The notes under the pieces are model-generated. The model made no database searches, was not told the origin of the DNA, and worked only from the letters and a program-made list of their open reading frames with translations. The position numbers and the translations under genes were made by a program. Shown one piece after another: positions 1 to 64,000 of a DNA stretch of 64,000 bases. Numbering within the stretch: position 1 is the stretch's first letter; the number at the start of each line of letters is the position of its first letter. This DNA comes from Candidatus Latescibacterota bacterium (GTDB lineage: Bacteria > Latescibacterota > UBA2968 > GCA-2709665): positions 192,001 through 256,000 of the forward strand of contig CAXXXF010000006.1 in NCBI GenBank assembly GCA_963667175.2, written 5' to 3'.

Positions 1-421
1 TAAACGACATGGCGAATCTCGGCGGCGCATCCGACCAGAAAGTGAAGCGCCGCGTGTTCGCATCGAACTCCACGAATTTATCGAAGTATGAATAGAACCG
101 GTTCCTCGTGGACAGCAGCACGGCGAAAGGCGTGGAGGCCATCCCGAACGGAGTCGGAACCTGATCCGTCCGTCCTGATGTGACGTCGATCACGAGAATC
201 GAACCGCAGCCACGATGGTCCATCGGCCAGGCCAGAACGATCGGCCGCCCGTCTCCGTCCACAGTTGCCGCCACCCCTCTCGCGCGGGATACGGGCGCCG
301 CCACGCCATGCCGCGCGAATCCGTCGCCGAAATCGCGAGTCCCCGCGCCTGCCGGTCGCCTGAATGCCAGCAATAGGGCCATTGACAACGTCGCAATTGC
401 CAGGAATGCAGCGAGGCTCAT
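1..421 (-). CDS. Secreted protein of unknown function (N-terminal part; runs off window)
   Basis: Not in the ORF track. Read manually: AGGAGG RBS, ATG at 421, MSLAAFLAIATLSMALLLAFRRPAGA signal-like N-terminus, frame open to the window edge. Confidence 0.7.
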   Translation of the reverse strand, partial: MSLAAFLAIATLSMALLLAFRRPAGAGTRDFGDGFARHGVAAPVSRARGVAATVDGDGRPIVLAWPMDHRGCGSILVIDVTSGRTDQVPTPFGMASTPFAVLLSTRNRFYSYFDKFVEFDANTRRFTFWSDAPPRFAMSF

Positions 422-660
422 GTCTGGAATTCCTCCTGGATCAATAGTATTGCAAACCGCCGGATTCACGGCTGCCAATATGCCGGGCCGGGCCGTGAAA
501 GTCAAGCGGATGCGTTTTACGCCAGCAGTCCCGGCAGTCGGTTCTCCCGTCGGCGAATACAAAAAGCCGATCCGTAGTCGGATCGGCCAGCGGCATGCGA
601 CACCCAGCGCAATCTTGTCTTCGCGATCCTGCGCACCGGACGACAACATTCGGACGCAGA

Positions 661-731
661 CAGGCGCGCTTTGTCTTCGGCCCCAATGACTTGCCGTCGC
701 CCGATGAGCGACTTATTCAATAGGACTGCTA
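661..731. repeat. MITE-like repeat, copy A
   Basis: Minus strand TAGCAGTCCTATTGAATAAGTCGC...GTCATTGGGGCCGAAGAC matches the copies at 21.7, 22.7 and 47.4 kb. Confidence 0.65.
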
Positions 732-1697
732 ACGATCATTGAACGCGGCAACGAAAATCAAAAAGTCCTGGAAGTCCACGACACCGTCATCATTGAGGTC
801 GAATTTGGGATCGTCAGTACCAAAGGCATTTGCGAAACTCACAAAGTCGCTGAAATCGACCGTGCCGTCCCCATTGAAGTCTGACCGTTTACCTGTTGCA
901 GTAGAAGTACCGTTGGTTTGTTCTTGTGCGTCGTCCTCATCGCCCTCGTTACCTTCGTCGCCGTCATCCTCGTCACTCTCGTCGCCCTCATCGTCTTCGT
1001 CCCCCTCATCGCCTTCATCGTTCTCGTCCCCCTCATCGTCTTCGTCCCCTTCGTCGCCGTCATCCTCGTCACTCTCGTCGCCCTCATCGTCTTCATCGCC
1101 CTCGTCCCCTTCGTCGCCGTCATCCTCGTCACTCTCGTCGCCCTCATCGTCCTCGTCGCCCTCATCGTCCTCGTCACCTTCATCGTCCTCGTCACCTTCA
1201 TCGTCTTCGTCCCCCTCATCGCCTTCATCGTTCTCGTCCCCCTCATCGTCTTCGTCCCCTTCGTCGCCGTCATCCTCGTCACTCTCGTCGCCCTCATCGT
1301 CTTCATCGCCCTCGTCCCCTTCGTCGCCGTCATCCTCGTCACTCTCGTCGCCCTCATCGTCCTCGTCGCCCTCATCGTCCTCGTCACCTTCATCGTCCTC
1401 GTCACCTTCATCGTCCTCGTCACCTTCATCGTCCTCGTCACCTTCATCGTCCTCGTCACCTTCATCATTATCATCATCGTCGTCATCACTGGATGCACCG
1501 ATACTGGAGCCTATCCGCGAGTCGATGCTTCTTTCGCTTCCAAGGAAGGGCGAGGTCTGGTCACCCGGCGGCGTATCTTGTTCACTCTGCCCGTAGAGTG
1601 ACGAAGGACGCCCAAAGGTCAACAGGATCATTATGCACACGAGAGAAATATATCGCCGTAGATGTCTCATTTGTATCTCCATATCCTGCAAATGCAA
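729..1697 (-). CDS. Secreted highly acidic (D/E/G) repeat protein with C-terminal EF-hand/dockerin-like domain
   Basis: Signal-peptide-like N-terminus, about 185 aa of GDEDDE repeats, C-terminal DFNGDGTVDFSDF...DLNDDGVVDFQDF; true start may be slightly downstream. Confidence 0.8.
   Translation of the reverse strand: MHLQDMEIQMRHLRRYISLVCIMILLTFGRPSSLYGQSEQDTPPGDQTSPFLGSERSIDSRIGSSIGASSDDDDDDNDEGDEDDEGDEDDEGDEDDEGDEDDEGDEDDEGDEDDEGDESDEDDGDEGDEGDEDDEGDESDEDDGDEGDEDDEGDENDEGDEGDEDDEGDEDDEGDEDDEGDEDDEGDESDEDDGDEGDEGDEDDEGDESDEDDGDEGDEDDEGDENDEGDEGDEDDEGDESDEDDGDEGNEGDEDDAQEQTNGTSTATGKRSDFNGDGTVDFSDFVSFANAFGTDDPKFDLNDDGVVDFQDFLIFVAAFNDR
935..1487. repeat. Coding tandem repeat: 18-bp units plus a perfect 210-bp tandem duplication (991-1200 = 1201-1410)
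   Basis: Direct sequence comparison. Confidence 0.9.
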
Positions 1698-1709
1698 ATA
1701 ACAGTAAAG

Positions 1710-2465
1710 CTACTTGCGCCTCTTCTGAGACAGGTTGAAGCTCACGATAATCCGATCGGCGTTCTTCCCCTTGGCCCTGGATCGATTCGGAGCCACGCTA
1801 TGGTACAGCCAACTCGGGAAGATCAGCATCTTTCCGGCCACGGGTTTGTATTGGACCCTCGTCCAGCAGATTCGTGGGCGCCTGGTATCGGGGATAAATT
1901 CGGCAGGACTCATCAGGTTCTGGGTGCGTGGATCGATGAACTCGATTCGACCCGAGTTCCTGGGCGCCTGGACGTAGTAGACGCCGCTCCAGATGCAGCC
2001 GGGATGGATATGAGCCCGGTTCACGCCACCCGGTGGATTGATGATCGACCACATGGTGCCGATTTTTAGTTCGTATGACGTGTGATATCCCAGCTGGCGG
2101 CACATCATGGCCGATGCCTCGTCGACGTATTGAACCAACCCCTCAAAGGTGACGTCCCTGTGCAGCTTGACGTTGCTGTGCCAACTCCCCAACTCCGGGA
2201 AGTTCGACTTGGGCACGCCCTTTCCGTCGCGTTCTCGTTCGGCGTAGATCGCGTGTGTCAGGCGAGCGTTGAGAATCTCGCTGCCCGGAACTTCCAGAGA
2301 AAAAATGAGCGTTGGAAAGTAGCGCTGCATCTTGAGCGCGTCTTCGGACAGACGAGCCCCCTGGCCGCAGTCCGCGGCTTCACGGTTCGGCGCGTCGCGC
2401 GTCACATTATTTCCCCATATCCATGTTACTGATCCATTCTGGCTGACATTGCGGTTGCCGGTCAA
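1710..2465 (-). CDS. TIGR02466-like putative 2OG-Fe(II) oxygenase
   Basis: FPTLIF start region, W..INPPGGVNRAHIHP..WSGVYYV, IFPSWLYHSV, RIIVSFN; true start probably nearer 2330-2400. Confidence 0.8.
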   Translation of the reverse strand: MTGNRNVSQNGSVTWIWGNNVTRDAPNREAADCGQGARLSEDALKMQRYFPTLIFSLEVPGSEILNARLTHAIYAERERDGKGVPKSNFPELGSWHSNVKLHRDVTFEGLVQYVDEASAMMCRQLGYHTSYELKIGTMWSIINPPGGVNRAHIHPGCIWSGVYYVQAPRNSGRIEFIDPRTQNLMSPAEFIPDTRRPRICWTRVQYKPVAGKMLIFPSWLYHSVAPNRSRAKGKNADRIIVSFNLSQKRRK

Positions 2466-2760
2466 CTCAGACTGCTATCGGCTCTTAAATCAATAGCAGC
2501 ATGAATATAACGATGTTGCCATTTAAATTCAACACGGAGGTCGGCGCCGACGTGACGTTGCCGCCAATACAAGAGACCAGGCATCTCAGGTCTGGTCTGA
2601 AGCGAACGAAGCGAAAAGGGCGACTCGAAGCCGACATTCCCCTTTGTTGAAAGTCGATCTGATTCGGCCGGCACGAAGGGATATTTCTGCAACGAAGGAG
2701 TCGGTGTGTTCTATCTGCAGCGATCCGTGGTCTGGGTTTGTGTTCCCAATATACGTACTA

Positions 2761-3006
2761 TCAGCGCCCGCGCGACTGGATTTCCTTGTACCAGGTCAGT
2801 TCCACCTCGTCCAGGCCGTCGGTATGGTAAGCGTAGAGATGGACTCTGCCGAGGCTGGCGCCCAGGCGTGCGCAGAAGCGACAGGCCGCGATGTTGACGT
2901 TCTGGGTTTCGATCTTGAGCTGCTTGTATCCCCTCGGCCTCGCGCAAGCCTCGGCGCGATGAAAGAGCGGCTCGACGGCGCTCACGTCACATAACACAAT
3001 CGCCAC
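2761..3006 (-). pseudogene. GNAT acetyltransferase (streptothricin acetyltransferase-like) C-terminal fragment
   Basis: LKIETQNVNIAACRF...GLDEVELTWYK; N-terminal half absent here. Confidence 0.65.
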
Positions 3007-3276
3007 CGGACAATCTACAGATTGACACCAAAGAGCGCCGAATCCGCAATTTGCACGGGTCGAACGACGCTCGCTGGCTCTATCTGCACGACATCAGCTT
3101 CGCAGAAAACTGTTGATTCTTCTGAAAAACCGATTAAAATGAACTACGATAACCCCCATCAGATTTCCGCGAGCACGTTCCAATCAACGTCACGCCGACC
3201 GATCATTTTGTATTTCATTGAATGCTGTCGCATCAACCTTTGCTGAATTTACCCAAATGCCAAGACAGGGTGAGCC

Positions 3277-4824
3277 ATGACCAGGCGAAGACTGCCCATC
3301 GGCATTCAGACCTTCAGCATAATCAGGGAAGAGAACTACTACTACGTTGATAAGACGGTCCACCTGCGGCGATTGATCGACGAGGGTACGCACTATTTTC
3401 TATCGCGTCCGCGTCGCTTTGGCAAAAGCCTGTTTCTGAACACGCTGAAGGAACTGTTCGAGGGCAATGAGCCGCTGTTCGAAGGACTGCACGTCCACGA
3501 CCATTGGGACTGGTCCGTTCGCTATCCTGTCTTATGCCTTGACTTTGGCAGCGGCGATTTCAGTAAGCCGGAGTTCCTGCACAAAGAGGTGATGGCGCAG
3601 CTGGATGCCGTAGAAAAAGATACGGGTGTTGAAAGCCACTACGACACCGCTTCCGCACGCTTTCGTCATATCATCCGAATGCTGCACAGCCAGGCGGGAC
3701 AGCGCGTTGTCGTTCTTGTTGATGAATACGACAAGCCGATTCTCGATGCCCTGGAGGCGCCGGAGACCGCGCGCGCCAACCGGGACTTTCTGCGCGGTCT
3801 GTATTCCACGATCAAGTCCTGTGACGCCCACGTCAAATTCACGTTCCTCACGGGCGTCAGCAAGTTCTCCAAAGTTCAGCTCTTTTCCGGACTCAACAAT
3901 CTCACGGACATTACGATCGACCCACAGTATTCCGATCTATGCGGGTACACGGAAACGGACCTCGATACGGTATTCGCGCCGGAACTGCCCGGTCTGGACA
4001 GGGACGAGATCCGCGACTGGTACAACGGCTATAGCTGGCGAGGCGATGAGAAGGTCTATAACCCCTTCGATATCCTCCTGCTGTTCCGAAAGCGCAGCTT
4101 TGAAGCCTACTGGTTCGAGACCGGCACGCCGACGTTCCTCATCGAAACCCTGTTCAAACGCCGCGTCAGTTCCCTGAAACTCGACGACATGATCGGAAGC
4201 AGCGACTTGCTATCGACCTTCGACGTGGATGACATCGCGACAGAGGCCCTGCTGTTTCAAACCGGGTACCTGACCATTAGCGGTGAGGAGAACCTCGGCG
4301 GCAAGTCCTTCTATCGTCTGGGCTATCCCAACCGCGAGGTGCGCCAGAGCCTCAACGAGAGCCTGTTGGACTACCTGGTGAACGACTCGACGCAGCAGAT
4401 GACGAACAGCGTGCAGCTCTACCGCTTGCTGGAAGCCAATGACTTCGTCGGTCTCAAGACCTTGTTCCACGCCTTTTTTGCCAGTATTCCCTATGACTGG
4501 TACACCAACAACGACGTCGCCAATTTTGAAGGCTACTACGCCAGTGTGTTCTATTCCTATTTCGCGGCATTGGGTCTCAATATCACTGTAGAGGACAGCA
4601 GCAGTCATGGACGTGCGGATATGGCCGTTCACTTCAACGAAAACGTCTTCCTGTTCGAGTTCAAAGTGGTGGAACTGGCGTCTGCGGGCGCGGCGATGGC
4701 GCAATTGCAGGATAGGGCATACGCGGACAAATACCGCGGCCTGAACCAGCCGATCCACCTGATCGGGGTCGAGTTCAGCAAGGATACCCGCAATATAACC
4801 GCGTTTGAAGTGGCCCGTGCGTGA
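3277..4824 (+). CDS. AAA-ATPase-like protein with C-terminal PD-(D/E)XK nuclease (PDDEXK_9-type)
   Basis: LPIGIQTF, YYVDKT, SRPRRFGKS (Walker A), LVDEYDKP (Walker B), GRADM...FEFK. Confidence 0.92.
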   Translation: MTRRRLPIGIQTFSIIREENYYYVDKTVHLRRLIDEGTHYFLSRPRRFGKSLFLNTLKELFEGNEPLFEGLHVHDHWDWSVRYPVLCLDFGSGDFSKPEFLHKEVMAQLDAVEKDTGVESHYDTASARFRHIIRMLHSQAGQRVVVLVDEYDKPILDALEAPETARANRDFLRGLYSTIKSCDAHVKFTFLTGVSKFSKVQLFSGLNNLTDITIDPQYSDLCGYTETDLDTVFAPELPGLDRDEIRDWYNGYSWRGDEKVYNPFDILLLFRKRSFEAYWFETGTPTFLIETLFKRRVSSLKLDDMIGSSDLLSTFDVDDIATEALLFQTGYLTISGEENLGGKSFYRLGYPNREVRQSLNESLLDYLVNDSTQQMTNSVQLYRLLEANDFVGLKTLFHAFFASIPYDWYTNNDVANFEGYYASVFYSYFAALGLNITVEDSSSHGRADMAVHFNENVFLFEFKVVELASAGAAMAQLQDRAYADKYRGLNQPIHLIGVEFSKDTRNITAFEVARA

Positions 4825-5009
4825 CCTGGGAAGTGGGGATGCGCACGACGAAAACAGGAAAAAACCGGACTTTCACCGTCGCGGTGGTTTCCTGACGCTG
4901 TGTCGTATCAGCAGTTGGAAGAAGAACCACGATACGTTCACTGTAATAGGTTCAGTGCCCGTTCTGGTTGGCTGATTGGAGGTCCCAATCACGACGATGG
5001 TTGCGCATT

Positions 5010-5150
5010 CAGTCTCAGTCCGCGCCCGGCCCATTGGAAACGACGTCGACGCGAAAGCGGCGCTTCACTTCGAACGCAATGGGCACACTGTCCGTATTCG
5101 GGCGGGACGTCGGCGATTCCCTCAACGATGCTGAAATCCACCGCATTCTC
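5010..5150 (-). pseudogene. GNAT N-terminal remnant
   Basis: Nucleotide similarity to 7190-7310 (shared ACTTCGAACGCAATGGG, GTATTC, AATCCACCG); frameshifted. Confidence 0.55.
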
Positions 5151-5187
5151 GATCTCCCGGCCTTCACTTCTGGCGTGCTGCCTTAGC

Positions 5188-5478
5188 TCAACCGGACGTC
5201 TTGACAAGTGGCTCGATGGTACTGACGTCGGTCGTGGCACGGGCTACGTCAAGGTCGTACATTCGCTGCAGATTCAGCCAGAAGTCGGGGGTCATTCCCA
5301 ATGCCTTCCCAATTCGCAGCGCCGTATCCGCCGTGATGGACCTGCGGCAGTGGACGATATCGTGAATGCGTATCTGCGGCACGCCCATCGTCGTGGCCAG
5401 GCGGTATTTTGTGATGCCGAGTTCCTCTATGATCTCCGCCAGATGTTCTCCCGGGTGTATCGGTTCAGGCGCTGTCAT
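5188..5478 (-). CDS. higA: HigA family antitoxin (HTH)
   Basis: PIHPGEHL...RRSITADTALRIGKALGMTPDFWLNLQ; GAGGAGG RBS before ATG 5478. Confidence 0.9.
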   Translation of the reverse strand: MTAPEPIHPGEHLAEIIEELGITKYRLATTMGVPQIRIHDIVHCRRSITADTALRIGKALGMTPDFWLNLQRMYDLDVARATTDVSTIEPLVKTSG

Positions 5479-5489
5479 AGGCACCCTCC

Positions 5490-5570
5490 TCAGTGGTAGT
5501 CGGTGACTTCGATTTCCATGGCGCCCCGGTCTGTCCAGACAAAACACACGCGCCACTGGTCATTGATGCG
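5490..5570 (-). pseudogene. higB: HigB toxin C-terminal remnant
   Basis: Manual translation RINDQWRVCFVWTDRGAMEIEVTDYH*, the typical HigB C-terminus, directly upstream of higA; no N-terminus. Confidence 0.8.
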
Positions 5571-5587
5571 ATGTAGGTGTTGTCGGT

Positions 5588-6631
5588 TCAAATATTCGAA
5601 AGGTAGGCATCCAGTTCTGTTTCCAAGTTTTCGGCTTCCTCCTTTGTGAGGTATGGGACCTTTATCGTGCGCGCCCAGAAGAATCTCTTTCCGGTAATTT
5701 CAGACACTTTTCGAAAATCCATTGCGCGGATTATCGGATCTCTTTCAGGTATTGGAGTGCTAAATTCCACGTGCCTAAACCACATATCCTCCGTATCACG
5801 TTTTTGGATGTCACCTCTCTTTACCCTACCTGCAGCAACGATACCGGTCCCTGTGTGGGAAAAGAAGACAATGTCGCCAGGATTAATGTATCCAACGAAT
5901 CGCTTTGTGTCTCCCCAGGCGGCGACTCGGCTGTTTTCTATCATGTCCCAGATCGAATCTGGATTGTAGCTCCTGTTGGTATCGAATAACACTCCCTTAA
6001 CGGAATTTGGATTTCGATGCTTGTCATATGGAAGTGCGAAAAATTCGAAATATTTCTCGTCGTTCAATTCATAAATTCTGTACGGAAGGAAGTCGATCGA
6101 TATTCCCTGTCTCTTCCAATAGTCCGCCGCATTGATAAGGCTATCGTCTGCAGCGCTACCGATTACAATCAATCTCTGTCTGTTGTTGATTTCTCTTTCG
6201 TCCAGTTGTTGCTCTAGGCCGAAAGCTTTCTTGTGCGCTTTGCGCAGTTCGATTTCATCTCCATCAGCGTGCTTTTGGTTTTCCTTGTACTCGCGAAATT
6301 TATCCTGCAACGCGTCGTAACTCCATTGTCCGGCACTCTGCGCATAACGCAATGCCTGTTGGACGGCATCCTCACCAGAAGTACCTCTCTTTAGCTCAAA
6401 AATGACCAACTCGCCTCGCTCGTCTAGCGCATAAATATCCGCTTCGGCCTGACCCTTCCGTTCTTGGAACACCGGCATCAGACTCGATTCCTCAAACAAC
6501 ACATCCAGAATGTTCGATGCGACCAAATCTTCCAGGTCTTTCTCAAAGTTCTTAAAGCTAGTGAAATCCTTGAATGCCACGGGTTCGAGTGAATCGAATT
6601 TCCCTTCGGTCGAATCAAGCTTGTACAACAT
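5588..6631 (-). CDS. NucS-like PD-(D/E)XK endonuclease with C-terminal PUA/EVE-like domain
   Basis: EKDLEDL...ADIYALD...IFELKR...QALRYA nuclease motifs; C-terminal INPGDIVFFSHTGTGIVAAGRV. Confidence 0.7.
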   Translation of the reverse strand: MLYKLDSTEGKFDSLEPVAFKDFTSFKNFEKDLEDLVASNILDVLFEESSLMPVFQERKGQAEADIYALDERGELVIFELKRGTSGEDAVQQALRYAQSAGQWSYDALQDKFREYKENQKHADGDEIELRKAHKKAFGLEQQLDEREINNRQRLIVIGSAADDSLINAADYWKRQGISIDFLPYRIYELNDEKYFEFFALPYDKHRNPNSVKGVLFDTNRSYNPDSIWDMIENSRVAAWGDTKRFVGYINPGDIVFFSHTGTGIVAAGRVKRGDIQKRDTEDMWFRHVEFSTPIPERDPIIRAMDFRKVSEITGKRFFWARTIKVPYLTKEEAENLETELDAYLSNI

Positions 6632-6734
6632 AGAATTACCTCGTTATGATAACAAATGTGGCGGAGCAGGACGTATTGGAAGTCAAGTCCAGACCGCCGC
6701 CGCAAGTACCTGGATTTTACCGTACGTCCATACT

Positions 6735-7310
6735 ACTGACCTTTGTAACACGTCAAGTCTACCTCGTCCAAGCCAGCGCGAGAGGCGAATATATGGACCA
6801 TGCCGAGCCGCGCCCCAATTGAGCGTAAAGGCGGCAGGCGGCGACGTCAATGTTCTGCGTTTCGATATTCAGTTGGTCGCATCCACGATTCCTGGCACAG
6901 TTATCGGCATGTTTGATTAATACCTTGCCGACGCCCCGTCCCAGGTACTCCGAGCGGACCCGAATGCCCCGCAGGCCAGCGAGGTCATCCTGCGCTAGGC
7001 AGTAGTCAAACCCATCCATGTGAACGGCGACGATCGCGCCGCCGATTCAGTCTCGATGCCGAAAGCGCCCAGAAAGATCCAATTCGACACGTCCCACGAT
7101 CTTCCGATCCGTCGTTCCGGGTTTTCTGGCCCGTCGTAGTCTTTGAAGTCTGGTGGATCCACCGGCTCTTCAATCAGCCGGATGCCGCCCAGGCAGCTGG
7201 AAACGACCTCGACACGAAAACGCCACTTTACTTCGAACGCAATGGGTACAGTGCTGTATTCTGGCAAGATGTCCGAGTTTTCCACAACAATGCGGCGGAA
7301 TCCACCGATT
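6735..7310 (-). pseudogene. Frameshifted GNAT acetyltransferase (second copy)
   Basis: ORFs 6995-7285 and 6759-7019 plus a GLDEVDLTCYK tail in a further frame; GRGVG and ETQN motifs. Confidence 0.75.
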
Positions 7311-7431
7311 CTTCCGGAACGTGTGACAGTATGTCAGTCAAGGAGCGCCGGTGGTAGGACGGAATCGGAGGGAATATTCAATTGCGAGTTTCGGCCGAAT
7401 TTGGTATTAACGCAGCGGTTTGTTTCCTATA

Positions 7432-8253
7432 TCATATGTCACGTTTGCACTTGAAGTGTTCTCTCAATCTCTTCGCAGCGACGTCACAGGAGACCTTCTC
7501 AATGTCACAAGCAGCAAAACTCATGCTATTCTCCACTGCAGAAAGGATGGAGGTCCCAGAACCGACAAAGGGATCGACCAATAACCCTCCCTTCTCACCA
7601 CTGATTTGAACAACACGCCTAGTTAATTCAAGCGGTAGTTCATTTGCTACTCTCTTTTTGAATTTCGAATGTCTGACTGGACTGAGATCATCCCAAACAT
7701 CGCTGAGATTAATTCCGGCTTCGATATAGCGTCTATATCCTCCGTAGTCCTTTATATATTCTCCACAGGATCGGCAAGTTGGTGGTGGGACCTTGGGTCT
7801 ATTAAATGTCCGAGGTTTTCCTTTCGTGAAATATAGGAGGGCGTAGTGTGCGGGATATAGGTAGCTGCCTCTTACGAAATTATTCTTCATTGATACTGCT
7901 ATCCAATGTCTAAGATGCAAATGATCCTGCAAAAACGCGCCGAATTTCAATGCTCTTTTTGGAAGGTGATAAAGATACAGAGCTCCTCCGGGTTTGAGAG
8001 CCTCAATGGAGGAAGTAAGGACTTCCTGGATGAATTCTTCGTAAGCTGCATCCGGTACTTGATCGGCTTTCTTGTCGCCCGACCCATATTTTTTGCCCAA
8101 ATTGAACGGCGGATCCAGAAACACAATATCTGCACATTCTTGCTCAAGGCTATTTAGAAGCTTGAGGGCATCGCAGCAGATCAAGAATCCTACATTTAGC
8201 TTACGTACATATCCTGGAGGCCTAGTTTTCCAGATAGACGGATTTTCATTCAT
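7432..8253 (-). CDS. Site-specific DNA methyltransferase, beta class (N4-C/N6-A), M.BamHI-like
   Basis: DPPF (motif IV) before DPFVGSGT (motif I); CxxC-x4-KDYGGY...LSDVWDDLSPVRH resembles M.BamHI as recalled. Confidence 0.88.
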   Translation of the reverse strand: MNENPSIWKTRPPGYVRKLNVGFLICCDALKLLNSLEQECADIVFLDPPFNLGKKYGSGDKKADQVPDAAYEEFIQEVLTSSIEALKPGGALYLYHLPKRALKFGAFLQDHLHLRHWIAVSMKNNFVRGSYLYPAHYALLYFTKGKPRTFNRPKVPPPTCRSCGEYIKDYGGYRRYIEAGINLSDVWDDLSPVRHSKFKKRVANELPLELTRRVVQISGEKGGLLVDPFVGSGTSILSAVENSMSFAACDIEKVSCDVAAKRLREHFKCKRDI

Positions 8254-8264
8254 TTGTGATTAAC

Positions 8265-9248
8265 CTATCGATCAGTTTGTAGTTCAATTTGACCACAGCA
8301 AGTCACTTCTCCTGCACCCGACAAAATGCCTCGAAGGGCGGATTTGTAGAGGGTATCCGGAGTAGCGGTACCAATCTCGGTCCACGTGAATCTAAATATC
8401 CACGTGACCATCGGAGCATGTCTTTCGTCTTGACCATAACGTAGATTTCGCTCAGTAGAGACGTTCCAGCCATCATTGTGAACCAATCGTGTGATAAATT
8501 TGGGAACGGTTACCATTATTACCTTCTGTTGTAGTGTACGATCAAGTGTAGTAAAGTTCAATACATCACTATCTTTAACTAAACCGAATAGTTGTCGGCC
8601 GAAGAACTCCTTACAATCTTGGGCAAATTCGGGTACTCGCGTCAAGTTCTCTTCGAGGAATTTTTTGGTCCAGACCTTGACCTCTTCAGGCCACACCACC
8701 TCTCCATGCAATGTAAGGCATAGAGTCCAGTCATTTCTTGGTGGTTTGGCATGCAACTGACACAATTTACGAATCCAAGAAATAACGGGAAATATGACGT
8801 CACCATTCTCAGGTATGCCCTTAAGTGGATTATTAAGGTCAAGGTTAACTATGTGCGCCCTACAGAGGGGCTCGTCGTCGGACCGTGGCCAACTAAACTG
8901 TTCGTTACCACCTATAAGATCCTGAAAGGCTACTTCCCTGATTTTAAGTCCCGCAAATCGCTGCTGGAGTTGAAGAACAGCACTGCTACTACTCTCCACA
9001 GCCACGATTTTGTCTTGATCCTTTTCGGAAATCGATCCGACCTCTGTTACGTCAATAAGCCCTTCGTCAATTAGAATCTGAATGTCTCGACCAGCTCCAC
9101 CGCTCAAGGTCAAATACCACGGAAATTCACTGTTAGGATATTCCTCTGCTATGGATTTGACTCTCTCTAACCAGAGATTTCGAATAGCCCGCTTCTCCAA
9201 TCGGTCACAGGCCATTGCTTGGTCAACAGGCCGAACGCTTCCAGTCAC
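8265..9248 (-). CDS. Uncharacterised protein, probable SAM-dependent Rossmann-like fold
   Basis: YLTLSGGAGRD glycine-rich loop, IVAVE acidic strand, IVNLDL strand; GTG start overlaps the upstream TAG stop. Confidence 0.6.
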   Translation of the reverse strand: MTGSVRPVDQAMACDRLEKRAIRNLWLERVKSIAEEYPNSEFPWYLTLSGGAGRDIQILIDEGLIDVTEVGSISEKDQDKIVAVESSSSAVLQLQQRFAGLKIREVAFQDLIGGNEQFSWPRSDDEPLCRAHIVNLDLNNPLKGIPENGDVIFPVISWIRKLCQLHAKPPRNDWTLCLTLHGEVVWPEEVKVWTKKFLEENLTRVPEFAQDCKEFFGRQLFGLVKDSDVLNFTTLDRTLQQKVIMVTVPKFITRLVHNDGWNVSTERNLRYGQDERHAPMVTWIFRFTWTEIGTATPDTLYKSALRGILSGAGEVTCCGQIELQTDR

Positions 9249-18407: not shown

Positions 18408-19424
18408 TTACACGCGGAAACCTGCGGCAGGTTCCGTCCCGCCTCCGGAGCAACCCGAGAAACGCGGGACTTCGGGCCGTCCGCTGTCGGCGGATCGATT
18501 GGCCGCAAGCGTCACGTCGAGCGAACGGACACCGTCCTCGTAATCCGATAGAACGGCCGACCCGTCGCCCGTACGAACGGCATCGATGAAGACCTCGTCG
18601 ATATCTCCCAGATCACACTGAACGGGGCCCGGGTCTGCCGCGGATTGCGGATGCACGAGCAAACCATCCGGCCCGAACTCCGCCCGCATGTCATTCAGTA
18701 TAAATGACATGAGCCCGGTCCCGCCTCCCTTCCGAAACGTGCACGTGGACGTCAACGAACCGATAGCGCCCGTCTCGAACTTCAGATTGATCGCGTGTAC
18801 GTCCGGAATGTCCAGGTTTTCCTCATCGTCCAGGGTTCGCGATGCGTAATAGGCGTGCACTTCCGCCACCTCACCCACGAGATAGCGAAGCAGATCCACC
18901 TGGTGGGTGGTTTGTTCAACGATCTGTCCGCCCGATTGTGACATCACGCGCCACCACGGCGTACCCGGCAGCCCGCCCCATCTGTGGACCGCGGTCATCC
19001 CGATCGTCCGGCCCTGCAGGAACGCCTTCGCCTGCTGGACGATGCCGGTATAGCGCAACTGATATCCCACGCACGTCAGAACGCCCGCCTCCCGCACGGC
19101 CGCCAGTATTTCGAAGGCCTTCTCCATCGTCGCCGCCACGGGTTTTTCCACAAAGAGATGCACTCCGCGCTGCGCCGCCAGAATCTCCGCGTCCGTATGT
19201 GCAAACGTGGGAACGCTTACATAGAGAGCGCACAGCGATTCGCTGTCCAGCATCTTCCGATGGTCGGTATACGCCTTCGCGCCGAATTCCCCGGCCACAC
19301 GCTCCGCGGTTTCCTCCACCACGTCGCAGACCGCCACGATATTCACGTCCTCCAGCCCCCGCAACACCCGCATATGGGATCTCGCGCGGCCTCCTGCGCC
19401 TATAAACCCTACCTGAGTTGCCAA
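18408..19424 (-). CDS. Gfo/Idh/MocA family oxidoreductase
   Basis: VGFIGAGG, FVEKP, VGYQLRY; GGAGG RBS before TTG 19424. Confidence 0.9.
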   Translation of the reverse strand: MATQVGFIGAGGRARSHMRVLRGLEDVNIVAVCDVVEETAERVAGEFGAKAYTDHRKMLDSESLCALYVSVPTFAHTDAEILAAQRGVHLFVEKPVAATMEKAFEILAAVREAGVLTCVGYQLRYTGIVQQAKAFLQGRTIGMTAVHRWGGLPGTPWWRVMSQSGGQIVEQTTHQVDLLRYLVGEVAEVHAYYASRTLDDEENLDIPDVHAINLKFETGAIGSLTSTCTFRKGGGTGLMSFILNDMRAEFGPDGLLVHPQSAADPGPVQCDLGDIDEVFIDAVRTGDGSAVLSDYEDGVRSLDVTLAANRSADSGRPEVPRFSGCSGGGTEPAAGFRV

Positions 19425-19544
19425 AACACCTCCCGGAAACGTTGTGGATAAAATCCACAGCCTGAAAATTAGCCCGCCATGCCATGCAGTGTCAAGCAGA
19501 TTCACCATGACCGGGACAGAACACGGACGCGCCTGCTTTAGTCT

Positions 19545-20660
19545 TTGAATTATACCGTCCTCATCACTAACTTACCCGTTCCAATCACACACGAATCCCG
19601 ACGGACGAGGATGTATCCCATGCGAGTCGAGAACCTGGAAACGCCGGCACTGACCATCGATCTCGACGTCCTTCTCAAGAATATCCGAGACCTCGCGGAA
19701 TCCTGCAGCAAACATGAAATCGCGCTGCGAGTGCATACCAAGACCCACAAGATTCCGGAAATTGCCCGACTGCAGCTTGAAGCCGGCGCCATCGGCATTG
19801 TCTGTCAGAAACTGGGAGAAGCGGAAGTCATGGTCGACGCGGGAATTTCCGACGTCCTCATTCCTTACAATATCGTCGGCGATCGCAAGGTGGAACGCCT
19901 TGTCCGACTCCGTGAACGGGCAACCATAACGGTAGCCCTGGACTCCGAAACGACGGCTCGCGGCATTTCCGAACAGGCAGGCAAACCGGAAATACCCGTT
20001 CTGATCGAACTGGATACCGGGGGGCGCCGATGCGGCGTTCAGTCGCCCGAAGCCGCACTGGATCTGGCGCGCAAAGTCGTTGCGCTGCCCGGCCTCCGCT
20101 TCCAGGGCATCATGACCTATCCCAGCCGGCGGGAGGCGGAACCCTTTCTGTCGCGTACACGGACACTGCTGGAGCGCGCCGGAATCTCAGTAGCAACGGT
20201 GAGCGGGGGCGGAACCGGAAGCGAAGCCGTCTCAAAGCAGATCGGTTGCACCGAAACCCGGATCGGCTCCTACGTTTTCGAGGGAATGCGCCGCATCAAC
20301 CACACGGACAACCCTCCGAACCCGGAGACCTGCGCCGAACGCGTGATCGTGACCGTGGTCAGCACCCCCACCCCTGAACGCATTATTGTGGACGGCGGTC
20401 AGAAAACCTTTACGAGTTATCCGCCCACTCCGTACGGATACATCGTGGAACACCCCGACGCCTGGATATACGGCATGTCGGTGGAACATGGCCATATCGA
20501 CGCCAGTGCGTGCGACCATACGTTTCAGGTAGGGGAACGCCTTTCGGTTGTTCCCCAGCACCAGGGCATGACGACCAACCTGCACGACGTCGCCTATGCC
20601 GTACGGAACGGTGTCGTGGAGGCCGTCTGGACCGTTGCCGGACGCGGCAGGGCGCAGTAG
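19545..20660 (+). CDS. DSD1/D-threonine aldolase-like PLP enzyme (alanine racemase fold)
   Basis: LETPAL.ID, LRVHTKTHK, RCGV, SVEHG; start probably about 19610. Confidence 0.85.
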   Translation: MNYTVLITNLPVPITHESRRTRMYPMRVENLETPALTIDLDVLLKNIRDLAESCSKHEIALRVHTKTHKIPEIARLQLEAGAIGIVCQKLGEAEVMVDAGISDVLIPYNIVGDRKVERLVRLRERATITVALDSETTARGISEQAGKPEIPVLIELDTGGRRCGVQSPEAALDLARKVVALPGLRFQGIMTYPSRREAEPFLSRTRTLLERAGISVATVSGGGTGSEAVSKQIGCTETRIGSYVFEGMRRINHTDNPPNPETCAERVIVTVVSTPTPERIIVDGGQKTFTSYPPTPYGYIVEHPDAWIYGMSVEHGHIDASACDHTFQVGERLSVVPQHQGMTTNLHDVAYAVRNGVVEAVWTVAGRGRAQ

Positions 20661-20761
20661 ATGAACAAATCGAGACCACAGCCCCGTTCATCCCCGTGGC
20701 CGGGATCGGATTGACCGACACGGCCGTTCCGGCAGGCGAATTGATACTAAGGAGTTCTGAT

Positions 20762-21655
20762 ATGCGTCAAGTACAGTGGGAACGCATGTTCCCGGACCAA
20801 CTGGATACCGCCTTCAACGACTGCCCGCTCGTCTACTTCCCGTACGGCCTTTGCGAACCCCACGGTCCGCACGACGCGGTCGGCCTGGATGGCCTGAAGG
20901 CGCACGGCATCGCGTGCGAGTCCGCGCGTGCACACGGGGGGATTGTGGCCCCGCCGGATTACTGGCATATCCACGAACTCGGCGGGTACGCGCTGTGGCT
21001 CGAGCGAACCGTTGGACCGGTCAGACGTTCCTGGATGACCTGTATGCCGCCCTGGCAGCACTTCAAGAACATCTGCTACCACATCCGCATGGCGGACCAC
21101 CTTGGCTTCCACGCCGCCATCTTTCTGACGGGACACTACGGTCCCAACTGGAAGGATCTCAAAACGCTCATTGGCCTGGTGCAGCCCCACGTGGGCACCA
21201 GGCTCTGCGGCCTGCCGGACCACGAAGCCAACCAGCCAGGTTTCGACAACGACGGACGAAGCGGCGGCGACCATGCCGGAAAGGTCGAAACTTCGCTTCT
21301 GTGGGCGCTCCACCCCGACTGTGTGGATCTCTCTCGGCTGCCGTCCGAAGACGCTCCCGGACCCCATTTCGCGATGGGACCCACGGTCAGACAGTCGGAC
21401 CGCCGCGTTGGCGAGCGGATGGTGGCCGACGAAGTCCGATGGCTGGGCGAGAAGGCGCAGGAACTGCTGGACGAATACGAGGAGAGAAACCCGGCCCACA
21501 AGCTGCAGACCTACGAAGACGTGGAAGTCCTCTGGGAGACCGTGGTTGGCCCCTCTCTCGCCGGATTCGAGACCATGCAGAACAGCTGGACTGAGGAAGC
21601 CCTTCCCGAGACTTCCGCCTGGTATCCCAACTGGCGGGTGCCGCGGCGGGGATAG
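20762..21655 (+). CDS. Creatininase family protein
   Basis: GLCEPHGPH..GLD, LTGHYG, DHAGKVETS. Confidence 0.85.
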   Translation: MRQVQWERMFPDQLDTAFNDCPLVYFPYGLCEPHGPHDAVGLDGLKAHGIACESARAHGGIVAPPDYWHIHELGGYALWLERTVGPVRRSWMTCMPPWQHFKNICYHIRMADHLGFHAAIFLTGHYGPNWKDLKTLIGLVQPHVGTRLCGLPDHEANQPGFDNDGRSGGDHAGKVETSLLWALHPDCVDLSRLPSEDAPGPHFAMGPTVRQSDRRVGERMVADEVRWLGEKAQELLDEYEERNPAHKLQTYEDVEVLWETVVGPSLAGFETMQNSWTEEALPETSAWYPNWRVPRRG

Positions 21656-21676
21656 GGACGGAGGCTTCGCGCCGGT

Positions 21677-21744
21677 CGCGCGCCTCGTCTTCGGCCACAA
21701 TGATTCGGCCTCGCCTGTAGAGCGACTTTTTCAACGGACTGCTA
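21677..21744. repeat. MITE-like repeat, copy B
   Basis: Minus strand TAGCAGTCCGTTGAAAAAGTCGC...GGCGAGGCCGAATCATTGTGGCCG. Confidence 0.7.
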
Positions 21745-22119
21745 CCGTTCCAGGAGTTCGATCTCGTATCCGTCCGGGTCATCCACAAAGGCCATCTTCC
21801 GTCCGGTCGGAAACGTCTCACGCCAATCGCCGGGCCAGATTTCAATGCCCTTGTTCTCGAGCCCGTCGCAAAACGCGATGAGGTCCGGCACGCCGATTGC
21901 AAGATGCATCAGATCCTCGGGAACGTTCAATTCGTAATCGTCCGACCAGGTCAGTTCGAGCGTATGGGCGTTGCCAGGCAACTCCAGGTGCATAATCTGG
22001 TTTCCCGCCGGGGACTTGTCCGATCTGCTCTTCACCACGAAACCGAAATGGTCGCAGTAGAATGCCGACGACCGGTCCAGGTCGTTTACCCGAATCCTGG
22101 TATGGAGAAATACCGCCAT
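21742..22119 (-). CDS. VOC/glyoxalase I family protein
   Basis: FLHTRIRVNDLDRS..FY, HLAIGV, FVDDPDGYEIEL. Confidence 0.88.
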   Translation of the reverse strand: MAVFLHTRIRVNDLDRSSAFYCDHFGFVVKSRSDKSPAGNQIMHLELPGNAHTLELTWSDDYELNVPEDLMHLAIGVPDLIAFCDGLENKGIEIWPGDWRETFPTGRKMAFVDDPDGYEIELLER

Positions 22120-22217
22120 CGAAGACTCCTTTCTTCAAATCAACGTCCGCCGGACCCGGAGACAAAAAAAAAGACAGCCAGTAGCTGCCCCGTGCCCGCG
22201 CCTTCCGTCCCTTCCAT

Positions 22218-22598
22218 CTACGCAGTTGCCGGCGAAACTGCTTTACTCCCTTCCTCGCCGGGCTGCGGGCTGGCCGGTTCCATTTCGAGACCCAGCGCCT
22301 GGCGTACCTGTCGTATCGCCTGAAGGTAATACTTCCTCACCGTACTCTTGGACACCGACAGCAGCAGCGCGATCTCGGCCATGGACTTTCCCTGGGAACG
22401 CAGCAACAATACCTCATACTTCCGGCCTGTAAGCGTCGGTTCGATCGCGTTTCTGACAGCGTCCAGTTTCTCCTCGTCCAAATCCAATTTTGCATACGGG
22501 TTCGGATCGAGCGAATGACGGATGATGAACGACAGCGGTACGGTCTCCGTTCTGGGATGACACCGTTCCATCACCGTGTTGTATCGGGGCCCTCGCAT
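22218..22598 (-). CDS. Stand-alone sigma70 region 4/LuxR-like HTH protein
   Basis: LTGRKYEVLLLRSQGKSMAEIALLLSVSKSTVRKY. Confidence 0.7.
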   Translation of the reverse strand: MRGPRYNTVMERCHPRTETVPLSFIIRHSLDPNPYAKLDLDEEKLDAVRNAIEPTLTGRKYEVLLLRSQGKSMAEIALLLSVSKSTVRKYYLQAIRQVRQALGLEMEPASPQPGEEGSKAVSPATA

Positions 22599-22715
22599 AT
22601 GGGTTCCACGCTCCCGGCGGGACGGTTGGAGGCTCTCAATGCTTCAGCAACCACTCTCGCGCATCGTCAATTTAGCCTGTTCTTCTCAGCCAGGCAAGAG
22701 AAAACTCGACCCGCG

Positions 22716-22790
22716 CTAACAGCCCGTCGATAACGTCCATCCGGTTGCGTCCGGCCTCGCATGCAGCGCGACTTTTCCAACGGACTGCTA
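22716..22790. repeat. MITE-like repeat, copy C (both inverted ends present)
   Basis: CTAACAGCCCGTCGATAA...TTCCAACGGACTGCTA imperfect terminal inverted repeats. Confidence 0.7.
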
Positions 22791-23720
22791 AAGCAGCGGA
22801 CGCCTTGAGAAGCCCAGCCCTTCCGCAACCTGCAACACCCGTTCATTCAACCGGTCCGCGTGCCGCACGGTTTCCCCATCGGGCGTGAACGCCAGGCTGC
22901 GCACCTGTGAATGCCCAATGATCCCCCGAGCGGCCAGCAGGCGTTTCTCTACAACCAGGTACAGCTCCACGTCCTGCAGAGAGAAGGCAATCTGCGCCAG
23001 AATCACGTCGAACACGTCCAGCGCGCCGTCCAGGTCGCCCGACGAACCGAGTTCCCAGATCCGGTTCATCACGTCCGCGTGCCCGAGCCCTGGCATGACG
23101 CCGGCGACGCCCCACTCAAAGAGTTCCGGCAGATACATCCCGCCCCAGCCCTCCAGCACGGCCACCTCATCGTCGGTCGCCTCCCGAATCCCTCGCAGCT
23201 TGCGCCCCAGCAGCGGCTCCTCCAGCTTGATGTACCTGAAATTATCGCAGGCTTCGCGAAGCCGACGGCAGAACGTCCCGTCAACCGTGGCGCCGCCAGG
23301 ATTGAAATCCTGAATCAGAATCGGCGCCCGCACCGCGTCGCAGATGGTCCGGCAATACGCAATAAGGTCCGCTTCCGTCGTGCGGAACTGCCTGGGGATT
23401 GCAAAACTGATGACGTCGGCGCCGGCGTCCTCGTTCGCGCGGGCAAGATTCGCCGCCTGTCGGGCCGACGGGTGGTTCGACTGACCCACCACGGGAATCC
23501 TCCCCGCCGACGACGAGACCGCGGCCCGGACGACCGCGAGCCGTTCTCTCCCTGATTGCTTGTAGAACTCGCCCGCATACGCAGGAAGACACACCGCCGA
23601 AATACCGAATGCGACCGCCGTCTCCACCTGTCGACGGATGTCTTCGAATACAATCTCTTCACGGTCATCGAACGGCGTTACCAGCACCGCCGCGACACCA
23701 CGGATAGCTTCCACGCCCAT
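22788..23720 (-). CDS. DHDPS/NAL family protein (Gln-for-Tyr, L-KDA dehydratase-like subfamily)
   Basis: LVTPF, AYAGEF, ILIQD, YIKLE. Confidence 0.82.
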   Translation of the reverse strand: MGVEAIRGVAAVLVTPFDDREEIVFEDIRRQVETAVAFGISAVCLPAYAGEFYKQSGRERLAVVRAAVSSSAGRIPVVGQSNHPSARQAANLARANEDAGADVISFAIPRQFRTTEADLIAYCRTICDAVRAPILIQDFNPGGATVDGTFCRRLREACDNFRYIKLEEPLLGRKLRGIREATDDEVAVLEGWGGMYLPELFEWGVAGVMPGLGHADVMNRIWELGSSGDLDGALDVFDVILAQIAFSLQDVELYLVVEKRLLAARGIIGHSQVRSLAFTPDGETVRHADRLNERVLQVAEGLGFSRRPLL

Positions 23721-23872
23721 GTCGATCCTCCAGAAGCTGTTTTGTCTGAGGCCTTGTGCGTCCGGCGCCGCTGCAGGCGACAGACGATCCCCGAACGGTG
23801 GATCGTTGAACCGGCCGGCGACAGGGGTTGTGCGACAGGAACCGTGTCGCTTTTCAGCCGCCATGGTGGCTG

Positions 23873-23901
23873 TTGACACCGAAACGGGGATATGTTAAAT
23901 T
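23873..23901 (+). promoter_or_regulatory. sigma70 promoter for rel
   Basis: TTGACA-17 nt-TAAATT with TG extension. Confidence 0.6.
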
Positions 23902-23987
23902 GTACCTTCCGAGAAATTTTCGCGTAAAGACTTTCTGGGATCGTCAAGATCCGACCGGAAGGCCGGCAATCTGCGGCGCCAGATTCG

Positions 23988-26276
23988 ATGCCGGTCGCCC
24001 GGACAGCCCGACGTACGGTATCTGCGGGACCCGCCGGCGGCGCGGCCCAGTCGGATCCGATGGAGGTCTCCGTGAGGTCGCAAACGGCTGGCTCCAAAAC
24101 CCTCCCGGCCATCGAAGCCGTCGTCGAACGCGAGTCCGGTTTTCCCGATCTTCAGAACCTTCTCCGGTCAGCGATCGACGTTCGTCCGAACCAGAATCTT
24201 CGGCTGATCTCCAAAGCCTACCACTTCGCCGAACTCGCCCATCGAAACATGCGCCGAAAGTCCGGCGATCCCTCAATTTCCCACGCTGTGGCCGTGTGCC
24301 GCATCCTGGTCGAACTCGGTCTCGACTCCGCGACCGCAGCCGCCGGTCTGTTACACGACGTGGTGGACGAGACCGATGTTCCTCTCACCCAGATCGAATC
24401 TCATTTCGGGGCTGAAATTGCCGGCCTGGTTGACGGCGTGTCAAGGATAAAGGACTTTTCCTTCCAGAGCCCGGAAGCCGAACAAGCCGAGAACTTCCGC
24501 AAGATGCTGCTCTCGATGGCACGGGACCTCCGCGTGGTTCTTGTCAAGCTGGCCGACCGCCTCCACAATATGCGTACCCTGAAATATATGCGTCCGGAAA
24601 GCCAGGAGCGCATGGTCTACGAGAGTCGCGATATCTATGCGCCGCTTGCCCACCGTCTGGGCATGTCCCGTATCCGGGCGGAACTGGAAGACCTCAGCCT
24701 CAAATGGCTGGAACCGAAAGCATACCGGTATATTCAGGAAAAGATCAACCTGACCCGGGAAGAACGAGAGGCCTGCATCGAAGCCGTGCAGAAGCCACTT
24801 TCGGAGGCACTGAAGAAAGCGGGGATTCGGGCGGACATGACGGGCCGTTCCAAGAATTTCAGCAGCATATACAAGAAGATGAACGGGCGTGAAAAAACCT
24901 TCGATGAAATCTACGATCTTCTGGCGCTTCGTGTTCTCGTTGACACCATTCCCGAATGTTACAACGTCCTGGGCCTGGTGCACACCATGTATCCGCCCGT
25001 CACCGCCCGCTTCAAGGACTTTATCGCCACGCCCAAGAGCAACATGTACCAGTCGCTTCACACAACGATTATTGGTCCGTCCGGTATGATGCTCGAGGTG
25101 CAGATCCGCACCAGGAAGATGCATCAGACGGCAGAGGTCGGCATTGCAGCCCACTGGCTCTACAAGGAGGGCAAGCGCGGACCGTCCGAAATGGACCGCC
25201 ACATGGCGTGGCTGCGCAGCCTGTTGGAGTTGCAGCGGGAAACCTCGAATCCACAGGAATTCATGGACGAATTAAAGGTCGATCTCTTCCCGAATGAGAT
25301 CTACGTGTTTACCCCTAAAGGAGACCTCATCCAGCTTCCGGAAGGCGCCACGCCGCTGGACTTTGCGTTTGCAGTACACACCGACGTCGGCCTGCGTTGT
25401 ATCGGCGGCCGGGTGGACGATCAGATGGTATCCCTGTCCACACCGCTGCGAACGGGCAGTACCGTCGAGGTAATCACCTCTCCCCACCAGAGACCCAACC
25501 GCGACTGGCTCGATTTCGTGAAGAGCGCCAGGGCGCGGAGCCGTATCAGACGCTGGTTACGCGAGGAAGAGTTCTCTCAGAGTGTCCGGATCGGCAAGGA
25601 CATCCTGGATCGCGAACTCAAGAGACGGAGAAAACGTACGGCCGAGGAAAAACTGCAGGCCGCAGCCGCTCACTTCGGCCTGCAGGACGTAGAGCATCTC
25701 TTCGCCAGCCTGGGCAACGGCACGCTGTCCCTGGAACGGGTTATGCATCAGATCTTTCCATCAGCCCGCCCGTTTCCCAGACGACAGCGACCGGAAATCA
25801 AGAGAAAGAGCCGCAAGAACCCGATTGTGATCCACAGCCTGAACCACCTGATGATCCAGTTCGCACGCTGCTGCCAGCCCATATACGGCGATTCCGTGTT
25901 GGGCGTAATCACACGGGGAAAAGGAATATCCGTTCACCGGAGGGACTGTCGTAACATTTCAAACCTGCCGGAAGGCCGCGATCGCCTGGTCGACGTCGAC
26001 TGGAATTCGGAAGAGGATACGGCCTTCACCGTACAGATTCGCGTTAACGGCGAGGATCGCCCCAATTTCCTTCGCGACATCAGCGAGGCCATTTCGGGGC
26101 AGGGTGTGCCCGTGGTCGAGGGAAAGCTGAACACCGCCAGCGGCCAGGTCGGCAACCGATTCACAGTTAAGGTCAGAAACGTCAACCAGCTCCACGATCT
26201 GCGAAAGAAAATCCTATCCGTGCCGGGCGTCTCGTCGGTTCGGCGCATAAACGCAAGTTACGACGACGTTTTGTAA
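23988..26276 (+). CDS. rel: Long RelA/SpoT homologue (p)ppGpp synthetase/hydrolase
   Basis: HD domain, KLADRLHNMRT, RFKD, YQSLHT, EVQIRT, TGS and ACT domains; start probably 24060. Confidence 0.95.
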   Translation: MPVARTARRTVSAGPAGGAAQSDPMEVSVRSQTAGSKTLPAIEAVVERESGFPDLQNLLRSAIDVRPNQNLRLISKAYHFAELAHRNMRRKSGDPSISHAVAVCRILVELGLDSATAAAGLLHDVVDETDVPLTQIESHFGAEIAGLVDGVSRIKDFSFQSPEAEQAENFRKMLLSMARDLRVVLVKLADRLHNMRTLKYMRPESQERMVYESRDIYAPLAHRLGMSRIRAELEDLSLKWLEPKAYRYIQEKINLTREEREACIEAVQKPLSEALKKAGIRADMTGRSKNFSSIYKKMNGREKTFDEIYDLLALRVLVDTIPECYNVLGLVHTMYPPVTARFKDFIATPKSNMYQSLHTTIIGPSGMMLEVQIRTRKMHQTAEVGIAAHWLYKEGKRGPSEMDRHMAWLRSLLELQRETSNPQEFMDELKVDLFPNEIYVFTPKGDLIQLPEGATPLDFAFAVHTDVGLRCIGGRVDDQMVSLSTPLRTGSTVEVITSPHQRPNRDWLDFVKSARARSRIRRWLREEEFSQSVRIGKDILDRELKRRRKRTAEEKLQAAAAHFGLQDVEHLFASLGNGTLSLERVMHQIFPSARPFPRRQRPEIKRKSRKNPIVIHSLNHLMIQFARCCQPIYGDSVLGVITRGKGISVHRRDCRNISNLPEGRDRLVDVDWNSEEDTAFTVQIRVNGEDRPNFLRDISEAISGQGVPVVEGKLNTASGQVGNRFTVKVRNVNQLHDLRKKILSVPGVSSVRRINASYDDVL

Positions 26277-26351
26277 ACGCCAGGGCAACAGGTGTCGTCA
26301 ATTCGTGCGTCTCTCGAGCGCCCTTATCCGGAAATCTCTCACCATTATCCC

Positions 26352-26416
26352 GCCTGCCTGCGCAGCGTACTGCCTGCCTGTGCGTGTACGCACGCAGACA
26401 GGCGCTGCAGGCAGGC
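26352..26416. repeat. Nested inverted repeat/hairpin between convergent rel and mutS
   Basis: GCCTGCCTGC...CCTGCCTGTGCGTGTACGCACGCAGACAGG...GCAGGCAGGC. Confidence 0.55.
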
Positions 26417-26502
26417 CGATTCATCCCGTCTCGCCACGGGGTGGTCTTCTCGCCTCTACTGTTTCACGTCTTTCCGCCTTTTGAAAAAACGCACGCTTGC
26501 CG

Positions 26503-29142
26503 TCAGGAATTTTTCCTGCCTACCAGTTCCTGCTTCCACCGGTCCAGAGTAGCCAGAGCCTCGATCGGTGTGGTATTGCCTACGTCCAGATTGCGTAATT
26601 CGGCGAGGACGGGATCTTCAGGGGCACGGTCGAACAGATTCATCTGTCCGTTCTCGGCGGCGGATTCACGAACCACCGATGGGGTCGTTTTTTTCCTGGC
26701 CGGCCTCAGGTCGTTTTCTTCCAGCCTGTGCAGCACGTCTCGGGCCCGCAAGACCAGTTCGTGCGGCATTCCGGCAAGCCGCGCCACCTCGATGCCGTAG
26801 CTGTGGTCACACCCGCCGGGAACCAGCCGGTGCAGAAACGTCACGTTGTCGCCTTCCTTCCTCACCGCGACGCTGTAGTTCTTTACCCTCGGCAGTAACT
26901 CCTCGAGTTCCGTCAATTCATGGTAGTGCGTTGCGAACAACGTGCGCGGTTGCAGGGCAGCGGTATTGTGTAGATATTCCGTCATTGCCCAGGCGATGCT
27001 CAGCCCGTCAAATGTACTGGTACCGCGCCCGATTTCATCCAGAAGCACCAGGCTCCTGGGGGTGGCGTTGTTCAGGATGTTGGCCGCTTCGTTCATCTCC
27101 ACAAGAAACGTGGATTCGCCCCGGGCAAGATTGTCAGACGCGCCTACCCGTGTGAAAATTCGGTCAACCACACCGACGCGCGCGGCCTTCGCGGGAACGA
27201 AACTGCCCAGTTGCGACAGCAGAACGATCAGCCCGATCTGACGCAACATCGTGGATTTCCCGGCCATATTGGGGCCGGTAATAATCAGCACCTGGTCGCG
27301 CATGCCATCCACGCAAAAGTCGTTGGGTACAAACTTGCCGGTAGGCAGCAACCCTTCAACAACCGGATGGCGACCCTCCCGAATTTCGATTCCGGCAGAA
27401 TCGTCCACCTTGGGCCGGACGTAGTCGTTGGACACGGCCACTTCTCCCAGGCTGGCCAGCACGTCTACGACGGCCACGGCTCGCGCCGTGCGCTGTACCT
27501 CGTTCACCCAGGCCTCCACCTCGCCTCTGAGTTGCTGAAACAGCGCTTTCTCCAGTTCCTTCGCGCGTTCGTCGGCCCCAAGAATCTTCGCTTCCCACTC
27601 TTTCAGCTCCGGAGTAATAAAGCGCTCCGCGTTCACCAGGGTCTGCTTGCGCAGGTAGTCTTCCGGAGCCCTGTCCATATTCGCCTTTGTGATCTCGATA
27701 TAATACCCGAACGCCTTGTTATACCCGACCTTGAGTGACGGAATACCGGTACGCTCTCTCTCATTGGCCTGAAGTTCAGCCACCCACCGGCGGCCTCCGG
27801 AGGCCGCGTCGCGAAGTTCATCCAGTTCCCGGCTGTAACCCTCCCTGATCACGCCCCCATCGCTGATCTGAAACGGCGGATCGTCAACCACCGTGCGGCC
27901 GATCAGGTCGATCAGGTCGCTCAAGTCAGGCATTCCCTGACACCGCGCCTTTACCAGCAGATCGACCGTGGCCTCCTGCAGCGCGTCTTGAAGGCCGGGT
28001 ATGGCCTGCAGCGACGCCCTGAGCGACACGAGATCCCTCGGACTGCAGCGTCCACAGCAGATCCGGGACATCATGCGCTCGAGATCTCCCACCTGCTTCA
28101 GGCCTGAACGAAGCGACTCCCGACGCGCAGCATGCGCTGCCAGGTCTTCAACGGCGTCCAGTCTCGCTTCAATCCTCGAAATATCGAGCAGCGGCCGGGA
28201 CAGCCAGGACCTCAGCGTCCGTGCGCCCATCGCGGTGCACGTGCGGTCCAGCAGGGACAGCAGAGTCCCTTCGCGCCGACCCTCCTGTATTGACGTAATC
28301 AGCTCCAGGTTCCGTTGGGTCACGAGGTCAAGACCCATGTGTGCCCCGTCAGGCTCCCGGGAGAGGCGGGTGACGTGAGAGACCGCCCCCCTCTGATTCT
28401 GTTTGAGATACCCCAACACCGCGCCCGCCGCGCCGATGCCCACCGTCATCTGGTCGCAACCGAATCCCTTCATCGAATTGACCCGGAAATGTTCCAGCAA
28501 CAGATCGTGCGCATAGGCGAATCCGAAGTGCCAGTCTTCGGCTCGCACGAGCAGCGTGCCCGGCAATCGATGCGCCATCGCGGCCTCGTTCGCTTCGGCC
28601 CACGACTCGGGCGCGAGCACTTCCGCGGGACTGATTCCCTCAAGCACATCCCACAAATCGTCCGCGTCCCGTTCGAGCGCGCGGAAATCACCGGTTGACA
28701 GATCCGTCACCGCGACGCCCAGCCGGTTCGACTCGACCCGGAGACCCGCGAGATAGTTGTTGCGTTTCTGATCCAGCAGGTTGTCCGAAAGCGCCGTGCC
28801 GGGAGAAACCACCTGGACGACGTCGCGCCGAACGACCGGCTTGCCCTTCTGCGGCGCCTCCATCTGTTCGCAGATGGCCACTTTGCGACCCGCCTTGATC
28901 AAGCGGGCAAGGTAGGTATCCAGCGCATGATGAGGCACACCGGCCATCGGCACGCTTTCGCCACCCCTGCCGTTGTTGCGAGAAGTCAGCGTCAGGCCGA
29001 GAAGGCCGGAGACCTCTTTCGCATCGTCGTAAAACGTCTCATAGAAGTCACCCATTCTGAACAGCAGTACGGCATCTCTGTATTCGTCCTTGAAACGCAG
29101 GTACTGTTCCATTGCCGGGGTGACGTCTCGTGGGCGTGCCAT
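26503..29142 (-). CDS. mutS: DNA mismatch repair protein MutS
   Basis: FRMGDFYE, TGPNMAGKST, DEIGRGTST, ATHYHEL. Confidence 0.98.
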   Translation of the reverse strand: MARPRDVTPAMEQYLRFKDEYRDAVLLFRMGDFYETFYDDAKEVSGLLGLTLTSRNNGRGGESVPMAGVPHHALDTYLARLIKAGRKVAICEQMEAPQKGKPVVRRDVVQVVSPGTALSDNLLDQKRNNYLAGLRVESNRLGVAVTDLSTGDFRALERDADDLWDVLEGISPAEVLAPESWAEANEAAMAHRLPGTLLVRAEDWHFGFAYAHDLLLEHFRVNSMKGFGCDQMTVGIGAAGAVLGYLKQNQRGAVSHVTRLSREPDGAHMGLDLVTQRNLELITSIQEGRREGTLLSLLDRTCTAMGARTLRSWLSRPLLDISRIEARLDAVEDLAAHAARRESLRSGLKQVGDLERMMSRICCGRCSPRDLVSLRASLQAIPGLQDALQEATVDLLVKARCQGMPDLSDLIDLIGRTVVDDPPFQISDGGVIREGYSRELDELRDAASGGRRWVAELQANERERTGIPSLKVGYNKAFGYYIEITKANMDRAPEDYLRKQTLVNAERFITPELKEWEAKILGADERAKELEKALFQQLRGEVEAWVNEVQRTARAVAVVDVLASLGEVAVSNDYVRPKVDDSAGIEIREGRHPVVEGLLPTGKFVPNDFCVDGMRDQVLIITGPNMAGKSTMLRQIGLIVLLSQLGSFVPAKAARVGVVDRIFTRVGASDNLARGESTFLVEMNEAANILNNATPRSLVLLDEIGRGTSTFDGLSIAWAMTEYLHNTAALQPRTLFATHYHELTELEELLPRVKNYSVAVRKEGDNVTFLHRLVPGGCDHSYGIEVARLAGMPHELVLRARDVLHRLEENDLRPARKKTTPSVVRESAAENGQMNLFDRAPEDPVLAELRNLDVGNTTPIEALATLDRWKQELVGRKNS

Positions 29143-29154
29143 AAAGACGCTTCC

Positions 29155-30516
29155 TTAAGCCTGGGCTTCGTGCCGCCGGTCTTCCAGGCTGACATCCGCC
29201 AGACGGCCGATAACGCGGTCCGGACGCACGTCGGTCAGCCGCACGGGCGCGATGGAATTCTTCGCGCCATCGGGCCCCGGAGCGAATACACGGATGTAAT
29301 TGTCGGTAACGCCCTGCAGATACCCTGTGCCCGGCTCGCGCCTGTCTTCGAAGAGCACGTGCAGCGTCCGCCCCGAAAAACGACGGCAGAAGGCTTCTGT
29401 CTTCCGTGCGCCCAGCGTCCTGAGCAGCGCGCCCCGGCGCTTCTTCACGGCAGCGTCCACCTCGCCACTCATTCGCGCGGCAGAGGTGCCGCTGCGCGGC
29501 GAAAAGGGAAACACGTGCAGGAACGCCAGGGGGCCCTTGTCGATCAGGTCGAACGTGTTGGAGAACGCCTCATCGGTCTCGCCCGGAAATCCGACCATCA
29601 CGTCCGCACCGATGCCAATATCCGGCACGCTCTCCGCAAGTGTCTCGATCAACGAGAGATAACGCGACCGCGTATAGGGCCTGCGCATCGATCTCAGAAT
29701 CCGGTCGTCTCCACTCTGGAGCGGAATATGCAGGTGTCTGCAGAACCTGGACGAGGCTGAAAAGAAATCGACCATCGATTCGGTAATGTACGACGCTTCG
29801 ATCGAGCTCACCCTGAACCGCTGGAGTCCCTCGATCTGGTCGATGGCTTCAAACAGATCCAACAGTGAGGGACCGTCCAGGTCCGCGCCGTAGTCGCCAA
29901 TGTGTACGCCTGCGAGTACGACCTCCAGGTAACCGGCATCAACCAGCCGTTGCACCTGATCGAGGCAGCTCTGCAGACTGCGGCTTCGGCTACGGCCCCT
30001 GGCAAACGGTATAATGCAGAACGAGCAGAATTCGTTGCAGCCTTCCTGCACCTTCACGAACGCGCGCGCCCTGCCGCCGAAATTGAATATATCCATTTCC
30101 TGGAACTCGGCGGTTCGGCGCCGCGTCACGTAGCTTCGTCCGATGGAGCACGTATCGTTGATCAGGTCCAGCAGACGTGTCTTTTCCGCAGTACCCACGA
30201 CGAGATCGACTTCCGGCATTTCGATAAGCGCGTCGGGATCGGTCTGCGCATAACACCCCATGGCCACGACCGTCCCTTCGGGCGAGATGCGATGCGCCCG
30301 GCGCAGCATCTGCCTGGACTGCGCAGAGCCCGGACCGGTCACCGCGCATGTATTCACCACCGTCACGTCCGCCGAACGCCCAAACGCCACCTCTCGGTAC
30401 CCTGCGTGATTGAACTGCTCACGGTACCATTCCGTATCGTAGGCATTCAACTTGCAGCCCAGGGTATAAAACGATACGGTCTTTTCGCTTGCGTTCATCT
30501 CACCCGTTCCTCGCAT
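29155..30516 (-). CDS. mtaB: tRNA t6A methylthiotransferase
   Basis: TLGCKLN, NTCAVT, VKVQEGCNEFCSFC, HVFPFSPRSGT; start may be 30498. Confidence 0.88.
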   Translation of the reverse strand: MRGTGEMNASEKTVSFYTLGCKLNAYDTEWYREQFNHAGYREVAFGRSADVTVVNTCAVTGPGSAQSRQMLRRAHRISPEGTVVAMGCYAQTDPDALIEMPEVDLVVGTAEKTRLLDLINDTCSIGRSYVTRRRTAEFQEMDIFNFGGRARAFVKVQEGCNEFCSFCIIPFARGRSRSRSLQSCLDQVQRLVDAGYLEVVLAGVHIGDYGADLDGPSLLDLFEAIDQIEGLQRFRVSSIEASYITESMVDFFSASSRFCRHLHIPLQSGDDRILRSMRRPYTRSRYLSLIETLAESVPDIGIGADVMVGFPGETDEAFSNTFDLIDKGPLAFLHVFPFSPRSGTSAARMSGEVDAAVKKRRGALLRTLGARKTEAFCRRFSGRTLHVLFEDRREPGTGYLQGVTDNYIRVFAPGPDGAKNSIAPVRLTDVRPDRVIGRLADVSLEDRRHEAQA

Positions 30517-30661
30517 TCGCCGCGCGGCTTCGGCCGGCCTGTCGCGACGCGCTCACCGGCCGTGTACGGCGAACGCCGGAGTACCGTTCTCGTCCATACA
30601 ACAAAGAGTTGAGGACAACTCCCCAACTCTCTGTCTGCGGCGTACAGGCTGTCCCGGAATC

Positions 30662-32596
30662 CTAACCTTCCGAATTCGACCCGGCCTCCGTCTTGTCCGT
30701 CGTATCGGAAGCCTTCGCGGCCGGCGGGTCGCCTTCGCCGGAATCCTCATTGGCAGACCCGACTTCCGCCCCATCGGCGGTTGCTTCCGCAGCCGCTTCG
30801 GCGGGGGCCTCAGCGGCGGCTTCGGGTTTCGCAACCGGAGCGGCGTCTTTGGAATCATCGGCGGCGCCTACCACGTCACCCACCGTGACCGGCTTTGGCT
30901 GGTGGCTTTCTATATATGCGTCGATCTCCGCCTGTTCGGCGTCGCGCAGGTATTCCTTCACGCTAAGCACGATCTTGCGCTGCTCTTCATCGAATTCAAC
31001 CACCTTGAGCGGCAGTTCGTCCTGTTCTGAAAAGTGGGTCTGGGGCGTCTGCAGATCCGACAACCCCAACTGCGAAGCCGGGATGAAGCCCTCGACGTCG
31101 CCGTCCAGGTCGACCACTACCCCGCGTTCCAGCAACCGGGATATCCGACCTGCTGTCGTTTTGCCTACCGCGTATCGAACGGCCAGTTCAGACCAGGGAT
31201 TATCGATGGTCTGCTTGTGACCCAGTGAAATGCGTCGACGCTTTTTATCTATATTGAGCACCACCACGTCGACGTGCTCTCCTTTCTTGACGACGTCGCT
31301 GGGATGCCGTACCCGCCGTGTCCACGACATATCCGAAATATGGACCAGGCCGTCGATGCCCTCTTCGATCTCGACAAACGCGCCGAAATTGACCAGGTTG
31401 CGCACCAGGCCCGTAAGGCGTGTTCCCACGGGGTATTTTTCGTCCAGCGAAAGCCAGGGGTCGTCGGTTGTCTGCTTCAGGCCGAGCGAAATCTTCTGGC
31501 CCTCTTTGTCCACGTTCAGAATGACAACCTTCACCTGATCGCCAATTGAAACGAGCTTGGACGGATGCCGGATATGCTGCGTCCAGGACATCTCCGAAAT
31601 GTGGACCAGCCCCTCCACGCCCTGCTCCAATTCAACAAACGCGCCGTAGTCCGTGATGCTCACCACTTTGCCGTCCACCCGGTCCCCCACGGGATACTTT
31701 TCCTCGATATTTTCCCAGGGATGAGGGGTAAGTTGCTTCATTCCCAGAGAGATCCGTTCGCGCTCCTCGTCGTAATTGAGCACTTTCACCCGTACATTGT
31801 CGCCGATGGACAAGACCTCCGACGGGTGTCCGATCCGGCCCCAGGAAATGTCCGTAATGTGCAGGAGACCGTCCAGACCACCCAGGTCGATAAACGCGCC
31901 GAAATCCGTAATGTTCTTAACCGCGCCGTCACGCACCTGGCCGACTTCCAGTGTCTGGAGAATCTGTTTGCGCAAGCGCTCCCGTTCGGCTTCCAGCACG
32001 ACCCGCCTCGAAACGACGATATTTCGCCGGTTCTTGTTGAGTTTGATGATTCGAAAGGGGAAAACCTCTCCGATAAATTGATCGAAATTCTTCACCTGTT
32101 TGATATCGATCTGAGATCCGGGCAGAAAGGCGTCCACTCCGAACAGATCCACAACGATGCCGCCCTTTATGCGCCGCACCAGCCGGCCCTCGACGATCTG
32201 ATCGCTGTCGTACGCGTCCTTTATGCGGTCCCACACCCGCATAAAGTCAGCCTTCTGTTTGGACAGCACAATCTGACCTTCCTGGTCTTCCACGTCTTCG
32301 AGATACACCTCGATTTCCTGCCCAACCTCCACTTCCGACGGGTCGGCAAACTCGGAAAGCGGTATGGCGCCTTCGGACTTGAATCCGATATCGACAACGA
32401 CGGAACTCTCCGCTACAGCCAGGACGGTTCCGGCGACGATTTCGCCCTCGGTAATATTGCTCATCGTGTCTTCATACAGACTCATCATCGAGGCGAATTC
32501 CTCTTCCGAGTATTCGCGCTCGTCCAACGCCTCCAGTGCTTCCTCGGTCGAGGGCTGGGAAGCGGTCTGGGTTGTGGTGTTGTTTTCTTCCGACAT
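30662..32596 (-). CDS. rpsA: 30S ribosomal protein S1
   Basis: Repeated S1 domains (VKNITDFGAFIDLGG.DGLLHITD). Confidence 0.97.
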   Translation of the reverse strand: MSEENNTTTQTASQPSTEEALEALDEREYSEEEFASMMSLYEDTMSNITEGEIVAGTVLAVAESSVVVDIGFKSEGAIPLSEFADPSEVEVGQEIEVYLEDVEDQEGQIVLSKQKADFMRVWDRIKDAYDSDQIVEGRLVRRIKGGIVVDLFGVDAFLPGSQIDIKQVKNFDQFIGEVFPFRIIKLNKNRRNIVVSRRVVLEAERERLRKQILQTLEVGQVRDGAVKNITDFGAFIDLGGLDGLLHITDISWGRIGHPSEVLSIGDNVRVKVLNYDEERERISLGMKQLTPHPWENIEEKYPVGDRVDGKVVSITDYGAFVELEQGVEGLVHISEMSWTQHIRHPSKLVSIGDQVKVVILNVDKEGQKISLGLKQTTDDPWLSLDEKYPVGTRLTGLVRNLVNFGAFVEIEEGIDGLVHISDMSWTRRVRHPSDVVKKGEHVDVVVLNIDKKRRRISLGHKQTIDNPWSELAVRYAVGKTTAGRISRLLERGVVVDLDGDVEGFIPASQLGLSDLQTPQTHFSEQDELPLKVVEFDEEQRKIVLSVKEYLRDAEQAEIDAYIESHQPKPVTVGDVVGAADDSKDAAPVAKPEAAAEAPAEAAAEATADGAEVGSANEDSGEGDPPAAKASDTTDKTEAGSNSEG

Positions 32597-32710
32597 GATA
32601 CAGCGACCTCCTTGGCCGATTCGCAACAGACTGGCGCCCCGGATTTGCAGTTCGGCGAGAGAATACGGGAAAAGGCGGAGACCCGGGCTCCGCAGGGACG
32701 TTACCGGCGT

Positions 32711-33385
32711 TCAAGCATGGCTTCCGTCGCGGGCGGGTCCGATATTCCGCCTGCGCGGCCTCAGGTTACCGATACTGAGCATCACCTCGCTGCTGATGGC
32801 GTGGTAGGCGGCCCGCCGCCTGGCGGGCAATCCGGAAGGAGTCGCCTGTATCGGCTTACCGAACCGCACTGTCACGTGGTTCAGACCGACCAGACTCGCC
32901 CAGATGTTGACCGTACCGGAAACAAAGACGGGAACCACGGGAACCCGCGCACGGTAAGCCAACATGCCGACGCCGTCTTTGGGCGGCCTCAGCGTAGACG
33001 TCTTGTTGCGCGTGCCTTCCGGCGAAAGAAACATCGCGCCACCGGCTTTCAGGCGCCCCTCGATACTCCGCAACGCGCCGCGGTCTCCACGAGACCGGTC
33101 GATTGGCAGCGCGTTCAGCTTCCGAATCAGCCAGCCGAGAATCGGAACGGGAAATGCTTCCTGCTTGGTAACATACGAAAGTTCCCGGCACGCCGCAACC
33201 CCGATAAATACGGGATCTGCGAAGGAGGCGTGGTTGCTGGCCAGGATGACGCCGCCACTGCGCGGCACGAAGTGACATCCGGCGACGCGCAACCGGAACA
33301 GGCAACTGCATGCTCCGACGCCCAACGCCCAGATGAATCGGTAAAAGAGATTGTCCCGACGGCCGGTGTAGATGTCTGTCCGCAT
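32711..33385 (-). CDS. plsC: 1-acyl-sn-glycerol-3-phosphate acyltransferase
   Basis: SNHASFAD, PEGTR. Confidence 0.88.
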   Translation of the reverse strand: MRTDIYTGRRDNLFYRFIWALGVGACSCLFRLRVAGCHFVPRSGGVILASNHASFADPVFIGVAACRELSYVTKQEAFPVPILGWLIRKLNALPIDRSRGDRGALRSIEGRLKAGGAMFLSPEGTRNKTSTLRPPKDGVGMLAYRARVPVVPVFVSGTVNIWASLVGLNHVTVRFGKPIQATPSGLPARRRAAYHAISSEVMLSIGNLRPRRRNIGPARDGSHA

Positions 33386-33407
33386 TGTGGACCCGTGGAT
33401 CTGTTTT

Positions 33408-34088
33408 CTATATTCCGCGCTCGAGGGCAAGTTCCACCACACGGGTTGTCTGCGCTTCGACGCTCATGCCGGTGGTATCCACCTTGATTGCATCCGTCGC
33501 CGGCCAGGGTCCCGTTCGCCTTTGGGTGGCCCTGTCGCGCGCGTCTCGTTCGCGGATCTGTCCCTTCAATTCGTCCAGGTCCATTGCGACGCCGCCATCG
33601 AGCAACTCACGTTGTCGGCGCCGCGCCCGCTCGGCGACGTCTGCCACCAGAAATATCTTCAGCTCGGCTTCCGGAAAAACTGCAGTGCCCGTATCCCGGC
33701 CCTCCAGTACGATGCCGCCCCCGAGCCCTAACTCCTGCTGGCGAGAAACGAGTATCTTCCGGACTTCCGAGTGCACGGCCACCCGGGAGGCGGCATCGGA
33801 AACATCCGCCGAACGGATCTCTCCGGTCACATCCTCGCCGTTGATCAGAACCCGCTGGCCACCGTCCTCCAGGCGAAAATCAAAATCCACCGCGGCCGCG
33901 GTCCCGGCGGCCGCGGCTGCATCGTCAGGGCTGAGGCCGGTACGAATCAGAGCCCAACCCAGAGCGCGGTACATGGCGCCGGTATCCAGATAGAGATATC
34001 CGAGCCTGTTGGCGACGCAACGAGCCGTGGTGCTCTTGCCCGACCCCGCGGGACCGTCGATGGCGATCACGATACCCCTGTTGCCCAT
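33408..34088 (-). CDS. cmk: Cytidylate kinase
   Basis: IAIDGPAGSGKST, LDTGAMYR, EGRD.GT.VFP. Confidence 0.95.
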   Translation of the reverse strand: MGNRGIVIAIDGPAGSGKSTTARCVANRLGYLYLDTGAMYRALGWALIRTGLSPDDAAAAAGTAAAVDFDFRLEDGGQRVLINGEDVTGEIRSADVSDAASRVAVHSEVRKILVSRQQELGLGGGIVLEGRDTGTAVFPEAELKIFLVADVAERARRRQRELLDGGVAMDLDELKGQIRERDARDRATQRRTGPWPATDAIKVDTTGMSVEAQTTRVVELALERGI

Positions 34089-34110
34089 AGCAACCCTTCA
34101 CCCCCGATCG

Positions 34111-34860
34111 CTACGGATTCGGGGCCCCTCCACCCGCGTCGACGCCGCGCGCATCCGTTACCCCGCCATCCCCGCCGGGGTCCGACAACGTCCCCGTCGC
34201 GTCACCCGAACCTTCATCCGGATTCCCCGCTTCGTCCACGGGCCGGCCCGTCGCCTGAAGGAACCCACCCGGCGATGACACCGCCGTTGCCCTCTCATCC
34301 AGCAATTCATCCAACTCCCGGACCTTTGGCAAATCCGACAGCGTCTTCAATCCGAAATGTTTTAAAAAGTCCCGTGTCGTCCCGTAAAGCAGCGGACGTC
34401 CGGGGGCATCCGAGCGACCGGCAATGCGGATCAATCCCTTCTCGAGCAGGTGCCGCACCACCCCGTCCACCGACACCCCCCGAATGTGTTCCACCTCGGC
34501 CTTCATGACCGGTTGTTTGAATACGACAATGGCGAGCGTCTCCAGGGCTGCCGACGAAAGCCGGACCGGCGCTCTGTCCTTTAGCAGACCCCGGATCCAG
34601 ACGCCGTATTCCGAATGTACCGTGAACAGGAATCCACCGGCGATTTCGGCGATTCTGAAACTGCGACCGGTCCGGCCGTACTGTTCGTTCAATTCCTCAA
34701 CGTACGCGCGCACGTCCCCGGGCCGCGCCCCGTCAAGCAACGAAGCGATCTGCCTGGCGCCGAGCGGTCTGTCAGACGCCATCAACAGGGCCTCCACAAC
34801 GCCCTGATTCCGTGCCTCTTCGTCCGAGGCGACCGGATCTATGCCGTACGACTCGCCCAT
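34111..34860 (-). CDS. scpB: SMC-Scp complex subunit ScpB
   Basis: LS.AALETLAI, IRGV, PGRPLLYGTT..FL..FGL. Confidence 0.95.
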   Translation of the reverse strand: MGESYGIDPVASDEEARNQGVVEALLMASDRPLGARQIASLLDGARPGDVRAYVEELNEQYGRTGRSFRIAEIAGGFLFTVHSEYGVWIRGLLKDRAPVRLSSAALETLAIVVFKQPVMKAEVEHIRGVSVDGVVRHLLEKGLIRIAGRSDAPGRPLLYGTTRDFLKHFGLKTLSDLPKVRELDELLDERATAVSSPGGFLQATGRPVDEAGNPDEGSGDATGTLSDPGGDGGVTDARGVDAGGGAPNP

Positions 34861-34939
34861 TCAATCTCGATTCGATCGAATTACGGACCGACTGAATCCG
34901 CCCGGTTTCCGATCCGCGCCGCCAATGATCGATACACGA

Positions 34940-35803
34940 TCAACGATCGGACGCCGGTTCTGAACCTGGCTCCGTTTCGTCTTCATCCCGCCCGTAAACC
35001 CAGATTTCACCGTCGGAACCGCTTTGCCTGGCAAGCGCCCTCCCGGTCTTGATCATCTCGAGCAGGGCGATGAACGTGACGATGAGAACAATTCGCGGAA
35101 GACCGGCAACCAGATCCGAGAACGGTACCCGATGCCTCTTTTGCAGTATGTTCCCGACGACCTCCATCCGTTCCTCGGTCGTGACTTCCAGTTGATGCAC
35201 CTCGTGGAAATCCGCTTTCGGCGCGGCGATGAGCGCCGTTCGAAACGCCGACATCAGATCGAACAGACTCACCGAACCACAGGCGCCGAACGGATCATGC
35301 TCGGGCTCGTCGATTTCTCGGGTGTCCAGCGCGGCCCCTCGATAAAAGCTGTCCCGATGTAAATCCTGTCTGTCTTCGAGCCAGTTGGCCACTTCCTTGA
35401 ACTGCTGGTATTCCAGCAGGCGCCGCACCAGCTCTTCCCTCGGGTCCTCTTCCTCCTCATCCACGTCGGGGTCCGCCGGCAGCAACATACGTGACTTGAT
35501 CTTCATCAACGTGGCCGCCATAACCAGGAAATCACCGGCAGGCTCCAGATTGAGCGTCTGCATCATCTCCACAAACTCCAGAAACTGCCGTGTGACGTCG
35601 GCGATGGGAATGTCGTAGACGTCCACCTCATCCTTGCGTATCAGAAACAGAAGCAGATCCAGCGGCCCCTCGAAGACGTCCAGCTTCACGCCGTAGGCAT
35701 CCTCGCCGGCATTCACCTGTACTGCCGCAGATTCGGCATTCATTTCAGCAAACCTCTTCGGCATCTCGACGGATCCAGAGCCCGGGCGCATAACGAAGAT
35801 CAT
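34940..35803 (-). CDS. scpA: Segregation/condensation protein A
   Basis: FEGPLDLLL.LI, FLVMAATL..IKSRMLLP; start probably about 35743. Confidence 0.95.
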   Translation of the reverse strand: MIFVMRPGSGSVEMPKRFAEMNAESAAVQVNAGEDAYGVKLDVFEGPLDLLLFLIRKDEVDVYDIPIADVTRQFLEFVEMMQTLNLEPAGDFLVMAATLMKIKSRMLLPADPDVDEEEEDPREELVRRLLEYQQFKEVANWLEDRQDLHRDSFYRGAALDTREIDEPEHDPFGACGSVSLFDLMSAFRTALIAAPKADFHEVHQLEVTTEERMEVVGNILQKRHRVPFSDLVAGLPRIVLIVTFIALLEMIKTGRALARQSGSDGEIWVYGRDEDETEPGSEPASDR

Positions 35804-35843
35804 CCCCCGTGTGCTCCGGCTTCCGGGGGCAGGATACCATGTA

Positions 35844-36353
35844 TCAATCCATAAAGAGATACGGCCGCCAGCGCCGGTCGGGCACGCCTATCAACTGACT
35901 GATGGACGTAACCGTACTCGGCCGGCGAGGTCGGCGCAGAAGATTGATTCCTGCCTGTTCCGGCGTCTGATTGCCCTTGAGATTATTGCAGTGCAGACAG
36001 GCGCAAACCAGATTCTCCCACGTGTCACGTCCGTTTCCTGTTCGAGGAACCACGTGGTCGACTGTCATCGGACCCTTTCGGGTACCGCAGTACTGGCACC
36101 GGTGCCCGTCCCGCTTCAAGACGTTTTTCTTGGACAATGCAAGTTGCTTGGGAGCAACGCGGACGTAGAGTCCGAGTCGCACGACGCTGGGCACAGGAAA
36201 CCGTTCGGAAACCGTCCGGACATACAGATCCAGCGCCTCGATGACCTCTGCCCGCCCGCGAAACACGAGAACGATAGCCCGCCGTACGCTGCACACCTGG
36301 ATGGGTTCGTAACTCTGGTTCAAGACCAGAACCGGCCGGTTTAGCAAAGGCAC
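35844..36353 (-). CDS. HNH endonuclease
   Basis: VLVLNQSYEP, RD.HRCQYCG, TVDHVVPR, WENLVCAC..CN. Confidence 0.92.
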   Translation of the reverse strand: MPLLNRPVLVLNQSYEPIQVCSVRRAIVLVFRGRAEVIEALDLYVRTVSERFPVPSVVRLGLYVRVAPKQLALSKKNVLKRDGHRCQYCGTRKGPMTVDHVVPRTGNGRDTWENLVCACLHCNNLKGNQTPEQAGINLLRRPRRPSTVTSISQLIGVPDRRWRPYLFMD

Positions 36354-36489
36354 ACACCCCCTCTGTCTACAGCCCGGGGCAAGGAAGATCGAACGCCGCT
36401 GAAGTGGTCGTACCGCATTGCGGTTGACCCGGCCCGCATGGTGTCGTCAGCAGACCGGACATGCGTTGTTGATTCCTCTTAACAGATGA

Positions 36490-36518
36490 ACAATAAAGCC
36501 TTTACGCGACGATGTCAA
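36490..36518 (-). promoter_or_regulatory. sigma70 promoter for HNH-scpAB-cmk-plsC-rpsA
   Basis: TTGACA-17 nt-TATTGT. Confidence 0.5.
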
Positions 36519-36597
36519 GCGGGCGCCGCTCACGGGACCGGCACCGGGCGGCCGGGGCGATTCGACGGCCGAGTGGTGAGGTGTCTTCGCGACAGGG

Positions 36598-36984
36598 CTA
36601 GTACTCGTCGATAAGCTCGCCATAGGCCTGTGGGCTAAGAAGCGTTTCAAGTTCGTCGTCTCGGGTCATCCGAACCACGATCATCCAGCCCTCGCCATAT
36701 GGATCCGAGTTGATCGGAACCGCGTCTTCGCCGAGTTCCTCGTGGACCTCAAGCACGACGCCGGTCACGGGCGCGTACAGGTCCTCCACGGTCTTCACCG
36801 CCTCGATCGTCCCAAAGGGCTCGCCCTGCTCGATCTCATCACCGGCTTCCGGCAATTCGGCAAAGACAATATCTCCCAATTCACCCTGCGCATAGTCAGT
36901 AATGCCTATCGTGCCCCGTTCACCCTCGATACGAATCCATTCGTGCTCTTGCGTGTACAGGAGGCCTTCCGGAATCTCCGACAT
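36598..36984 (-). CDS. gcvH: Glycine cleavage system H protein
   Basis: HEW, GITDYAQ..LGD, EAVK lipoyl site, PYGEGW. Confidence 0.96.
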   Translation of the reverse strand: MSEIPEGLLYTQEHEWIRIEGERGTIGITDYAQGELGDIVFAELPEAGDEIEQGEPFGTIEAVKTVEDLYAPVTGVVLEVHEELGEDAVPINSDPYGEGWMIVVRMTRDDELETLLSPQAYGELIDEY

Positions 36985-37078
36985 AATTGATGACTCCCGA
37001 AAGAAGGTGTGGAATCCCGGTCGGGTCGCAAGCCGACCGGTCAGCCATTATCGTATGGAAACGGGCGTCGGCCGAGGC

Positions 37079-38437
37079 TCAGACGCCATACCCCAACCTG
37101 ACCACGAACTCCGTGTCGATCCGAGCCCCTCGGAAATCCGCGTGCCGCATCGCCTTGAGATGAAAAGGAATGGTTGTCGGGATCCCCTCGATCACGAACT
37201 CCTCGAGCGCGCGGGCCATGCGCACCGTTGCTTCCTCCCGTGTGTCTCCATACGCCAGCAACTTGGCGAGGAGCGAATCGTAGTGGGAAGGCACACGATA
37301 ACCGGCATACGCATGTGAATCGATACGGATGCCCGGCCCGCCGGGCGCATGGAAGGTGCTGATTTCCCCCGCGGACGGTCGGAAGTTGTGATCGGGATCC
37401 TCCGCGTTGATGCGGCACTCGATGGCGTGCCCCGAGGGCTGTATGTCTTCCTGGGCAAACGGAAGCGGCTCGCCCGCGGCGACCCGGATCTGCGTCTTTA
37501 CCAGGTCGATGCGCGTCACCAACTCGGTAACGGGGTGCTCTACCTGAATGCGGGTGTTCATTTCAAGGAAAAAAAAGGCGCCGGACGCATCCAGCAGGAA
37601 TTCCACGGTTCCAGCACCCGTATAACCGACCGCCCTTGCGCCCGCAACGGCTTCTTCGCCCATCCGCCGGCGCAGTTCCTCGTCGACCACGGGTGAAGGA
37701 GACTCCTCGATCAGCTTCTGATGGCGCCTCTGGATGGAACACTCGCGCTCACCGAGATGCACGATATTCCCGGCCTGGTCGCCCATCACCTGGATTTCCA
37801 CGTGTCGGGGCGTCACAACTTCCTTTTCCAGATAGAGCGTGCCCGAGGTGAACGCCGCGGACGCCTCGGCCTGTGCCGCGTTCCAGGCCCGTTCGAGGCC
37901 GTCCTCCGAATTCACGGTGCGCATACCTCTGCCACCGCCTCCGGCAACGGCTTTCAAGCGAATCGGATAACCGATTTCTTCGGCGGCACGCTCCGCTTCC
38001 TCAAGGGTGTGCAATACCCCCGTCCCCGGCGCTACCGGCACGTCCGCGGCCAGCATCGTTTCCCGGGCAACGGCTTTGTCACCCATCCGGCGAATGGCCT
38101 CCGGAGACGGTCCGATGAACACGAAGCCGCAGGAAGCGCACATCTCGGCGAAATCCGCGTTTTCCGCCAATGGACCGTACCCCGGATGGATTGCATCGGC
38201 ATTGGTCACCTCGGCGGCGCTCAGAATACGCGGGATGTTCCGGTAGCTCTGATCTCCAGGAGGTGGCCCGATGCAGACGTCCTCATCGGCAACCCCGATA
38301 TGCAGCGAATTGGCATCGGCTTCCGAATGTATGGCAATTGTTCGGATGCCGAGTTCCTTGCATGCCCGGATGACACGCACGGCGATTTCGCCCCGGTCGG
38401 CAATCAGGATCTTATTGAATAAGGGAGTGGGTGACAC
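37079..38437 (-). CDS. accC: Acetyl-CoA carboxylase biotin carboxylase
   Basis: [34 protein letters not shown]; start set at GTG 38437 after accB. Confidence 0.95.
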
Positions 38438-38480
38438 GACTGATTCGGTGGGACGGCGGCCGGAGCCGCCGAAGAGGTGT

Positions 38481-38960
38481 TTACAGCGGCTCGATGAGGA
38501 AAAGAGGCGTATTGTATTCGACCGGATTGCCATTCTCAACAAGGACCCGGACCACCCGGCCCTTTGCATCCGCTTCGATTTCATTCATAATTTTCATGGC
38601 TTCGATGATGCAAATTGTCTGTCCGACCGACACGACGTCGCCCTCTTCCGCAAAGGGCGGCGAGTCCGGGTTGGGCGCACGATAGAACATGCCTACCATC
38701 GGCGAACTTATGCTGTGCAACCCTTCTGTCTCGTCCGGCTCGGCGGCCACAGAGATTTCGTCGGCGTCGGCTGACTGCGAAGCCGTGGATGCCTGGGAAA
38801 CCGGCTGGACCGTGGATGCGCTGATTCCCGCGGCGACTCGTATTTTTCGAAGCCCAAGCACGCCACGCTCGATTTCAATCTCACGGACCTGGTCTTCTCC
38901 GACCAGGTCGATCAGCTGCTGCAGGGTCTCCATCGACGCTTTGGAGAGTTTCACGCGCAC
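38481..38960 (-). CDS. accB: Biotin carboxyl carrier protein
   Basis: [17 protein letters not shown]. Confidence 0.95.
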
Positions 38961-39104
38961 TCCTTACGAAAGAACGACGGCAGGCAACGGATGTCCGGTT
39001 TCAGCGACGCGTTACGACTCGCCAAACCGTTTCCGGGACGGTACGCCTATGGAACGGGTCACGTCGGCCCCGATGCCCCGATGCCGGGTTCCGACGATTC
39101 AGGT

Positions 39105-39662
39105 TCAAATTCGCTCGACGTACGTCTCTGTTCGGGTATCGATTTTCAAAACGTCGCCCCGTTCCACAAACAGGGGCACCTGGACCGAAGCTCCCGTTTC
39201 AAGCACGGCCGGTTTGCTTCCGCCGCTGGCGGTATCTCCACGCAACCCGGGGTCCGTTTCCGTTACTGCGAGTTCGACAAAAATCGGCAGCGCGACGCTC
39301 ACGGCGTTCTGCTCGGCGACCAGAATTTCGAGAATCTCGTTCTCTTTCAGATATTTGACCGCGTTTCCCATCACCTCGGGAGACAGTTCATACTGATCGT
39401 AGGTCTCATTATCCATAAAACAGTAGAGATCTCCGGACTGGTAGAGGAACTGCATCTTTCGCCGTTCCAGCCGAACGTCATCCACCTTGTCTCCTGAACG
39501 GAACGTCCTGTCTATCATTGCGCCCGTTTTCACACGCTTGAGGCGAGTTCGCACGACGGCAGCGCCCTTGCCTGGCTTGAAATGCTCGAATTCGACCATA
39601 TAATAGAGATCGCCGTCCAGACGCAAGACCATCCCATTTCTGAATTCAGAGGTTGAAACCAT
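39105..39662 (-). CDS. efp: Elongation factor P
   Basis: KPGKG, PGLRGDT, VQVPLFV. Confidence 0.97.
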   Translation of the reverse strand: MVSTSEFRNGMVLRLDGDLYYMVEFEHFKPGKGAAVVRTRLKRVKTGAMIDRTFRSGDKVDDVRLERRKMQFLYQSGDLYCFMDNETYDQYELSPEVMGNAVKYLKENEILEILVAEQNAVSVALPIFVELAVTETDPGLRGDTASGGSKPAVLETGASVQVPLFVERGDVLKIDTRTETYVERI

Positions 39663-39671
39663 CGTTCGGAA

Positions 39672-40418
39672 TTATCCTCCCGCCCACGCACCTTCCAATT
39701 TCTGAAGTTCCTTCAGCCGCTTCTTTATCGTCTTATTGTCCGGTTCACGCTCTCGGACCTGCGTCAGGACAGCCACTGCTTCTTCGATCAAACCCTGAGC
39801 CACGTAAAGTTCGGCAAGGGTCGAGGTAGCGATCGGTGCGATTCCGTAGCCGGCGTCGGATGACGCGGCCGGGGCCCCGGCAGAACCGCGCCGGCCCGGA
39901 AGGTCCTGCAGCAGATGTGAAAAGTCTTCACCCTGGCCCGAGACCCGCTGTGCCGTGCCACTGTCTGCGGACGCCTCGCGCCCGGACCCGATGCCGGATC
40001 CGGAAGCCGGTTCGTCATCCGTACGTACGCCGGAATCCATCTCGGCAACCAGCAGTCGGCTCATCGGATCTACCGCGAGCGCGGACTTGAAATACTGCAG
40101 CGCCCGTTCCTCGAAGCCCAGTCTTCTTTCGACCATGCCGAGCAGCCAGCAGGCGGCAGGATTGTCCTGATCCAGCACGAGCGTATCGTGAAATTCCCGG
40201 CGGGCTTCATCCAGGCGTCCCGCCGCCAGGTGACACCTACCCATGACGAGATGGCCGGTAGGGTAAAACGGGCGGTATCTGAGGCCCTCCCGGCAGATCT
40301 CCGTTGCACGGCCCACGTTTCCCGATCGCAGCATCCCGTCGGCGAGACGGGCAAACAGGATCGACGCGGGATTCTTTCCGCATATTCGTTCAAGCTGTGC
40401 AATAGATGTGGCCGTCAT
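39672..40418 (-). CDS. Tetratricopeptide repeat protein
   Basis: TPR-like helices; C-terminal ATSTLAELYVAQG. Confidence 0.75.
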   Translation of the reverse strand: MTATSIAQLERICGKNPASILFARLADGMLRSGNVGRATEICREGLRYRPFYPTGHLVMGRCHLAAGRLDEARREFHDTLVLDQDNPAACWLLGMVERRLGFEERALQYFKSALAVDPMSRLLVAEMDSGVRTDDEPASGSGIGSGREASADSGTAQRVSGQGEDFSHLLQDLPGRRGSAGAPAASSDAGYGIAPIATSTLAELYVAQGLIEEAVAVLTQVREREPDNKTIKKRLKELQKLEGAWAGG

Positions 40419-40448
40419 CGTCTCACCACCCCGTCTGAACCGGATCGA

Positions 40449-40477
40449 AGTATAGGAAAAAGCCCGATGCTTGTCAA
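40449..40477 (-). promoter_or_regulatory. sigma70 promoter for TPR-efp-accBC
   Basis: TTGACA-17 nt-TATACT. Confidence 0.65.
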
Positions 40478-40713
40478 GGCCGCGACAATGCGCCCGTCCC
40501 TCGACCTCCGCGCCGTGCGAACAGGCGCGTTTCAGTACCGCGGCAAAATGCCGCGACAGGGTTCAACGATGCTGCAATCCGGTTTTACCCAGCGCCCGGC
40601 CGCCGGGCCGGATTTGTCCTGGAATTGGCTTGTGTGAATTTGGGCGATGTGCTATATTCAAAGCCGTTTCAGGCGCATTTTCGAGCCTGCTCCGTCCGCT
40701 CCGGGAGGCGGCT

Positions 40714-41235
40714 ATGGAACTCATCAAGCTGTTTGTCTCGTTCACGAAAGTCGGGTTTTTTGCGTACGGGGGCGGGCCGTCGATGATTCCGCTGGTACAG
40801 GAGGAAGTCGTCGACGTGCACGGTTGGATGACCATCGAAGAGTTCACCGACGCGCTCGCGATGGGCTACGCCCTTCCAGGCCCGATCGCGACGAAAATGG
40901 CCGCGTACATCGGTTACCAGGTCGCACAGACACCCGGTCTGGTCGTCGCTCTTTTCGGAACGGTCTTTCCCTCCCTCGTCCTGATGATGATTCTGGGTCT
41001 TTTCTTCATGGCCTATAAGGGGGCGCCCGCAATCCAGGCAATGCTCAAGGCCGTCCGGCCGGCGGTCGTCGGCCTCCTTCTCGTCGTGGTCTGGCAGATG
41101 GCGCCCAAGTCTGTGAGTTCATGGCACACGGGGCTGGTCGCCATCGCGGCTTTTGTCGCGATCCATTTCCTGAACCTTCATCCGGCGGTCGCGATTGTTG
41201 GCGCCGCGGTTCTGGGCCTGGCTGTTTACCGCTAA
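40714..41235 (+). CDS. Short-chain chromate transporter (CHR family)
   Basis: GFFAYGGG, LPGPIA. Confidence 0.88.
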   Translation: MELIKLFVSFTKVGFFAYGGGPSMIPLVQEEVVDVHGWMTIEEFTDALAMGYALPGPIATKMAAYIGYQVAQTPGLVVALFGTVFPSLVLMMILGLFFMAYKGAPAIQAMLKAVRPAVVGLLLVVVWQMAPKSVSSWHTGLVAIAAFVAIHFLNLHPAVAIVGAAVLGLAVYR

Positions 41236-41277
41236 CAATACGACACCCGCAACGCCTTCGAGGGAGCTCGTCTTCGA

Positions 41278-42306
41278 ATGAAGGACTACTCGAGTATTGA
41301 GCGCAAAGCGCTGAAGAACAGATGTTTATCCAATCAGGAGATGTTGGCGGTGCTCGATACGCCAAACGAAGACCTGCTCCTCCTGATCCACGCGGCCTAC
41401 CGCGTTCGCCACCGATATTTCGGAAACGGAGTCCGGCTTCACGTGCTGCAGAACGCCAAGAGCGGACTGTGTCCGGAAGATTGCGCCTACTGTTCCCAAT
41501 CCGCGGTATCCACGGCGGGCATCCGCAAATATCCGCTGTTGCCGAGAGAACAGATCCTTGACGGCGCGAGAAAGGCCAAGGCGGGCAGGGCATTGCGCTA
41601 TTGCATCGTCACCAGCGGAAGAGGCCCGACCGACAGAGAGGTGGAAGCCGTTGCGGACGTCGTGCGCGAGGTCAAACGGACCGTCGACATCGACATCTGC
41701 TGCTGTATGGGGCTGCTGAACGAAGCGCAGGCCAGAACGTTGAAAGCAGCCGGTGTGGACCGGATCAATCACAACCTCAACACGAGCGCCGAACACCACG
41801 CCGATATCGTGACCACCCACACGTACTCGGACCGTTTGAATACCCTCGAGGCCGTCAGGGCCGCTGGCCTCGAGACCTGCTGCGGCGGAATTATCGGGAT
41901 GGGAGAGTCCAGGCGGGACATCGTCGACCTGGCCGTGGCCTTACGGGAACTCGACGTCGATTCGATTCCCGTCAATTTTCTGCATCCCATCGAAGGCACC
42001 CCACTGGCCGGGCGGAAGCCGACGTCGCCGCAGGATGGCCTGAAGGCCCTCTGCCTGTTCCGTTTCGTCAATCCGAACAAGGAAATCCGCATCGCCGGCG
42101 GGCGCGAATTCACGCTCCGATCCCTCCAGGCCCTTGCTCTGTATCCCGCGAACTCCGTCTTTATGGAAGGATATCTGACCACCGGAGGACAATCGACGTC
42201 AGAGACCCATCGTCTTATCGAGGATATGGGATTCGAAGTCGAAGAAAAGCGGCGATCTGAAACCGGATCGGACGCGCCCGTATACGCCGAGGATGCAGGC
42301 TCCTGA
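41278..42306 (+). CDS. bioB: Biotin synthase
   Basis: CPEDCAYCSQS, NHNLNT, SIPVNFL, IRIAGGRE. Confidence 0.96.
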   Translation: MKDYSSIERKALKNRCLSNQEMLAVLDTPNEDLLLLIHAAYRVRHRYFGNGVRLHVLQNAKSGLCPEDCAYCSQSAVSTAGIRKYPLLPREQILDGARKAKAGRALRYCIVTSGRGPTDREVEAVADVVREVKRTVDIDICCCMGLLNEAQARTLKAAGVDRINHNLNTSAEHHADIVTTHTYSDRLNTLEAVRAAGLETCCGGIIGMGESRRDIVDLAVALRELDVDSIPVNFLHPIEGTPLAGRKPTSPQDGLKALCLFRFVNPNKEIRIAGGREFTLRSLQALALYPANSVFMEGYLTTGGQSTSETHRLIEDMGFEVEEKRRSETGSDAPVYAEDAGS

Positions 42307-42321
42307 CACCTCTACCAACCC

Positions 42322-44202
42322 ATGTGGACCTACGATAAACACTACGACGTCATCGTTGTCGGCGCGGGGCACGCCGGGGCCGAGGCCGCGCTGGCAGGCG
42401 CGCGCATGGGGTGCAGCACCCTGCTGCTGACGATGAATCTGGATACGGTCGCCCAGATGTCCTGCAATCCGGCGGTTGGAGGTATCGCGAAGGGCCATAT
42501 GGTGCGTGAGATCGATGCTTTGGGCGGTGAAATGGCGCAGAACATCGACGCAACGGGTCTGCAGTTCCGTCTGCTGAATCGGAGCAAGGGGCCGGCCGTG
42601 CAGGCCCCCCGTGCGCAGGCCGACAAGAAGGCGTATCAGTTCCGCATGAAATACGTCGTGGAGAGTCAGCCGAATCTGGACCTCAAGCAGGGCCTCATCG
42701 AAGACCTGCTGGTAGACGAGGGACGCATAACGGGCATCCTCACCAGGTCCCGCACGATATTCCTGGGGCGGACGGTCATCCTGACCACGGGCACGTTCCT
42801 CAGGGGCCTGATCCACGTCGGTGACCGGTCGCACAGTGCCGGGCGGGCCGGGGAGCAATCCGCGGAACGGGCATCGGGCGGGCTTCAGCGCTTGGGGTTT
42901 GAGCTGGGCAGATTGAAGACAGGGACGCCGCCGCGGATCAATGCGCGCAGCGTCGATTACAGCGCTATGGACATCCAGCCCGGAGACGAGCATCCGTGCC
43001 CCTTCTCCTACCGGACCGAGGCCATCACGCAGGAACAGCTCAATTGCCACATAACCTGCACCACTCCGGCCACGCACGAGATCATCCGCCGGAACCTGGA
43101 TCGCTCGGCGATGTACAGCGGACGTATCCGGTCCGTGGGTCCACGATACTGCCCTTCGATCGAAGACAAAGTCGTCAGATTCGCAGACAGGCAAAAACAC
43201 CAGCTCTTTGTGGAGCCGGAAGGTTACGACACCCTGGAAGTCTACCTCAACGGGCTCTCAATGAGCCTTCCCGAAGACGTCCAGGTCGAGGTTGTCCGCA
43301 GCGTTCCCGGCCTGGAAAAAGCGGAAATCATGCGGCCGGGCTATGCTGTCGAATACGACTATGTCCCGCCTACGCAGATCCTTCCCACCCTGGAAACCAA
43401 ACCGGTCCGGCGGCTGTATTTCGCGGGTCAAATCAACGGCACCACGGGCTACGAGGAAGCGGCCGGACAGGGTCTGATGGCGGGCGTCAATGCCGCATTG
43501 CGCGTCCGCAACGAAGACGCGCTCGTTCTGGACCGCGCCCAGGCCTATATAGGCGTACTGATCGACGACCTCACGACCAAGGGTACCGATGAGCCGTACC
43601 GGATGTTCACGTCACTGGCGGAGTACCGACTGCTGCTGAGACACGACAACGCCGACCTTCGCCTGACCGAAATCGGCCGCAAGATCGGGCTGATTTCCGA
43701 CAGTGCGTACAACTCCTACAGACGTCGCACGGAAGCGATCGCCGCCGAACAGCGCCGCCTGAGAAGGGTAAGAGTCAAGCCATCGAGCCGGGTTCAGCAG
43801 TACCTTCGGGAAGCGGGTACAACCCCTCTCGCTCAGGCCGCGCCGCTGATCGACCTGTTGCGCCGACCCCAGCTCGACTATCGGTTTGTGCAGGACGTGG
43901 CGCCGCCTCCCGAACCGCTGCCTCCCGACGTATGCCAATCCGTTGAGGTGGAACTCAAGTACGAAGGGTACATCCGACGGCAGGAAACGCAGGTTGCCAG
44001 GTTTCAGGATCTGGAGGCAAGGCGTCTTCCCGAAGACATCAACTACCTGGACCTTCCCGCCATCTCCCGCGAAGCCGCCGAAAAGCTCTCGCTGGTACGC
44101 CCCCGCTCCCTGGGTCAGGCGTCCCGAATTCCGGGCGTTTCACCCGCGGACATTTCCGCCCTGCAGGTCATCCTGAGAGCCCGTGCCCGAGGCGCGGCAT
44201 GA
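42322..44202 (+). CDS. mnmG: tRNA uridine-5-carboxymethylaminomethyl modification enzyme
   Basis: GAGHAG, MSCNPAVGG, GPRYCPSIEDK, AGQINGTTGYEEAA. Confidence 0.98.
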   Translation: MWTYDKHYDVIVVGAGHAGAEAALAGARMGCSTLLLTMNLDTVAQMSCNPAVGGIAKGHMVREIDALGGEMAQNIDATGLQFRLLNRSKGPAVQAPRAQADKKAYQFRMKYVVESQPNLDLKQGLIEDLLVDEGRITGILTRSRTIFLGRTVILTTGTFLRGLIHVGDRSHSAGRAGEQSAERASGGLQRLGFELGRLKTGTPPRINARSVDYSAMDIQPGDEHPCPFSYRTEAITQEQLNCHITCTTPATHEIIRRNLDRSAMYSGRIRSVGPRYCPSIEDKVVRFADRQKHQLFVEPEGYDTLEVYLNGLSMSLPEDVQVEVVRSVPGLEKAEIMRPGYAVEYDYVPPTQILPTLETKPVRRLYFAGQINGTTGYEEAAGQGLMAGVNAALRVRNEDALVLDRAQAYIGVLIDDLTTKGTDEPYRMFTSLAEYRLLLRHDNADLRLTEIGRKIGLISDSAYNSYRRRTEAIAAEQRRLRRVRVKPSSRVQQYLREAGTTPLAQAAPLIDLLRRPQLDYRFVQDVAPPPEPLPPDVCQSVEVELKYEGYIRRQETQVARFQDLEARRLPEDINYLDLPAISREAAEKLSLVRPRSLGQASRIPGVSPADISALQVILRARARGAA

Positions 44203-45059
44203 CGATTGGCGCGACGCAGGTACAGGCCATTCTCTCGCTGCTGGCCGACCGTGACGCCGAGATCGTTGACATCGTCCGGAACAAAATGTTCAACATGGGC
44301 GAGCCGGTTGTCCGAATGATTCTGGATGCGGCGCCGAAAGGGTCGCCTGCGCAACGGGAAGCGGGCAGGATTCTGTTGTGCCTTAAGGATCCTCCGCTGG
44401 AGACACAGATTCGGAATCTGCAGGAGAGCCCCGCAGGCGACGTCGACCTGGAAACAGCGTCGTTTACCCTGGCCAAGCTCGCGTATCCCGCCATCGACGT
44501 CCGGCAGTACCGAAGTCGGCTCAACAAGATGGCGGGCGACCTGGCACTCTCGATCGCCCCCGACGACCATCCGCTTCGGGTGATTCAGACCCTGAACCAA
44601 TACATCTTCGAGTCACAGGGATTCCGAGGCCACAAAAACGAACCCGTCGGTCCCGACGCCAGTTACATGAACCGGGTTCTGGATCGGAAGACGGGCCTTC
44701 CCATCTCGATATCGGCGCTATACATTTTTCTGGCCCGCCGGCTTGATCTTCCGATCTTCGGTGTGAGTATGCCCATACACTTTATCGCAAAGTACAAGTC
44801 GACCGACGGCATGGTGTACCTGTTCGATCCCTTCAACAAGGGGAGGCTCATGACCGCAAATGAATGCGCGGAATTCCTCTCGCGGTTCGACGTGGCATTC
44901 GAGCCAACCATGCTGCGCCAGTCATCCGACCGGCAGATTCTTACGCGTATGATGCTCAACCTCTGCGCCGCCTACAGAAATCAAGAAGACACGCGAAGGG
45001 TCGACTCGCTCCGGCGTCTGGTTCGGATTCTGCTCAAGCGTTCTCCGTTGCAGGAGTAA
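44199..45059 (+). CDS. SirB1/transglutaminase-like protein
   Basis: VLDRKTGLPIS, GVSMPIHF, FDPFNKG, IL.RM..NL. Confidence 0.8.
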   Translation: MTIGATQVQAILSLLADRDAEIVDIVRNKMFNMGEPVVRMILDAAPKGSPAQREAGRILLCLKDPPLETQIRNLQESPAGDVDLETASFTLAKLAYPAIDVRQYRSRLNKMAGDLALSIAPDDHPLRVIQTLNQYIFESQGFRGHKNEPVGPDASYMNRVLDRKTGLPISISALYIFLARRLDLPIFGVSMPIHFIAKYKSTDGMVYLFDPFNKGRLMTANECAEFLSRFDVAFEPTMLRQSSDRQILTRMMLNLCAAYRNQEDTRRVDSLRRLVRILLKRSPLQE

Positions 45060-45138
45060 CCGATTCCTTCAGTTCCGGATTATCCGGCCGGACGTTCCCG
45101 AATCGAAGGGAGCCCGCGTCCGTCGCAGTGCTCGCCTC

Positions 45139-45612
45139 ATGTCAGAAAACATCAGAATTGTCGCGAAGAACCGCAAAGCCGGACGAGACTATTTTTTCGT
45201 TGACGGCTACGAAGCCGGTATCGAGCTCAAAGGCACTGAGGTGAAGTCGCTGCGCCTCGGCAACGCAAGTATGGCGGACTGCTATGCTCGCGTGGAAGAC
45301 GGCGAGGTCTACCTGCACAACCTCCACGTCGGTGAATACACCGAGGCCAACCGCTTCAATCACGATCCTGTCCGCAAACGCCGGCTGCTGCTTCACAGAT
45401 ACGAAATCGACCGGCTTAGGGTCCGTACCGAAGAAAAGGGGCTGACACTGGTCGCCGTAAGGCTCTACTTCAAACGCGGCAGAGCCAAGGTCGAACTTGC
45501 CCTCGCCAGGGGCAAACGCGAATACGACCGACGCCGCGAGATTTCCAAACGCGACGTACAACGTGAGATGCGACGAGAACTCAAGGCACGGCAACCCGGA
45601 TCCGGAGGCTAG
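45139..45612 (+). CDS. smpB: SsrA-binding protein
   Basis: NRKA, EAGIELKGTEVKSLR, LARGKREYD. Confidence 0.97.
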   Translation: MSENIRIVAKNRKAGRDYFFVDGYEAGIELKGTEVKSLRLGNASMADCYARVEDGEVYLHNLHVGEYTEANRFNHDPVRKRRLLLHRYEIDRLRVRTEEKGLTLVAVRLYFKRGRAKVELALARGKREYDRRREISKRDVQREMRRELKARQPGSGG

Positions 45613-45633
45613 CCGGCTCTGTCGTGAACGTCC

Positions 45634-45783
45634 ATGAATGATGTGGCGTTGGGTTTTATCTCCAACCCCCGGGAAGAGAATCAGATGCGGAAACCGCCGT
45701 TTCAGCGTGACATGGCCGAAGCGATCTTCAGGGGCATACGAAACTTCAAACACCGATATGAGCGACAACTCACCCGGAACTGA
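45634..45783 (+). pseudogene. C-terminal remnant of N-acetylmuramoyl-L-alanine amidase (Amidase_3)
   Basis: Manual translation ...LGFISNPREENQMRKPPFQRDMAEAIFRGIRNF*; only about 49 aa. Confidence 0.65.
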
Positions 45784-45790
45784 TCCGTCG

Positions 45791-46651
45791 ATGCGAATCG
45801 AGCTTCCCCGCAACGACCCGGGATACTACTATGATCCCAGGGTCACGGCCGGTCTCCACGGAGAAATCAGACTCTCTCCCAGGGTCGAGCGGCATTGCCG
45901 GTGTGGCGGCAAGCCTCCGTATCAGACGTTTCAACGGCCGGACGCCAGGCCGGCCTGGTGTCCATGTCGGCGCTACCGGATGCAAATACACGAGATCAAC
46001 CGGCTGATCGGAAACTCCGGCGTTCCCGGGCCGTTTCGATATAAATTCCTGGACGATTTCTACGAGAGTTACGATGGAAAACCGATTGGGGGCGCGAAAC
46101 AGCTCAAACGCCAGTTACGCAGCCTCATCGGGAAAGTCCGCAATTCGAACACATCGCCCGATAAGGACGCACAGGCGGTTGCCGTCCAACCGATAAGGGG
46201 GTACTTTCTCACGGGCAAGCCCGGTGTCGGAAAGACCTACTTCTCATATGTCGCGCTCAACGAGCTCATCTTTCACTCGGGGCGCCCAGGGAAATTCATC
46301 AGCCTGTCAAAAGCATTCTTCCAGACGCTTCGATTCGCGTTTGATGAAAGCAGTCCCATGCACGGTAAGTCCGAGGCTTTCTTGCGTACCCTCGGAAACA
46401 TTCCATTTCTGGTCATCGACGACTTCGGCGTGCAGCGAAATACGGAATGGGAGCTGGAAATGCTCTACAACCTGGTGGATACGCGATATGCAAACCGGCG
46501 ATTCACGATTGTAACCACCAACCAGGACATTGAGAACGTGAGAGACCTGGCTGAAGGCAGGCTCTATTCGAGATTTATCGAAATGTGTTACGTCATCCGC
46601 ATCACTGCGTCGGACTTCCGGGAACACGCCCGGAAGGAATTCGAAATATGA
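45791..46651 (+). CDS. DnaC/IstB-like AAA+ ATPase
   Basis: CxC...CPC zinc motif, GKPGVGKT, LVIDDFG, TIVTTN, RLYSR. Confidence 0.82.
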   Translation: MRIELPRNDPGYYYDPRVTAGLHGEIRLSPRVERHCRCGGKPPYQTFQRPDARPAWCPCRRYRMQIHEINRLIGNSGVPGPFRYKFLDDFYESYDGKPIGGAKQLKRQLRSLIGKVRNSNTSPDKDAQAVAVQPIRGYFLTGKPGVGKTYFSYVALNELIFHSGRPGKFISLSKAFFQTLRFAFDESSPMHGKSEAFLRTLGNIPFLVIDDFGVQRNTEWELEMLYNLVDTRYANRRFTIVTTNQDIENVRDLAEGRLYSRFIEMCYVIRITASDFREHARKEFEI

Positions 46652-46724
46652 GATCCGTGTTCGCGCGTGGTCGGTTCGTCAGACCAAAAAACCGTTTCGA
46701 AGGATTCAACTCAGGTACAGGCTT

Positions 46725-47318
46725 GTGACGTCGCGCGTGGTGGTCGCCACGAAAAATCCCGGCAAGCTCAGAGAGATCCGTGAAATACTGGGTTCGAAAG
46801 TCCGGCTTCTTACTCTGGCCGACTTCCCTGACATCGGGGAAATTGTGGAGGACGGCAGGACTTTCGAGGCCAACGCCAAAAAAAAAGCGCTTTCAGTCGC
46901 CTTGCGTACAGGCCGCGTCTCTCTCGCCGACGACTCGGGCCTGGAGGTTGACGCGCTCGATGGGGCGCCGGGTGTTTACTCCGCGCGATTCGCGGGCGAA
47001 GAAGCCACCGACGAGCAGAACAACGGCAAGCTTCTCAGGCTTCTCGAAGACACACCGGACGCGGAACGTACGGCCCGTTTCCGATGCGTAATCGCTGTCG
47101 GCGCGCCAGACGGCGCCGTCCGGACGGCCGAGGGCACGGCCGAGGGGAGGATTCTTAGGGGCCCGCGTGGAACAGGCGGATTCGGGTACGATTCCCTGTT
47201 TCTGGCTTCCTCGGTCGGGCGGACGTTTGCCGAATTGCCGCCGGAAGAAAAAAACAGGCTCAGTCATCGGGGAAACGCCTTGAGGACGGCGCTTCCTCTC
47301 TTGCGGAAGAACCTCTGA
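46725..47318 (+). CDS. rdgB: dITP/XTP pyrophosphatase
   Basis: ATKNPGK, DDSGL, GFGYD, SHRG. Confidence 0.95.
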   Translation: MTSRVVVATKNPGKLREIREILGSKVRLLTLADFPDIGEIVEDGRTFEANAKKKALSVALRTGRVSLADDSGLEVDALDGAPGVYSARFAGEEATDEQNNGKLLRLLEDTPDAERTARFRCVIAVGAPDGAVRTAEGTAEGRILRGPRGTGGFGYDSLFLASSVGRTFAELPPEEKNRLSHRGNALRTALPLLRKNL

Positions 47319-47362
47319 ATCGGAAGTATCGAAGGCCAGGCGCGGCGACTGGCCCGCCGCTT

Positions 47363-47450
47363 TAAAGTCCGTTGAATAAGCCGCCCTGCGGGCGAGGCCG
47401 AGTCATTGTGGCCGGACGCAGCACGGATGGGCATTTTCAACGGGCTGTCA
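47363..47450. repeat. MITE-like repeat, copy D (both inverted ends present)
   Basis: AAAGTCCGTTGAATAAG...GGCGAGGCCGAGTCATTGTGGCCG...TTTTCAACGGGCTGTCA. Confidence 0.7.
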
Positions 47451-47663
47451 ATCCGTTTCCGATTTGTCGACGTTTGAGCGGCGTTGATACCGCCTCACCC
47501 GCCGCGCGAAGATCCAGACCAGCCCCACCACCGCCAGGTATTTCAAACCTTCCCACACCCACCCCTCCCATCCAAGAATCACCGGCCAGAGCGCGAATAT
47601 CGACAGCAGGATGAACAAGTCCTCCAGCGCAACCCAGATGCGGCGTTCGTTGCCGCTTGACAT
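47448..47663 (-). CDS. Small two-helix membrane protein
   Basis: Two hydrophobic segments, GGAGG RBS, 4 bp after the SLT gene. Confidence 0.65.
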   Translation of the reverse strand: MSSGNERRIWVALEDLFILLSIFALWPVILGWEGWVWEGLKYLAVVGLVWIFARRVRRYQRRSNVDKSETD

Positions 47664-47667
47664 GGAT

Positions 47668-49848
47668 CTATCCTCCCGCGTCGGTTTCCTGCTGCAGATA
47701 GGAATACACCTGATAATTGCGATACACCAGCTTCACGTAATTGCGAGTCTCCCGGTACGGAATGCTCTCAACGAACTCATCCACGTCGTGCGCAGGGAGC
47801 CGTGCCGACCATTTCCGCGCCACTTCCAATCCCGCGTTGTATGCCGATAAGGCCAGGCCCAACTGTCTGTCTTTGCTGCGCCTGAAATATCGGAAATGAT
47901 CGGCCAGATGTCTTGCGCCCAGCCGAATGGACGTATGGGGGTCCCACAGATCTTCCGTAGTGAATCCTTCGAGACGCAGCTTGCGCGCCACCTGGCGTCC
48001 CGTGGCCGGCATGACCTGCATCAACCCGCGGGCGCCCGCCCTCGACAATGCCATTTCATCAAACGCGCTTTCCTGTCGGATAATTGCAATGACCAGATTC
48101 GGGTCGAGCCCGAGTTCCTGAGCGGCCCGGCTGATCTCGCCCCAGTAGTAGGTCGGATACAGTCGGCGAAATGACGTCAACGATATCGCCACGCCCTGTT
48201 CGCGTTCCAGATTGAGGATCCGGCCGGATATCCGAAACGCCTGGTTCATCGCGCCAACGCGTTCAAACCGCCGCTGCAATTCACTCAGCGCGAAAATCTC
48301 CCGTCTGTGCGCCCATCCCGCGTGTCTGTATTCCTGTTCTGCTTCATCATAGAGGCCCAGATCGGCCAACCTGTCTCCCTTGAGCAGGTACGGTGACGGC
48401 ACGTAGGTGCGCTGCGCACCCTCGGGCGCCGGCGACGCCGGCGCCCGAGGGTGCGTTCTGTCTTTCCGCGCCAGAGACGCGCGCGCGCGGGAACTGTAGT
48501 ACGAGGTTGGAAAGCCGGCCGCAGCCTGCCGAATCCAATCGGCGCCCAACGCCTTCCGTCCTGCCCGTTGATAGGACTTGCCGGCCCAATAGTAGCCCTG
48601 GTCGCGCATGTAATGCTCCGGCGTCTCCTCCGCCAGTTTCTGAAAGACGCGGGCCGCATTCTCGAATCGTCCCAGACCGTAGAGCGCATAGCCAGCGCGC
48701 CATCTGGCGCGATCCGCAAGATGGCTGCGCGGATACCGATCGGCCAGATTCAGGAATACCTCGCGCGCCTTCGTGCGCCTGCCCCTGCGTTCATTAGCCA
48801 TTGCGGCCTGCCAGAGCGCCTCGGCAGCCCCGGGCGTTGCGGGATACTGGCGCGCGAAGGACTGAAACCGCCCGGCCGCTTTCAAATCGAGCCCCAGCTT
48901 CACGTAACAGCGCCCGAGGTGAAATAACGCCTTCGGCGTCCGGTACCGGCGATGCGCTTCCCGGAATGCCCGCTCCGCGGTACGGTAGTCCCTTTGCTTG
49001 TAGTGGGTCAGCCCCAGTTCCAGCTGCGCACGACCCTGCCATGCGGCATCATGCGACTCCCTGACGACCCGTCGAAGAATCCTGGCGGACTGGCGAAACC
49101 GCCCATGCGCTGCATACGCCACGGCCGCGTAAACCTGTTCCTGTACCGATCGCAATTGCCCGACCGAATCCAATGCGTCGACCGCCTCGCGCGACCCGGG
49201 GTGATCCCGCACGAGGCGCAGCCGGATTCGCCTGGCGTCCGCCGAATCTCCCACGGCCTCCAATGCGCCTGCAAGACCCGAGAGCGCTCTCACCGCGTGA
49301 CGACTCTCGTCCGGCAGTCGCCGGTACATCCCTGCGGCTTCCCGCGCCCGTCGCGTCTGCAGATAGAGTTCGGCCGTCTGAATCGCCGCGTCTTCAAACA
49401 GCCGGCCCGACGGCCGCCTGTCTACGGCACGTGTAAAATACACGAGTGCACTGTCTGCCCGTCCGAGCCCCCGGTGGCATTCGGCCTGCCAGAAATCCAA
49501 ATAATCACGAATCCCCTCAGACGCGTTCTTTGCCGCGCGGAATCCGGCAAGAGCATCTTCGAATCGTCCAAGCTCCTTCAAACACAGGGCGCGCTGAAGT
49601 CCCGCCCTGCGAGTCGCCCAATCGTCCATTTCGGCCTTATCCATACGGGACAGCACATGCAGCGCGTTCCGGAACGCCCCACGTGAGATCAGGGTCTCGG
49701 CAACCGTCAGCCGCCCCAGACGCACGCCCCTGCCGAGAGGTCGAGGGACCGCCAGGACAGCCGCAGCCACAAGCGCCACGGTCGTTCCGGCAAGCCACAC
49801 CTCGCTCAACCTGAACCGGACCGGGGCATTCTTGAATTTGGAATTCAT
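47668..49848 (-). CDS. TPR-containing soluble lytic transglycosylase
   Basis: IRQES.F, GARGLMQVMP, AYNAG, ESIPYRETRNYV. Confidence 0.9.
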   Translation of the reverse strand: MNSKFKNAPVRFRLSEVWLAGTTVALVAAAVLAVPRPLGRGVRLGRLTVAETLISRGAFRNALHVLSRMDKAEMDDWATRRAGLQRALCLKELGRFEDALAGFRAAKNASEGIRDYLDFWQAECHRGLGRADSALVYFTRAVDRRPSGRLFEDAAIQTAELYLQTRRAREAAGMYRRLPDESRHAVRALSGLAGALEAVGDSADARRIRLRLVRDHPGSREAVDALDSVGQLRSVQEQVYAAVAYAAHGRFRQSARILRRVVRESHDAAWQGRAQLELGLTHYKQRDYRTAERAFREAHRRYRTPKALFHLGRCYVKLGLDLKAAGRFQSFARQYPATPGAAEALWQAAMANERRGRRTKAREVFLNLADRYPRSHLADRARWRAGYALYGLGRFENAARVFQKLAEETPEHYMRDQGYYWAGKSYQRAGRKALGADWIRQAAAGFPTSYYSSRARASLARKDRTHPRAPASPAPEGAQRTYVPSPYLLKGDRLADLGLYDEAEQEYRHAGWAHRREIFALSELQRRFERVGAMNQAFRISGRILNLEREQGVAISLTSFRRLYPTYYWGEISRAAQELGLDPNLVIAIIRQESAFDEMALSRAGARGLMQVMPATGRQVARKLRLEGFTTEDLWDPHTSIRLGARHLADHFRYFRRSKDRQLGLALSAYNAGLEVARKWSARLPAHDVDEFVESIPYRETRNYVKLVYRNYQVYSYLQQETDAGG

Positions 49849-50066
49849 GGCGGATGGACAACGGATGACATCTCAGGCGCGGACGTGGCAATCGTCGACT
49901 CGAGCGCCTGAGGGCGCCGTTACGCCCGTGTTTCCTGACGACGTCGTTATTGGAATAACGACCTGAAATTCTCGATGACGGCCAGGACGCCGAAGTAGGT
50001 GAACACGAAGCCGCAAAGGACGTTCAGCATGACGAGAGCGGTATCAATGAAGGCAGCGGAAGAAGA

Positions 50067-51032
50067 TCACCTGACCGCGAACGGATTCCCCGGCGACCCG
50101 GTGGCGCCCTTCAGCCGCAGCGGCGCAAATACAAACGCAAACTCGTACACTTCGTCTGCCGCCAGACCGTCGAGGTCCAGATTCTCCAGAATATAGACCC
50201 CGTTACGCTGGATCAGCAACTCGTGGACCCGGAACGCACCGTCCGCGTCTTCACCGGGCACGGCCTCGACCGCCCACGTATCGGCGCCGACCATGACGAT
50301 CTTCCTCTCGAGCAGCCACCGGGCGGCTTCCAGCCCGATGCCCGGCTGGCCCGAGTTGTAGATCTCGTTGTCGACCATCCACAATTTTCCGTGGCCGGTC
50401 CGGATCAGCACGACGTCGCCCTCCGTGACCGCGACGGCCTGCTCTTTCAAGGCCCCCTCGATGTCGGCCGCGCTAATCACGTAGCCCACCTCCAGCCGCT
50501 CCAAACCCCTGTACTCCGCCACGTCCACGAGAACGCCACGGGTGAAGATTACACCGACGTTCTCGATGCCGAGTTTCTCCAGGCCGTAGGCCGTCCCGAC
50601 CTCTGACCGTGTAAATCCATTGTAGAAGACGTCCTGATCGCCCCTGCGCGTACCGATGTGACCCAGACCGTCGAACTGGGTCCCCACCTGTCCGATCTCA
50701 CCGCTGAACATCTCGTCGTACCAGATCAGCTGGTTCTCTCCGACCGGCCCGCCCGTTGGCGAACCCGGAATTGTCAGACTGTAGTGCCGGTTCCCGAAAA
50801 GCGGTATGCCGGGCTCGTACACCCGTCCGAGCTGGTAGGTCTTGCCCGTCCGGATCAATCTCGCCGCCGCCATTACCTTCTGGGGGGTCAGCCGGTTTGC
50901 CGCTCCCCGCTGATCTTCCGCGCCCCATTCCGAGGGCCACCATTTGTCTTCTTCCGCGCCTTGCTGCGCCATGGCCGGAGTCGTCGCGATCAGGCAACCG
51001 ACCAACAATACACACAGATTACGATTTCGCAT
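50067..51032 (-). CDS. Secreted cyclase/kynurenine formamidase family protein
   Basis: Signal peptide, WGAEDQRGAAN, GTQFDGLGH, ENLDL, GATGSP. Confidence 0.88.
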   Translation of the reverse strand: MRNRNLCVLLVGCLIATTPAMAQQGAEEDKWWPSEWGAEDQRGAANRLTPQKVMAAARLIRTGKTYQLGRVYEPGIPLFGNRHYSLTIPGSPTGGPVGENQLIWYDEMFSGEIGQVGTQFDGLGHIGTRRGDQDVFYNGFTRSEVGTAYGLEKLGIENVGVIFTRGVLVDVAEYRGLERLEVGYVISAADIEGALKEQAVAVTEGDVVLIRTGHGKLWMVDNEIYNSGQPGIGLEAARWLLERKIVMVGADTWAVEAVPGEDADGAFRVHELLIQRNGVYILENLDLDGLAADEVYEFAFVFAPLRLKGATGSPGNPFAVR

Positions 51033-51254
51033 ACCCGCCTCCTTCAGGGCGTAGGGTTGACACGGTATCGGCGCACAGGTCGGATTATGATAATACCCCC
51101 AACGATCAAAGGCAAGGGCGGAATGCGTATATTGACCCGACAGACAGAAGCCTGTTGCGCCCGCAACAGAGGCATGCTATCTTGGGCGCTGTCTTCAACG
51201 CCGCCCCCGAAGCGCCGTGCCGACCCCCTGTCTTCGCTTTTACGAGGTCCGCCA

Positions 51255-52274
51255 ATGAAGACCGAAATCCTCGGCCGTACCGGCCTGGAGATCCCCATTG
51301 TGGGCCTGGGTACCGGCTTTATCGGCATCGCCGATCCCAATCGCGCGGCGGCGGAATACGACTTCATGGATACGTGGACCGTGGAACCGCCGGGACCTTC
51401 GGGCGTCGTGTCCGGGAAGTCAAGCCAGATGGACGTCGAGCTGGGAATTGCAACGGTGCACGCGGCGATCGAAGCGGGCTCCACGCTGATCGATACCGCC
51501 CCGCTGTACGGTTCAGGCAACAGCGAGTCCATCATCGGCGAGGCCCTCAGACAGCGACCCGACCTGGCAAAGCGGTGCACGGTAACCACAAAGGTGGGGC
51601 AGACGGCCGACGGGCGGGACTATTCCTACGACGCCGTCATGCGGCAGGTAGAGGAAAGCCGGCGCCGGCTCGGAATCGACGGTTTCGACGTTCTCTACAT
51701 TCACGATGCCATGGAAATTCCCGTTGAGGAAGTCATGGGCAGGCGCCGTGCCCTTGGCGCCCTTCGAAGGCTTCAGGATACGGGCGTCACGCGCTTTGTC
51801 GGCACCGCCGCCAACGACCCCTGCACCAACGCCTCGTACATCGAAACGGGGGAATTCGATGCCGCAGTCGTTCCCGATGCGCTCAGCCTGATCAATCAGC
51901 TTGCTGGCGAGCGCATCCTGCCCGCGGCGGTCACACACAACGTGGGGCTCGTGGTTGCCACGCCGGTTGAACGGGGACTGCTCGCCACCGGTCCCGTGAA
52001 GGGCATCAATTACCTGGCCCGAAATTTCAGCCGGTCCTGCGTGGATCACGTCTCGAAAATCCAGACTCTTTGCGCCAGACACGGGGTACCCATGGTTGCG
52101 GCAGCCCTTCAGTGGTGCACGCGCCATCCCCAGGTGGCCGCCACCATACCCGGCGCCCGTATCCCGGCAGAGGCCCGTGCGAACGCCGATGCCGGAGCGG
52201 CCGAAATACCCGAAGCGTTCTGGATGGAACTCGCCCCGCTCATCCGCCACTTTGAAGTGGTCGTGGACCGCTAG
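51255..52274 (+). CDS. Aldo/keto reductase
   Basis: LGRTGLEI..VGLG, IDTAPLYG, TTKVG, S..RLG, IPGAR. Confidence 0.9.
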   Translation: MKTEILGRTGLEIPIVGLGTGFIGIADPNRAAAEYDFMDTWTVEPPGPSGVVSGKSSQMDVELGIATVHAAIEAGSTLIDTAPLYGSGNSESIIGEALRQRPDLAKRCTVTTKVGQTADGRDYSYDAVMRQVEESRRRLGIDGFDVLYIHDAMEIPVEEVMGRRRALGALRRLQDTGVTRFVGTAANDPCTNASYIETGEFDAAVVPDALSLINQLAGERILPAAVTHNVGLVVATPVERGLLATGPVKGINYLARNFSRSCVDHVSKIQTLCARHGVPMVAAALQWCTRHPQVAATIPGARIPAEARANADAGAAEIPEAFWMELAPLIRHFEVVVDR

Positions 52275-52311
52275 CGCGCGGACAACCGAAAAATCCGCGG
52301 ATGTTCAGTTT

Positions 52312-53202
52312 ATGGCCTTAAAGCTGACCCTTCTGGGCACCGGGACACCCACCCCCCTCAACCACCGCGCGGGCTCCGGTTACCTCGTCACGTTCGACGA
52401 GGAAGTCCTGCTGTTCGACTGCGGTCCGGGTATCGCGCGACGCCTCCTCGAAGCGGCCGTCCCGCCCGAAGCGCTGACGCGCCTCTTTCTTACCCATCTC
52501 CACTACGACCACTGCGTGGACTACGCATGTATCGTGCTCACCCGCTGGGACCAGGGCGCGGGCAAGATCCCCGACCTTGACGTGTACGGTCCGCCGCCGT
52601 TGATTCGCATGACGGAGAGACTCTTCGGGCCAGACGGCGCCTTCGGTCCGGACCTCGATGCAAGAACAAAACACCCCGGCAGCGAGTTCGTTTACGAACG
52701 GAGGGGCGGAATTCTGCCCCGGCAACGGCCCGGCCCCGTCGTCACCGAAGTGGCGCACGGCTCGTGCATTCATGTCGGAAACTGGCGAGTCGAAGCCGCC
52801 GAAGTCATCCATGTCCAGCCCCAGCTCACGTGCCTGGCCTACCGGCTGGACACCCCCTATGGGACCGTCGTCTTCGGCGGCGACACCGCGCCGGCCCCCA
52901 GGCTTACGGAGCTGGCTGGAGGCGCGGACGTACTCATCCACATGTGCCACCTGATGAACGACGTCGAACGGGACCCGCGCGTTACCGGCTGCTGCTCCGG
53001 CCACCTCGATGCCGCCCGGACCGCGTCGGAAGCGGACGTCGGCACGGTGATTCTGACCCACGTGACGGAACAGCTGGAGCCGCCCGGCGTCCGGGAGCGC
53101 CTCGTGGCGGAAGCCGCGCGCATTTTCAGCGGCCACATCGTATTCGCGGAAGACCTCACGGAAGTGCCCGTCGGACCCATCGATCCGGAACCCATCCGAT
53201 AG
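52312..53202 (+). CDS. MBL-fold hydrolase (RNase Z/arylsulfatase AtsA-like)
   Basis: LLGTGTP, FDCGPG, THLHYDH, GDT, LTH. Confidence 0.85.
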   Translation: MALKLTLLGTGTPTPLNHRAGSGYLVTFDEEVLLFDCGPGIARRLLEAAVPPEALTRLFLTHLHYDHCVDYACIVLTRWDQGAGKIPDLDVYGPPPLIRMTERLFGPDGAFGPDLDARTKHPGSEFVYERRGGILPRQRPGPVVTEVAHGSCIHVGNWRVEAAEVIHVQPQLTCLAYRLDTPYGTVVFGGDTAPAPRLTELAGGADVLIHMCHLMNDVERDPRVTGCCSGHLDAARTASEADVGTVILTHVTEQLEPPGVRERLVAEAARIFSGHIVFAEDLTEVPVGPIDPEPIR

Positions 53203-53278
53203 CCGGCGCCGGGCGCGACCGGTTCGTTTCACGTTTTCCCAGTTTCCAACTCAAGACGTTCACCCCAGGAGTAATCTG

Positions 53279-54643
53279 GTGAAAGCCATCATCCTGGCCG
53301 CCGGAAAAGGCGACCGATTCTACCCGTTCAACCACTACCGGCCCAAACCCATGTTTCCCATCTGCAACCGGCCGCTGCTCGAGTGGACCGTCGAACGCGT
53401 CGCGGACGCGGGGATCACGGACGTCGGCATCGTCGTTGGCCACCGGCAGGGTCGGATACGCAGCCACTTTTCGGACGGCAGCCGATTCGGATGCGCAATC
53501 ACGTACATCGAACAGCCGGAGCAACTCGGGACGGCCGACGCGGTGTGCGCGGCGGCAGAGTTTATCGGCAAGAATGACTTCCTGGTTGTCTATGGCGACC
53601 TCTTCTTCGAGCCGAAGGTCCTTTCGCAACTACGGGATGCGTTCACCGACCGCTCCGTCGCCGCTGTACATCAGAGCGATCAGCTCAGCCGGCGCATTCG
53701 CGTGGAAACCGATGGCCGCGAGAACATCGTCGGCTACACCTGGAAGCCCCGGTCGTCGGCCGGCAGGGCGCTTTCAGGCCTGTTCGCATTCAGGAACGAC
53801 GCGCTGCAGGACCTTGCGAACACATCGGACGCTATTGCCAGCGTGCAAAACGGCGTCACGCCGCCCGAGGGCCGCGAAATCGCCGATGCCCTGCCGGTCA
53901 TGCACCGGGAGGGCCGGCCCGCCGGCGCCGTCCGAACCGGCGGCGTCCGCTACGATATGGACATGCCCTGGGAGCCCCTCGCGGTCAGTCGACTGGCCGT
54001 GCGGGAGATGGCCCGGGGACTGCCGGAAACGCGTTTCGCCGAGACTGCGCGGGTGGATGCGAACGCGCACATCGACGGCCCCGTATCCGTGGACGATGGC
54101 GCGACGATCTCATCCGGGGTCCGTATCAGCGGGCCCGTCTGGATCGGCAGGAACACGCACGTCTTCGAGGGCTCCCAGATTGCATCGGGCACGGTCATTG
54201 GCGACGACTGCCGGATCGGGCCCTTCGCGAAGGTCTCCGGCTTCGTGGACCGCAACAACCACATCACCTTTCTCGGTGAGTTCAGCGGCGTCATCCTGGC
54301 GGGCGGGCGGATCACCCACCAGATGCAAATTGCCGGCATCTACGGCGAAGGCGCGGAGTTCGGCGCCGGCACCCAGGTGGGCACGCTCAGATTCGACGAT
54401 GGGCCCACGCAGGTGGAAGTGAAGGGTATCCGCCGTCAGGCCCCCGGTTTCTCCGGCGCACTCTTCGGCGACTACGCGCGCACGGGCGTGGGGACCATCC
54501 TGATGCCGGGCCGCGTCGTTGGCCCGGGCGCTATGGTCGGTCCCGGCGTGGTTCTGATGAAAAACGCGCCGGCTCACAAAGCCGTGATCCTGAAGCAGGA
54601 GCACCAGGAAATCGACTGGGGGCCGGAGATTTACGATCATTAG
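53279..54643 (+). CDS. NDP-sugar pyrophosphorylase with hexapeptide-repeat domain (GlmU-like)
   Basis: AIILAAGKGDR, PKPM, EQ.EQLGTADA, left-handed beta-helix repeats. Confidence 0.82.
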   Translation: MKAIILAAGKGDRFYPFNHYRPKPMFPICNRPLLEWTVERVADAGITDVGIVVGHRQGRIRSHFSDGSRFGCAITYIEQPEQLGTADAVCAAAEFIGKNDFLVVYGDLFFEPKVLSQLRDAFTDRSVAAVHQSDQLSRRIRVETDGRENIVGYTWKPRSSAGRALSGLFAFRNDALQDLANTSDAIASVQNGVTPPEGREIADALPVMHREGRPAGAVRTGGVRYDMDMPWEPLAVSRLAVREMARGLPETRFAETARVDANAHIDGPVSVDDGATISSGVRISGPVWIGRNTHVFEGSQIASGTVIGDDCRIGPFAKVSGFVDRNNHITFLGEFSGVILAGGRITHQMQIAGIYGEGAEFGAGTQVGTLRFDDGPTQVEVKGIRRQAPGFSGALFGDYARTGVGTILMPGRVVGPGAMVGPGVVLMKNAPAHKAVILKQEHQEIDWGPEIYDH

Positions 54644-54662
54644 CTCAGCGCCCAACACTGGA

Positions 54663-56420
54663 GTGTCGATGCTGCGGGACCGGATCGAAACCGAGATTCG
54701 CCGGCGCGCGGATGGTTACAGACCCCAGACCCATCTGATTGCCGACTATTACAGGGTTCGCCGAAAAATCGCCTATCCCCTGCCGGTTCGTGAGATATAC
54801 CTGCCGGGACTGCCCATCCCCGGCATCGCCGCGTATCCATGGGCTATCTGGATGGCCTGGAGCCTGGAAGAGCGGATCCTCAGCCTGGGATGGGCGGGAT
54901 CGTGGTTCCGTGACGAAGAGGCGCGCCGGCTGGCCGTTGCCGACCTGGACGCCCTGTCCGAATGGCCGTGCTATCGCCAGCTTCCGACGCCCGATCTGAG
55001 TTCCGGCCACGCGCTTCGCCTTCTCTGGCTGGCCTACACCCGGTGGGACTGGCTGCCCGGAAGCCTGCGGGAAAAGATCGAACGGGCGTTTCACCGCCAC
55101 GTTGATGATACGCTCCCGCTGTCCGACGCCAGACACGGCGCGTTCAACGGAAAGGAAGACATCCTCGCCCTGGACGAACCCCACACCGTGCTGCACAACA
55201 TCCCGTTCATCGGCACGGTGGGCCTTGCCCTGGCCGCAAACGGAATTTCCCATCCCTCCGCAGAAACATTGAACCGGAGACTGGAGGCGCTCCTTGGAGC
55301 GATCCTGGATCTGCGAAAGAACGGCCACTCGGAAGGGATCGGTTACGACGGATACATCCTGGATTTCGCCGCCGACTGGTTGGGGACACTCTCCGCGAAG
55401 AGACGGACGGCCCTGATGGCCCATCCGCGCTTCGACGACGTGATGGATGAATCCATTGCGCTCGGCGCGCCCGGGAACATTGCAAACGTCGCCCAGTTGA
55501 GCGACGCGGAACCCCGGGAGATGCCGTTCCATGTATCCTGTCACGCCAAGCACTACCGCAACCGGCCCTCGCCTCGTACCGGATGGTACCTGAAACGCTG
55601 TCGCCTGCGGTGGCTGCGCGCCGACGCGCTCGCGGCGCTGCACGAGGTTGGGGATGAACTGACGTGCGAGCCGCCCGAAGCCGGGGCCATCGATGCCCAC
55701 TACGCGGTCGTGCTCAGGAGCGGATGGGAGGCGGACGACCTGGCGGTGGCCATGGCGGCGAGCAACTCGAAAATGAGCCACGTCCAGAACGACAACGGAA
55801 CCATCGTCATCGGCGCCGCCGGCCGGTGGCCGGTATCGGACCCCGGTTATCAGCAGTACATGAAGAAAAGAGAACGTGAATTCACCCTGGGGCCGACGGC
55901 GCACAATGCCCCTGTCATCAATGGCGCGGCGCAGGTTGGGAAACCGTCCGATCGTCGGGTCGCGCTGCGGCAGTGCAACGGAAGAACTCACATAGCCGAA
56001 TTGGACCTGACAGCCGGTTATCCGGCCGCGCTGGCATTGAAACGGGTGGTTCGAACACTGTGGCTTTCGGAAAAGAACCTGGTCGTCCTCGCCGACCGCG
56101 TGCGAGGCGCCGCAGTTGAGTCGATCGCCTATCACTGGCACGGGCACCCGGACGCCGCCTGGTGGGTGGAGGACGACGCGGCCCGGATTTACGCGCCTGA
56201 CCTTACTCTCTGGCTCGGCTCGCCCCAGGCCCGGATCACCGACAAAAGCGTCGACCGCCTTCCCGGATCCAGGGGACACCTCACGCTAAGCGCGAACGCC
56301 GATCCGTCCGCGCCATTCGTCTGGTGGATTTTTGCGAAAGGCGATACGCGACCGTCCTTGTCACTGCACGAACAGGGACGTGAGATCCGTGTCGACGACC
56401 GCAGTTTCCGGATTCCATAG
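54663..56420 (+). CDS. Heparinase II/III-like protein (no signal peptide)
   Basis: HN, EGIGY, LRSGW, HVQNDNG, DPGYQQY, AHN. Confidence 0.75.
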   Translation: MSMLRDRIETEIRRRADGYRPQTHLIADYYRVRRKIAYPLPVREIYLPGLPIPGIAAYPWAIWMAWSLEERILSLGWAGSWFRDEEARRLAVADLDALSEWPCYRQLPTPDLSSGHALRLLWLAYTRWDWLPGSLREKIERAFHRHVDDTLPLSDARHGAFNGKEDILALDEPHTVLHNIPFIGTVGLALAANGISHPSAETLNRRLEALLGAILDLRKNGHSEGIGYDGYILDFAADWLGTLSAKRRTALMAHPRFDDVMDESIALGAPGNIANVAQLSDAEPREMPFHVSCHAKHYRNRPSPRTGWYLKRCRLRWLRADALAALHEVGDELTCEPPEAGAIDAHYAVVLRSGWEADDLAVAMAASNSKMSHVQNDNGTIVIGAAGRWPVSDPGYQQYMKKREREFTLGPTAHNAPVINGAAQVGKPSDRRVALRQCNGRTHIAELDLTAGYPAALALKRVVRTLWLSEKNLVVLADRVRGAAVESIAYHWHGHPDAAWWVEDDAARIYAPDLTLWLGSPQARITDKSVDRLPGSRGHLTLSANADPSAPFVWWIFAKGDTRPSLSLHEQGREIRVDDRSFRIP

Positions 56421-56541
56421 ACGTACCCGAAAGCCGGACTTCCATGGCCGCCGTTACGTTGATGGATGCAATCTGCAGGCCGGATGAGATTTGTGGTTGT
56501 ACCCGTGACGCCGTGCACGATCAAAGAAAGGGAACCGCTGA

Positions 56542-58473
56542 GTGAACGTTTCCAGAATCTGTGACGTTCCCTTCCTGGCGCCCTCCAATTCCACGGGGGA
56601 ACTCCTGCCCGACCCCAAACTCGGGCGCCATGTGCTCTACCAATCCATGTTCTCCGCGGTACCGGGCCGTCCGCCGGCTCTGGTCCGCACGGACTTCGAA
56701 TGCCACGAATACGCGTCCTTTGCCCAGCCTCGAGGCCGCGGGACCTGGAAGGCCCGGCTCCTGTCCGACAACAAGATCTGGTTTGGCATGAACGGCCCGG
56801 GGCAACTCGCCTGTTTCAACCCGATCACCGAAGCCTACGAGGACGTCCCGCCGCACAACCCGGCGACGGAAAACACCCATCTTACGGACGTCGTCGAAGG
56901 ACCGGACGGAAAGCTGTACATGCCGGGCTACCCCTCCGGCGACTGTGTGGTCTACGACCGCAGCACGGGCGAATACAGGGAAGTCGCCGTCGAGGAGAAC
57001 GACCATCAGCTTTTCGCCGCCTGTCTCACCGACGGCGGACGTATCGGTATTCTGAACGGACTCCAGCACGGCGTCTACGCCCTCGACCCACGCACGGATG
57101 AAGTCACGGTGACGTCGCCGTCTCACCTTACCGGCCGGCCGGACGCTTACAGCGGCTTCCTGCGTCTCGGCGATCAGTTTCTGGTCACCCTCGGCCATCC
57201 TGAAGGCGGCATCGAAATCTGTCGATTCTCCGCGTTTGACCTCAGCTTTCTCGGTTCCTTCGTTGTCGTTACGGCGGTTCCCTCCGGACGGAACCTGATG
57301 GCCTCGCCGGAAGGGCGCCTGTACATGAGCGTGGACGACGGTTACCTCTACGCCATCGACCTGGAAACAGAGTCCGCAGAACTCGCCTGCCGCATCCCGC
57401 GTGTTCCCAGCCGCGGCAACTACTACTTTCTGAATGAGCATCGGATCCTCTTTGCCGGCCATTCGCAGTACTACGGCATCTGCGATATCCGAACCGCCGA
57501 ACTCGACCTCCACCGGACCGAGATCGAGAATCCCCCCATCGGCATCTTCTCCATCCTGCCGGCCTCTACGGGGCATGTCTACTGCTCCGCCCACCTGGGC
57601 CTTTCTCTCACGCGCGTGGATCCGGCGTCAGAGCGGGCGGAGACGTTGGGTCTGACGTACAACGGGTCCGGCGAAATCTACGGCAGCGCCGAAGCCGGCG
57701 GCAGCATCTACAGCATCTCGTACACCCATAACGTCCTTACGGTATACAATCCGAAACGACCATGGCGACCCGGTCCGGCGCAGGGCGATAATCCCCGGAA
57801 TCTTGGACCGATGGGCGACGAGCAGTACCGACCCGTCACCGGCATTCTCAATGGGCCGGGAAACAGACTCTACGTCGGATCCATGCCGGACTACGGAGCC
57901 AGGGGCGGCGCGCTGACGGTTGTCGATCCCACCGATAACAGCCACAAGTCCTACCGACACCTGGCGCCAGACCATTCCATTCTGGGCCTGGCCGCAGGCC
58001 ATGAACACGTCTATCTCGGTACCAGCATCATCGCCGACGGCTATATACAGCCCGCCGAAGGCGACGCGTGTTTTCTGATTTTCGATCCCGACAGCGAAAC
58101 CGTACTGTACAAAGAGGAAATCGGGGGCGCCCGCAGCCTGATGACCATGGGATGCGGCGCGGACCGCGTCTTTTTCTGGTCCGACGACCACGAGGGCGGC
58201 AACCGCTTTTTCGTTTGCCGCCTTTCCGACCGCGCAGTGAGCGCCGTCAGCATTCCGTTCACCGGCGGCAGGCCCCACAACCGGCCCATGATTACGGGCA
58301 AGAGCGGCGATCTCTTCTTCACCCATGGAAACCGGATCGTTCGCCTCGATCCCGAAACCGCATCGCTCGCAATCGCCCACACCGCGGCCGCTGGCGATAC
58401 GCCGATACTCGCCGCCATCGGCAACGACGTCCTTTTCTCGCAACGGCACGAACTCTGGCGCTTGACGTTCTGA
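56542..58473 (+). CDS. Beta-propeller protein of unknown function
   Basis: Recurring GPDGKLY/GRLY/YDP blade motifs, PDYGARGGAL. Confidence 0.65.
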   Translation: MNVSRICDVPFLAPSNSTGELLPDPKLGRHVLYQSMFSAVPGRPPALVRTDFECHEYASFAQPRGRGTWKARLLSDNKIWFGMNGPGQLACFNPITEAYEDVPPHNPATENTHLTDVVEGPDGKLYMPGYPSGDCVVYDRSTGEYREVAVEENDHQLFAACLTDGGRIGILNGLQHGVYALDPRTDEVTVTSPSHLTGRPDAYSGFLRLGDQFLVTLGHPEGGIEICRFSAFDLSFLGSFVVVTAVPSGRNLMASPEGRLYMSVDDGYLYAIDLETESAELACRIPRVPSRGNYYFLNEHRILFAGHSQYYGICDIRTAELDLHRTEIENPPIGIFSILPASTGHVYCSAHLGLSLTRVDPASERAETLGLTYNGSGEIYGSAEAGGSIYSISYTHNVLTVYNPKRPWRPGPAQGDNPRNLGPMGDEQYRPVTGILNGPGNRLYVGSMPDYGARGGALTVVDPTDNSHKSYRHLAPDHSILGLAAGHEHVYLGTSIIADGYIQPAEGDACFLIFDPDSETVLYKEEIGGARSLMTMGCGADRVFFWSDDHEGGNRFFVCRLSDRAVSAVSIPFTGGRPHNRPMITGKSGDLFFTHGNRIVRLDPETASLAIAHTAAAGDTPILAAIGNDVLFSQRHELWRLTF

Positions 58474-58547
58474 CCCGTCCAGGTATCAATTCAGGAACCC
58501 ATTGTGAAAACCGATCCCGACTGGAAACTTCGACGAAGAGACGCCAA

Positions 58548-59432
58548 ATGACCGAATTTCGGGGCATCTACCCCGCGTTGATCACGCCGATGACGCCTGA
58601 AGGCGAATTCAGCGAAGCGGCCTTCCGACGACTCATGGAATACAACGTAAGCGCCGGGGCGCACGGCTTCTGGGTAGCGGGCGGCGCCGGCGAAAGCGTG
58701 TTGCTGGAAGACGACGAGAATTCCCGCATTGCCGGAATCGCCGCCGACCAGGCGGCCGGCCGCGCCGGAATCATCATGCACGTTGGCGCGCCGACCACCG
58801 CGCGTGCCGCCAGGATGGCTGAAAACGCAGCAAGGGCCGGCGTTGACGCCATCTGCGCCGTGCCTCCTTTCTTCTACCGGCCCGGGCCGGACGAGGTCGC
58901 AGAACACTACCGGGCGGTCGGCGCGGCCGCGGACCTTCCGCTCTTCATCTACAACATTCCAGACGCGACCGGCGTCGAGATCACACTCGAATTGGCGGAG
59001 AAGATTCAGCAGCGCGTGCCGCAACTCGCCGGACTGAAGCACTCGGCGCCCGCGTTTGCAAACACCCGTCATTTCGCCAGTATGGGCCTTTCGTGCCTGA
59101 TCGGAAGCGCGGCGCTTCTCCTTCCCGCGCTCACCATCGGCGCTTCGGGATGCGTGGATGGTCCCCTTTCACTTTCTCCGGACGTCTGGGTCAATATCTG
59201 GACGGCGTATCACCGCGGCGACGTAAAGTTCGCCGAGGCCGAACAGAAGCGGGCAGCCGAGCTCTATACGATCTTCAACCGGGCAGGATACATCGCGTCC
59301 ATGAAGGCCCTGCTGTCCGAAAAACTCGGGATCGACTGCGGGGACCCGCGCCCCCCGCAACGCCCGCTGAACAGCGAGGAAAGAGCCTTTGTCATCCGCA
59401 CGGCGACGGCGCGGGGAATGATGGAAACCTGA
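58548..59432 (+). CDS. DHDPS/N-acetylneuraminate lyase family protein
   Basis: GIYPALITP, GGAGES, FIYNIP, GLKHS. Confidence 0.88.
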   Translation: MTEFRGIYPALITPMTPEGEFSEAAFRRLMEYNVSAGAHGFWVAGGAGESVLLEDDENSRIAGIAADQAAGRAGIIMHVGAPTTARAARMAENAARAGVDAICAVPPFFYRPGPDEVAEHYRAVGAAADLPLFIYNIPDATGVEITLELAEKIQQRVPQLAGLKHSAPAFANTRHFASMGLSCLIGSAALLLPALTIGASGCVDGPLSLSPDVWVNIWTAYHRGDVKFAEAEQKRAAELYTIFNRAGYIASMKALLSEKLGIDCGDPRPPQRPLNSEERAFVIRTATARGMMET

Positions 59433-59520
59433 AGTCCGTTCCACCGTCGACCGTTCCGGACCGTGGCGATCAACCTGGCGGTCGCAATTTGCGCCACTGT
59501 GGAACTTATTCACGGAGAAT

Positions 59521-60438
59521 ATGCATATGATCCCCCTGATCAGCAGCCTGTGCTACGGAACGCTCGAAGTCTGCCAGCTTCCAAGGACCTGGTGGAAGGT
59601 CCTGCTCCGGAACGCGGGCATTCTCGACGAAGAATACCCCGACGTGAGCGAAGGTCTGGACAAGTCCGTCCTCGAAGTGCTGAATCTGGACACAGAGACG
59701 ACCCTGGCGTATTTAAGAGAGCACAGGCCCGACTACCTCCGGTTCGAAGCCTGGGTCCTCGGACAGAACGACGGAACGCTCGATGGAAGGGCGATCGTCA
59801 ACTGGAACGATTCCGTGCGCGCCCGCGTTCATACCAGGCCGGACAAGCTCGAAGAAACCACGAGCGACGTCGGCATTCCCAACGACGGCGCGATCACGTC
59901 AGCCGTGATCCTCAACAGCCTCCAGGACTGGACGCTCTTCTACAAACGCGACCTGAAGGGGGAATTCTCGGCCCTGGGCGGCCGCGTGGTTCCGCTCGTC
60001 TCCAGCCTGGACTACGGTCCTCTCAACGTCTGCCAACTCCCTCGTACGTGGCTGAAGATACTGCTCAGGTCCCGCAACCTGCTTCATCCGGACTATCCCG
60101 ATATGACCGAAGACGGGCTGGACCCCCGAGTTCTGCGCGTTGTCAACGTCCGGCCGGACGACGCCGTCCGTTTCATCAGAGAGAATGGGCCTAACTATCT
60201 CGATTTCGAAGCATGGGTTCTGCAGAAAAACGACGGACGTGTCGACCCGCGCGCCGTGGACGAGTGGAACAGCTTTGTGCGAACCCGCATCCATACCGAT
60301 GAGAAAATCGTGGATATCCACGATACATTGGGCCTGGAAAACGACGGAAGCCTGACGTCGGCCGTGGTCCTGAACCACGTTGAAGACTGGCGCTTCGCGC
60401 ATGCCGACCTGACGGGCAACACCGCCGGTTCGATTTGA
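59521..60438 (+). CDS. Internally duplicated DUF5069-like protein
   Basis: Two copies of PL.SSL.YG.L.VCQLPRTW.K.LL...YPD...GLD...YL.FEAWV. Confidence 0.7.
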   Translation: MHMIPLISSLCYGTLEVCQLPRTWWKVLLRNAGILDEEYPDVSEGLDKSVLEVLNLDTETTLAYLREHRPDYLRFEAWVLGQNDGTLDGRAIVNWNDSVRARVHTRPDKLEETTSDVGIPNDGAITSAVILNSLQDWTLFYKRDLKGEFSALGGRVVPLVSSLDYGPLNVCQLPRTWLKILLRSRNLLHPDYPDMTEDGLDPRVLRVVNVRPDDAVRFIRENGPNYLDFEAWVLQKNDGRVDPRAVDEWNSFVRTRIHTDEKIVDIHDTLGLENDGSLTSAVVLNHVEDWRFAHADLTGNTAGSI

Positions 60439-60539
60439 CCGGCAGACGCAGCCTGAAAGCCGCCGGGGTTTCTACGCTTGAAAATGGCAACCATAAACGC
60501 TCGTCTGTTTCGACATTTGGAAAGCCACCTTTTTTTTTG

Positions 60540-60568
60540 TTGACATCATCCGAACCGTGAATTAAAAT
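60540..60568 (+). promoter_or_regulatory. Near-consensus sigma70 promoter with T-tract UP-like element
   Basis: TTGACA-17 nt-TAAAAT preceded by a T run. Confidence 0.75.
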
Positions 60569-60627
60569 ACCATTAAATTCAGGTATTAGTTTACATTGTC
60601 GGCAAACAAAACCGGCCGTTCCGGAAA

Positions 60628-61428
60628 GGAGGTGATATTCGAAACCACGTCGTTAAACGTCTCGCCGCTGTACGTCTTGTTTCAGGCGGTGATCGGCGGA
60701 ACAACTGGCTACAGCCGGTCACGGACCTGTTCGCGTTCGAAAATGGGAGGTGATAGAAGAAACCACGTCGATAAACGTTTTGCCTGCTGTACATTTTACG
60801 TGAGAAACTGTGGCTCGGGGCAATAGCTGATTTGGCCCGTTGCGCGATGTGAGTGATTGAACGATTCCGAAAAATCGTGTATCACGGCCTTTCATATCAC
60901 CGCCACACCTTCTTGGTCGATCCCGGTATCCCATCAAGCTCAGTCCTTCATACGGTCTAATCACCGTCAATAATTCTCCAAATTCACGTGAATCGCTGTC
61001 CGTGGGGTGGTCGGGCTGTACGCCTGCCGCGTTAATCACGGCGTCCGCCCGATTCACGTGAATCACTGTCCATGGCGGGACTGGGTGGCGCGCCCTGCGC
61101 CTCTATCACGTTTGATCTCCCTGCTTTCTTGATTCGCTGCCATTCGTGTGGCCGGGCGGGGCGCCATGCGCCTGTATCCCGGACGATCACGGACCTGACG
61201 CGAACCACAGTTCGCGGTGCGGTTTGGTGACGTGTCTTCCGCTGTAATCTCCGAGTATATCAACACAAGCAGGGGAATCGCAGTTCCGGTGCGGTTGTGC
61301 GGCGCGCGGTCAGAACGAGACCGCACGGGGCAAGCGGTCGTGCGAGCGGTTCAAGTCTCCCAGAGGCCGCCCGCGTTTGGAACGGAGGTGATATTGGGAT
61401 TCACGTCGCGACACGTTTCGCCGCTGTA
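60628..61428 (+). repeat. Three copies of a 45-46 nt element (60628-60672, 60746-60791, 61384-61428)
   Basis: Consensus GGAGGTGATA-N8-CACGTCG-N2-AMACGT-YTYGCC-(T)GCTGTA. Confidence 0.85.
60982..61078. repeat. Two direct repeats, each starting with the perfect palindrome ATTCACGTGAAT (70-bp period)
   Basis: ATTCACGTGAATCRCTGTCCRTGG at 60982 and 61052. Confidence 0.8.
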
Positions 61429-61510
61429 GGTCTATGCGTAGACGATAATCGGCTGCAGTTTCGGTTGACGCCGATCACCAAGTTGTCCACGTTTGGAAGG
61501 GAGTCAGGAA

Positions 61511-62686
61511 ATGGATCGTGAAGATCTGAGAGAAAGAGTGGAAACACTGGAAGAAAGGCTGCGCGGGCAGAAGCGGGTAATTGCCGGTTTGATCGTCGTG
61601 TTCCTCTTCAGCGCGTCGCCGGCGTTTACGCAGGCAACGAAGTGGTTTGGGAGTATACTGCCGTCAAAGCTGACGTCGCCAGGCCTTCGGCACGGCGCTT
61701 CCCGCGGTGACGCGCGATTTGGCCATCTTTCGCCAAACGAGCCGGAAATCCCGCTACCGGAGACCGGTACGGGCGGACTGAGCAAGATCGCTCCTGAGAC
61801 AATCGTCGATGCCGGGGACACGTTGCGGGTGGGTGAACTTCAGATCGTAAATGCAAGTGGCGCGGTTGTCGCCGCCATCGGGGCGGGTCAGTCCGGAAAC
61901 GGCGCGCTGACGATCAGGAACAGCAATGGCGACGTGGTTTCCGTTGTGGGCGTCGACTCCAGGGGGCACGGCACCGTGGGGCTCCTCAATGCGTCAGGTC
62001 GAATCACGGCCGCGATGGGCGCGGATCGGACGGACGACGCCAATGGCGTGGTCGACGTCAAGAGCGCAACGGGTTCCGCGGCGGCACTCGCCTTCGATGG
62101 GGCCGGAGACGCCGCCGTTACGGTGTTCAACAAAGACAAAAAGCCGGTTTCCGGATTCGGTATCGACAATAACGACAACGGCGCCCTGCGGATCTCGAAC
62201 GCGTCGGGCGCAATCGTTGCCGCGATGGGCGCGGATAAGACGGACGACGCCAATGGATGGATGCACGTCAGGAATCAATCAGGAACTGCTGCGGGCTTCT
62301 CCGTCGACCGGGACGGAGACGGCCTGGTCATCGCGGGCAACCGGAACAACGATGAGGTTTCGATCATGGGCGCGAATGAAAACGGCCACGGCATCATCGG
62401 GTTCAAGCACGCGTCCGGGCGGGTTGTCGTTGGCATGGGGGCCGATTCGACCGGCGTGGGCGTGCTGAATATTGAAGGCGGCAGATTCCGGGCCTTTCTC
62501 GATGCCGACGGCAACGGAGTCGCGAAAACCCTGGGACGACGCGGGAACCTTCGCTGGTCCTCTGAAGCGTCTTCCGACGGCGGCGCGTCAACCGGGCTGA
62601 TCGGGGATTTCGACGGCAACGGAAAGGTCGATTTCGCGGACTTTGTGACGTTCGCCGCAAATTACGGCAAGACGAGCGGGTCGTGA
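61511..62686 (+). CDS. Exported/membrane-anchored beta-repeat protein with C-terminal EF-hand/dockerin-like motif
   Basis: N-terminal coiled coil + hydrophobic segment, about 22-aa repeats (G.G.L.I.N.SG..VA.MGA), DFDGNGKVDFADF. Confidence 0.75.
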   Translation: MDREDLRERVETLEERLRGQKRVIAGLIVVFLFSASPAFTQATKWFGSILPSKLTSPGLRHGASRGDARFGHLSPNEPEIPLPETGTGGLSKIAPETIVDAGDTLRVGELQIVNASGAVVAAIGAGQSGNGALTIRNSNGDVVSVVGVDSRGHGTVGLLNASGRITAAMGADRTDDANGVVDVKSATGSAAALAFDGAGDAAVTVFNKDKKPVSGFGIDNNDNGALRISNASGAIVAAMGADKTDDANGWMHVRNQSGTAAGFSVDRDGDGLVIAGNRNNDEVSIMGANENGHGIIGFKHASGRVVVGMGADSTGVGVLNIEGGRFRAFLDADGNGVAKTLGRRGNLRWSSEASSDGGASTGLIGDFDGNGKVDFADFVTFAANYGKTSGS

Positions 62687-63081
62687 CGGCGCGGTCGGGT
62701 TCCGCGATTTCGAGCCGACGCAGATAATGTCGACAACCGTTGCATTGCCTGGCTGACGGGCAACGTTGCGGACAGTACGTTTCCTGTCATTTCCATGCCC
62801 GCATGGATAGCGGGTTCCGCTGGATTGTCGGGATCCAGTTCACCGTGCTGGTGGCGCTTGGCACGCTCATTCTGCTCAAGTAGGGAACTTGCCGAATGAA
62901 CGCTGTCGTCCACGTCGCCACGCCCGATACTTCCGGCCACTACGCCGAAGCCATCGAAGCCGACAATGGCGCAGGCGCAACCCTGCTGGAAAGATAGCTG
63001 CCGGCGCCCGTCCGCACACACAAAACCGACGTCGGCAACCCCGCCCGCGTCGGTTTTTCTCTGCCCGGTTTGGATCCCGCC

Positions 63082-63855
63082 TCACTCCGGATCTCTGCTC
63101 CGATGGAACGCAACGAGGAAGTCGGACACCCCGCGTACGATAATGTCCAGCATGGCCCGCCCGTCCTCGACGGTGGCATCCGCCGGATTGTCGGTGTAAC
63201 CCACACCCGACTGCCATTCGCCGTGGACCTGGACCACGGCGCCCGAGAGGCCCACGTCAAGGCCGGCATCGTCGTGCACCTGGCCGCTCATTGCATCCAG
63301 CGCATTTCGGTTTACCAGGTCGGGCCGGACCGCCATCATCATTGCCGCTTCGAATCGCCCCGCGTGGCCCGGGATGACCTCTGACGGCATAATCCCGGTG
63401 AGCGCCTCGCGCGCGATGTTCCAGTAATCGCCGGTTGCCACGGCAGCCGGATTGCCTAGGCGGTTCACGAAGTCCTGCCCCACGAGTCCGTTCGGGTTGG
63501 AATTCCCCCCGTGGCCGTTCAACACCACGAGCCGATTGAAGCCGCTCCGCACGAGGCCGTCGAGAACGTCGGTGACTGCCCGGACGAACGTGGCGGCCCT
63601 GAAAGACAACACCCCCGGAAACGGATGGTGATGGTGGGAGTTGCCGAATTGCAGCGTTGGCGCCACCACGACGGGCACGTGTTCGTTTGCGTGCGCCGAG
63701 GCCTGGCGCGCGACGGTCCCGCAAAGAACGGCGTCCGTACACACCGGCAGGTGAGGTCCGTGCTGCTCGATGGCCGCCGTGGGCAGGACTGCCGTCGCCA
63801 CTGGCGCAACCTCCCGAATTTCCTCCCGGGTCATCTCTTCAAATTGGTAAGACAC
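63082..63855 (-). CDS. Creatininase family protein
   Basis: IEQHGPHLPVCTD, NGHGGN, GHAGRFE. Confidence 0.92.
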   Translation of the reverse strand: MSYQFEEMTREEIREVAPVATAVLPTAAIEQHGPHLPVCTDAVLCGTVARQASAHANEHVPVVVAPTLQFGNSHHHHPFPGVLSFRAATFVRAVTDVLDGLVRSGFNRLVVLNGHGGNSNPNGLVGQDFVNRLGNPAAVATGDYWNIAREALTGIMPSEVIPGHAGRFEAAMMMAVRPDLVNRNALDAMSGQVHDDAGLDVGLSGAVVQVHGEWQSGVGYTDNPADATVEDGRAMLDIIVRGVSDFLVAFHRSRDPE

Positions 63856-63906
63856 GCAAAATCCCCCTGTCGCGGTAGAACGATGACGAATCTGAAAGAC
63901 GAGACG

Positions 63907-64000
63907 TTAAATCTCCTCGAACGGATACAGCGGGCGCCTGCGATGATGAAACTCGAACTTGCGCATATCCGCCGCCGTTGCGCCGGGTGTGTCCACGCGT
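63907..64000 (-). CDS. C-terminus of a probable M81/MlrC metallopeptidase (partial)
   Basis: Manual translation RVDTPGATAADMRKFEFHHRRRPLYPFEEI*. Confidence 0.6.
   Translation of the reverse strand, partial: RVDTPGATAADMRKFEFHHRRRPLYPFEEI

Follow-up and report, generated by a model that had tools for sequence, protein, structure and literature searches.

[quoted passage not shown] According to PMC4113751, it has no role in initiation; it pairs with 16S rRNA, and the mRNA is stabilised through the binding of 30S subunits. The element described here shares with STAB-SD, as presented there, an SD-like sequence that is complementary to the 3' end of 16S rRNA and lies far 5' of the real start codon. 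It belongs to a locus of eukaryotic-like WD40 genes, a class of genes treated for sponge symbionts in PMC12993501; in the accessible text of that source, ELP domains are counted per MAG, the word 'tandem' does not appear, and neither the array nor the leader element is described.

We analysed a 64,000-nt stretch of DNA (the window) from a sponge-associated Candidatus Latescibacterota MAG (G000, 95% complete), together with congeners and other genomes of the phylum. The elements are copies of one module, specific to the genus, conserved in sequence, unstructured and non-coding, in the spacers of a variable locus. Our best explanation, to which we give a probability of roughly 0.4, is that an orphan SD would dock the 30S subunit where a long RNA is untranslated, either to stabilise that RNA in the manner of STAB-SD or as a standby site.

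The leader and the WD40 locus

An earlier note on this DNA had described a strong promoter driving a non-coding leader with three copies of a conserved motif. The features of this region, in window coordinates, are:

59521..60438, plus strand: p305, the upstream gene, an ORF with two internal repeats; conserved, and the syntenic anchor of the locus.
60540..60568, plus strand: head promoter TTGACA-17-TAAAAT, matching the sigma-70 consensus at 11/12 positions.
60569..60592, plus strand: conserved block right after the -10 (..TAAA..GTATTAG..), with invariant columns among 14 aligned head leaders.
60617..60700, plus strand: motif copy 1, type B, with the 13-mer GAAAGGAGGTGAT at 60624-60636, fully complementary to the 16S 3' tail.
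60735..60822, plus strand: motif copy 2, type A, with the tail ..TACGTGAGAAACTGTGGCTCGGGGCA and the SD GGAGGTGAT at 60746-60754.
60982..61181, plus strand: repeat family D1, three repeats of ~70 nt rich in ATCAC(G/C) words, from a repeat search.
61270..61324, plus strand: presumed deletion scar (repeat D4), suggested by comparison with congener WD40 flanks.
61371..61470, plus strand: motif copy 3, type B, with the SD GGAGGTGAT at 61384-61392.
61486..61513, plus strand: ribosome-binding site and ATG of p391; the 5' part, CCACGTTTGGAAGGGAG, partially copies the motif 5' half (repeat D5).
61511..62686, plus strand: p391, the downstream gene, encoding a protein with a coiled-coil and hydrophobic N-terminus, Gly-rich repeats and a dockerin-like C-terminus.

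The description of a promoter-driven non-coding leader is supported by our analysis. The promoter was found at the positions given, and its -35 and -10 hexamers are kept in all 14 aligned head leaders; the block that follows it is a candidate operator or 5'-terminal RNA. Nor is there a credible ORF ahead of the p391 ATG at 61511, as the earlier note had also proposed: five leader ORFs of 76, 115, 87, 70 and 74 aa matched no Pfam family, one of them giving a chance-level match (E 0.089). A second repeat family in the leader, D1, had been overlooked in that note. It is part of a first-leader-specific segment conserved in congeners (matches to query positions 518-768).

Neither p305 nor p391 matched a Pfam family. 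Orthologues of p305, at 80-90% identity, stand upstream of the leader in 13/13 congener loci, and orthologues of p391 occur in six congeners at 70-85% identity. The congener loci run from p305 through the head promoter and a leader of 1-1.6 kb to a WD40 array and then p391. In the array, 0 to ~12 genes for secreted WD40 proteins with 14 blades stand in tandem, and some neighbours among them are separated by short spacers without the element; the conserved genes of the neighbourhood are DHDPS, p305, p391 and creatininase. No sigma-70-like promoter was found on the gene strand within the L027 spacers, which, together with the conserved head promoter, fits a single long transcript.

In the window genome the WD40 genes of the array are missing, presumably through deletion. 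Within the presumed scar, GAATCGCAGT is similar by eye to the stretch immediately 5' of a WD40 ribosome-binding site and GTCAGAACGAGACCGC (61309-61324) to the stretch immediately 3' of a WD40 stop codon, and no WD40 ORF lies between the two. As a result of this presumed deletion, the ~940-nt leader of the window is a head leader fused to the last spacer: the head-leader part carries the first two motif copies and the D1 family, and the last-spacer part carries copy 3, before p391, with its SD 127 nt 5' of the p391 ATG. Orthologues of copy 3 are found upstream of p391 in G014, G005, G002, G003 and G006, and weak HMM matches to model positions 2-39 lie directly upstream of p391 in three congeners.

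The WD40 array is polymorphic between species and apparently also between strains. Variants of the leader were sought in contigs of DNA or unknown type, mostly from sponge metagenomes, none of which covers the whole stretch. One of them, from run X5, fuses position 60673 to 61430, a deletion of 756 nt between copies 1 and 3, and represents a natural variant with a single hybrid motif copy.

Distribution and conservation of the motif

The three copies were confirmed: GGAGGTGATA-N8-CACGTCG occurs at 60628, 60746 and 61384 with zero mismatches, against a chance expectation of 0.31 matches, and three matches were reached in 0/100 shuffles. A repeat search recovered the same copies, which are 79-85% identical across 39 nt and then continue into GCTGTA. 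The CGTTY..GAA stretch reported upstream of each copy is present, as is the 1-nt insertion ahead of GCTGTA in copy 2. In copy 1, a degenerate third SD-like word, GGCGGTGATC, then follows at ~60684-60693; in copy 3, the SD is followed by a small hairpin (GTCTA..TAGAC) and then by ATCGGC..GCCGATCACC.

Homologues are plentiful but confined to the genus. At E <= 1e-3, nhmmer found 72 copies spread over the window and 13 congener loci, 71 of them distinct (two copies in G013 are identical); since the copies are related by duplication, counts over them are not independent. The window leader was matched by sequence search in 14/14 congeners and in 0/26 genomes from eight other genera of the family and order. 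A sequence-only model gave strong hits in the 14/14 congeners and the source genome only; among 136 other genomes of the phylum it gave no strong hit, with weak hits in eight (E 1.8e-4 to 9e-3).

The element is ~60-100 nt long, always lies in the sense orientation (on the gene strand) in the head leader and the long array spacers, with 0-2 copies per long spacer, and sits ~110-840 nt 5' of the next WD40 or p391 start, as read from coordinates. The one exception to this location is a decayed copy that has lost its SD, next to a solitary WD40 gene at another place in G007. A dispersed repeat of the MITE or REP type was rejected because the element is confined to this one locus: all copies in the source genome lie here, and the strong congener hits lie in the array bar that one. 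On this point the earlier reading is supported.

In its best-conserved block, (G)AAAGGAGGTGAT, the motif is exactly complementary to the 16S 3' tail; both 16S genes of the genome terminate in ..GGATCACCTCCTTTCTA, and the low-entropy columns fall exactly on the complementarity. In copy 1 the complementarity spans 13 nt. The genome contains this 13-mer three times: two of the occurrences are rDNA, and the third, the sole non-rDNA one, is copy 1. Exact GGAGGTGAT is kept in 46/71 copies and the exact 12-mer in 26/71. Mean identity over pairs of sequences is 0.87-0.88 in the SD 12-mer, compared with 0.79 at codon positions 1+2 of the WD40 genes, 0.65 at position 3 and 0.46-0.58 in the immediate 5' flank of the 12-mer. 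The SD block is under selection. The ~45 nt 3' of the SD are also conserved, with identities of 0.79 for CCACGTCG, 0.71 for AAACGT and 0.71 for GCTGTAC.

This SD has no start codon of the usual kind. The earlier note had seen an SD without ATG in each copy of the window, and the observation extends to the family, with ATG or GTG at 4-10 nt past GGAGG in 0/68 copies. TTG occurs at this distance in 21/68 copies and CTG in 9/68, so some copies may start short ORFs.

Alternative explanations

We consider it unlikely that the module is a functionless relic, descended from a ribosome-binding site that had been duplicated or from the 5' fragment of a former coding sequence, carried along by tandem duplication of the WD40 genes and homogenised through gene conversion and unequal crossing-over. 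Such an origin would suit the confinement of all copies to one recombining locus, the identical pair in G013, the deletion in the contig of run X5, the partial copy of the motif 5' half in the p391 ribosome-binding site, and the decayed copy in G007. It would also suit two weak look-alikes in coding sequence, one in a truncated GNAT gene of G146, 2.5 kb from the p305 homologue (E 1.8e-4; local alignment score 27 vs 15.9 +/- 2.0 for shuffles), and one in a methylase-like ORF of G014 (E 0.0023). However, the SD 12-mer is held above the adjacent codon positions 1+2 in identity and its immediate 5' flank falls below third codon positions, and conversion alone would not yield a sharp boundary that coincides with the 16S complementarity. 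Orthologous first-leader copies are alike across species even though the surrounding sequence is unalignable, and the translations of nine copies had no Pfam match.

The two look-alikes lie in different genes, so neither is established as a source. Descent from the GNAT or the methylase-like gene was set aside on the grounds that the hits are weak and at the nucleotide level only, and we keep it as a lead. In G151 the GNAT homologue lies away from p305, and tblastn with the GNAT fragment found nothing near p305 in 47 loci.

A rather improbable alternative is that the perfect SD drives short upstream ORFs from the near-cognate starts TTG, CTG, ATT and ATC, and that the act of translation regulates or protects the downstream RNA, via attenuation or by blocking Rho. 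The TTG and CTG codons at initiation spacing fit this idea, as do individual window copies: copy 3 yields a TTG..TAG frame of 11 aa, and copy 2 a 17-aa GTG ORF that the earlier note had already observed. Stop codons are moreover rare in two plus-strand frames of the core (22/1624 and 19/1615 codons vs 182/1554 in the third). Against it, 38/68 copies lack all four of ATG, GTG, TTG and CTG at initiation spacing, stops fall at different places between copies, and indels of 1-2 nt in the N8 spacer occur in 9/71 copies (alignment A2, by eye). These indels also mean that the fixed block spacing noted for the three window copies does not hold across the family.

No frame shows codon periodicity or an excess of synonymous change. 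Synonymous fractions in the three frames are 0.32, 0.28 and 0.30, codon-position entropies are 0.953, 0.951 and 0.975, with no period-3 signal, and the nine copy translations matched no Pfam family in their most protein-like frame. Coding signal is thus absent from the element, and the earlier argument against a conserved peptide, which had relied on the insertion in copy 2, is borne out by the lack of periodicity together with the 1-2-nt indels.

We attach a similarly low probability to an array of protein-binding sites, in which some regulator would bind ACGT-containing words at ~10-nt steps, as a DNA operator or an RNA-binding-protein site, and the SD likeness would be secondary. This would explain why sequence is conserved and structure is not, and why the blocks CCACGTCG, AAACGT and GTACGT 3' of the SD are kept; the fixed orientation, the repetition at ~58 and 117 nt within a spacer and the recurrence of ATCAC(C/G) words downstream also agree with it. 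But the top-conserved block is the complement of the 16S tail, which is unlikely to be a coincidence, and the conserved neighbourhood contains no regulator gene. CsrA, the obvious GGA-binding candidate, gave 0 hits in the source genome (PF02599), and for this reason a CsrA/Rsm-titrating RNA was dropped; conserved hairpins are also lacking.

Further readings of the conserved blocks, as sigma-54, ECF-type or boxA-like sites, were examined by eye and rejected. The required GG is absent in the window copies, the spacings do not fit, and the boxA-like word is found only in some type-B copies.

The earlier note had favoured a structured, tandem riboswitch-like RNA with an SD-sequestering GGUGA/UYGCC stem around an ACGU/ACGU hairpin, a reading that we now regard as highly improbable since the alignment has no covariation, RNAalifold predicts no pairs and fold z-scores are like those of shuffles. 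The element does sit in a 5' leader downstream of a strong predicted promoter, and its consensus can form the proposed helices: 79.8% of cells pair, vs 27-46% with the partner shifted by 1-3 columns. But shuffles pair 80.7%, with 495/500 at least as high as observed (494/500 for the alternative helix); double-sided changes number 3 against 7.5 expected; and three of the pairs fail to form in 24-31 of the 71 copies. The pairing-preserving changes noted in copy 2 do not generalise. RNAalifold on the 71 copies gave 0 pairs, and its energies for types A and B were -2.3 and -2.15 kcal/mol vs single-sequence means of -34 and -38. A scan of all column pairs of alignment A2 returned only scattered, non-stacked pairs.

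Mean fold z-scores on 69 copies were +0.13, +0.56 (core) and -0.07 relative to 25 mononucleotide shuffles each, and segments of the window leader gave +0.50 and +1.12. The WD40 and p391 genes downstream point to no metabolite. As the earlier note had recognised, the element matches no Rfam family: with E allowed up to 10, the three hits of a cmscan of 59500-62500 were at chance level (E 6.4-9) and all outside the copies. The element therefore has no conserved structure, and of the two RNA roles suggested for it earlier, the ribosome-related one gains from the 16S complementarity while the riboswitch-like one is not supported. The 71 copies made structure testable and it failed the test; a conserved repeat that contains an SD and has consensus pairing potential is not, by that, evidence of a riboswitch.

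A putative docking site for the 30S subunit

In the docking explanation, the functional core of each module would be the startless SD (G)AAAGGAGGUGAU, 12-13 nt long and exactly complementary to the 16S 3' tail. Subunits of 30S would dock at this core where a long transcript is otherwise untranslated, and would thereby protect the RNA further downstream against decay or polarity or, alternatively, keep ribosomes on standby for the next cistron. Transcription of the locus as one RNA, 30S binding and the effect of that binding are parts that we infer.

Several results weigh against this explanation. The predicted accessibility of the SD is not special: although the core folds slightly less well than shuffles (z +0.56), the 12-mer in 210-nt context has a mean unpaired probability of 0.36, which ranks at percentile 0.43 of the sequence around it. 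Docking of 30S does not account for the conserved ~45 nt beyond the SD. The near-cognate TTG and CTG codons, the departure of many copies from the exact SD, the WD40 neighbours with no element between them and the natural variant with a single hybrid copy also weigh against it. The source genome encodes RNase Y and RNase E/G, and RNase J was not found in it above cut-off (TIGR00649, best 32.5 bits, cut-off 400).

A fuller scenario, which we hold to be doubtful, would have one to three orphan SD modules per long spacer load ribosomes onto untranslated RNA of hundreds of nucleotides, protect the transcript segment by segment from RNase E/Y or Rho without RNase J, and serve as joints for the gain and loss of WD40 cassettes between strains.

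If docking occurs, control of the STAB-SD type would extend beyond Firmicutes and RNase J into an uncultured phylum of the FCB group, and the locus would offer a case of an operon punctuated by startless SDs in repeated copies. For research on sponge symbiosis, the locus may matter more than the element: it is a syntenic site with 0 to ~12 secreted WD40 'eukaryotic-like' proteins and a conserved control region.

The closest described systems each share some of these properties, as far as the available portions of the sources describe them. Like STAB-SD (PMC4113751), the element lies in a region that is probably untranslated and, judging from sequence, probably does not serve as the initiation site of the gene that follows. 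STAB-SD acts by stalling RNase J1, whereas no RNase J was found in the source genome, and STAB-SD is a single short element of a Firmicute, whereas here a module of ~60-100 nt, conserved for ~45 nt beyond the SD as well, is repeated 1-3 times per spacer in a Latescibacterota array. Ribosome standby sites, as in MS2 coat and tisB (available text of PMC5934652 and PMC7708055), likewise lie upstream of the real ribosome-binding site, at a distance of at least roughly 100 nt, and by analogy the putative role here would also be to hold 30S without initiating; they are defined by single-strandedness beside a structured ribosome-binding site and not by a perfect SD, while the predicted accessibility here is unremarkable. 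In Bacillus subtilis hbs, according to the accessible part of PMC5737220, SD-bound ribosomes shield downstream RNA from nucleases, as they may do here, although the hbs SD belongs to the translated gene itself and the nuclease is RNase J1. The eukaryotic-like WD40 proteins of sponge symbionts, as covered in the available text of PMC12993501, are of the same gene type as the congener array and come, like it, from sponge-associated Latescibacterota.

The leader repeat and its distribution

The stretch between the conserved upstream gene p305 and the downstream gene p391, whose ATG at 61511 opens the next convincing gene after the motif copies, contains the following features:

60540-60568 (+): head promoter, TTGACA-17-TAAAAT, 11/12 consensus positions
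60569-60592: block immediately 3' of the -10 element (..TAAA..GTATTAG..), with almost no variation among 14 head leaders
60628, 60746 and 61384: copies 1-3 of the Shine-Dalgarno (SD)-containing element, pattern GGAGGTGATA-N8-CACGTCG
60982-61181: D1, another tandem repeat family (three units of about 70 nt, 63-71% identity), absent from the earlier note

The pattern is matched three times in the window against 0.31 expected by chance, with three or more matches in 0/100 shuffles, and a repeat search returned the same three copies (79-85% identity across 39 nt), each followed by GCTGTA. Pfam searches of ORFs within the leader matched no family, and Rfam searches of the motif copies (E up to 10) gave no match. 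The earlier note's description of a promoter and three motif copies, with no convincing ORF before 61511 and no Rfam family, therefore holds. The block at 60569-60592 includes an inverted repeat in the window sequence (AATACC..GGTATT); it may act as an operator or fold into a hairpin at the RNA 5' end. ATCAC(G/C) words and small GC hairpins are frequent in the D1 repeats, which are kept in congeners' first leaders, apparently with more copies in genome G012.

The 971-nt leader was matched in 14/14 congeners and in 0/26 genomes of eight other genera in the family and order. An HMM built from the three window copies, with matching regions taken from 13 congeners, yielded 72 copies at E <= 1e-3 (3 window, 69 congener), confirming that further homologues exist. 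Strong matches to a sequence-only covariance model of 71 distinct copies, searched against 151 phylum genomes, were confined to the genus (14/14 and the window's own genome, G000); weak matches (E 1.8e-4 to 9e-3) occurred in 8/136 other phylum genomes. At 37 more distant p305 loci, neither motif nor WD40 array adjoined p305. The closest loci belong to sponge-associated Candidatus Latescibacterota MAGs, a few filed as Gemmatimonadota, and the DNA datasets containing the window stretch are mostly sponge metagenomes. A genome search confined the motif to this one locus within G000, and a MITE was ruled out.

Outside the genus, the best match (E 1.8e-4) falls within a truncated GNAT gene of G146 (L101, 3949-4188), 2.5 kb from a p305 homologue, with a local alignment score of 27 versus 15.9 +/- 2.0 for shuffles. 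This lead on origin is weakened because a full-length GNAT homologue in G151 is unlinked to p305, another weak nucleotide match falls in a methylase-like ORF (G014; L102, about 3836-3914), and protein-level searches supported neither origin. The nucleotide resemblances may be chance or hint at a coding origin, and we treat them as a lead only.

A variable array of secreted WD40 genes

The locus has constant synteny: DHDPS, p305, a long leader, a tandem array, p391 and an opposite-strand creatininase gene. Array genes encode proteins of ~690 aa, each with an N-terminal signal peptide and 13-14 WD40 repeats, at about 60-67% identity between paralogues; at the extremes, a locus has no such gene (G000, G003, G006) or about a dozen (G007, G013, G010, G001). 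Motif copies lie on the gene strand, 0-2 in each long spacer, a copy of the type B subtype first and one of type A about 117 nt downstream, and the motif is missing from the short spacers that separate some WD40 genes. In window coordinates the hypervariable site falls between 60439 and 61510 (congener loci L025-L041).

The two halves of p305 (59521-60438), a gene widespread in Latescibacterota and without a Pfam family, are homologous: CQLPRTWW.. recurs, and in relatives the halves are ~45% identical. A second locus (L100, G007:C1:1251001-1259000) has a solo WD40 gene with a signal peptide, and ~940 nt upstream of that gene lies a decayed element that has lost its SD core (about 3939-4035). 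In G002 an open frame runs through the copy-3 element into p391 (L038, 7170-8501), and the annotated p391 start there may need checking.

The window genome has lost or lacks any WD40 gene at the site. By eye, GAATCGCAGT at about 61275 resembles sequence immediately 5' of a WD40 ribosome-binding site, and GTCAGAACGAGACCGC at 61309-61324 resembles sequence immediately 3' of a WD40 stop codon. These resemblances support reading the window leader as a head leader (promoter, copies 1 and 2, D1) fused to the final spacer (copy 3) ahead of p391. G003 retains a WD40 5' remnant (signal peptide and first blade) running into the copy-3 region, and the empty state is therefore a deletion, at least in G003. 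One contig from metagenome run X5 joins 60673 to 61430, with 756 nt missing and the two ends of the gap at homologous sites in the GCTGTA of copy 1 and of copy 3; contigs from runs X1 and X2 are array-spacer-like before 61371, unlike the window sequence. The leader thus varies among strains in sponge metagenomes.

Ribosome complementarity and alternative readings

The repeat is genuine, occurs throughout the genus and is under selection; the best description is an orphan SD module in untranslated sequence, namely the leader and the spacers of a hypervariable secreted-WD40 array. Both 16S genes end ..GGATCACCTCCTTTCTA, and within the element, entropy is lowest in AAAGGAGGTGAT, the exact stretch complementary to the 16S tail; in copy 1 the match reaches 13 nt. 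The 13-mer GAAAGGAGGTGAT occurs three times in G000, in copy 1 and antisense to the two 16S genes. (Contigs C3, C7, C12 and C17 of G000 carry two RNase Y genes and two 16S genes that differ clearly from each other; with contamination estimated at 4.75%, the MAG may include a second organism's sequence or true paralogues.) Mean pairwise identity is 0.87-0.88 in the AAAGGAGGTGAT block, 0.46-0.58 in the element's own 5' flank, and 0.79 (codon positions 1+2) and 0.65 (third positions) in adjacent WD40 genes. Since this peak is sharp and SD-shaped, sequence comparison favours selection for complementarity to the ribosome over passive homogenisation, and a relic whose copies are kept alike by recombination seems unlikely.

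Short uORFs with near-cognate starts are a rather improbable alternative: 4-10 nt after GGAGG, 21/68 anchored copies have TTG and 9/68 CTG, 0/68 have ATG or GTG, and 38/68 have none of the four. By frame statistics, entropies and indels the element does not encode a conserved peptide, a reading that the earlier note had also argued against. In the three plus frames of the 71 copies, the synonymous share of single-nucleotide codon differences is 0.32, 0.28 and 0.30, entropy at codon positions 1/2/3 of the most protein-like frame averages 0.953, 0.951 and 0.975, and the N8 spacer shows 1-2-nt indels in 9/71 copies (alignment read by eye); a separate 1-nt insertion is found in copy 2. Two frames give deceptively protein-like translations because the nucleotides themselves are conserved, and Pfam matched no family on nine translated copies.

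The SD reading does not account for the conserved blocks downstream, CCACGTCG (0.79), AAACGT (0.71) and GCTGTAC (0.71). An array of protein-binding sites is a minor possibility. CsrA titration is unlikely, CsrA not having been found in G000.

A riboswitch-like fold with GGUGA/UYGCC helices, one of the readings in the earlier note, is not supported by RNAalifold, shuffling or fold z-scores, and we regard it as very improbable. RNAalifold predicted no pair across 71 copies, and on types A and B apart gave -2.3 and -2.15 kcal/mol (mean single-sequence energies -34 and -38). The proposed helices pair in 79.8% of cells versus 80.7% with shuffled partners, 495/500 shuffles pairing at least as well as observed; double-sided changes number 3 where 7.5 would be expected, and for three pairs 24-31 of the 71 copies lack the pairing. 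The consensus is able to pair, yet the variation takes no account of pairing. The same test is failed by an alternative helix (CCACGU with ACGU..GG), and a scan of all column pairs in the alignment found isolated, non-stacked pairs only. Mean fold-energy z was +0.13 upstream, +0.56 in the core and -0.07 downstream (69 copies); window segments gave +0.50 and +1.12.

A proposed role for the orphan SD

The head promoter is conserved in 14/14 aligned head leaders, and no sigma-70-like promoter was found on the gene strand within the spacers of the one large array scanned. On this evidence a single long transcript is the simplest picture; it would carry several hundred untranslated nucleotides before each cistron group. 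The function we infer, with a probability of roughly 0.4, is that the orphan SD docks the 30S subunit, the effect being stabilisation, anti-polarity or standby. A strict STAB-SD reading is weakened because RNase J was not found in G000 (RNase Y and RNase E/G were) and accessibility prediction for the SD gave nothing unusual.

We propose 30S docking by analogy with the cry3A STAB-SD and ribosome standby sites. The cry3A STAB-SD pairs with 16S, directs no initiation and stabilises mRNA via a bound 30S (PMC4113751). Standby sites are a related idea. What the element would have in common with the cry3A STAB-SD is an SD without a start codon on untranslated RNA (PMC4113751).
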